IMG/VR virus record: IMGVR_UViG_3300034088_000006
Location: 1 to 32,480 of that record
DNA length: 32,480 nt
Reading direction: 5' to 3' (one strand)
Source of the DNA: a virus
Lineage: Duplodnaviria; Caudoviricetes
The first letter of the stretch is position 1, and every line of letters starts with the position of its first letter. The notes beneath the pieces are model-generated. The model made no database searches and was not told the origin of the DNA. It saw only the letters and a list, made by a program, of their open reading frames with translations. Positions 1 to 32,480 of this stretch are shown here, piece by piece. The position numbers and the translations under genes are program-made.

Positions 1-1086
1 ATCAGTTAATTTAAAAAATTCGCTACTTAGATTTTTAACTCCAGTTGCAAAAACAACAATTGAAGGCGAAAGAGTTAAAAAACTATCCGCCATTGAGCTA
101 ATTTGAGTAGCAATATTGCCAAAAATTCCAGTTCTTTTTTCAAGTTCTCCTATAGTTTCAATTGCTTTATTCTTTAAAATAGTAAAGCTTTGTCCAATTG
201 TGGGCATTGTTTTAGCAAATTTTGCGTCAATGGTATCGGCAGCACTAGCTAGTGCCTTACTCATTACATCAGCAGTAATTTTACCTTGTGGTGCTAAATT
301 AAGTAATTCCCCGCGAGTTACTTTTAATTGTTTTGCAATGGCATCCGCAACGGCAGGCATTAACTCCATTACTGATCTAAATTCGTCACCGTCTAATTTA
401 CCTTTATTAAAAGCCTGCGAAAGCTGTAATAAACCGCTTCCAGCTTCACTTGTAGTAGCTCCGGAAAGTGTTAAAGCTTTGTTGATAGTCTCAGTCATCC
501 TTAAAACTTCTTCTTGACTTTTGCCAAGTGGTTTTAAAGCTAAATCAAAACGAGAAAAAGCGGTAACAGTGTCTTCAATTGGTGCCCTAGTTTTATTAGA
601 AATTTCAAAAAGTCGCGTTGTGACAGCGGCTAATTGATCTTCAGTATCAGTTACAACTTTTAATTTATTCTGTAAAGTTACATAAGCATTGCCTAAATTA
701 ACAACTTCTCTAATTCCGATATAAGCCGCTGCAATTTGCAAGCCGCGAGTGATTAGGGAACCTAGAGAATTGCCCACAGAAGCATTTGACGCCGCTACGG
801 AACGGGCGCTAGCTACTTGGCGCTTCTGTGCTGCCTCAAGCCGAAGATGCGCGATAGCGGCCCTGTCAGAGGCAGCCGATAGCCTAGCCGCGCTTGCCTG
901 CGTCCGATTTTGTGCAGCGGCTAGCCGCTCTGTCGCAATTGCATTTTTGCCAATAATATTTAAGTTCTTTTGTAATTTTTCAATTTGCCTATTTGAAATT
1001 TGAGCAGCCGCGCCAATTGTAATAATTTTTTCTGCAATCGAATTATCAATTTTGTCATCAATTTGAATTACAATTTGCTCTGACAT
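1..1086 (-). CDS. Tape measure protein, N-terminal part (runs off the window edge)
   Basis: Not in the ORF track. Hand translation from ATG at 1086 gives MSEQIVIQIDDKIDNSIAEK..., an Ala-rich helix, then AYVTLQNKLKVVT...LFEISNKTRAPIEDTVTAFSRF, a typical tape-measure N-terminal domain. It lies downstream of the tail chaperones. Confidence 0.93.
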   Translation of the reverse strand, partial: MSEQIVIQIDDKIDNSIAEKIITIGAAAQISNRQIEKLQKNLNIIGKNAIATERLAAAQNRTQASAARLSAASDRAAIAHLRLEAAQKRQVASARSVAASNASVGNSLGSLITRGLQIAAAYIGIREVVNLGNAYVTLQNKLKVVTDTEDQLAAVTTRLFEISNKTRAPIEDTVTAFSRFDLALKPLGKSQEEVLRMTETINKALTLSGATTSEAGSGLLQLSQAFNKGKLDGDEFRSVMELMPAVADAIAKQLKVTRGELLNLAPQGKITADVMSKALASAADTIDAKFAKTMPTIGQSFTILKNKAIETIGELEKRTGIFGNIATQISSMADSFLTLSPSIVVFATGVKNLSSEFFKLTD

Positions 1087-1088
1087 TT

Positions 1089-1526
1089 TTACCCCAATTT
1101 TACTTTAAATTCTTTAATATGACGTTTACCTAGTAAAATTGAACGTTCTACAAATCCGGCAGGTTCCTGCTTTGAACTTCCATCATTTAACTGTTGAATG
1201 TAATCCAAACTATTAACAATAAAAATCGGTTCTCCAGGTTTTTTATTTTGTAAAATTCCTAAAGCTTCTTTATTTGCAAAACGCATACTTGCTAATTTTG
1301 TTGAGCCTCGTTTACCCATGTAATAAGGTTCATGTGGATTTGTTTCATACGAACCAATAAAAACATCCCAATTTGATAAAGCAGTTGAAGTATCAACGGG
1401 ATTAACCAAAGTCAAATTATGATGAATAATTAACGCTGTTTCGATAGCACAGCGGCTAGCCTCAAGGTTAAGGCTAGCCGCTAGTTTGTCCATCCTCAAG
1501 GCTAAATCAAGTAATGTTTTTGCCAT
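1089..1526 (-). CDS. HK97 gp10-like tail completion/neck protein
   Basis: Motifs NPVDTSTALSNW and IFIVNSLDYIQQLNDGSSKQEPAGFVE; located in the tail module. Confidence 0.8.
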   Translation of the reverse strand: MAKTLLDLALRMDKLAASLNLEASRCAIETALIIHHNLTLVNPVDTSTALSNWDVFIGSYETNPHEPYYMGKRGSTKLASMRFANKEALGILQNKKPGEPIFIVNSLDYIQQLNDGSSKQEPAGFVERSILLGKRHIKEFKVKLG

Positions 1527-1536
1527 GATTTAGCCT

Positions 1537-1848
1537 TCATTTTCTATTTGACCATTTGGTATAAGTTTCGTCCAATACTCTTAAAAAATAAATTAAATTT
1601 TCCGTTTGTATTTCATCAAACTTGTAATGACTTGCATATTTAACTTTTACTGTCCAAGGAATTCTTCCCTGTTCCGTTCTGTCAAATTGCAATTCTAAAA
1701 ACGCATCATAATAAATACTTAAACGCGCTTTCAATAAAGGTTTATTTTTTATTCTGTCTGGAATGGGCTGGCCCATTCGTTTAGCTTGCTTTTTTAGGTT
1801 TTCTTCTTTGCCTGACATTTCCAGGTCATAGAGGAAAACCTCTATCAG
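1537..1848 (-). CDS. Tail assembly chaperone, frameshifted extension (gpGT-like)
   Basis: The -1 frame is open from the slippery site A AAA AAC (1854-1848): KLIEVFLYDLEMSGKEE..., continuing into the 93-aa track ORF. Confidence 0.8.
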   Translation of the reverse strand: MIEVFLYDLEMSGKEENLKKQAKRMGQPIPDRIKNKPLLKARLSIYYDAFLELQFDRTEQGRIPWTVKVKYASHYKFDEIQTENLIYFLRVLDETYTKWSNRK

Positions 1849-2264
1849 TTTTTTTCATCGGCCTTTAAATTAGCTTCTAAAAAATTCTGCATATCTTTAG
1901 ATTTAGCGTCCAACGTTTCATAAAGTTCCGGCAAATCGTGAAACAGTTTAATGGCGTTATCACGATTATAAACAATATTTTTACCGTGTTCATCCTGCAC
2001 ATTTTCCCAACCCTGCAAAATGGCAGACACGAAAACATCAATATTTAAATCGTTTGCGTCTTCTTCAGATAATACCTTTTCTTCAATATCTCGCTTAAAA
2101 GGCCGCGCTTTGGCTTCAAATGTCTTAGCCCAATTTTTATTAGAACTGCTAGCACGAGCAATTTTAAAACTAGGAATGGTTCCGTCATCATTTTTCTTAA
2201 ATCGAATGATGATTCCGTTTTCTTCGCTTTCCTTATGAGTTTTAAATTGCTTATAAAGAGACAT
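1845..2264 (-). CDS. Tail assembly chaperone (gpG-like)
   Basis: Follows the major tail gene. Likely start is ATG 2264 (MSLYKQF) after a GGAG SD. Contains GWENV..G..I.Y....A..LF..LPELY and ends at the slippery heptamer. Confidence 0.85.
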   Translation of the reverse strand: MSLYKQFKTHKESEENGIIIRFKKNDDGTIPSFKIARASSSNKNWAKTFEAKARPFKRDIEEKVLSEEDANDLNIDVFVSAILQGWENVQDEHGKNIVYNRDNAIKLFHDLPELYETLDAKSKDMQNFLEANLKADEKN

Positions 2265-2280
2265 TGTTAATTCTCCAAAA

Positions 2281-2308
2281 ATTCGGGCCTCGGAATTGAG
2301 GCCCGAAT
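2281..2308 (-). terminator. Intrinsic terminator/attenuator after the major tail gene
   Basis: Perfect 11-bp inverted repeat ATTCGGGCCTC-N6-GAGGCCCGAAT, followed by TTTT on the minus strand. Confidence 0.75.
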
Positions 2309-2327
2309 GAGGCAAAGCCTAATCATA

Positions 2328-3866
2328 TTATACGGGCATCGCTACCGTAGGCAAGTAGGCAAAGAACACAGAAAGCAAGGTATATTCAGTTGCGTTTTCA
2401 GCGGCATTCATTTCAATAGGTAAAGTAATTGGAGAGTCTTTTTCAATTCCTAAACGTCCGCCACCTAAAGACATTAAAGGAATATCAAATACAAAACCGG
2501 CATTTCGATTTGCAAAAATTGCATTAAACGAAACATCCGAATTATTGCGAACAGCCGCAACAGACCCAACAGTAGAGAAATAAGCGGTCAAAGTTCCGGT
2601 GACAGCAAAATCACCAGCAGAAGCATCAAAAGCGCCTAAAACACCGATTGCTTTATTAGGCGTTACGCCGTTATTAATCGATAATTTCGCGTCAGTTACA
2701 TACGCAAAAAGTGAAGAAGGATTAATAGCGGTAGGATCAACAATTGACATTTTCATACGATAAACGTCAGACGAAGTATTAAAAGCATCTTCATCCGAAA
2801 CGTTAATATAGGTTCCAGCTTTAGGGCCAACTAAACCAGAGCGAGTCTGATAATCCATTGCAACAAAAGACATATCAGCATGTAATTTGTCAGCCTCCGG
2901 AACGTTCAAGGTTAATTCGTTAGGAATTGCGCCTAATAAATATTCGCTCTGAACACCGTCACCATCATTACCTAACTGACGCTGTAACTGATAAGAACGG
3001 CGTTTAATTAAAGTTGAAAGTTCATTCTTGATAACTTTTCCAAAGAAAATACGTAATGTTTTGCCTGTTCCTGCATCACTAACTGCTGCAAAGGTAGTTT
3101 CGTCAAAATCAACATAACCAACAGCGATAGCCTTAACACGCGCATAACCAGGCAAAGCAGTAGCAAATTTATTTCCGGCAGCATCTCCGCCGATGAAAAC
3201 CCATTCGCCAACAATTAAGCCAAGAGTTGTTAAATCTTTTACAGTAGCAGCCAAACGCAGATTGTTAGAAGTAGCGGTTAAAACAGCATCGCCGGAAGCA
3301 AATTCAAATCCGACAATTTCAATTTTCGCAGCGGCAGGCGGAGTAGTTTCGTCGGCCTTGACGGCGGTGCCCACAATGGTTCCGGCAGTCGATGAGGCCA
3401 CCTTGTCCAAACCGTTGTTAGCAGCCACGCCAAAACCACTCGCCAGGATCAAGGAACCGGCCAGGAAGCCACCTAAGCCGGAAGCGGCTGCATACGTCTT
3501 AGTCAAACCTGTGACGCCTGTAAAAGCTACCTGTGTGCCGTTGAAAGGCTGAGTAGTAGCTTTTTCCCGTGCATCGGCAAAAAAGAATCCTTGCATAAGC
3601 CGTTGCATGTTGGTTTGAGTGAAGTCCGTATTATAACCACCGGACGCATCCAGATCAGTCAAAACACCTTTTTTGATCTGCCTGGATGGATTGATAGGCT
3701 TACGAGCTACGTTTACAAACGAACCGCCGAAATCAGAATAAGAATTAGGTTCTGCCGCTCGCCAAACCGCATCGGCCTCAGCGGTGCCAGGAAGAAGCTT
3801 TAAGCTAAGTTCCTCTGCGATAAATAAACCCGTGATGTTTGAATCATGCTTGTTAGGCGCTACCAT
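2328..3866 (-). CDS. Major tail tube protein
   Basis: 512 aa; N-terminus DSNITGLFIAEE...EPNSYSDFGG...R.PINPSRQ.KKG recalls KL1/phage 73-type tail tubes; sits upstream of the chaperones. Confidence 0.88.
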   Translation of the reverse strand: MVAPNKHDSNITGLFIAEELSLKLLPGTAEADAVWRAAEPNSYSDFGGSFVNVARKPINPSRQIKKGVLTDLDASGGYNTDFTQTNMQRLMQGFFFADAREKATTQPFNGTQVAFTGVTGLTKTYAAASGLGGFLAGSLILASGFGVAANNGLDKVASSTAGTIVGTAVKADETTPPAAAKIEIVGFEFASGDAVLTATSNNLRLAATVKDLTTLGLIVGEWVFIGGDAAGNKFATALPGYARVKAIAVGYVDFDETTFAAVSDAGTGKTLRIFFGKVIKNELSTLIKRRSYQLQRQLGNDGDGVQSEYLLGAIPNELTLNVPEADKLHADMSFVAMDYQTRSGLVGPKAGTYINVSDEDAFNTSSDVYRMKMSIVDPTAINPSSLFAYVTDAKLSINNGVTPNKAIGVLGAFDASAGDFAVTGTLTAYFSTVGSVAAVRNNSDVSFNAIFANRNAGFVFDIPLMSLGGGRLGIEKDSPITLPIEMNAAENATEYTLLSVFFAYLPTVAMPV

Positions 3867-3880
3867 TTTTTGCTCCCCTT

Positions 3881-4330
3881 TTAAAGTATTTCGTCAAATT
3901 CAAATTCAGCAGTTACATTCATTCGTAAACAGCCGTTTTCGTAAGGCATTTCTTTAAGTTTTGCATTTCGTAAAATTACATTTAATGTTCTGTTTCTAAA
4001 AATATTTTGTATTGTCATACCTAATCGAATACACATTGCTAAGGCGTCATCTCGTTTAGGTGCCATAATTTGAACAAAAATTAACCCGACAGTTTCAAAA
4101 CGTCTGGAACCGTTTGTAACAACATTTTCCGATAAAGTTCCTTGCCCACTATCCGCGCCTTTAGAAGAAATTCGTAACCAAAATTTTGAAGCGTCAGGCG
4201 GTGTAGTCGTATTGCTTCCAGGCCATTCAATGTAAGGGACATATCCTAAAATTGCAACAGAATTTGCAGAAATACCGGAATTAAAGGCTGAAAAAACTTC
4301 GTTTAAAGCACCTTCGTAAGTTGTAGTCAT
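3881..4330 (-). CDS. Tail terminator-like protein
   Basis: 149 aa directly upstream of the tail tube; RFETVGLIFVQIMAPK and C-terminal NVTAEFEFDE. Confidence 0.75.
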   Translation of the reverse strand: MTTTYEGALNEVFSAFNSGISANSVAILGYVPYIEWPGSNTTTPPDASKFWLRISSKGADSGQGTLSENVVTNGSRRFETVGLIFVQIMAPKRDDALAMCIRLGMTIQNIFRNRTLNVILRNAKLKEMPYENGCLRMNVTAEFEFDEIL

Positions 4331-4719
4331 AAATTAAACTCTAAGGTGTGCATTATAATTTGTCCATTTGGAGAAAGTGTGTCAACAGCTTTTATAATCA
4401 TTTCTTTATTTGATCTTAACACAATACTTTTTAAATTTGGAATAATAGTAGAACTTGCCATATATCCGCGTATTCCGCCGGAAGGCGTTTGAGTTCCTGA
4501 AAGATACTGCAATAATTCTTTACCGAATAAACTTTCGCCTGTTGCGCTAGGCGAAAGAAAAACCATTTTCAAATCAACTGAGGAAGGCGCAACTTGAGTA
4601 ATAATCCAAGGCTTGTTAGGATCTGCGATTGTGTAAGCTGGTGTTTTGACTGTTACCAATTCGCCATATTTATCAATTAGGCGTTTTACTGTTTTAATTT
4701 GTCTATCAAAAGCGCCCAT
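4327..4719 (-). CDS. Head closure/stopper protein
   Basis: RLIDKYGELVTV at the N-terminus and ..PNGQIIMHTL at the C-terminus; lies between adaptor and terminator. Start probably ATG 4719. Confidence 0.7.
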   Translation of the reverse strand: MGAFDRQIKTVKRLIDKYGELVTVKTPAYTIADPNKPWIITQVAPSSVDLKMVFLSPSATGESLFGKELLQYLSGTQTPSGGIRGYMASSTIIPNLKSIVLRSNKEMIIKAVDTLSPNGQIIMHTLEFNL

Positions 4720-4721
4720 CT

Positions 4722-5228
4722 TCAAATCCGCATAGTAGTTAAAGAAAATCCACCTGAAGAAACATTTTTAAAAAGCGGTTCTAGCAAATTGTCAACTGCC
4801 GTAATACTTAAACTGCTCAAGTCTCCAGGATTAACAGCGTATTCTGTTGACAACGGTCCAACTGTTTCTTTCTTAATAGGCGCTTCTGTAATTGTGGGCA
4901 AAATATTAACGCCGTTAAATTGCTCAATTACCAACTGAGCTAAAGCGTTTTTAAGTTCTTTCGGAATAACATTACTAGCAATAGAATAACCGTCAATTAC
5001 TAAATAATTACGAGGAAACTGCAAACATTGTAACTCAGAAACTTTTAAACCTTGAAAACGGTTTCGTTTGCTTTCGATATAATCCATTGCAATTAAAACT
5101 TGGTGCTCAATTACATTATCTGCACCTAAAGTAATTCCTCGCGCCGATGCATACGCTTTGATATACGTTAAATCTGCGTATGCATCGGCATTAGCAACGA
5201 TGGTTCCGTCTTCAACAATCAAGGTCAT
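4722..5228 (-). CDS. Head-tail adaptor (family often labelled DnaT-like)
   Basis: MTLIVEDGT...A.AY, Q.LQFPR, IP.ELKNA..QL and KKETVGPLSTEY motifs. Confidence 0.85.
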   Translation of the reverse strand: MTLIVEDGTIVANADAYADLTYIKAYASARGITLGADNVIEHQVLIAMDYIESKRNRFQGLKVSELQCLQFPRNYLVIDGYSIASNVIPKELKNALAQLVIEQFNGVNILPTITEAPIKKETVGPLSTEYAVNPGDLSSLSITAVDNLLEPLFKNVSSGGFSLTTMRI

Positions 5229-7390
5229 GGTGCCGCCGAAACAGTTTCTAATGTGTAATAATAAACACTTGCCCTAATAACACCTGCTGTAAAAGTTCCT
5301 GTATTTGGAGTGATTGCAATATTAGTTGTTCCACTTGTAATTTCTGTTCCTGCTAACATTGCGTTAGCTTTCGTGTCTTTTGTAAATGCTTGAGCTGAAG
5401 TTAAAGAAGTAGTAGAACCTCCAGAAAATGATGCGCTCCATGATGTTGCGGTTCCTGAAGTAATTAAAGTATCAACTCTAAATTGCACACCTTGAAGTCT
5501 AGCGCCTGTTGGAATATTTAAAGTAATTGTAGTTGAAGCACCTGATAAAGTAGCAGTTGCCTCAATAGCGTTGTGCCCAAATCCTCCATTCATGTTTCCA
5601 GTCCCAATGCTAGAAGCATGAGAATAACCCTTGTTTGTCCCAGCTAAAATTAATGCATTTCCTAAAGCTGTAGAACCGTCTCCCCATTGAATTAAACCAG
5701 GGCTTCCACCAATTCGCATTTTCGGAACAGTAGACGCAGCAGGTTTCATGTCAAGATAATATCCGCCTAATTCAGCTAAAATACCGCTTGTAGTAGGCTT
5801 CATTAGCTCTGCATTACCAACATTATTAACCGATAAAATACTTAAAACAGGTTTCGTAATATCAGCAGAGTTCATCAAAATAACTGAACCATGAACATTC
5901 GCAGAACTTAAAGCTAATCTATTTACACCATACTGAGAGTTCTGAGTTCCCCACGTATTATGTGTTAAAACAAAATCAGCCGCTGCATTTGTATATCCAC
6001 CATAAATACAATTTTTACTCGCAGGTGCGTTATTTGCGTCCATTCCGTTAAACATGATGGTTGGACTTGCACGTTCAAAACGGCAACTATTAAAATCGTG
6101 GTTCATTCCACCTTGAATAACGGCTAAAAATTCCGCAACTTCAGATTCCAAAGAAACATTAACACAGCTATTATGGTTTGGGATAGAACCAAATGGAGCG
6201 CCTTCCATTGCTAATACAACATTGGCTCTACTTGTTTCATTAGCACCTAACGTAACATTAGAAGGAAGCGTAATTACTGTATCAGTCACCGATTCAATTC
6301 TAAACGTTCCATTGCTAGCAGAATTGGCCCAACCTGACATTACTAAATTTCCACCCTTGTAATATCTACTTGTGCCAGTCCCAAAACCGCCAGGGCCGGT
6401 AATAGTTTTAGCAGCCTGATTTAACGTTAAAGTCATTGTATCAGTAAAAGCCGCAGGGGTAGCATATTGTTTTACATAAAAAGAATAAGCCCCAGAAACA
6501 TTAGTTCCAAAATTTGAAGATTGGGAAACCCTACCGCCAAAAGTCGTATTTTCATTAACCCAACTTTGAGCGTTAGTGTCTCCCTGTGTCCAAGTAATGC
6601 CTTTTTTATTATCTAAAAACCATCCAGGGTAAAGATTGTTATATCCACAATAATAACCACCACTTGCAAAACCTTTAAAACCATACGCAAAATTTCTAAT
6701 CATATCAATATATAAATAACACTTAATTCCGCCATTTAATTGAACACCTACACTATTAGGCGTAGCGTCCCAATTTAAATATGACGTTCTAGTGCAACTA
6801 ACTGTGCCCATCCAAAATGTTTTTCTAGTTACAGCTTCCGCGCCTGGAGTTCCAATATTAATAGCAATTCCAGTAAAATCATTTGGGAACAAAAATTGAG
6901 AACCTAAACTAAAATGATTTGCCCTAATAGTAATTGAACGGCTGCAATAATATTTCTTTCCTGGGGTTGTTCTAAAATGGCCTCCAGTCATCGTCAAAGC
7001 TACTTCAGAAGCAACCGCAGCGGCATCAGCGGCTTCAATAGCGTCAGCGTCATCATGCACACCGTCGCCAACAGCACCGTAATATTCGGGAAGATAACCC
7101 CATCCTTTTAAAATATAATCTAAACTAATTGTATTTGTTGAACCAGTTTGAGAAAAATTAATTAAAGTTGGATTTGCAGAACCATTTGCATTTAAAATAG
7201 TGTTAGTTCCACTTGTATCAACATAATGAACATTACCGTCCGAACCAACATAAATCTGACCCCGCGCTACATCCGTAGCAGGCGCGGAAGTTTTCGGCAT
7301 GGCAATTTTTTTAGGATTTACAGATAAAAATTGAGGCCCTTGAGCAAAAATATTTAAAGAAAATAAAATTAAAATTAAATATTTTAACAT
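5225..7390 (-). CDS. Head fibre / tailspike-like beta-helix protein with a signal-peptide-like N-terminus
   Basis: Start ATG 7390 with a GGAG SD. YGAVGDGVHDDADAI is a pectate-lyase-3-like beta-helix entry motif. Gly/Asn/Thr-rich body and a beta-rich C-terminal domain. Confidence 0.75.
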   Translation of the reverse strand: MLKYLILILFSLNIFAQGPQFLSVNPKKIAMPKTSAPATDVARGQIYVGSDGNVHYVDTSGTNTILNANGSANPTLINFSQTGSTNTISLDYILKGWGYLPEYYGAVGDGVHDDADAIEAADAAAVASEVALTMTGGHFRTTPGKKYYCSRSITIRANHFSLGSQFLFPNDFTGIAINIGTPGAEAVTRKTFWMGTVSCTRTSYLNWDATPNSVGVQLNGGIKCYLYIDMIRNFAYGFKGFASGGYYCGYNNLYPGWFLDNKKGITWTQGDTNAQSWVNENTTFGGRVSQSSNFGTNVSGAYSFYVKQYATPAAFTDTMTLTLNQAAKTITGPGGFGTGTSRYYKGGNLVMSGWANSASNGTFRIESVTDTVITLPSNVTLGANETSRANVVLAMEGAPFGSIPNHNSCVNVSLESEVAEFLAVIQGGMNHDFNSCRFERASPTIMFNGMDANNAPASKNCIYGGYTNAAADFVLTHNTWGTQNSQYGVNRLALSSANVHGSVILMNSADITKPVLSILSVNNVGNAELMKPTTSGILAELGGYYLDMKPAASTVPKMRIGGSPGLIQWGDGSTALGNALILAGTNKGYSHASSIGTGNMNGGFGHNAIEATATLSGASTTITLNIPTGARLQGVQFRVDTLITSGTATSWSASFSGGSTTSLTSAQAFTKDTKANAMLAGTEITSGTTNIAITPNTGTFTAGVIRASVYYYTLETVSAAP

Positions 7391-7392
7391 TA

Positions 7393-7662
7393 CTAACTCC
7401 AAACAAAAATTGTAGCATTGCTAGAATTGTCGTTTAAAATTCTTGCATAACATTTTTCAGTTGAATCATTAGATTGAATTGTAAAAAAATCTTTTGGTTT
7501 AACAATAACGCCACTTTTTACAGTTGAAGCTGGCAAAGTGCTACCAGTTCTTACAACAATTTCAACTGAAGATAAATTTTGAACTAAAGTTGCAACAGAA
7601 GCGGCAGCAACTTCAACCCAAGTGCCAGGGGTTAAAATAAATTCAGAACTAGTAGTTGCCAT
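7393..7662 (-). CDS. Small beta-rich virion protein (possible head-fibre base)
   Basis: 89 aa with a strong GGAGG SD, tightly coupled to the fibre gene. Function inferred from position only. Confidence 0.55.
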   Translation of the reverse strand: MATTSSEFILTPGTWVEVAAASVATLVQNLSSVEIVVRTGSTLPASTVKSGVIVKPKDFFTIQSNDSTEKCYARILNDNSSNATIFVWS

Positions 7663-7674
7663 TTCAACCTCCTG

Positions 7675-8190
7675 TTAACTTACTGTAACCACGCAAGTCG
7701 CGGTAATGGTTTTTCCAGTTGCATAAGTTAAAGTTGCGGTAATAGTAGAAGTTCCGGCAGCAACACCAGTAATTAAGCCGCTAGTTGCATGAACAGTTGC
7801 TTTAGTTTCATCGGAACTAACATAGCCGATATTTGCAGTAACTAAGGCAGAAGCTAAATTAGCAATATCAGTTCCACTAATCTTAACAGGATAAAGCTGT
7901 TTAGTAGCAGTGCCCACAATTGCAGCAGTTTTAGGCCAAACGTCAAAAACAAGCGGCCTAAGGGCATCAATAAATCCATATGCAGGCCGCGCATTAAAAG
8001 CTGTGGGCACGGTTCCGGCCACAAAATCAGTGGCTTCAATTCCTGCACCGAAAGAACCGCTTTCAGCACCGTTACGAACACCAATCGAATAACCGGGCAA
8101 AATTAAAGTATTCAAAACATCAATGTCCGCTAGCTCTCCGGCAGTTGGAACAGGGCCAGCGGTAAAATAAAGAATTTTCTTAGTTGCCAT
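7675..8190 (-). CDS. Capsid decoration protein with a C-terminal Ig-like (Big_2) domain
   Basis: YVSSDETKATVHATSGLITGVAAGTSTITAT...TATCVVTVS is a Big_2 signature; gene is downstream of the major capsid gene. Confidence 0.85.
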   Translation of the reverse strand: MATKKILYFTAGPVPTAGELADIDVLNTLILPGYSIGVRNGAESGSFGAGIEATDFVAGTVPTAFNARPAYGFIDALRPLVFDVWPKTAAIVGTATKQLYPVKISGTDIANLASALVTANIGYVSSDETKATVHATSGLITGVAAGTSTITATLTYATGKTITATCVVTVS

Positions 8191-8202
8191 AATTCACCTC
8201 AA

Positions 8203-8493
8203 TTAATTAGGTTTCCAAATGCTTCCTGGAATGGATTTTTTAGGATCTTCTTTTTTTTCTTCTTCCTTCTTAGTGTTTTCAACTTTTTCTTGTTTAGCAC
8301 CATAAAAAGGAATTTTGCGATAACTTTTAGGAACTTTTCCGGCCACAAAATCGCAGCTTTCTAAATTATCTGATTCAACAATGAAACGCGCATTTCTAAG
8401 GCATACTTTTCCTTCAATTTTTGAAGCCGCTTCTTTTTCTTTATCTGAAGGAACTGCCTCGGCAATGAAAAATAGTGTCTTAGTTTGTGACAT
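8203..8493 (-). CDS. Head-associated protein, paralogous to the N-terminus of 7675-8190
   Basis: Start ATG 8493 (MSQTK) after AGGTG; shares the DFVAG.VP motif with its neighbour; Lys/Glu-rich tail. Confidence 0.7.
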   Translation of the reverse strand: MSQTKTLFFIAEAVPSDKEKEAASKIEGKVCLRNARFIVESDNLESCDFVAGKVPKSYRKIPFYGAKQEKVENTKKEEEKKEDPKKSIPGSIWKPN

Positions 8494-8505
8494 TTTAGCA
8501 CCTTT

Positions 8506-8548
8506 TAAAAAGGGCGAAAGAAGCAATATGCACCTTTCGCCCTTTTTA
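8506..8548 (-). terminator. Intrinsic terminator after the major capsid gene
   Basis: 15-bp inverted repeat TAAAAAGGGCGAAAG (8506-8520) / CTTTCGCCCTTTTTA (8534-8548) with T-runs. Confidence 0.8.
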
Positions 8549-8562
8549 CAAAATTAACTTAA

Positions 8563-9525
8563 TTAATTAGACTTAACAATTACTCCGGCTAAATCTTTGT
8601 TACTAGTAACAATCTTATCCCAATTAGTAGCAGTTAACAAAGCTGCATCGTTGGGAGACTTTCCGCCATTGGCCTTATCCCAAGTGAAGCCCTTAATGGA
8701 AATATTGTTACTCCATTCCTGCTGATAAGTCGTAACAATATTTTCCATGCCGTTAGTAGTAGATTCATTAGCTAAGAAATCGTCATTCTGTTCAACTTTG
8801 ATAGCACCGGGAACCAAACCAAGTGTATAACAAATCTTGGGAGTTCCGGCAGTATACAAAGAAGGAATGTCAGACATGATAAGTAATCGGCCTAAAAAGT
8901 CTTCAACAATATTAATAGTTTCAAACTTAAAAAGTCGATTAGTATTGGTCAACGCGCCGATGAAATAATCATTAAGCGCCATGGAATGAGCAACCCAAGC
9001 CACGATACTAGACTGACGATCACCGAATTTATTAGAACCCATTTGAAGCATGACGGGGTTTAAGGTATCCGGCGTGTCGCCCGTGCCATCGTAAAGCACA
9101 GCAGCTTGACCCGACAGAGCAGCGTAGCAGGCCCCTACAGCCGTGTTAAGCATATCGGCCATGACATCACCGGCCAACTGCTGTCCATAGGCTGCACCCT
9201 GCGCCTGCGGATTTTGCTGAATCCATTTCATCTGGCCTTTATTGAGTTCAACAAATGAACCGGACGCAACTTTCACACTCGTATCGACAAGCTGAGTCAT
9301 TTTCTTAGCAGTGATTGCGCCACTTCCGTAAGCGTCACGCCGATGCACTAAACCGGAAGTTTTCGCCCAAAAAACACTATCAGAATAATCACCCTGATTC
9401 ATGCCGGGAACTAACTGAATAGTACCGCGAGAAGCCGCATTGAACTTTTCGACTTCCTGCGCTACCACTTCAGTCATTGCCAAATAGGCGTATTCAGAAT
9501 AAACCGCAAGGTCAGATAAAGCCAT
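8563..9525 (-). CDS. Major capsid protein
   Basis: 320 aa after the scaffold gene; Q.VEKFNAAS.G.I.L and KG..WD..NGGKSP.DA.L.T..NW motifs. Confidence 0.93.
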   Translation of the reverse strand: MALSDLAVYSEYAYLAMTEVVAQEVEKFNAASRGTIQLVPGMNQGDYSDSVFWAKTSGLVHRRDAYGSGAITAKKMTQLVDTSVKVASGSFVELNKGQMKWIQQNPQAQGAAYGQQLAGDVMADMLNTAVGACYAALSGQAAVLYDGTGDTPDTLNPVMLQMGSNKFGDRQSSIVAWVAHSMALNDYFIGALTNTNRLFKFETINIVEDFLGRLLIMSDIPSLYTAGTPKICYTLGLVPGAIKVEQNDDFLANESTTNGMENIVTTYQQEWSNNISIKGFTWDKANGGKSPNDAALLTATNWDKIVTSNKDLAGVIVKSN

Positions 9526-9528
9526 TTC

Positions 9529-10239
9529 TTACTCCGTAGTTTTTGAAGCCGCTAAATGCTCAGCCAATCTAATTGGCGACATTGTGGCAAGGTTAAGAGG
9601 TTTTCCCTCAGAATCAGCGTGAACCGTGCCACCGGCAGGCTTAGGCTTATCCGTGCCACCGGCTCCGGAAGCCCTACTAGCGATAAGAATAGACCCGTAT
9701 TCCTTATTGGCAAGAATTTCTTTTTCAAAATCTTCAAGAGAAAGCGCGGAAGGTTTGCCATCCTTGCCAAGAATACGCAAAGTAGGTTTGTCACCTTCCA
9801 ATTCAACTTCAAAGCGGGTTTCAATATCCTTCTTAAAAAATCGTTGAAAATCAGGTTTAACAAATTTAGAAGCTAAAGCTGTTAAAGTTGTTTCTTTAAC
9901 AGAACCAGAAAGCATACCTTTTAATTTTCCAACTTCACCTAAAAGTTCCTTTTCTCGATTTTCAAATTTTTCTTTCCAAGACTTTTCTAATGCTTCAATA
10001 TTACCATCTAGCTTATGTTTACCGTTAGTTAATTCATCAAGTTTTGTTTCAAGTTCCTTCATTTTAAGTTTAGTATTACGATGATCTTCCTTTTCATGGT
10101 CTCTGGCTTGACGCAACTCAACAATAGCGTCGTCATCATCTTCAATATTTAAAAGATAACTGCCATTCTTTTCTTTATAATTCTCTTTAAGTGCATCCGA
10201 AAGTTTTTCAAATTCTTCTTTTGAAATCTTACGTTTCAT
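9529..10239 (-). CDS. Capsid scaffolding protein
   Basis: Charged coiled-coil with C-terminal ASRASGAGG; lies between the head morphogenesis and capsid genes. Confidence 0.88.
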   Translation of the reverse strand: MKRKISKEEFEKLSDALKENYKEKNGSYLLNIEDDDDAIVELRQARDHEKEDHRNTKLKMKELETKLDELTNGKHKLDGNIEALEKSWKEKFENREKELLGEVGKLKGMLSGSVKETTLTALASKFVKPDFQRFFKKDIETRFEVELEGDKPTLRILGKDGKPSALSLEDFEKEILANKEYGSILIASRASGAGGTDKPKPAGGTVHADSEGKPLNLATMSPIRLAEHLAASKTTE

Positions 10240-10274
10240 GGATCACCGATCCCTTTTTAAATGCTAGGCACAGC

Positions 10275-11282
10275 CTAGACGGTTAAGATGCTTTCTAGTT
10301 TAGATCCAAATTGCTCAACATTCAATGGCGAAAGATTTTTTGAATATTCTTGAATTGATGAAGACTGAGTAAGTGCCCAATCTGAAACGCTTTCGTCTGG
10401 CGTTTGATTGCCCAAATAAGGCATTGTGTGGGATCTGCATCGCCTATGAGCAGGCGGAAGCGGTCCTTTACCATAATAATAAATTTTTAAGTTTCTAAAA
10501 ATACAAATATCACTAGTTCTAGAATCCATGACCGAAATCCACTGATAACGGTCGAAATTTGTAGAAAAAATACTTGCGCCAATTATTGATGTTATTTGCT
10601 GAATTAAAGTATTTTGAACTATAGTTTGTGCATTAATAATAGATAAAATAATACCATCTTTAAAACCGTTATCTTCTGTTCCTATGACATTATCTAAAAT
10701 ATCATAAACGCTTTCTTTATCTGCAAAGCCCGAATTTATTTTAGATTGAATTTTTTCTAATGTATTTAAACCCTCACTATTTAAATAGTCATCCGGCATT
10801 GTGCCAACACCAGGAACCAAAGTATTAAAAATTTGTTTTCTAAGTTTTTCTTCTTCGTTATCAAAAACAAAATAAAAAGGAACAATTTTGTTATCATCTT
10901 CTTTTCTAGCTTTATTGATAATCGTTAAATCATTTTCTTTTCTATCTTTTACAATTGTATTTTCTTTATTTAAATAATTAGCTAATACATCTTTTGTTAA
11001 ATAAAAATCAGCTTTTAAAAATGCGTCTAGTTCTTTTATAAGTTGTTTATTCCAAAAATCAAAGAAATCATTATTAATTTTTTTGATACTTCTTTGAAAT
11101 TCGTTTAATTCTCGTTTGGTCATTTCATCTAAAATTTTATACGGAACTTGCTTAAATTCATTTTTTAAATCTTTTACAAGTTTTGGCAATTCTTTAATAA
11201 AATTTTTCTTTTGATAATTCTTAAAACCTTCAACATAAAGTTGATGACGTATTAGAATATCATATAAATTTCTATTTATCAT
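10275..11282 (-). CDS. SPP1 gp7 / Mu gpF-like head morphogenesis protein
   Basis: YQWISVMDSRTSDIC...GPLPPAHRRCRS motif. Confidence 0.92.
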   Translation of the reverse strand: MINRNLYDILIRHQLYVEGFKNYQKKNFIKELPKLVKDLKNEFKQVPYKILDEMTKRELNEFQRSIKKINNDFFDFWNKQLIKELDAFLKADFYLTKDVLANYLNKENTIVKDRKENDLTIINKARKEDDNKIVPFYFVFDNEEEKLRKQIFNTLVPGVGTMPDDYLNSEGLNTLEKIQSKINSGFADKESVYDILDNVIGTEDNGFKDGIILSIINAQTIVQNTLIQQITSIIGASIFSTNFDRYQWISVMDSRTSDICIFRNLKIYYYGKGPLPPAHRRCRSHTMPYLGNQTPDESVSDWALTQSSSIQEYSKNLSPLNVEQFGSKLESILTV

Positions 11283-12787
11283 TTGCCCACACTAGGAACC
11301 GGCGGCTTTTGCTGATTTGCAGGATCCTTCATTGCCGTTTTAAAATCGGCTAAAGTCTGTTGCTCAATTTCTTTTAAAGCTGTTTCGTCATCCGTTAAAT
11401 CGACTTTGCCAGCACGTAAATTAGAACGATATTCAGTAAAGCTAATTCCGCCCTTCATCCATTCATTAAGTAACTGCAACCTATCCGCAGGCGTCATTTT
11501 AGTAATTTCAAAGTCGTCATTTAATTCAAAAATTATTTTCTCATCAACATTAGTAACAAATTGCAAGCAATTTTTGCAAGCGCGCTCAAATGCTTTTGAA
11601 GCGTTCTGGGCAATGGTTCCTAAAACTGAAGTTTCCACCACATTATCTATTTCAGATTGTGTTGCTGTTTGCGCTTTGGTAGGACTAACTAATTTAGCGC
11701 CAAGGGCCAAAAGCTGCGCTTCCTTGTGCTTCATTGCCTCGATGGGCATTGTGTTAGGATCTGCCTGCAACATGCCTGCGGTGCCGTTCTCAGGCAAAGG
11801 AATGGCCGCTCTAGAGCCAAGCTGGATAACTGGATTGTCTTTAACCCATTCTTGGCTTAAACCAGAAAACCATGGAGTAGGCTGCCCAACAATATAGCAA
11901 GATTCTTCATAATCAGCCGAATTGCGGTAATGACCTAAATTTAAAACAGCAACGTCATACAAAACCGGAACGTCGGGATCTGCGTCATTATTATCACAGC
12001 CGCAAAATTCAAAAGGAATACGCTTTAAGGTGTTACCGCTAACGTCTGTTGGAATGAAAATATTTTCAGATTTTAACTGAAAATTGAAATTAGCTAAAGC
12101 AATATTTAAACGATATTCGTTTTCTTCGTCGCACAAATCTTGATTTGCTTCATATAAATTTACTTCGTAATTTCCACTTTCATTTAATTTAAGAACTCTA
12201 TAACGATAGCCTTGCTTAATTTCAAAACCGTCATCATAAATAACAACTTTTTCACGCAAAACAACTAAAGAGTAAACTAATTCAGCACCTTCAACTTTGG
12301 TTCTCCAGTTGATAATATCATTTGATTTATATAATTTAATAACTGGCCTGATTTTCCCATTTTCCAAGTCAGCTTTAGTTAACTCACCTTCTGTTTTTGG
12401 ATATTCCGAAAGCAAACCGAAACGAGCATTTTTTAAAAGATTTCCGACACCTTCTTTAGCTAATTCTTCTAATCCCTTGCCACTGCCATCGGCGTTATCT
12501 TCTAAAATTTCCAAAACTTTAGGCAACTCAATTTGAGTCTTTTTAGAAAAAATTTGTCCAATTAAACCAGCATAAGTATTTTTAGTTACATTGTAAAAAA
12601 TAGCACGTTGCAAATATTGTTCATATCTTTTAATATTTTCAGGTGTTACGTCTGTTGGGTTTGGTTTAGGTAAATATTTTTCTTTTCTATATTTAACTTT
12701 AAAATCGCCATCGCAGCAATCACTAACAGTTTGATAAATAGGTAAAAGCCTTTTAACTTCGTGCCGCATAAAACTAACATTAGGCAT
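11279..12787 (-). CDS. Portal protein (DUF4055 type)
   Basis: Y..YLQRA.FYNVT and N..HYRNSADYEES...GQPT motifs; follows the terminase. Confidence 0.93.
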   Translation of the reverse strand: MPNVSFMRHEVKRLLPIYQTVSDCCDGDFKVKYRKEKYLPKPNPTDVTPENIKRYEQYLQRAIFYNVTKNTYAGLIGQIFSKKTQIELPKVLEILEDNADGSGKGLEELAKEGVGNLLKNARFGLLSEYPKTEGELTKADLENGKIRPVIKLYKSNDIINWRTKVEGAELVYSLVVLREKVVIYDDGFEIKQGYRYRVLKLNESGNYEVNLYEANQDLCDEENEYRLNIALANFNFQLKSENIFIPTDVSGNTLKRIPFEFCGCDNNDADPDVPVLYDVAVLNLGHYRNSADYEESCYIVGQPTPWFSGLSQEWVKDNPVIQLGSRAAIPLPENGTAGMLQADPNTMPIEAMKHKEAQLLALGAKLVSPTKAQTATQSEIDNVVETSVLGTIAQNASKAFERACKNCLQFVTNVDEKIIFELNDDFEITKMTPADRLQLLNEWMKGGISFTEYRSNLRAGKVDLTDDETALKEIEQQTLADFKTAMKDPANQQKPPVPSVGK

Positions 12788-12797
12788 TTTAACCCCG

Positions 12798-14312
12798 CTA
12801 CGTTGCGTGTTTTAAATTAATTGAAGTAGCTAACCTATTATTTCCTTTTAAGCAACGATACCTAACCATGTCATAAGGATGATCTTCAGCGTCCGTATCA
12901 ACATCATCCGGCTTATCTGTGTCTCTCGGAAGTGTGGGCAAAGTCGCTAAAGACGCTTTGCAATTATCCATAAAATATAGTCCTGGCCCTTCATTGTCAA
13001 TCGAAGCTTTCAACCTATCACGAATAACTTGTAAACCAATAACTCGACTTCCTGAAGATTTATCACTTTCAGTCCATTTAATACCTTGCTTTGCCATTTT
13101 AACGGCTATTGATTCAACGTCAATTTCAGTTGTATTGCCAATTTGGTTATCTGCTGGCCCTGGCAATGGCTGTGAAGAAATCCAACCATTTTTCAACATT
13201 TCAATTTCAATATCAATAATGCCTTTAGCAATGTCAGTAGCAGACATTTTTAAACCTTTGTTAGTGCCAATTTTTTTAGTTCCATACCACTCATTAATTT
13301 GAATTAATGACCCAGGCTTAGGCGCAAATTTGCTACCATCAAATAAAATTACTTCTTCGCCATTAGCCTCGGCCCACCATCCAACGCTGAAAGGATGCGA
13401 TGAGCCCCAGTCAAACGATCTATCAATTCGCCAATTTTTAGGAATAGCAAAACGAGGCTTAATAATTACGTCTCGTCTCCAAACACCATCTAATGCTCCG
13501 CCTGACACAATATCCCAATTACCTTTAAGCCAAGCTTCCCTTAATACTTCATCGTTTTCTGTAAGCTTATGCAAACTAGCGATATAATCAGGATCTAAAT
13601 AAATATTTTCTTTATATGTTCCGAAAATAGTAACTTGACTTTTTGTAACAATTTCTTCTTTTTGAGTTTGCGGATTAAAAACTTCAACTTCTGTTTTAAC
13701 TACTTTACCGTAAGGTGCAACATCAATAAAACGCTCTTTAACCCAATTATGTCCAGCGCCGTGAGGATTTGAAGTTGAAAAAATTTGCAAAGGCAATTTA
13801 GGCATTAATTCAATAATGTTATCTTGCTCATCTTTAGGCGAATCTTTTTCAGGCGTAAAACTTGAACGATTGCAGGATCTAAGCATATCGTATAATTCAG
13901 AGGTAGGAAACTTAGTTAATTCATTCCAACCAATAAATGGAAATTCTTGACCATGATAATCCCAATAATCGTCTGATTTTTTTAATACTCGAAATAATAA
14001 TTCTTCACCAGTAGGCCATACCCATTTATAGTCAGCCTTTGAACTTAAAAATCTAGCACCATCGCCAAATGCTCTAAACCATCTTTTTGATTTTGCTACT
14101 AAATCATCTAAATTTTTATATTCTCTATCGAAAATAACACCGCGCCAAAAAGCACCGTAACCGATGCCCACAAATCGGCGGTATCGCATTAATTGGGTAT
14201 CTGTCTTACCAGGGCCACGATTGCCTGTAAACATGGTTTCATCGCATCGTGTATCTAATGCGAGTTCCTGACTCGTGCCTTTAATGGGCGACCAAACAAC
14301 TTTATTAACCAT
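12798..14312 (-). CDS. terL: Terminase large subunit
   Basis: Walker A-like GNRGPGKTD, Walker B-like IGWNELT, STSNPHG coupling motif, nuclease motifs FDWGSS and EDHPYDMVRY. Confidence 0.96.
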   Translation of the reverse strand: MVNKVVWSPIKGTSQELALDTRCDETMFTGNRGPGKTDTQLMRYRRFVGIGYGAFWRGVIFDREYKNLDDLVAKSKRWFRAFGDGARFLSSKADYKWVWPTGEELLFRVLKKSDDYWDYHGQEFPFIGWNELTKFPTSELYDMLRSCNRSSFTPEKDSPKDEQDNIIELMPKLPLQIFSTSNPHGAGHNWVKERFIDVAPYGKVVKTEVEVFNPQTQKEEIVTKSQVTIFGTYKENIYLDPDYIASLHKLTENDEVLREAWLKGNWDIVSGGALDGVWRRDVIIKPRFAIPKNWRIDRSFDWGSSHPFSVGWWAEANGEEVILFDGSKFAPKPGSLIQINEWYGTKKIGTNKGLKMSATDIAKGIIDIEIEMLKNGWISSQPLPGPADNQIGNTTEIDVESIAVKMAKQGIKWTESDKSSGSRVIGLQVIRDRLKASIDNEGPGLYFMDNCKASLATLPTLPRDTDKPDDVDTDAEDHPYDMVRYRCLKGNNRLATSINLKHAT

Positions 14313-14751
14313 TTACAAGCCTAGCCTGCTGATCTAACAACTGCTTTTCCCATTCCGAATTGTCGCCATGATCTTTAACAAGCATAACCCTATTAACTGG
14401 ATTTTCTTGTTTGATATTCTTATTAATTGTTTTATCCGGCATATGACCGGCAATTTCAGCGAATAAACGAAGAGCATTAACTCTGTCAGTTCCTTTAAGC
14501 CAATTACAGTTAGCTAATTCCCATGCTAAAGCAGCCGCTTTTAATTTATCGGGCATCATATCCGATTCATCGCCAGCGTTTTTTAATGCTTCAATTTCTT
14601 CTAATACTTCTGCATCATGCAACCATTCAACAGCATATTTACACGCACTTCCAGTATCTTCGCCAAATACGTTTAATGCGGCCTGGAATGGGTTTGTGGG
14701 CTGCATATACAAAGCAGCCGCAAACTGTTTTTTAAGCGCCGAAACGTCCAT
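14305..14751 (-). CDS. terS: Terminase small subunit
   Basis: 148 aa helical protein overlapping the terL start; N-terminal KQFAAAL..P.NPF.AA and DRVNALRL.AE..G. Confidence 0.8.
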   Translation of the reverse strand: MDVSALKKQFAAALYMQPTNPFQAALNVFGEDTGSACKYAVEWLHDAEVLEEIEALKNAGDESDMMPDKLKAAALAWELANCNWLKGTDRVNALRLFAEIAGHMPDKTINKNIKQENPVNRVMLVKDHGDNSEWEKQLLDQQARLVNG

Positions 14752-14757
14752 AAACGA

Positions 14758-14786
14758 AGGATAGGCTATTAAACAAACAAAAGCAA
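14758..14786 (-). promoter_or_regulatory. Sigma70-like promoter for terS
   Basis: TTGCTT-N17-TATCCT, 6 nt before the terS ATG. Confidence 0.5.
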
Positions 14787-14797
14787 CCTATCAAACC

Positions 14798-15322
14798 TCA
14801 TTTCTTGGCAGCTTCGATTTCCGTTTTACGAGCAGAACCTGCACTAGAACCAAAGTAATAAGTAGTTACGCCAATCCAGGCAGTAGCTAACGAGCCTAGC
14901 ATAATATTTAAAACGTCTTTATTCGCAGCCGGAATATCAAATTTCATCATGTAAAAAACTAGAGCAAAAAATCCAATCGTAATGCCAATTCCCAAAATCA
15001 TTGGCATTTTGTCACGAATAATTTTTTCTCTGTCTCTTGCACTCGCTCTATCATCGGCTGCAATTTTTTCCAGATCAGTTACGCTTTTAAATCCAAGTTC
15101 ACTCATTTGTAATTTAAATTCTTGATCTGCTTTTTGAATTAGCAAAAGCTGTTCCGGCGAAGCGCCTTGAATGGCAGCGGAAAGAGTAGCGTCTTCGGCG
15201 TCAGGCGTTCCTAGCGCCTTACCAAGCGCAGCCCCGGCAATGCCGCCTAGCGGCCCAGCAAGAGCGGTTCCAAGCATAGGCGCAATGTTCTTAACCAAGC
15301 CTTTCCAATCAAACGCCGACAT
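14798..15322 (-). CDS. Holin-like membrane protein
   Basis: N-terminal Gly-rich hydrophobic segment, DR.SAR.RE motif, two C-terminal TM helices and YYFGSS; adjacent to the endolysin. Confidence 0.75.
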   Translation of the reverse strand: MSAFDWKGLVKNIAPMLGTALAGPLGGIAGAALGKALGTPDAEDATLSAAIQGASPEQLLLIQKADQEFKLQMSELGFKSVTDLEKIAADDRASARDREKIIRDKMPMILGIGITIGFFALVFYMMKFDIPAANKDVLNIMLGSLATAWIGVTTYYFGSSAGSARKTEIEAAKK

Positions 15323-15785
15323 TTAATTTTCCTCCAAATTCTTCATATTTGCTTAAAAGAGTTTGTAATTTGTGCTCATGCTGTCCATAACCTGCGCCTG
15401 GAAAACTGGCCCAAATATTAGCACACTTCTTAATTGCTTCTTCAATTCGGCCTTCTATCACTAATTTTAAAGCGTTCTGTTCTTTAATGAACTGAATTGC
15501 CATAGTGTCTTGACTAATAGGCCCAAAATCAGGAAGCATTAACAATTCTGCATAATGCTTATAATATCGCGCCATGATCTGATACCGACCAGCAGCCGAA
15601 GATTTAATACCTAAGTTTGGCAGATTAATTAACTTATTAGGATGCTGTTTATACGAAGTAAATAACGTGCCACCTACCAAAACGTTATAGCCATCGTCAT
15701 TTCCGAATTTCGTTGTGCCTTCTGAAAATGCAATTAAATCAAGAAATGCTTCTAAATTTGGAACTAAATTTTTAGAGCGCGTCAT
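15309..15785 (-). CDS. Endolysin, lambda R-like lytic transglycosylase
   Basis: AFLDLIAFSEGT, SSAAGRYQ, F.P.SQD and IWASFPGAGYGQHEH motifs. Confidence 0.95.
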   Translation of the reverse strand: MTRSKNLVPNLEAFLDLIAFSEGTTKFGNDDGYNVLVGGTLFTSYKQHPNKLINLPNLGIKSSAAGRYQIMARYYKHYAELLMLPDFGPISQDTMAIQFIKEQNALKLVIEGRIEEAIKKCANIWASFPGAGYGQHEHKLQTLLSKYEEFGGKLNVGV

Positions 15786-15787
15786 TA

Positions 15788-16129
15788 TTAACGCTTCCTT
15801 TCATATAATTGCTTAACCATTTCTTTGGTTTCTTTGATATCGGCCCGCATTTCTGCTCTATCCCTGATTGCCAATTGATCCATGATGGCTTGATGTTCCA
15901 TAATTCCCTTATCAACTGTAGCTAAAATTTCTTTATCTTTTTTATTTTCTGTCATTTCTTTTTGATTATTTAAAGCGTAACCGCCAAAGACACCGACCAA
16001 AGCGAAAAACGAAATAATAGTTGGCCAATTTAACGCCCAATCTGAAGTAAATTTTTTACGCTCGTCTGGCACAACACAAGGCAAACCTACCTCAACAGCG
16101 CAGTTACCTGATGGTGTCTTAGCAGCCAT
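15788..16129 (-). CDS. Single-TM membrane protein of the lysis cassette
   Basis: Start ATG 16129 after AAGGA; one TM segment (WPTIISFFALVGVFGGYAL) followed by a coiled-coil. Confidence 0.6.
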   Translation of the reverse strand: MAAKTPSGNCAVEVGLPCVVPDERKKFTSDWALNWPTIISFFALVGVFGGYALNNQKEMTENKKDKEILATVDKGIMEHQAIMDQLAIRDRAEMRADIKETKEMVKQLYERKR

Positions 16130-16181
16130 TTTCGCTTTCCTTATATGCAAGGCCGTGGGTTAGGACTCCAAGCGCCTTGTC

Positions 16182-16209
16182 AGTCTAAGGCCATCCCAGG
16201 CGCTTGCAA
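16182..16209 (-). promoter_or_regulatory. Candidate late promoter with an overlapping inverted repeat
   Basis: TTGCAA-N16-TAGACT; inverted repeat CAAGCGCCT (16169-16177) / AGGCGCTTG (16198-16206). Confidence 0.5.
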
Positions 16210-16221
16210 AGGGGCAAAACA

Positions 16222-16247
16222 AAGGGCCAGCGGTTAAGCTGGCCCTT
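16222..16247 (-). terminator. Intrinsic terminator separating early genes from the lysis/structural operon
   Basis: 10-bp stem AAGGGCCAGC / GCTGGCCCTT followed by TGTTTT on the minus strand. Confidence 0.8.
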
Positions 16248-16293
16248 ACTTACTGCGGAATCAGCCGCAACTGGTATTACAATTCAATAATTA

Positions 16294-16854
16294 TTACTTC
16301 TCACGGCAGACAAGGGCACCCTCGACGCCTTCATGCGTGTAAGGACGAACCACGAAACGCCGCGTGTAAGCCAGCTTGGGCACCTGTTCGCCCTTGCGGT
16401 TGGTCTTCGTCTCGCTGGTTTCCGTGGCGTAACGCCGATTGGCGGAAGTCACGACAGAACCAAGAGACTTGGCCGGATCGGGCTGATCGACAGAGCAGGG
16501 AACGAAAAAGGACTTGCCAACTTCCAGACCATCAAAGGGATACTTGGAAGGCCGGCCGGCACCGCCCTTGCGCCTGGTGGTCGGAATGGGAACGTCAAGA
16601 ATTGCGAAACTCTGGGTCATTGCTTTTTCCTTTGCAGTTGCGGCAGAAGTGCCGGAAGTTCCGTTAATGGATTTCATGTATTCAATACCTTTTTCAGTCA
16701 AGCGGCAGGCATGTTCACCCAACTCAGTAACCATTACTTCGTTGACTTCAATAAGCCCGTCTGAAAGCAGCTTCTTATAATCCTTCGGCTTAAAATAAGC
16801 AAAGCCTTGGCGATCATTCTGGATACCTTCAAGAATTTCAAGTTTCGTTGCCAT
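16294..16854 (-). CDS. Probable DNA-binding protein
   Basis: AGGAG SD. N-terminal L..DGLIEV...LTEKG.EY (winged-helix-like), a basic RRKGGAGRP linker, and SKYPFDGLEVGKSFFVP, a recurrent phage domain. Confidence 0.65.
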   Translation of the reverse strand: MATKLEILEGIQNDRQGFAYFKPKDYKKLLSDGLIEVNEVMVTELGEHACRLTEKGIEYMKSINGTSGTSAATAKEKAMTQSFAILDVPIPTTRRKGGAGRPSKYPFDGLEVGKSFFVPCSVDQPDPAKSLGSVVTSANRRYATETSETKTNRKGEQVPKLAYTRRFVVRPYTHEGVEGALVCREK

Positions 16855-16896
16855 GTTTTGCTCCTGGAGTTATGGGCAACCTTGCCCGATGAACCA

Positions 16897-16924
16897 AGTT
16901 TAAATCATCCTGAAACCTTGTCAA
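16897..16924 (-). promoter_or_regulatory. Sigma70 promoter
   Basis: TTGACA-N16-TAAACT with an A/T-rich upstream tract; leader hairpin GGGCAA-GG-TTGCCC. Confidence 0.75.
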
Positions 16925-17114
16925 CATCTTTTTCAATAATTTTTTCAAGTTTGATTCTGTGAAGCAGTTTCTCTGAAATTCCTAGCATACGCAAAGATTT
17001 TTTCAAGTCCTTATTTTCAGTCGTCCAGCTTTTGCAATAGTCATGCCAAATACACCCAAGGCTTTTCAAATAAACCCGCAAAGGAAAAGTTGAACCTCGG
17101 ATGACAAATTGCAC
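16905..17114 (-). CDS. Hypothetical protein
   Basis: Track ORF in operon orientation; GSTFP.R..LKSLG..W....K.W pattern seen in small phage proteins. Confidence 0.6.
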   Translation of the reverse strand: MQFVIRGSTFPLRVYLKSLGCIWHDYCKSWTTENKDLKKSLRMLGISEKLLHRIKLEKIIEKDVDKVSG

Positions 17115-17130
17115 AGCATCACCTGTTCAA

Positions 17131-17349
17131 TTAGATTTTAATTTTACTATAATAAATTCCAGTTTGAACTTCTTTTTTATCCTTTTCAAAATCTTCCTTT
17201 GTTTCATAGCCTCGCCAAATAATATCATCAAACATAATATTGCAATCAGGCAAAAATTTAAATTCGTTTATTCTTATTTCTTTAACTTGTGCAATATTAA
17301 TAAAAATATTTTTATTTCGTTCTGTGCATGACCAAACAAAAAACATCAA
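17131..17349 (-). CDS. Hypothetical protein
   Basis: Overlaps the stop of the upstream gene, same orientation. Confidence 0.55.
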   Translation of the reverse strand: MMFFVWSCTERNKNIFINIAQVKEIRINEFKFLPDCNIMFDDIIWRGYETKEDFEKDKKEVQTGIYYSKIKI

Positions 17350-17669
17350 AATTCCCTTTCAAAAAATATTTCCAAATTAAGACGATGCGCAATATGAAGT
17401 TCCAAATGGGCACCTTTAGAACGTTCCCAACCATTCAACATAAAAATGGCTTCGCAATCGCACAAAGCTTTAATGTCTTCTGCCATGCACTTTTCCCAAG
17501 ATTCTGGGTATTGCATAGCAATTTCATTAGGCGCTGTCACAACTGCACCCATACGCCTAAGCCTTTGTGCTGCGCTTTCAAACGCTGGAAAATTCAACAA
17601 AGGTAAATTACTCATTGGCCCGCTAATATAAATCTTCTTATTTTCTAGCGAGTAACAAATGTTTGGCAT
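17346..17669 (-). CDS. DUF4406 / nucleoside 2-deoxyribosyltransferase-like protein
   Basis: KIYISGPMS...NFPAF...CEAIFMLNGWERSKGAHLE signature. Confidence 0.9.
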   Translation of the reverse strand: MPNICYSLENKKIYISGPMSNLPLLNFPAFESAAQRLRRMGAVVTAPNEIAMQYPESWEKCMAEDIKALCDCEAIFMLNGWERSKGAHLELHIAHRLNLEIFFEREF

Positions 17670-17676
17670 TATTCAC

Positions 17677-18054
17677 CTATGAAAGATATTGAATTAAAAC
17701 GTTTCTTGCCGCTTCCCAACCATTGCAAACACAAAAGCCATACCCATTTTTAAACATTTCATCACCAAATTCAAGCTGTTCTTTACTGGCCTTTCCTTTG
17801 GTTTTGGTTTTCAATTCAATAAACAACCCATGAACACAATGCCTAGGCACAGGAAGCATTATATCAGAAACGCCAGCTTTGACGCCTTCAGCTTTCGCCA
17901 TAGCGCCTCGAATTGCCCCGCCTTTTTCCGCATTCTTAATTGCAAACATCCATTTCAAATCAGGATACATGCCCACATTCAAAGCCGCCCATGCGAATAG
18001 GGCTATTTGCTCCGCTCGTTCTGTCGCTGGTTTTGCTATTTGCTCTGGAGTCAT
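17677..18054 (-). CDS. VRR-NUC domain nuclease
   Basis: E..EQ, K.EGVKAGVSD, GLFIELK and S.EQ.EF motifs. Start ATG 18054 via a TAATG overlap. Confidence 0.92.
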   Translation of the reverse strand: MTPEQIAKPATERAEQIALFAWAALNVGMYPDLKWMFAIKNAEKGGAIRGAMAKAEGVKAGVSDIMLPVPRHCVHGLFIELKTKTKGKASKEQLEFGDEMFKNGYGFCVCNGWEAARNVLIQYLS

Positions 18055-18149
18055 TAAGCGCCCCAATAAGGCAAACAGTTAATATCATTATCCCAATACC
18101 AGTTAAAGCCGCAATAAATAAAGGCGTGATTATTCAATACAGTTACCAT
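18054..18149 (-). CDS. 31-aa small protein (not in track)
   Basis: MVTVLNNHAFIYCGFNWYWDNDINCLPYWGA; TAATG overlaps at both ends. Confidence 0.6.
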   Translation of the reverse strand: MVTVLNNHAFIYCGFNWYWDNDINCLPYWGA

Positions 18150-18391
18150 TAAAGCACCAAATTGCAAAGTCGATTAATTTCTTTATCTTCGCCTCGCAAA
18201 GCATAAATTCGCTTTATAACATCTTTGATTGTTTCAATTTCTTTATTTTTATCTTCAATTTCTGATTCGTGCAATTGCTTTTGAGTTTTGTAATCTAGCT
18301 TAATTTGTGTTAGCTTATTATATGCATCATCTCTAGACTGCAATGCATTTTGATAATCAACTCTCGAAACTGAGTAAGGAATGCGAGGCAT
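18149..18391 (-). CDS. Hypothetical coiled-coil protein
   Basis: Track ORF, coupled by TAATG, GGAG SD. Confidence 0.65.
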   Translation of the reverse strand: MPRIPYSVSRVDYQNALQSRDDAYNKLTQIKLDYKTQKQLHESEIEDKNKEIETIKDVIKRIYALRGEDKEINRLCNLVL

Positions 18392-18621
18392 TATAAACGC
18401 TCCCTTCGTGACTTCTCAACGGCTTCATTATATGAACGAATCAATTTATTTGTTTCGTCTGATTGCTTTTTAAGCTGCTCTTTCCATTCACGCTCAGCTT
18501 GATTCACTAAACAAGCATGAGCAATTATACCGCAAATAGGCAAAGCAAACATTACAGCACAAACTAAACCGCAAATAAATTTGAAAACCTTTGCAGCTTT
18601 TGATGGTTGATCTGAAATCAT
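18391..18621 (-). CDS. Hypothetical single-TM protein
   Basis: Hydrophobic residues 12-37, then a charged helix; ATGA coupling. Confidence 0.65.
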   Translation of the reverse strand: MISDQPSKAAKVFKFICGLVCAVMFALPICGIIAHACLVNQAEREWKEQLKKQSDETNKLIRSYNEAVEKSRRERL

Positions 18622-18761
18622 AGTTTAATCCTTTCATCAAGAAAGCGTCTTGGCCCTTTGAATGTAATTTCTCTTTCACCTGTTTTAATAAAATTTGAAA
18701 TATTATTCTTTGCCCAATACCAAGCGGCCTGGGGATTTTTAAATTGGTTCCACGGAATCAT
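18618..18761 (-). CDS. 47-aa hypothetical protein (not in track)
   Basis: MIPWNQFKNPQAAWYWAKNN...ERIKL; ATGA overlap with the next gene. Confidence 0.6.
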   Translation of the reverse strand: MIPWNQFKNPQAAWYWAKNNISNFIKTGEREITFKGPRRFLDERIKL

Positions 18762-18794
18762 GTAAAGCCTTTCGAGGGTCGTGCAGATGGATAG

Positions 18795-18932
18795 CTACGC
18801 CACAGCAGTGGGCTGGTTTGAGGGGAGACCAGCGGCTCGACATTCGGTGCATTGGCGCTCCGATGCGCTGGCGTCTTTCTCTGAGGCTTCGTCGTAAGTC
18901 TTGCCGCAGCGGGAGCAGTTCGTCATGTGCAT
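18795..18932 (-). CDS. 45-aa zinc-ribbon protein (not in track)
   Basis: MHMTNCSRCGKTY...RQCTECRAAG; two CxxC; AGGA SD; GC-rich DNA. Confidence 0.6.
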   Translation of the reverse strand: MHMTNCSRCGKTYDEASEKDASASERQCTECRAAGLPSNQPTAVA

Positions 18933-18964
18933 GTGATTCCTATCTTCCAGGCCATCCTGGACAT

Positions 18965-19186
18965 CTACGCCTGGATGGCGCGGACAATGGTTTGACGGAG
19001 AAGCGGGTCACGGTGGGATTCGAAGGCATAGCCGACCATCAGTGATTCATCAGAGATTCGGACCTCGCCACCATTCGCGGCGACGATAGCCCCGACCAGC
19101 GAAAGGGCTTCATTCCGTTGCTTGAGTAGGTTTTCGTTTTCCTCCTCCAGCGCCTTCCTGTTTTCGTAGCTCACTTCTCGGCTCAC
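18965..19186 (-). CDS. Hypothetical protein in a GC-rich insert
   Basis: Likely start GTG 19186 with a GGAGG SD 7 nt upstream; coiled-coil then AIVAANGGEVRIS. Confidence 0.65.
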   Translation of the reverse strand: MSREVSYENRKALEEENENLLKQRNEALSLVGAIVAANGGEVRISDESLMVGYAFESHRDPLLRQTIVRAIQA

Positions 19187-19283
19187 AGTGATGCCTCCGG
19201 TACTGGACAGAAGCAGCGCCATTACAGCTTCTTTAGTGTCCGTTATGTTGAAAGTTTCAAACCCTTATTACTGCCATACCTTA

Positions 19284-19311
19284 ATTCTAAGCACTCAGGC
19301 TAACTTGTCAA
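19284..19311 (-). promoter_or_regulatory. Sigma70 promoter with a spacer motif variant
   Basis: TTGACA-AGTTAGCCTGAGTGCT-TAGAAT (16-bp spacer). Confidence 0.8.
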
Positions 19312-19590
19312 CTTCCAATTATCAAATTTATTAAAATCAAATTTTGTGCCACTTTCAATACAATCTTCATAATAATTTCTAAATGCTATTGCAGCTTTTC
19401 GAGTTTGCGACTCACTTACATTTTTAGAAACACGAAATTTCTTTATTGTAAATTTTCCTTTAATGGAAACTAATACGCCAAAACAAACAATTGGCGTTGC
19501 TCCCGGCCATCGCTTGTCAATTTCAATAAATCTCGAAACACCGTTCGGCAAATTTGAAGTTTTGTTTATTTGACTACTATTGCGAATCAT
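19300..19590 (-). CDS. AP2-like DNA-binding domain protein
   Basis: N...S.LP.GVS...K.F.V.....E..A...AI.FR pattern; AAGGA SD. Confidence 0.6.
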   Translation of the reverse strand: MIRNSSQINKTSNLPNGVSRFIEIDKRWPGATPIVCFGVLVSIKGKFTIKKFRVSKNVSESQTRKAAIAFRNYYEDCIESGTKFDFNKFDNWKLTS

Positions 19591-19602
19591 TAATAATTCC
19601 TT

Positions 19603-19756
19603 TTATTCATAATCAATTAAGCAATTTTGAGAATCAACTTTTGCACATTCAACATTTTGCTCACATTCTTTACAAATATAAAAACCAGATTTCATAATAT
19701 GACCGCTTTCTTTTTTTTTGCTTACAAACAATACATAAATCTTTTGTAGTCATCAT
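19603..19756 (-). pseudogene. Zinc-finger gene interrupted by a frameshift in an A9 tract
   Basis: Removing one A from 19711-19719 gives MMTTKDLCIVCKQKKESGHIMKSGFYICKECEQNVECAKVDSQNCLIDYE, which exactly fills the gap between its neighbours. Confidence 0.65.
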
Positions 19757-19929
19757 GTCACCTTTATATTCATCATTTGCAATTCAAAATCATCTGTGCA
19801 ACGTTGAACAATTTCTTTAAATAACGGAGAATAAATATTAACCAAACCTCTGCATTTAACATCTTCAAAATAAATAACTACATATTCATTAAATTTGCTA
19901 TTTTCTTGAGCAATGTAAATTTCATCCAT
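19753..19929 (-). CDS. 58-aa hypothetical protein (not in track)
   Basis: MDEIYIAQENSKF...MNIKVT; GAGGT SD; ATGA overlap with the next gene. Confidence 0.6.
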   Translation of the reverse strand: MDEIYIAQENSKFNEYVVIYFEDVKCRGLVNIYSPLFKEIVQRCTDDFELQMMNIKVT

Positions 19930-19930
19930 T

Positions 19931-20098
19931 TTAGAACCTCGGCGGAGAACTAGTCAAATGCCAATAATGGCAAAACTCACATTTATAAATCCAGAGCGTT
20001 TTGTTTCGTTTGATGCTTTCCTTTTTCATGTTTTCAAGTGCTACTTTAACACCTTTGTATTTAATCTTGTGAAAGCAAGGATACAAAGCTTCTTTCAT
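19931..20098 (-). CDS. Small zinc-binding protein
   Basis: C..K.KY...IYKCEFCHYWHLTS motif common in phages. Start more likely ATG 20098 than the track start. Confidence 0.7.
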   Translation of the reverse strand: MKEALYPCFHKIKYKGVKVALENMKKESIKRNKTLWIYKCEFCHYWHLTSSPPRF

Positions 20099-20138
20099 TC
20101 GCCTTTCTTCATTCCTTTGTTTCCTGGCATTTTTCAAT

Positions 20139-20261
20139 TCAACTCCTGATATCAAACAACTCACAATACAGAAGAATGATAGCACAGACAACACAAATAA
20201 CAATTACGCAGTTTTCTACATTATTGAATGGCTTATTAAGTCTATCCATAATTTTACTCAT
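20139..20261 (-). CDS. 40-aa membrane peptide (not in track)
   Basis: MSKIMDRLNKPFNNVENCVIVICVVCAIILLYCELFDIRS; AAGGA upstream. Confidence 0.45.
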   Translation of the reverse strand: MSKIMDRLNKPFNNVENCVIVICVVCAIILLYCELFDIRS

Positions 20262-20266
20262 AGTAT

Positions 20267-20368
20267 TTATGTTCCTTGTAAATATGCCAAATGATTAGCG
20301 AAATACCACCAAATGCAAAGCAAAACATGATAATTGCCCAGCGTTTTCAATAATCCGTCGATAGTCAC
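20267..20368 (-). CDS. 33-aa hydrophobic peptide (not in track)
   Basis: GTG start in a GTGA overlap with an AGGTG SD: MTIDGLLKTLGNYHVLLCIWWYFANHLAYLQGT. Confidence 0.4.
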   Translation of the reverse strand: MTIDGLLKTLGNYHVLLCIWWYFANHLAYLQGT

Positions 20369-20517
20369 GCTAACACCTTTCGAGCGTCCACAGTCTTTTC
20401 CAATTGTGTGAAAAAAGCAATAAATCTAGATGCAGTAATTTTGCCATCGGTAAGCATCTTTGCCATATCAACAAACGCTTGTAATTCTTCGTTTGTTAGA
20501 TCAGTGTATCGCATCAT
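20365..20517 (-). CDS. 50-aa hypothetical protein (not in track)
   Basis: MMRYTDLTNEELQAFVDMAKMLTDGKITASRFIAFF...; GAGG SD; ATGA coupling. Confidence 0.65.
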   Translation of the reverse strand: MMRYTDLTNEELQAFVDMAKMLTDGKITASRFIAFFTQLEKTVDARKVLA

Positions 20518-20642
20518 TCAGCCTCATTAATGAAGTATTCAATTTCTTCCATAGTGAAATCGCCAAGTGCTGCATAGTTGTATACAATGCAGCGGTAATA
20601 ATCGTTTAAGATTGAATTGAATGTTATACGTGCTATGTTCAT
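20514..20642 (-). CDS. 42-aa hypothetical protein (not in track)
   Basis: MNIARITFNSILNDYYRC...INEAE; ATGA overlaps at both ends. Confidence 0.6.
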   Translation of the reverse strand: MNIARITFNSILNDYYRCIVYNYAALGDFTMEEIEYFINEAE

Positions 20643-20776
20643 TCGATTGCGCCCTTTCCTTTTTCAAAACCAAGCCTAAAGGCTTCATAAATAAGACCGA
20701 TTGTAAAACCAGCAACAATATACGGACTTAAAGCAACAAAAAACAAAAAATTTACAATGTTGTCTGATGTTTTCAT
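20639..20776 (-). CDS. 45-aa single-TM protein (not in track)
   Basis: MKTSDNIVNFLFFVALSPYIVAGFTIGLIYEAFRLGFEKGKGAIE; AAGGA SD. Confidence 0.65.
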   Translation of the reverse strand: MKTSDNIVNFLFFVALSPYIVAGFTIGLIYEAFRLGFEKGKGAIE

Positions 20777-20825
20777 GTTTTCCTTTCTAAATATATTATG
20801 CAATTTTTATCGCGTCTTATTATAC

Positions 20826-20845
20826 TTACTTCATGTTGCACCTCC
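20826..20845 (-). other. Met-Lys-stop minigene with a perfect SD
   Basis: GGAGGT-gcaac-ATG AAG TAA, directly downstream of a consensus promoter. Confidence 0.6.
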
Positions 20846-20861
20846 GATATTCAATATCAAC

Positions 20862-20889
20862 AGTATAGAATGTTAGCCGGAGTTGTCAA
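20862..20889 (-). promoter_or_regulatory. Sigma70 promoter with the spacer motif
   Basis: TTGACA-ACTCCGGCTAACATTC-TATACT. Confidence 0.85.
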
Positions 20890-20901
20890 GAGAAAAATAA
20901 A

Positions 20902-21039
20902 TTATTCTTCATCGTCAATTTGCAGTCCAGGATTTAAAATATCATAGCAACAATTACAATATTCCTTGCTATTTAAATCATTGCCAAATACAAATATAAT
21001 AATTCCACAGCGTTTGCAATACGATGCTTTGTAACCCAT
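20902..21039 (-). CDS. 45-aa zinc-ribbon protein (not in track)
   Basis: GGAGGT SD; MGYKASYCKRCGII...EYCNCCYDILNPGLQIDDEE. Confidence 0.75.
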   Translation of the reverse strand: MGYKASYCKRCGIIIFVFGNDLNSKEYCNCCYDILNPGLQIDDEE

Positions 21040-21058
21040 GTCTTACCTCCACGCAACA

Positions 21059-21087
21059 AGGATACATTAACCGGCTAACTCTGTCAA
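21059..21087 (-). promoter_or_regulatory. Sigma70 promoter with the spacer motif inverted
   Basis: TTGACA-GAGTTAGCCGGTTAATG-TATCCT (17-bp spacer). Confidence 0.8.
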
Positions 21088-21106
21088 GTGCAAATTCAAA
21101 TATTTT

Positions 21107-21283
21107 TCAATCTCCCTTATATGGCAAATTAGGATGCCAATCTCCATAAGCATAAAATCCAACCGTTCGACCAAATCTATCATGATATTCAATTTCAGCG
21201 GGAATATTAGAACCCGCATAAGCTGTAATATGTTCTGTTAGAGTTCCCCATTTAATCCATTGCCAAATCTTTTTAATAAGCAT
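21107..21283 (-). CDS. 58-aa hypothetical protein (not in track)
   Basis: MLIKKIWQWIKWG...AEIEYHDRFGRTVGFYAYGDWHPNLPYKGD; AAGGGT SD. Confidence 0.7.
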   Translation of the reverse strand: MLIKKIWQWIKWGTLTEHITAYAGSNIPAEIEYHDRFGRTVGFYAYGDWHPNLPYKGD

Positions 21284-21335
21284 AAATTACCCTTTCAAGG
21301 TTACATAATGACCATTATCGAAAGTTACGTTAAAT

Positions 21336-21521
21336 TCAGTTGCAATTAATATGCCTTAAAGCTTCTTTTTCAAAAATCCAAAGGCTTAATTTATAACAAT
21401 AATCGTTTTTATCTTTAATATTAAAACATATGAATCTAAGATAAGTATTTAAATCAGAATAACAAACGCGATTAACCGCTATGTTGTGTTTAGTTTTATA
21501 CGGTTTGTCCAAATATCTCAT
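21336..21521 (-). CDS. Hypothetical protein
   Basis: Start ATG 21521 after AAGGT. Confidence 0.55.
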   Translation of the reverse strand: MRYLDKPYKTKHNIAVNRVCYSDLNTYLRFICFNIKDKNDYCYKLSLWIFEKEALRHINCN

Positions 21522-21560
21522 AAATAAACCTTTCAAATAATGCCCACAAACTAGCTTGCA

Positions 21561-22148
21561 TCAATCGCCGAAGATGCCTTTCAGGCTTTGCGCAGCCGCC
21601 GATAGCGGGGCCTCGGCATCGCTGGAAGGTGCCAAGGCGGCTTCCTGGGGCTTTGGAGCTAGCACAGTGGCAACCTCGGCACCATAGCCGCTGGCGATCA
21701 AGAAACGCTCCGCAGCTTTGGCTTTGAATTGCATAAGCAAAGGCTGAAAGTTAACTTCTTCTGTTTGCTTTCGTTTTGATACTTTTGAATTTTTATTTTC
21801 ACTTCCACTTCTGCATTCTTTACAGGTTCCGCCATTACGCTGAATTAAATTAGTAACCGCAATGTCTTTTATATTTCCACAATCACAAGCACAGCGATAA
21901 TAAGCGATATTTTTTCTGTTTTCCAAACGTTCTAAAACATTCCAAGTTCCGTAACGTTTATTTAACTGTTTTGTTACTTCTTTATTACATTCGCAAATAT
22001 AACTATCGTTTAAAAATGCTCTTACTTCAATTTCGTTGTATTTACCGCAAGAACAACAAACAATAATATACTTTGGATCATTTCGTATTGCATTAACTCC
22101 AATTGCCCACAAATTGCCTCGATTTTGGCCGATTATACTGGTTATCAT
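21561..22148 (-). CDS. Cys-rich protein with tandem homing-endonuclease-type N-terminal repeats
   Basis: Two G...G.(L/W)....C.C.CG repeats (e.g. KRYGTWNVLE...YYRCACDCGN); no HNH motif seen; Ala/Pro-rich tail. Confidence 0.7.
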   Translation of the reverse strand: MITSIIGQNRGNLWAIGVNAIRNDPKYIIVCCSCGKYNEIEVRAFLNDSYICECNKEVTKQLNKRYGTWNVLERLENRKNIAYYRCACDCGNIKDIAVTNLIQRNGGTCKECRSGSENKNSKVSKRKQTEEVNFQPLLMQFKAKAAERFLIASGYGAEVATVLAPKPQEAALAPSSDAEAPLSAAAQSLKGIFGD

Positions 22149-22181
22149 GTTCTGCGCTCCGTGTCATAAGTGACAGCCTCA

Positions 22182-22209
22182 ATTATACGATTGTTTTATC
22201 AATTGTCAA
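22182..22209 (-). promoter_or_regulatory. Consensus sigma70 promoter
   Basis: TTGACA-N16-TATAAT; leader hairpin TGTCA-N4-TGACA at 22162-22175. Confidence 0.85.
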
Positions 22210-22670
22210 CCTTTTTTATATTAATTTATACTTGCTTAACATACTTTATACTTGTTTATCATAATTAATTAAACTATATAATATAAATATAATATATATA
22301 ATAAATATATAATATATAAAAGACTGATAAATATGGAGTATAACAAGTATAACAGTCTAACGGAAAGAAGCTACTTTTTGATATGATAATTTATCACTTT
22401 ATCATATCAATTTTTATGATAATGATAATGGTTTTATCATATCATTATCTTACACTTTCTTACCTTTGTTCTATTATACTTTTTAAGTCCAATTATTTTA
22501 ACACTTAGCCGTTAGACAACTGTTATACTCCGTTATTTTTGTTTCTGCCAATTTTGATAAAGTCCTATATCATTTTTACTATCATAATCAAAAAAGACCG
22601 TATAAAAGCATAGCAAGTATAATTTTATTATAACTTTTTTATGCTAATGAATCGTCTAACGGAAGACAAA
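22210..22670. repeat. AT-rich non-coding region with iterons and inverted repeats (candidate replication origin)
   Basis: A/T-only tract at about 22275-22321; GTCTAACGG x3; (C/G)AGTATAA-type repeats; 12-bp inverted repeat at 22378-22410. Confidence 0.6.
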
Positions 22671-22841
22671 GGGTTGCCGATTGAGCCTCGAAAACAGTTT
22701 GATAAGGAATTGATAAGCGGCCATGAAGACGCCTACAAACGCTGCGTTCGGTGCTGCAAAGCACAGCGGCTTTAACAGCCCAGTTTGTGGGCACGCCACG
22801 CCAGAAAGCTAGCAAACGCTGCGTGTCGCACAGGAATAATA

Positions 22842-22866
22842 AAAAGCCGCTGGTTAGGCGGCTTTT
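22842..22866. terminator. Bidirectional intrinsic terminator
   Basis: AAAAGCCGC-N7-GCGGCTTTT. Confidence 0.85.
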
Positions 22867-22884
22867 GGGATTGATGAAGGATTA

Positions 22885-23325
22885 TTAAGATTCGGTAATG
22901 CAATATTTGATTTTAAAATAACTTCTTAACGGTGTATTGTTAATTTCAGCTTCTGTCATTTTAATAGCCGATTCAATTTTTACTATTCTTCCGCTTGAAG
23001 CAAAATCAATAACATCTTTTGCTTCTTTTAGACTACTGTTTGTAATAATTCGCAGTTCTCTAATTGCATCCAATTTGTTTTGGATAGGTTCTTTTACAAG
23101 TAATTCCCAGTATTTAAATTTAGGTTCTGATTCGACAAAACGCATAATACAATTTTGAATGATGTTTTTACCAAAAACGCAAATAGAACCATCTTCTAGT
23201 TCAAATTGAAACTTATCAATTTGATTCAAATTTTCATAAAAAACATTTGCGCATTCTTGAATTGTTTTATTGAATGTTTGCTTTGTTTTCCAAACCTTAC
23301 CTTGATATTCAATTTCCGTATGCAT
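22885..23325 (-). CDS. Protein with a ribosomal L7/L12 C-terminal-like motif
   Basis: Start ATG 23325 with an AAGGA SD; NKLDAIRELRIITNSSLKEAKDVID. Confidence 0.7.
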   Translation of the reverse strand: MHTEIEYQGKVWKTKQTFNKTIQECANVFYENLNQIDKFQFELEDGSICVFGKNIIQNCIMRFVESEPKFKYWELLVKEPIQNKLDAIRELRIITNSSLKEAKDVIDFASSGRIVKIESAIKMTEAEINNTPLRSYFKIKYCITES

Positions 23326-23326
23326 A

Positions 23327-23518
23327 TTATTTTCCTTCACAAGTGGCATTCGATAATGCCACGGGTTTAAAAACATATTCAGAAAAGAAATCAATATTTT
23401 CCTTTGCTTCATCAATCATATGTTCCTTCAAGATTGAAGTGCAAGGCTTTAGGGATTCAATTTCAGCCGCGCTTACTGCGCAGGCTATTAGAATGTTATT
23501 TAATTTGGAATGTTGCAT
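23327..23518 (-). CDS. Hypothetical protein
   Basis: Start ATG 23518 (MQHSK) with an AAGGA SD. Confidence 0.6.
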   Translation of the reverse strand: MQHSKLNNILIACAVSAAEIESLKPCTSILKEHMIDEAKENIDFFSEYVFKPVALSNATCEGK

Positions 23519-23519
23519 G

Positions 23520-23729
23520 TTATTTTCCTTTAGTTGCTTTTTCAGCTTCTTTAAAACTTTCCCAAGAATCATTAAAATCATTTACCATACAATCGTTTAC
23601 TAAATTTTTAAGTAAAAGTTTATATTTTGCAATCATTCTTACACCTTTCCAATCAGAATTTTTCATTTTATTTATATTCCAATTTAGTTCTTTTATAACA
23701 TCTATTTCTGTTTGTTCTAATTCGTTCAT
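23520..23729 (-). CDS. Hypothetical early protein
   Basis: Start ATG 23729 (MNELEQ) with a GGAGGT SD, first gene after a promoter. Confidence 0.7.
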   Translation of the reverse strand: MNELEQTEIDVIKELNWNINKMKNSDWKGVRMIAKYKLLLKNLVNDCMVNDFNDSWESFKEAEKATKGK

Positions 23730-23750
23730 TGTGTTACCTCCATACCAACC

Positions 23751-23778
23751 ATTATAGCCCATAGTTAGCCGGAGTCAA
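23751..23778 (-). promoter_or_regulatory. Sigma70 promoter with the spacer motif
   Basis: TTGACT-CCGGCTAACTATGGGC-TATAAT. Confidence 0.85.
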
Positions 23779-23832
23779 TAGCAATTCAAAAATATTTTTC
23801 AGAAATCGCAAGTCAAAGCAATTCATCAATCA

Positions 23833-23896
23833 AGAAAAAGGGCCGGGAACAACGTTCCACCGGCCCAAGGCAGTCCGAGCCCCGACAAACTGCCTT
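23833..23896 (-). ncRNA. Candidate small RNA 2 (hairpin plus terminator)
   Basis: Stem AAGGCAGT/ACTGCCTT, then GGGCCGG..GAAC/GTTCCCGGCCC-TTTTT; weak promoter TTGACG-N17-CAAGCT upstream. Confidence 0.45.
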
Positions 23897-23934
23897 AGTG
23901 ACAGCTTGGGTATCTTGCTAGGCTGCGTCAAGGC

Positions 23935-24016
23935 AAAGAAAAGCCGGGAAGTCTCTCAAGCTTCCCGGCTCCCAGCCTCGGCTAGCACTTCCGCGTGTGC
24001 TACCGTTCCTTGCGAA
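23935..24016 (-). ncRNA. Candidate small RNA 1 (hairpin plus terminator; also ends the prim-pol operon)
   Basis: TTGAAA-N16-CATAAT at 24050-24023; stem CGGTAGCAC/GTGCTAGCCG; perfect 10-bp terminator stem AGCCGGGAAG/CTTCCCGGCT-TTTCTTT. Confidence 0.45.
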
Positions 24017-24061
24017 GATAGAATTATGAACCGCACAAACAAATTTTCAAGTCATGCAAAT

Positions 24062-24292
24062 TTAATGCCAAATCATTTGATTTTCTACTTCGTGAACGTG
24101 ACCGCATTTTTTACAAAACATATAAGCGTCACCTTCTGCGTTTTCTTCGCTTATTCTAGAGCAAGTATAATTCCAAGTTCCACAATTATGGCAAAAGGTC
24201 AAATTTACAAACACTTCTTCTAAAGTTTTATTAATATTTGAAGGTTTTAGGTTATATTTAAGTTTCTTAAAACCTTCAATGTATGGCTTCAT
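24062..24292 (-). CDS. Zinc-ribbon protein
   Basis: Start ATG 24292 in an ATGA overlap with the primase stop; CHNCG and CKKCG. Confidence 0.7.
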   Translation of the reverse strand: MKPYIEGFKKLKYNLKPSNINKTLEEVFVNLTFCHNCGTWNYTCSRISEENAEGDAYMFCKKCGHVHEVENQMIWH

Positions 24293-26589
24293 TTGAATTT
24301 GTTTTTGATCGTCGAAAAGCATAACTGCCTCGTATTAAATTCACGCTCAATTTGGCCAATTGGAATTTCCTGCATTTCGCCTGAATCAATTAAAGACTTG
24401 ATAACTTTCTTCAATGCGTTTGTAGCTCCAATTTTGTCATTTCTAAAACAAGAAAGCGGTGCTAAACGCTGGTTAAGATATTTATAAGTAACAATTTTAA
24501 GATTAAACATTTCTTGCGCAACACTTTTATATTTTTTGATTTGGTCATATTCAGCAATTCTAAATTCTTCAACAATTCTTGTAGCTTCTTTGATTTGATT
24601 GAAGTCGATATTGTTTGAACTAACTTCACCATTTTCAAACTTGGAAATGATGTTTTCATTATCGAAATTGATAATATTGATTGCCCACAATGCCGCATCT
24701 TTCGTGATGACTGGATGAAACGGATTGATACCGATTGCGACAAGTGCGGCCAACTTCATAGCCTTGACATGAGAGCGTGTCCAAAGTTCCGCCGAAACAC
24801 CTTGAGTATCTGACTTGTTGATTTCACCATTGCATTTATTTTCGTTGTAATCGCTAAAAATCTTTGCGGCTTCATCATCAAATTTTACATGAATCACGCT
24901 TTTATTATTTATCAACATGAAAGAATTTGAAACAACAGTTGAAACGCTTTGAATCAATTCCCGGCTTGGATGCACTAAATAATGGTTTTTGTTTGAACTG
25001 CATCTTTCACCAAGATATTCAATTGTTGTGAAACGAGGAAGCAAGCCTTCAGAAATTAAATCTTCATCTAGCAAGCGGTAATACTTTTCCGGTGTGCATT
25101 CACCAAGAATTGAAAATGCAGGCGCGGTTAATGTTTGAACGTTTTTGTCACGATCCGAATAAACGATACCGCCTAGAGTTTGTCCATCGCCGGATTTATT
25201 ATACAGATTCAAAAACATTCGTCTCAAGCCTGTTGTGTTTGCGTTTGCATTGAAAGCTGTCAACTGTTTAAGCATCATTGCAAATTCTGTTAGCACAGAC
25301 ATAAAAGAAGGCGAAGCTTGCAAATGTTTAACCAAACCTTGTGGACTGGCAAACTCAGCAGGCCCGATAAAATCCACAACATTAGGCGTTGTTTTTTTAA
25401 CTTCCGAAACGATTTTATCAATACCTTTTGCCATCGCTTCTTTACCGCGTCCAGTCTTAGCTAACAGCACGAAGTAATTATTTAAGCCGGTGCCTGAAAC
25501 GTTGTATGACTTCCCACAAATTCCAGACATGAAAGCAAGCGCAGCGACTAAAGAAATTTCTTTAACAGGGTAGATTGATTGATCGTAAATGAACTGTGCA
25601 ATTTCTCCAATCAATCCAGGTGGAAACGTGTAGGGGTTAATGCGATTGATTGGAATTTTCTTTACTTCTGGTTCTTTCCATTCTTTTTTTTCAAGAATCT
25701 CTGTCATTTTTTCTTTGATTGCAACCAAGTCAACCAAAGGTGTCATGCGGTCAAATGATTTATTAATCATGTATGCAACGTAATCTTCACGGTTGGCTTT
25801 TTTGCGTTTACCTAATGCAGAAGCGCGAAAAATACGCTTGATTTGCGTTTTGTTCTGTGTATAAAAAGCAATAATATTAATAATTGCAAAATCCGCTTCG
25901 GATTGTGAAGTGTAATATTCAGTCCATCGCCCATCATAAAGTGCTTTAAATTTTTCGCCGTTTTGTGCATCGGCGGCTTTCTGCAAAATTTCAAAATCGG
26001 AATTTCGTTCTTGTTCATCACCATCGTAAATCGTAACTGAATCACTTTTGCTTTTCATTTCTGACCAAAGCAACGAAATTAATTCTTGCCTTGGCTCAAT
26101 CGGTGCATTATTAAATACTTGCCCTGTCATTGTCATATAACGCGCTGTCGAGTAGACTTCTACCGCTTGCTTACGCCTGCCTGTAGGCACGGAACCTTTA
26201 ACAATAATATGTAATCCGTAACCGCTTGGTGATTTTTCTGAATAACTAGAAAATGCTTCATGTATGCGGACTTGCCTATCTAAAATTTCTTGCGGTGTTT
26301 CATATTTTGGGTTGCCATGATTGTCAAGTTCAAATGGATTATCTAAATCAATGAATGTGAAAGGATCATTTTCAGTTAGAACAAATCCAATTCCGTTAAA
26401 ACCACCGTTAGAAAAAGCTTGGCAAGCGTGTTCAAAACTAGACCAAGTGCTAGGCTCAGTCACAGAAGCTAGGCCAAATGAATTAGGCTGATAAGGAACT
26501 TTTGTAGGCTTACCACCTAACATTTCCTCATATCGCCAGACAATCCACTGATTATACCGCTTAATTTCGTCCGGTATGCCTTCAAACAT
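24289..26589 (-). CDS. Primase-polymerase/helicase fusion (NrS-1 polymerase-like N-terminus, DUF3987-like C-terminus)
   Basis: QWIVW..K.KVPY, GIGFVL...FIDLD, SPSG.GLHI and EVYS..RYMTMTG motifs; helical domain SQSEADFA; P-loop LLAKTGRGKE. Confidence 0.9.
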   Translation of the reverse strand: MFEGIPDEIKRYNQWIVWRYEEMLGGKPTKVPYQPNSFGLASVTEPSTWSSFEHACQAFSNGGFNGIGFVLTENDPFTFIDLDNPFELDNHGNPKYETPQEILDRQVRIHEAFSSYSEKSPSGYGLHIIVKGSVPTGRRKQAVEVYSTARYMTMTGQVFNNAPIEPRQELISLLWSEMKSKSDSVTIYDGDEQERNSDFEILQKAADAQNGEKFKALYDGRWTEYYTSQSEADFAIINIIAFYTQNKTQIKRIFRASALGKRKKANREDYVAYMINKSFDRMTPLVDLVAIKEKMTEILEKKEWKEPEVKKIPINRINPYTFPPGLIGEIAQFIYDQSIYPVKEISLVAALAFMSGICGKSYNVSGTGLNNYFVLLAKTGRGKEAMAKGIDKIVSEVKKTTPNVVDFIGPAEFASPQGLVKHLQASPSFMSVLTEFAMMLKQLTAFNANANTTGLRRMFLNLYNKSGDGQTLGGIVYSDRDKNVQTLTAPAFSILGECTPEKYYRLLDEDLISEGLLPRFTTIEYLGERCSSNKNHYLVHPSRELIQSVSTVVSNSFMLINNKSVIHVKFDDEAAKIFSDYNENKCNGEINKSDTQGVSAELWTRSHVKAMKLAALVAIGINPFHPVITKDAALWAINIINFDNENIISKFENGEVSSNNIDFNQIKEATRIVEEFRIAEYDQIKKYKSVAQEMFNLKIVTYKYLNQRLAPLSCFRNDKIGATNALKKVIKSLIDSGEMQEIPIGQIEREFNTRQLCFSTIKNKFK

Positions 26590-26786
26590 TATTTCACCTT
26601 GTTTTCAAGGTAATTTTTCAGAGTCTCAATTCGATTGACTGAAGGGTTTTCAATTTTGTCTTGTGACAGACTTTTTAACCAACCTACTGGAATTGTGGTT
26701 TCCATTGAAATAAGGTCTAATGTCATCCATACAGGGCGATTTTTTAATAGTTTGATAGTCGAATCCCTTAGAACGGTGGTAATCAT
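26589..26786 (-). CDS. Cro/XRE-like HTH regulator
   Basis: Start ATG 26786 with a GAGG SD; TLDLISMETTIPVGWLKSL....IENPSVNRIETL..YL. Confidence 0.8.
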   Translation of the reverse strand: MITTVLRDSTIKLLKNRPVWMTLDLISMETTIPVGWLKSLSQDKIENPSVNRIETLKNYLENKVK

Positions 26787-26847
26787 TCCAGCCTCATTAA
26801 TAGATGATACGTTGGGCAACTCAGGAAAATTTTTCGATCCAAAAGAA

Positions 26848-26885
26848 AATCTACCCTTGACTTGGCCCCCTGTCAAGGGTAGATT
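26848..26885. promoter_or_regulatory. Palindromic overlapping divergent promoter pair
   Basis: 14-bp perfect inverted repeat; plus strand TTGACT-N17-TAGATT and minus strand TTGACA-N17-TAGATT. Confidence 0.85.
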
Positions 26886-26929
26886 GAACACACGCCGAAA
26901 TCGGCCACACCTCACAAGGCAGGCTGGGC

Positions 26930-27346
26930 ATGAACCAAGAATTTGATAATCTAATTATTGAATGGTTGCAGGCAAGTCATAATTTAGAAATTGCCAAAGA
27001 AAAGGAAATGGAGCTAAGAATAAAAATTGTTCCCGCTGTTCTAAGAGAATTTCGCTTGGAAGGTTTCACCAAAACTTTGCAACTTGGCAAAGGTTACAAG
27101 CTTCGTGCAACAAATACTGTAAACTACAAACTAGAAGAAGTTGAAAAAGTTGTGGAAGTAATTGACAAAATCGTTGAAATTGGTTGTGCTCACATTGCAA
27201 AAGATTTATTCAAGTGGAAACCTTCACTTTCTGAAACTCATTACAAACAATTACCATACGAAGTTAAAGAAATTGTTGACGAAATTCTAACAATCAAACC
27301 CGGTGCCCCCCAACTCAAATTTTTGAAGCCTGGAGACGATGACTAA
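26930..27346 (+). CDS. Hypothetical protein of the recombination module
   Basis: AKEKEMELR.KI, L.KWKPSLS...YK.L and LTIKPGAPQL; coupled by TAATG to the ATPase. Confidence 0.75.
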   Translation: MNQEFDNLIIEWLQASHNLEIAKEKEMELRIKIVPAVLREFRLEGFTKTLQLGKGYKLRATNTVNYKLEEVEKVVEVIDKIVEIGCAHIAKDLFKWKPSLSETHYKQLPYEVKEIVDEILTIKPGAPQLKFLKPGDDD

Positions 27347-28026
27347 TGCAATTTTCGGATTTAAAACCTGTCAATACCTTAGTCCAACGTTTCGGTGTTA
27401 AATCGCTTGTCTATGGTGGCCCTGGCTCTGGCAAAACTCCAATTATCAATACTGCGCCTAATCCTGTTATGATGGTGGTTGAACCCGGCATCCTTTCAAT
27501 GAAAAAAGACACACTTCCAGCTTGGGAAGCCTATACACCAAAGCGAATTGATGAATTTTTTCAATGGGTTTTCAATTCCAAAGAAACTTCAAAATTTGAT
27601 ACACTCGCTATTGACAGTGTTTCACAGTTGGCTGAAATTATTTTAATTGAAGAATTGGCATCCAATAAAGACGGACGCATGGCATACGGCAAAATGTCAA
27701 AGCGTATGATGGATTACATGACAGCTTTATATTTCATGCCAAACAAGCATGTTTACTTAATTGCAAAAATGGTTACGATTGATGAAATGGGTATTTCCAG
27801 AAAACGGCCTTACTTTCCAGGTATCGACTTAAATGTAAAAATTCCTCATATGTTTGACGAAATCCTTTATGCTGGCAAATTTCCTATTCCAGGATCTGGT
27901 ATTCATCCTGCATTCAGAACTAGAGAAGCTTTTGATTCCATGGCCCGTGATAGAAGCGGGGCACTTGATGAATACGAGCAAACCAACCTAACCCATATTT
28001 TCAACAAAATCATGAAGGCGGCTTAA
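27346..28026 (+). CDS. Sak4-like AAA ATPase / ssDNA annealing protein
   Basis: LVYGGPGSGKT and FDTLAIDSVS; located upstream of SSB. Confidence 0.88.
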   Translation: MQFSDLKPVNTLVQRFGVKSLVYGGPGSGKTPIINTAPNPVMMVVEPGILSMKKDTLPAWEAYTPKRIDEFFQWVFNSKETSKFDTLAIDSVSQLAEIILIEELASNKDGRMAYGKMSKRMMDYMTALYFMPNKHVYLIAKMVTIDEMGISRKRPYFPGIDLNVKIPHMFDEILYAGKFPIPGSGIHPAFRTREAFDSMARDRSGALDEYEQTNLTHIFNKIMKAA

Positions 28027-28206
28027 ATGAAAATCAAACCTTGCGCTTTTTGTGGGGAACACGTTGTATTTGAAAAATGTGTCAAATTTAGTGCTTTCCG
28101 AAGAAGATTTTTTGTTGAATGTCAACGCTGTCTATGTCAAGGACCGGTCGGTTCTAAAGCTGATACGGCGATTGAATTTTGGAATTTAAGAAAGGTTTCA
28201 GAATAA
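28027..28206 (+). CDS. Lar-family restriction-alleviation-like protein (59 aa, not in track)
   Basis: MKIKPCAFCG...FVECQRC.CQGP......AIEFWNLR matches the Lar signature. Confidence 0.8.
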   Translation: MKIKPCAFCGEHVVFEKCVKFSAFRRRFFVECQRCLCQGPVGSKADTAIEFWNLRKVSE

Positions 28207-28211
28207 ACAAC

Positions 28212-28298
28212 GCGAGGATGGCGGAATTGGTAGACGCCACAGACTTAAAATCTGTTGATCTTAGGATCGTGCCGGTTCGATCCCGGTTCCTCGCACCA
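28212..28298 (+). tRNA. tRNA-Leu (anticodon UAA)
   Basis: Acceptor stem GCGAGGA/TCCTCGC, anticodon arm ACAGA-CTTAAAA-TCTGT, long variable arm, GGTTCGATCC, encoded CCA. Confidence 0.96.
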
Positions 28299-28307
28299 CT
28301 TTTGAAA

Positions 28308-28384
28308 GCGTCTTTAGCTCAATTGGTCAGAGCATCGCCCTTTTAAGGCGGGGGTTTCGAGTTCAAATCTCGAAAGACGCACCA
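28308..28384 (+). tRNA. tRNA-Lys (anticodon UUU)
   Basis: Acceptor stem GCGTCTT/AAGACGC, D arm AGCTCAATTGGTCAGAGC, anticodon arm TCGCC-CTTTTAA-GGCGG, GTTCAAATC, encoded CCA. Confidence 0.95.
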
Positions 28385-28386
28385 AA

Positions 28387-28489
28387 GCTAGCGTCAATCC
28401 TTTATTCTCGATCTAGGTTGGGAAGGAATAATTAGGTGGCATAAGTCTCTCCTGTCTTACCTTCACTAATTATTCGGCGCTAGCAACCA
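28387..28489 (+). ncRNA. Structured tRNA-like RNA of unknown family ending in ACCA
   Basis: Terminal stem GCTAGCGTC/GGCGCTAGC plus AACCA; internal perfect 10-bp stem GAATAATTAG/CTAATTATTC. Confidence 0.55.
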
Positions 28490-28554
28490 TTTTCTAAGCA
28501 ACCGGGCCTTTTCCAGCTTGCCCACAAAAGCCGGAACTTTTGAAAGGTGCCAAT

Positions 28555-29139
28555 ATGGCCCAGCTTAATTTTAATGCTCATGCTGTTGATCCCTCGCAGC
28601 CGATGAGTTTTCTACCCGTTTCTGATCCTAACGGGCATCTTGTAATTATTATTGCTTCTGAAATGAAGGCCGCAAAAAGCAATCCAGAAAAGAACGGTTT
28701 TCTTGAACTGACTTTGCAGATCATTGACGGACAGCACAAGGGCGAAACAGGCGCTTATCGGCTCAATCTTTTCAATGAGTCTGCACAGGCTGTCGATATT
28801 GCCAGCAGGCAGCTTTCTGCTATTTGCCATGTCACGGGACAAATGATGATCGCCGAATCGTCACAGCTTCACAATATTCCGTTCCGCGCCATTGTTGCTT
28901 TGCAGAAGAAGACTTCTCCCACTGATCCTGATTACACCGAAATTAAGGGTGTTTTGGACATCAATGGAAACAAGCCCGCAAAGCCGGGGAGTGCCCCCCC
29001 TGCGCAGCCTACACAGGCCCCAGCACCCACCACTGCACCTGCGCCTTGGCCTACTTCTGCGCCACAGCAGCCTAGCGGCTTTGCCCAGCCTGGAGCGCCT
29101 ACTGTGGCACCTACCGCTAAAGCGCCTTGGCTTCCCTGA
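28555..29139 (+). CDS. Single-stranded DNA-binding protein (DUF669-like)
   Basis: Start ATG 28555; II.SEMK..K...G.L.L..QI.DG..KG....RLNL.N....AV.IA..QL..IC; Pro/Ala tail ending in PW. Confidence 0.85.
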   Translation: MAQLNFNAHAVDPSQPMSFLPVSDPNGHLVIIIASEMKAAKSNPEKNGFLELTLQIIDGQHKGETGAYRLNLFNESAQAVDIASRQLSAICHVTGQMMIAESSQLHNIPFRAIVALQKKTSPTDPDYTEIKGVLDINGNKPAKPGSAPPAQPTQAPAPTTAPAPWPTSAPQQPSGFAQPGAPTVAPTAKAPWLP

Positions 29140-29161
29140 ATAAATTAAAAAGTTTCAAGTC

Positions 29162-29200
29162 AAGCGGCTTTGCAGTCTAATAAATTGCAAAGCCGCTTTT
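29162..29200 (+). terminator. Intrinsic terminator after SSB
   Basis: 13-bp stem AAGCGGCTTTGCA/TGCAAAGCCGCTT with a T-run. Confidence 0.8.
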
Positions 29201-29213
29201 AGCAAAGGTGCCT

Positions 29214-30047
29214 ATGTCTAGAGAACTTCATCAAATTTCAGATTCAATTTTAAAAGCCATTGATGATTATTGTCAAAAAACATATGACGACGGGCATAGA
29301 ACACATTTAGGCGCTTCGATTATTGGTGATAAGTGCAAAGCCAAACTTTGGTTTACTTTTCGCTGGGTTTATCACTTTAAACATTCTGGACAAAAAGAAA
29401 GGCTTTTTAATACTGGGCATAAAGAAGAAGAAAGAATTATTGAATGGCTGCGTGGCTCTGGTTTTACAGTATACAATATTGACCCAAAGACAAATAAGCA
29501 ATTTAGAATTAGTGGTGTTAACGGTCATTATGGCGGTTCAATGGACGGAATTGTATTTATTTCTGATTTGGGAGAATGTCTTTTAGAGTGTAAAACCAAT
29601 AAAGACGGAAGTGATTTTAATAATCTATTTGAAAATGGTTTTAAAACTGAAAAAGAAAAGCATTGGGCTCAAGTTTGCTCATATGGCGAAAAATGGAATT
29701 TAAAGCATGTTGTGTATATAAATAAAAATAAAAACAACGATAAACTATATGTTGAAGTAGCTATTTTAGATGAAAATTTAGGCAAACAAATGGAGATAAA
29801 AGCAAAAGAAATTATCTATGCAAAAGCAAGGCCGCAAAGAATTGCGGAAACACCGGCTTATTTTGAATGTAAATATTGTGATTACATAGACGTTTGTCAC
29901 AAAGGCAAAGCAGCCGAAAAGAATTGCAGGTCATGCAAATTTTCCGAACCTGTAGAAAATGCAGAATGGAAGTGCAATAAATATAATTCAGTTTTGCCTA
30001 AAGAGTTCATTCCTAAAGGCTGTGATTTGTGGGAAGGAATTATTTAA
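29214..30047 (+). CDS. Cas4-like PD-(D/E)XK exonuclease
   Basis: HLGASIIG..C, GSMDG, LLECKT, Q...Y and C-terminal CKYC.Y..VC. Confidence 0.88.
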   Translation: MSRELHQISDSILKAIDDYCQKTYDDGHRTHLGASIIGDKCKAKLWFTFRWVYHFKHSGQKERLFNTGHKEEERIIEWLRGSGFTVYNIDPKTNKQFRISGVNGHYGGSMDGIVFISDLGECLLECKTNKDGSDFNNLFENGFKTEKEKHWAQVCSYGEKWNLKHVVYINKNKNNDKLYVEVAILDENLGKQMEIKAKEIIYAKARPQRIAETPAYFECKYCDYIDVCHKGKAAEKNCRSCKFSEPVENAEWKCNKYNSVLPKEFIPKGCDLWEGII

Positions 30048-31664
30048 ATGCAACTTAGATATTACCAAAAAGAAAGTGTAATATCTATTTTTGAATATTT
30101 CGCTAATGGCGGAAAAGGAAATCCTGTAATAGCTTTGCCTACAGGAACTGGCAAGGGCGTTATCATTGCGGAACTAGTTAGGCAATCTTTAGAATACTGG
30201 CCCAATCAACGTTTTATTATGTTAACTCATGTAAAGGAATTAATTGCTCAAAACGCTGAAAAGTTGCGCTATTTATGGCCTAACGCTCCGCTAGGTATTT
30301 TCTCAGCAGGTTTGAACGAAAAAAATTCAACACTTCCAATTATTTTCGCTGGAATTGCAAGTGTAAACGCAAGTGTAAACATATTTGGACATTTTGATAT
30401 TGTTATTGTTGATGAATGCCATACCATTTCGACTAAAGAATCTAGCATGTATCAAAAAGTAATTAACGAGTTAAAAATTGTTAATCCAAATATAAAAGTA
30501 ATTGGCCTTTCTGCTACACCTTTTCGTGTTGGTCAAGGCATGATTACTGACGGAGGTTTATTTACTGATATCGTCTGTGATTACACATCTTTAAACAAAT
30601 TTAATCAACTTATGAATGATGGTTTTATTTCCCCGTTAATTCCAAAAAGAACAAGTATTGAATACGATACAAGCCAAGTTAAACTTTCAAATGGAGATTT
30701 TGCGCAACATGAATTACAAGAAGCTATTGATGTTGATGCTATAACGTATGCAGTTATTAAGGAAATGGTGGAATATGGATACGATAGAAATTGCGGTTTG
30801 GTGTTTACAGCAGGCATTGAGCATTGCGAGCATGTTACATCGTGCATTCAATCTTTTGGTGAAACCGCTACTTGTGTTCATTCCAAAATGCCAACAATTC
30901 AACGTGACGAGCGAATACGAGATTTCAAAGCCGGGTTTTACAAATACATCGTTAGCAATGGCGTGTTAACAACCGGCTTTGACCATCCTCCAATTGATAT
31001 TATTGGAATGTTGCGGCCTACAATGTCACCCGGTTTATGGGTTCAAATTTTAGGCCGTGGAACTAGGCCATACGATTGGATGATTGAAAAACAATACATT
31101 CCGGGTTTTAACTATACAAAGCAAAATTGTTTAGTATTAGATTTTGCCGGTAACACAAAGCGTCTAGGGCCGATCAATGATCCCGTGAAGCCTCGAAAGA
31201 AGGGCCAGAAAGCAGGGGAAGCACCCATTAGGATCTGCGGGGCTTGCGGCGTCTACAATCACGCTAGCGCCCGTTTCTGTTGTGCCTGTGGGCAAGTTTT
31301 CGAGTTTAAGAATAAGCTTTTCGTTCACGCTGGCACAGACGAATTAATCAAAACTGATTTGCCATTGATTGAAACGTTTAATATTGACCGTGTAATTTAT
31401 CACAAGTATAACAAAATTGGTTCTCCAAATATGATTAGAGTTTCTTATTATTGCGGCTTGCGAAAATATGAAGAATTTGTATGTTTAGAACATGGCGGCT
31501 ATGCAGGCAAACGAGCCAGAGAATGGTGGAAAGAAAGAAGCCAGCAAGAATGCCCCGCCAATACCGAAGAAGCTTTGAATTTAATTTCACACTTAGCAAA
31601 ACCAGCTAGAATTAAAGTGCAAACTAATTGCAAATATCCAAAGGTATTAGGCTATGAGTATTAA
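30048..31664 (+). CDS. SF2 DEAD/DEAH helicase (RadD/YejH-like) with a zinc ribbon
   Basis: LRYYQ, PTGTGKG, VDECH, GLSATP, LTTGFD.P and QILGRGTR motifs; CGACG...CCACG. Confidence 0.95.
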   Translation: MQLRYYQKESVISIFEYFANGGKGNPVIALPTGTGKGVIIAELVRQSLEYWPNQRFIMLTHVKELIAQNAEKLRYLWPNAPLGIFSAGLNEKNSTLPIIFAGIASVNASVNIFGHFDIVIVDECHTISTKESSMYQKVINELKIVNPNIKVIGLSATPFRVGQGMITDGGLFTDIVCDYTSLNKFNQLMNDGFISPLIPKRTSIEYDTSQVKLSNGDFAQHELQEAIDVDAITYAVIKEMVEYGYDRNCGLVFTAGIEHCEHVTSCIQSFGETATCVHSKMPTIQRDERIRDFKAGFYKYIVSNGVLTTGFDHPPIDIIGMLRPTMSPGLWVQILGRGTRPYDWMIEKQYIPGFNYTKQNCLVLDFAGNTKRLGPINDPVKPRKKGQKAGEAPIRICGACGVYNHASARFCCACGQVFEFKNKLFVHAGTDELIKTDLPLIETFNIDRVIYHKYNKIGSPNMIRVSYYCGLRKYEEFVCLEHGGYAGKRAREWWKERSQQECPANTEEALNLISHLAKPARIKVQTNCKYPKVLGYEY

Positions 31665-31860
31665 TTTCCCATATTTAAATAAATGCACTAATAGAGATAT
31701 TATTAAAAATCAAAAACGATTAATTAAAATTTCAGCTTGGCAATGTTGCCAAAATTGTTTATTTTATAAAAAAGAAACTTGCGAAAATTTTAATGCAGTT
31801 CCGCCAGACGATGTTAAAATTGTTGGTTGTGAACATTGGGAATATGATATTCCATTTTGA
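31654..31860 (+). CDS. Small Cys-rich hypothetical protein
   Basis: CCQNC...C..FNA.PP......GCE.W.YDIPF; overlaps the helicase stop. Confidence 0.7.
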   Translation: MSINFPYLNKCTNRDIIKNQKRLIKISAWQCCQNCLFYKKETCENFNAVPPDDVKIVGCEHWEYDIPF

Positions 31861-31869
31861 GGTTAGAAA

Positions 31870-32480
31870 ATGTTTAAATGTTTCTTTTCTTATTATGGAT
31901 CGAAAGCAAAAATTGCAAAATATTACTCAAAACCTAAATTTGGTAAAATTGTGGAACCCTTTTGCGGTGCAGCAAATTATAGCGTTTTGCATTATCAAAA
32001 TGAAGTTTATTTAACAGATTTAAACAAAGATATTGTTGATACTTGGGAATTTCTTATAAATGCAAATATAAATGATATTTTAAAACTTCCAAAATTTGAA
32101 AAGGGCTTGGATCTTAGAAAATTAAATCTTTCAAACGGGGAAAGAAAATTTTGTGGTTTTTGGGTCAATCGTGGTATGACCTCTGCTTGCAATATTGTTT
32201 CAAATTTTGCAATGCAAAATTCTAACGGGGCGGAGTATTTTGAAATAAAGAAAAAAGAAGTGTCGGAAAATTTATTTAGGATTAAACATTGGAAAATTAA
32301 AGAAACTAGTTATGAAAACTTGTTAGACGATTTTAAAGCAACTTGGTTTATTGATCCGCCTTATTTTGATGGCGGAAAGCATTATAAATTTAATAAAATT
32401 GTTTATGAAAAATTAGCCGAATGGTGCAAAACTAGGTTGGGTTTAATAATCGTTTGTGAAAATACAAGTGCAACTTGGCT
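31870..32480 (+). CDS. DNA adenine methyltransferase (Dam/D12 class), runs off the window edge
   Basis: Not in the track. ATG 31870 gives FSYYGSKAK..., VEPFCGAANYS and in-frame WFIDPPY at 32344-32364. Confidence 0.92.
   Translation, partial: MFKCFFSYYGSKAKIAKYYSKPKFGKIVEPFCGAANYSVLHYQNEVYLTDLNKDIVDTWEFLINANINDILKLPKFEKGLDLRKLNLSNGERKFCGFWVNRGMTSACNIVSNFAMQNSNGAEYFEIKKKEVSENLFRIKHWKIKETSYENLLDDFKATWFIDPPYFDGGKHYKFNKIVYEKLAEWCKTRLGLIIVCENTSATW

Follow-up and report, generated by a model that had tools for sequence, protein, structure and literature searches.

To our knowledge, only a handful of two-codon leader minigenes are known. The significance of such minigenes was called unclear in the report on the LEE1 leader of EHEC, in which the minigene AUG AAA UAG is translated and acts in cis, its loss halving the expression of ler (Islam et al., PMC3262186). 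According to this report the effect depends on spacing, a distance of 124 nt being stimulatory and one of 29 nt inhibitory in a construct, and the lysine codon is present in all LEE carriers. The minigene mg2 of axe-txe and the six-codon mini-ORF of LEE4 are described as cis-acting, as proposed shields against RNase E, and as not toxic in trans (PMC8708949). In phage lambda, the bar minigenes AUG AUA UAA encode Met-Ile on a rare codon and are reported to be toxic in Pth-deficient cells (PMC8012679, PMC2490762). In the 5' stabiliser Shine-Dalgarno (SD) elements, such as the cryIIIA STAB-SD and the ermC leader, a bound ribosome is described as protecting the message with no need for a start codon (PMC3997798), and upstream ribosome binding sites are reported to be common in bacteria (PMC13285730).

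The minigene analysed here is carried by a window of 32,480 nucleotides (the whole stretch of DNA under study), which represents 32.5 kb of a tailed phage of about 43 kb from sediment metagenomes. Matches to PHROGs corresponded to head, tail, primase, Sak4, Cas4-like exonuclease and helicase genes, and the best matches of the primase among cultured phages were in Pseudomonas siphophages (46–48%). The minigene is located on the minus strand, downstream of the primase gene, among small ORFs without known family. Its parts and the neighbouring features are listed below, together with their state in the relative L124.

20884..20889, minus strand: -35 hexamer TTGACA, identical at 6/6 positions in L124
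20872..20880, minus strand: spacer motif CCGGCTAAC, a candidate operator, found again in two other promoter-like sites, at 23778 and, in inverted orientation, at 21087
20862..20867, minus strand: -10 hexamer TATACT; L124 has TACATT at that position
20840..20845, minus strand: Shine-Dalgarno GGAGGT, 5 nt 5' of the ATG; GGGGGT in L124, likewise with a 5-nt spacing
20826..20834, minus strand: two-codon minigene ATG AAG TAA (Met-Lys-stop); ATG AAG TAG in L124, at 7787-7795
20777..20825, minus strand: AT-rich unstructured spacer of 49 nt, with the SD of the next gene at its end; leader fold z = +0.71
20639..20776, minus strand: first ORF downstream, 45 aa in length, containing a hydrophobic stretch and without a family, at the head of several small ORFs in a row (20642-20514, 20517-20365 and onward)
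28308..28384, plus strand: tRNA-Lys(UUU), on the strand opposite to the minigene and 7.4 kb away, with no link to the minigene found
28212..28298, plus strand: tRNA-Leu(UAA), given for context and not judged part of the element

From 20889 to 20826 the minus strand is organised as TTGACA-16-TATACT-16-GGAGGT-5-ATG AAG TAA, and the stop is followed by GTA TAA TAA. The two promoter hexamers agree with the consensus at 11 of 12 positions. The near-consensus promoter, the perfect SD, the 5-nt spacing and the Met-Lys-stop reading frame had all been listed in the initial annotation of this DNA, and each was found again in the sequence at its position. A start, one sense codon, a stop and a properly spaced SD, the features of the cis-acting leader class at the sequence level, are present. 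The minigene exists as a single copy in the window, with no terminator behind it. A contig crossed the site in four of eight sequencing runs (X1, X6, X7 and X8, all of them 2020 sediment runs, perhaps from one campaign, X1 being possibly the source of the record) with zero differences from the window, and the site was without coverage in the low-share runs X11 and X12. The identity of the four covering runs rules out an assembly slip as the origin of the minigene. The full promoter-SD-minigene pattern, which had been tailored to the site, occurred in none of 100 shuffled sequences. The bare combination of an SD and ATG NNN stop was found in 48 of 100, so that it is the promoter context and the conservation which carry the case. 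In Rfam, 3-kb loci around three minigenes gave only one tRNA and one chance-level match, with no match over the leader itself.

Conservation could be evaluated in L124 (IMG/VR contig 3300044712_000322), which is syntenic with the window, with a primase 70% identical and gene blocks 69–81% identical at the nucleotide level. At the syntenic place, 7732-7795, L124 reads TTGACA-16-TACATT-16-GGGGGT-5-ATG AAG TAG. In an ungapped comparison anchored on the -35 hexamer, five of the six SD positions and eight of the nine minigene positions were identical, the sole change in the minigene replacing one stop codon by another, versus a background of 29 identical positions out of 77 (38%) in the promoter-side spacers, the SD-ATG spacer and the 40 nt downstream. 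Signals and spacing were kept while the spacers diverged, and the element therefore looks selected, as judged from two copies. Selection on a translation signal appears to be the simplest reading of this comparison; for a conservation of lysine itself, two copies are weak evidence. The minigene is real and has probably been selected. A full-length gene at this place in relatives had been named earlier as the observation that would speak for a deletion scar. L124, the sole close relative found, has kept the minigene instead. Conservation was observed in the one close relative which has the region (1/1) and, by a strict test, in none of 78 distant family loci. Four protein-based scans of IMG/VR returned only the window phage and L124 above 54%, no DNA match to 19300-24100 existed among 50,697 records of cultured phages, and for the neighbouring HNH-like protein two closer homologues (85% and 78%) were present in Logan contigs only.

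Downstream of the minigene the two phages are organised differently. In the window, a distance of 49 nt separates the minigene stop from the start of the next SD-led gene. Its 45-aa product is weakly similar to that of an ORF of 38 aa in L124 (9/33 identical, E 2e-4). In L124, the next SD-led gene lies 177 nt on and the first gene is not that of the window. This gene is placed behind a strong, long hairpin at 7893-7950 (z -4.28) with a U-rich tail, possibly an attenuator or a processing site. On the minus strand of the window, no terminator-like site was present between 22842 and 17468, and the minigene is therefore predicted to open a polycistronic message. It would occupy the 5' leader, in the terminator-free stretch from the consensus promoter to the first gene.

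Two other features of the region were seen in both phages. The 176-aa ORF at 22885-23415 on the minus strand of the window shows a weak match, below the cut-off, to the C-terminal domain of ribosomal protein L7/L12 (PF00542, E 9e-5), and by eye it has an apparent counterpart at 5202-5642 in L124. A very AT-rich near-palindromic repeat, at 22270-22330 in the window and 6150-6210 in L124, is a candidate replication origin and is located in the window upstream of a perfect promoter at 22209.

The promoter of the minigene belongs to a set. The window contains exactly three copies of CCGGCTAAC, each located in a promoter-like site, within its spacer (23778, 21087 in inverted orientation, and 20889); two copies are directly behind TTGAC, compared with none in 100 shuffles. 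The sites at 23778 and 21087 are followed by GGAGGT and then by ORFs of 69 and 45 aa. Early promoter-like sites sharing a spacer motif, CCGGCTAAC or GTTAG..., were noted at 23778, 21087, 20889 and 19311 on the minus strand of the window and at 4800, 7502, 7732 and 9267 in L124. The shared motif is likely the operator of a phage regulator. A scan of IMG/VR for spacer motifs of the CCGGCTAAC type gave 102 matches, with no comparable cassette outside the window phage, and the search for a 14-bp palindromic operator gave one match each, not above chance (57/100 and 63/200 shuffles).

In the primase family, 80 loci contained a total of 87 cassettes composed of a promoter, an SD and an ATG. They head ORFs of at least 30 aa in 82 cases and of 7–26 aa in three, and the only two with fewer than 6 aa are the Met-Lys-stop minigenes of the window phage and L124. 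The median gap from the -10 hexamer to the SD is 17 nt in these cassettes, and in 2 of 71 cassettes of the normal kind the second residue is lysine. Near the primase gene in L175, L202, L211 and other loci of the family, promoter-SD-small ORF cassettes also form arrays with as many as about ten members, which constitute a family trait.

The occurrence of similar leaders elsewhere was investigated with the strict pattern promoter, GGRGGT, 5 nt, ATG NNN TAR, which was run on IMG/VR, metagenomes and GTDB. In the three collections 54 matches were intergenic, and 28 of them had an SD-led gene of at least 35 aa within 200 nt. The next gene started 43–58 nt past the minigene stop in 14 of these 28, a range which was picked after seeing the data and which includes the window but not L124. 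The 14 matches are not independent, as three are one Met-Asp family and seven precede solute-binding or similar lipoproteins. In the controls, this range was observed for 6 of 27 matches inside long ORFs and for none of eight promoter matches without SD; it was also observed for none of three weaker-SD matches, from a scan with 120 of about 1800 matches listed. A fresh test was performed on all 202 genomes of the order of G006 (Dehalococcoidales), using an SD, ATG NNN stop and then a second SD, with distances bounded by the pattern. The arrangement was found 26 times (twice with a stop as the middle codon), compared with 4 times when ACG replaced ATG, 11 times with three codons (five of these look by eye like one coding-sequence family) and 5 times with the reversed pattern. 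The next gene could be tested for 24 of the 26, and in 16 it encoded a solute-binding protein of one of five Pfam families (DctP 6, Peripla_BP_6 5, OpuAC 3, SBP_bac_5 1 and TctC 1). The middle codons were varied, with AGA in 7 and AAG in 3 of the 26.

The number of codons was also variable. Start-stop and two-codon forms were about equal (11 and 9, counted by eye among 150 matches listed of 216), and five test genomes had 7 one-codon, 10 two-codon (including 5 seeds) and 6 three-codon forms, with no length preference. The equal frequency of these forms suggests that two codons as such may not matter. When the stop was not required in the pattern, two codons were found in 3 of 31 ORFs, at 30 loci of 42 matches, which is too few to judge. 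What the class seems to have in common is a strong SD followed by a very short ORF, of which neither the codon nor the exact length is fixed.

Several groups of loci were observed in the course of these scans. An SD with a two-codon minigene, often ATG AGA stop, is located about 43–65 nt upstream of solute-binding genes of five unrelated families in L534 and L552-L576 (Dehalococcoidales) and in L351, L407, L408, L410, L412, L423 and L436. In contigs of Clostridia and Erysipelotrichaceae (L366, L414, L425, L433, L456, L458 and L488), a conserved promoter-17-SD-ATG GAT TAA (Met-Asp-stop) leader precedes by 44–47 nt a membrane-anchored protein of about 105 aa. In L396 and L446, a promoter and an SD are followed by ATG AAA stop, which lies upstream of thyX (48 nt) and of pyrF (51 nt), respectively. 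In the 48.5-kb phage G001 (L132 1501-1565), ATG AAG TAA is followed at 58 nt by an ORF of 131 aa and at about 500 nt by a tRNA-Trp gene (2068-2140).

On balance, the conserved Met-Lys-stop minigene likely acts in cis, a ribosome held at the 5' end of the early message protecting it and setting the expression of the genes downstream. The initial annotation had offered a ribosome-loading leader for the downstream gene as its second idea, and this is the best-supported reading, given the position at the head of a small-gene run, the 49 nt to the next gene, the recurring layout and the LEE1 precedent. We propose that the SD and ATG would load a ribosome about 20 nt from the predicted 5' end of the transcript, and that this ribosome would terminate at once and then reload. 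The bound ribosome would either shield the AU-rich leader from nucleases or hand over ribosomes, and would in this way tune the genes behind. It is possible that the minigene derives from the truncated gene of an ordinary cassette and was later kept. The anatomy, the head-of-run position, the conservation in one relative and the membership of the promoter-SD-ATG cassettes are directly observed, and from them we infer transcription, initiation at the ATG, nuclease protection or ribosome hand-over, and the downstream effect.

The element is probably a phage instance of the already known type of cis-acting leader minigene. As described for LEE1, it is a two-codon Met-Lys-stop with its own SD, at the head of an operon shortly behind a promoter (sigma-70 in LEE1), with a conserved lysine codon. 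It differs in belonging to a phage and not to a bacterial pathogenicity island, in using AAG and not AAA, and in its distance of 49 nt (177 nt in L124) and not 124 nt (PMC3262186). The phage element is known here from its sequence, and no homology of sequence with LEE1 is claimed. With mg2 and the LEE4 mini-ORF it shares an SD-led mini-ORF in an AU-rich leader, but mg2 is described as Met-Thr-stop inside the antitoxin gene, near enough for coupling, and the phage element lies at the predicted 5' end of a transcript (PMC8708949). Like lambda bar, it is a two-codon phage ORF with the anatomy for peptidyl-tRNA drop-off; unlike it, it does not encode Met-Ile on a rare codon, and the bar accounts, in the parts relevant here, mention no paired phage tRNA (PMC8012679, PMC2490762). 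The strong SD near the 5' end recalls the stabiliser elements, which are reported to need neither start nor stop (PMC3997798), while the phage element conserves both.

Four other explanations were weighed. In the first, which we regard as unlikely, the minigene is a functionless scar: an ordinary promoter-SD-small gene cassette would have lost its frame in the common ancestor, by a one-base deletion or a larger loss, only the promoter being still used. The geometry of the cassette is indeed normal for the family, and the window and L124 have different genes behind their cassettes. The further in-frame stops had been taken earlier as an argument against a longer broken gene. This stands for a nonsense mutation, which is excluded, but not for a frameshift, since 18 codons can be read in the +2 frame before its stop, which overlaps the ATG of the next gene. 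A comparable open frame to the next ATG was present in 12.5% of base shuffles, and in L124 the +2 frame closes after four codons. The survival of the SD, the spacing, the ATG, the AAG and the stop amid spacers of such low identity also argues against a scar. Programmed frameshifting or read-through was considered separately and rejected because neither alternative frame is open in both phages.

The second explanation, which seems improbable, is that of a lysyl-tRNA sensor, where a ribosome would stall on AAG when the tRNA-Lys of the host runs short or is cleaved by an anticodon nuclease, altering the early genes behind. The nucleases AriB and PrrC are reported to target tRNA-Lys(UUU) (PMC12409363), and a lysine codon is kept in all LEE1 minigenes (PMC3262186). 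In IMG/VR, the strict pattern gave 10 matches, of which 6 were distinct and 3 had AAG: the window, L124 and the unrelated phage G001. The latter is complete (terminal repeats), shows zero tblastn matches to 27 window proteins, and carries its Met-Lys-stop behind its one perfect-consensus promoter; no relatives of it were found with one query protein. Among strong-SD minigenes in the 78 distant family loci, 2 of 10 were ATG AAG TGA versus a background of 1.3% (post hoc p 0.008). One of them, in L178, lies in the post-primase gene run, but its upstream promoter is weak; the other, in L186, is absent from its relative L190. A hairpin follows the minigene in L178 as it does in L124, but the window leader has no structure to switch. 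No lysine bias was apparent in the metagenomes, where 76 of 93 matches were distinct and AAG (3, one being G001 again) and AAA (4) made up 7 of the 76, or in GTDB, with 50 matches, 49 distinct, and lysine in 4 of the 49 (AAG 2, AAA 2). In these two scans no middle codon was dominant and no lysine preference was found, the weak excess of AAG being confined to the phage-only sets. A scan restricted to R-A-N codons gave lysine in 12 of 17 matches with SD and in 35 of 94 without (111 distinct among 120 matches listed of about 1800). This was not taken as support, as the pattern admitted R-A-N codons alone and the same excess would come from recoded or broken genes. If the sensor were true, the minigene would be a phage version, tuned to lysine, of an SD-Met-(X)-stop leader that is widespread but has been overlooked, and that lies some 50 nt upstream of genes both in phages and in several bacterial groups. 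As a separate observation, the long hairpin after Met-Lys-stop in L178 (about 13231-13320, z -2.28) is possibly an attenuator or a processing site.

It is very improbable that the conserved ATGAAGTA is an untranslated site bound by a protein on DNA or RNA. Its eight identical bases would also fit a binding site, and the same promoters bear another short conserved motif, but ATGAAGTA lies exactly 5 nt behind the SD in both phages, where the sister cassettes start their genes, and the single change preserves the stop codon.

The last explanation is the main proposal of the initial annotation, according to which the minigene drains lysyl-tRNA through drop-off of fMet-Lys-tRNA and the phage tRNA-Lys rescues phage translation. 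The tRNA-Lys(UUU) noted at 28308 was confirmed, and the phage encodes in addition the protein with the weak L7/L12 match. A strong SD, two codons and a UAA stop are reported to make minigenes toxic (PMC8708949) and all are present in the window; lambda bar is described as working in this way in Pth-deficient cells (PMC8012679). However, the stop in L124 is UAG, which is reported to be less toxic than UAA, and the axe-txe minigene had the toxic features yet was non-toxic (PMC8708949). No Pth match existed among 55 ORFs of the window, which is all but about 10.6 kb of the genome, and the single copy with no terminator behind it also speaks against a takeover. Drop-off would presumably trap the phage tRNA as readily as that of the host and, as lysine is abundant in the phage (536 of the 7268 codons of 26 window genes), a sink for lysyl-tRNA would be harmful to it. 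The tRNAs are more simply explained by codon use, AAA and TTA being the third and fifth commonest codons and matching both phage tRNA anticodons. Of the 78 distant family loci, 20 have tRNAs near the primase gene (Leu-UAA 7, Gln-UUG 10, Met 8, Lys 0), and the contig of L124 stops slightly before the tRNA site. Phage tRNAs are reported to serve codon compensation or escape from anticodon nucleases (PMC10264068; PMC12409363), either of which would account for the tRNA-Lys(UUU) with no need of the minigene. The tRNA-Lys of the phage carries G39 and C41, at positions relevant to AriB, since changes at 39 and 41 are reported to keep this PARIS nuclease from cleaving tRNA-Lys from E. coli (PMC12409363). 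With a Met-Lys-stop in the complete phage G001, whose sole tRNA is tRNA-Trp, and a middle codon not biased towards lysine, the takeover is not supported and is the least probable of these explanations.

A search of open-access full text revealed no description of a Met-Lys-stop leader conserved in phages, of the pairing of a minigene with a tRNA encoded by a phage, or of the leaders that precede solute-binding genes in Dehalococcoidales. The findings have two wider consequences. The phage copy, kept over approximately 30% divergence with only its stop codon changed, constitutes a clean natural test of the role of the lysine codon. The wider SD-Met-X-stop layout, seen about 45–60 nt upstream of genes both in unrelated phages and in Dehalococcoidales, may matter more than the phage minigene; if it holds up, it would be a common unannotated expression element which merits a census of its own.
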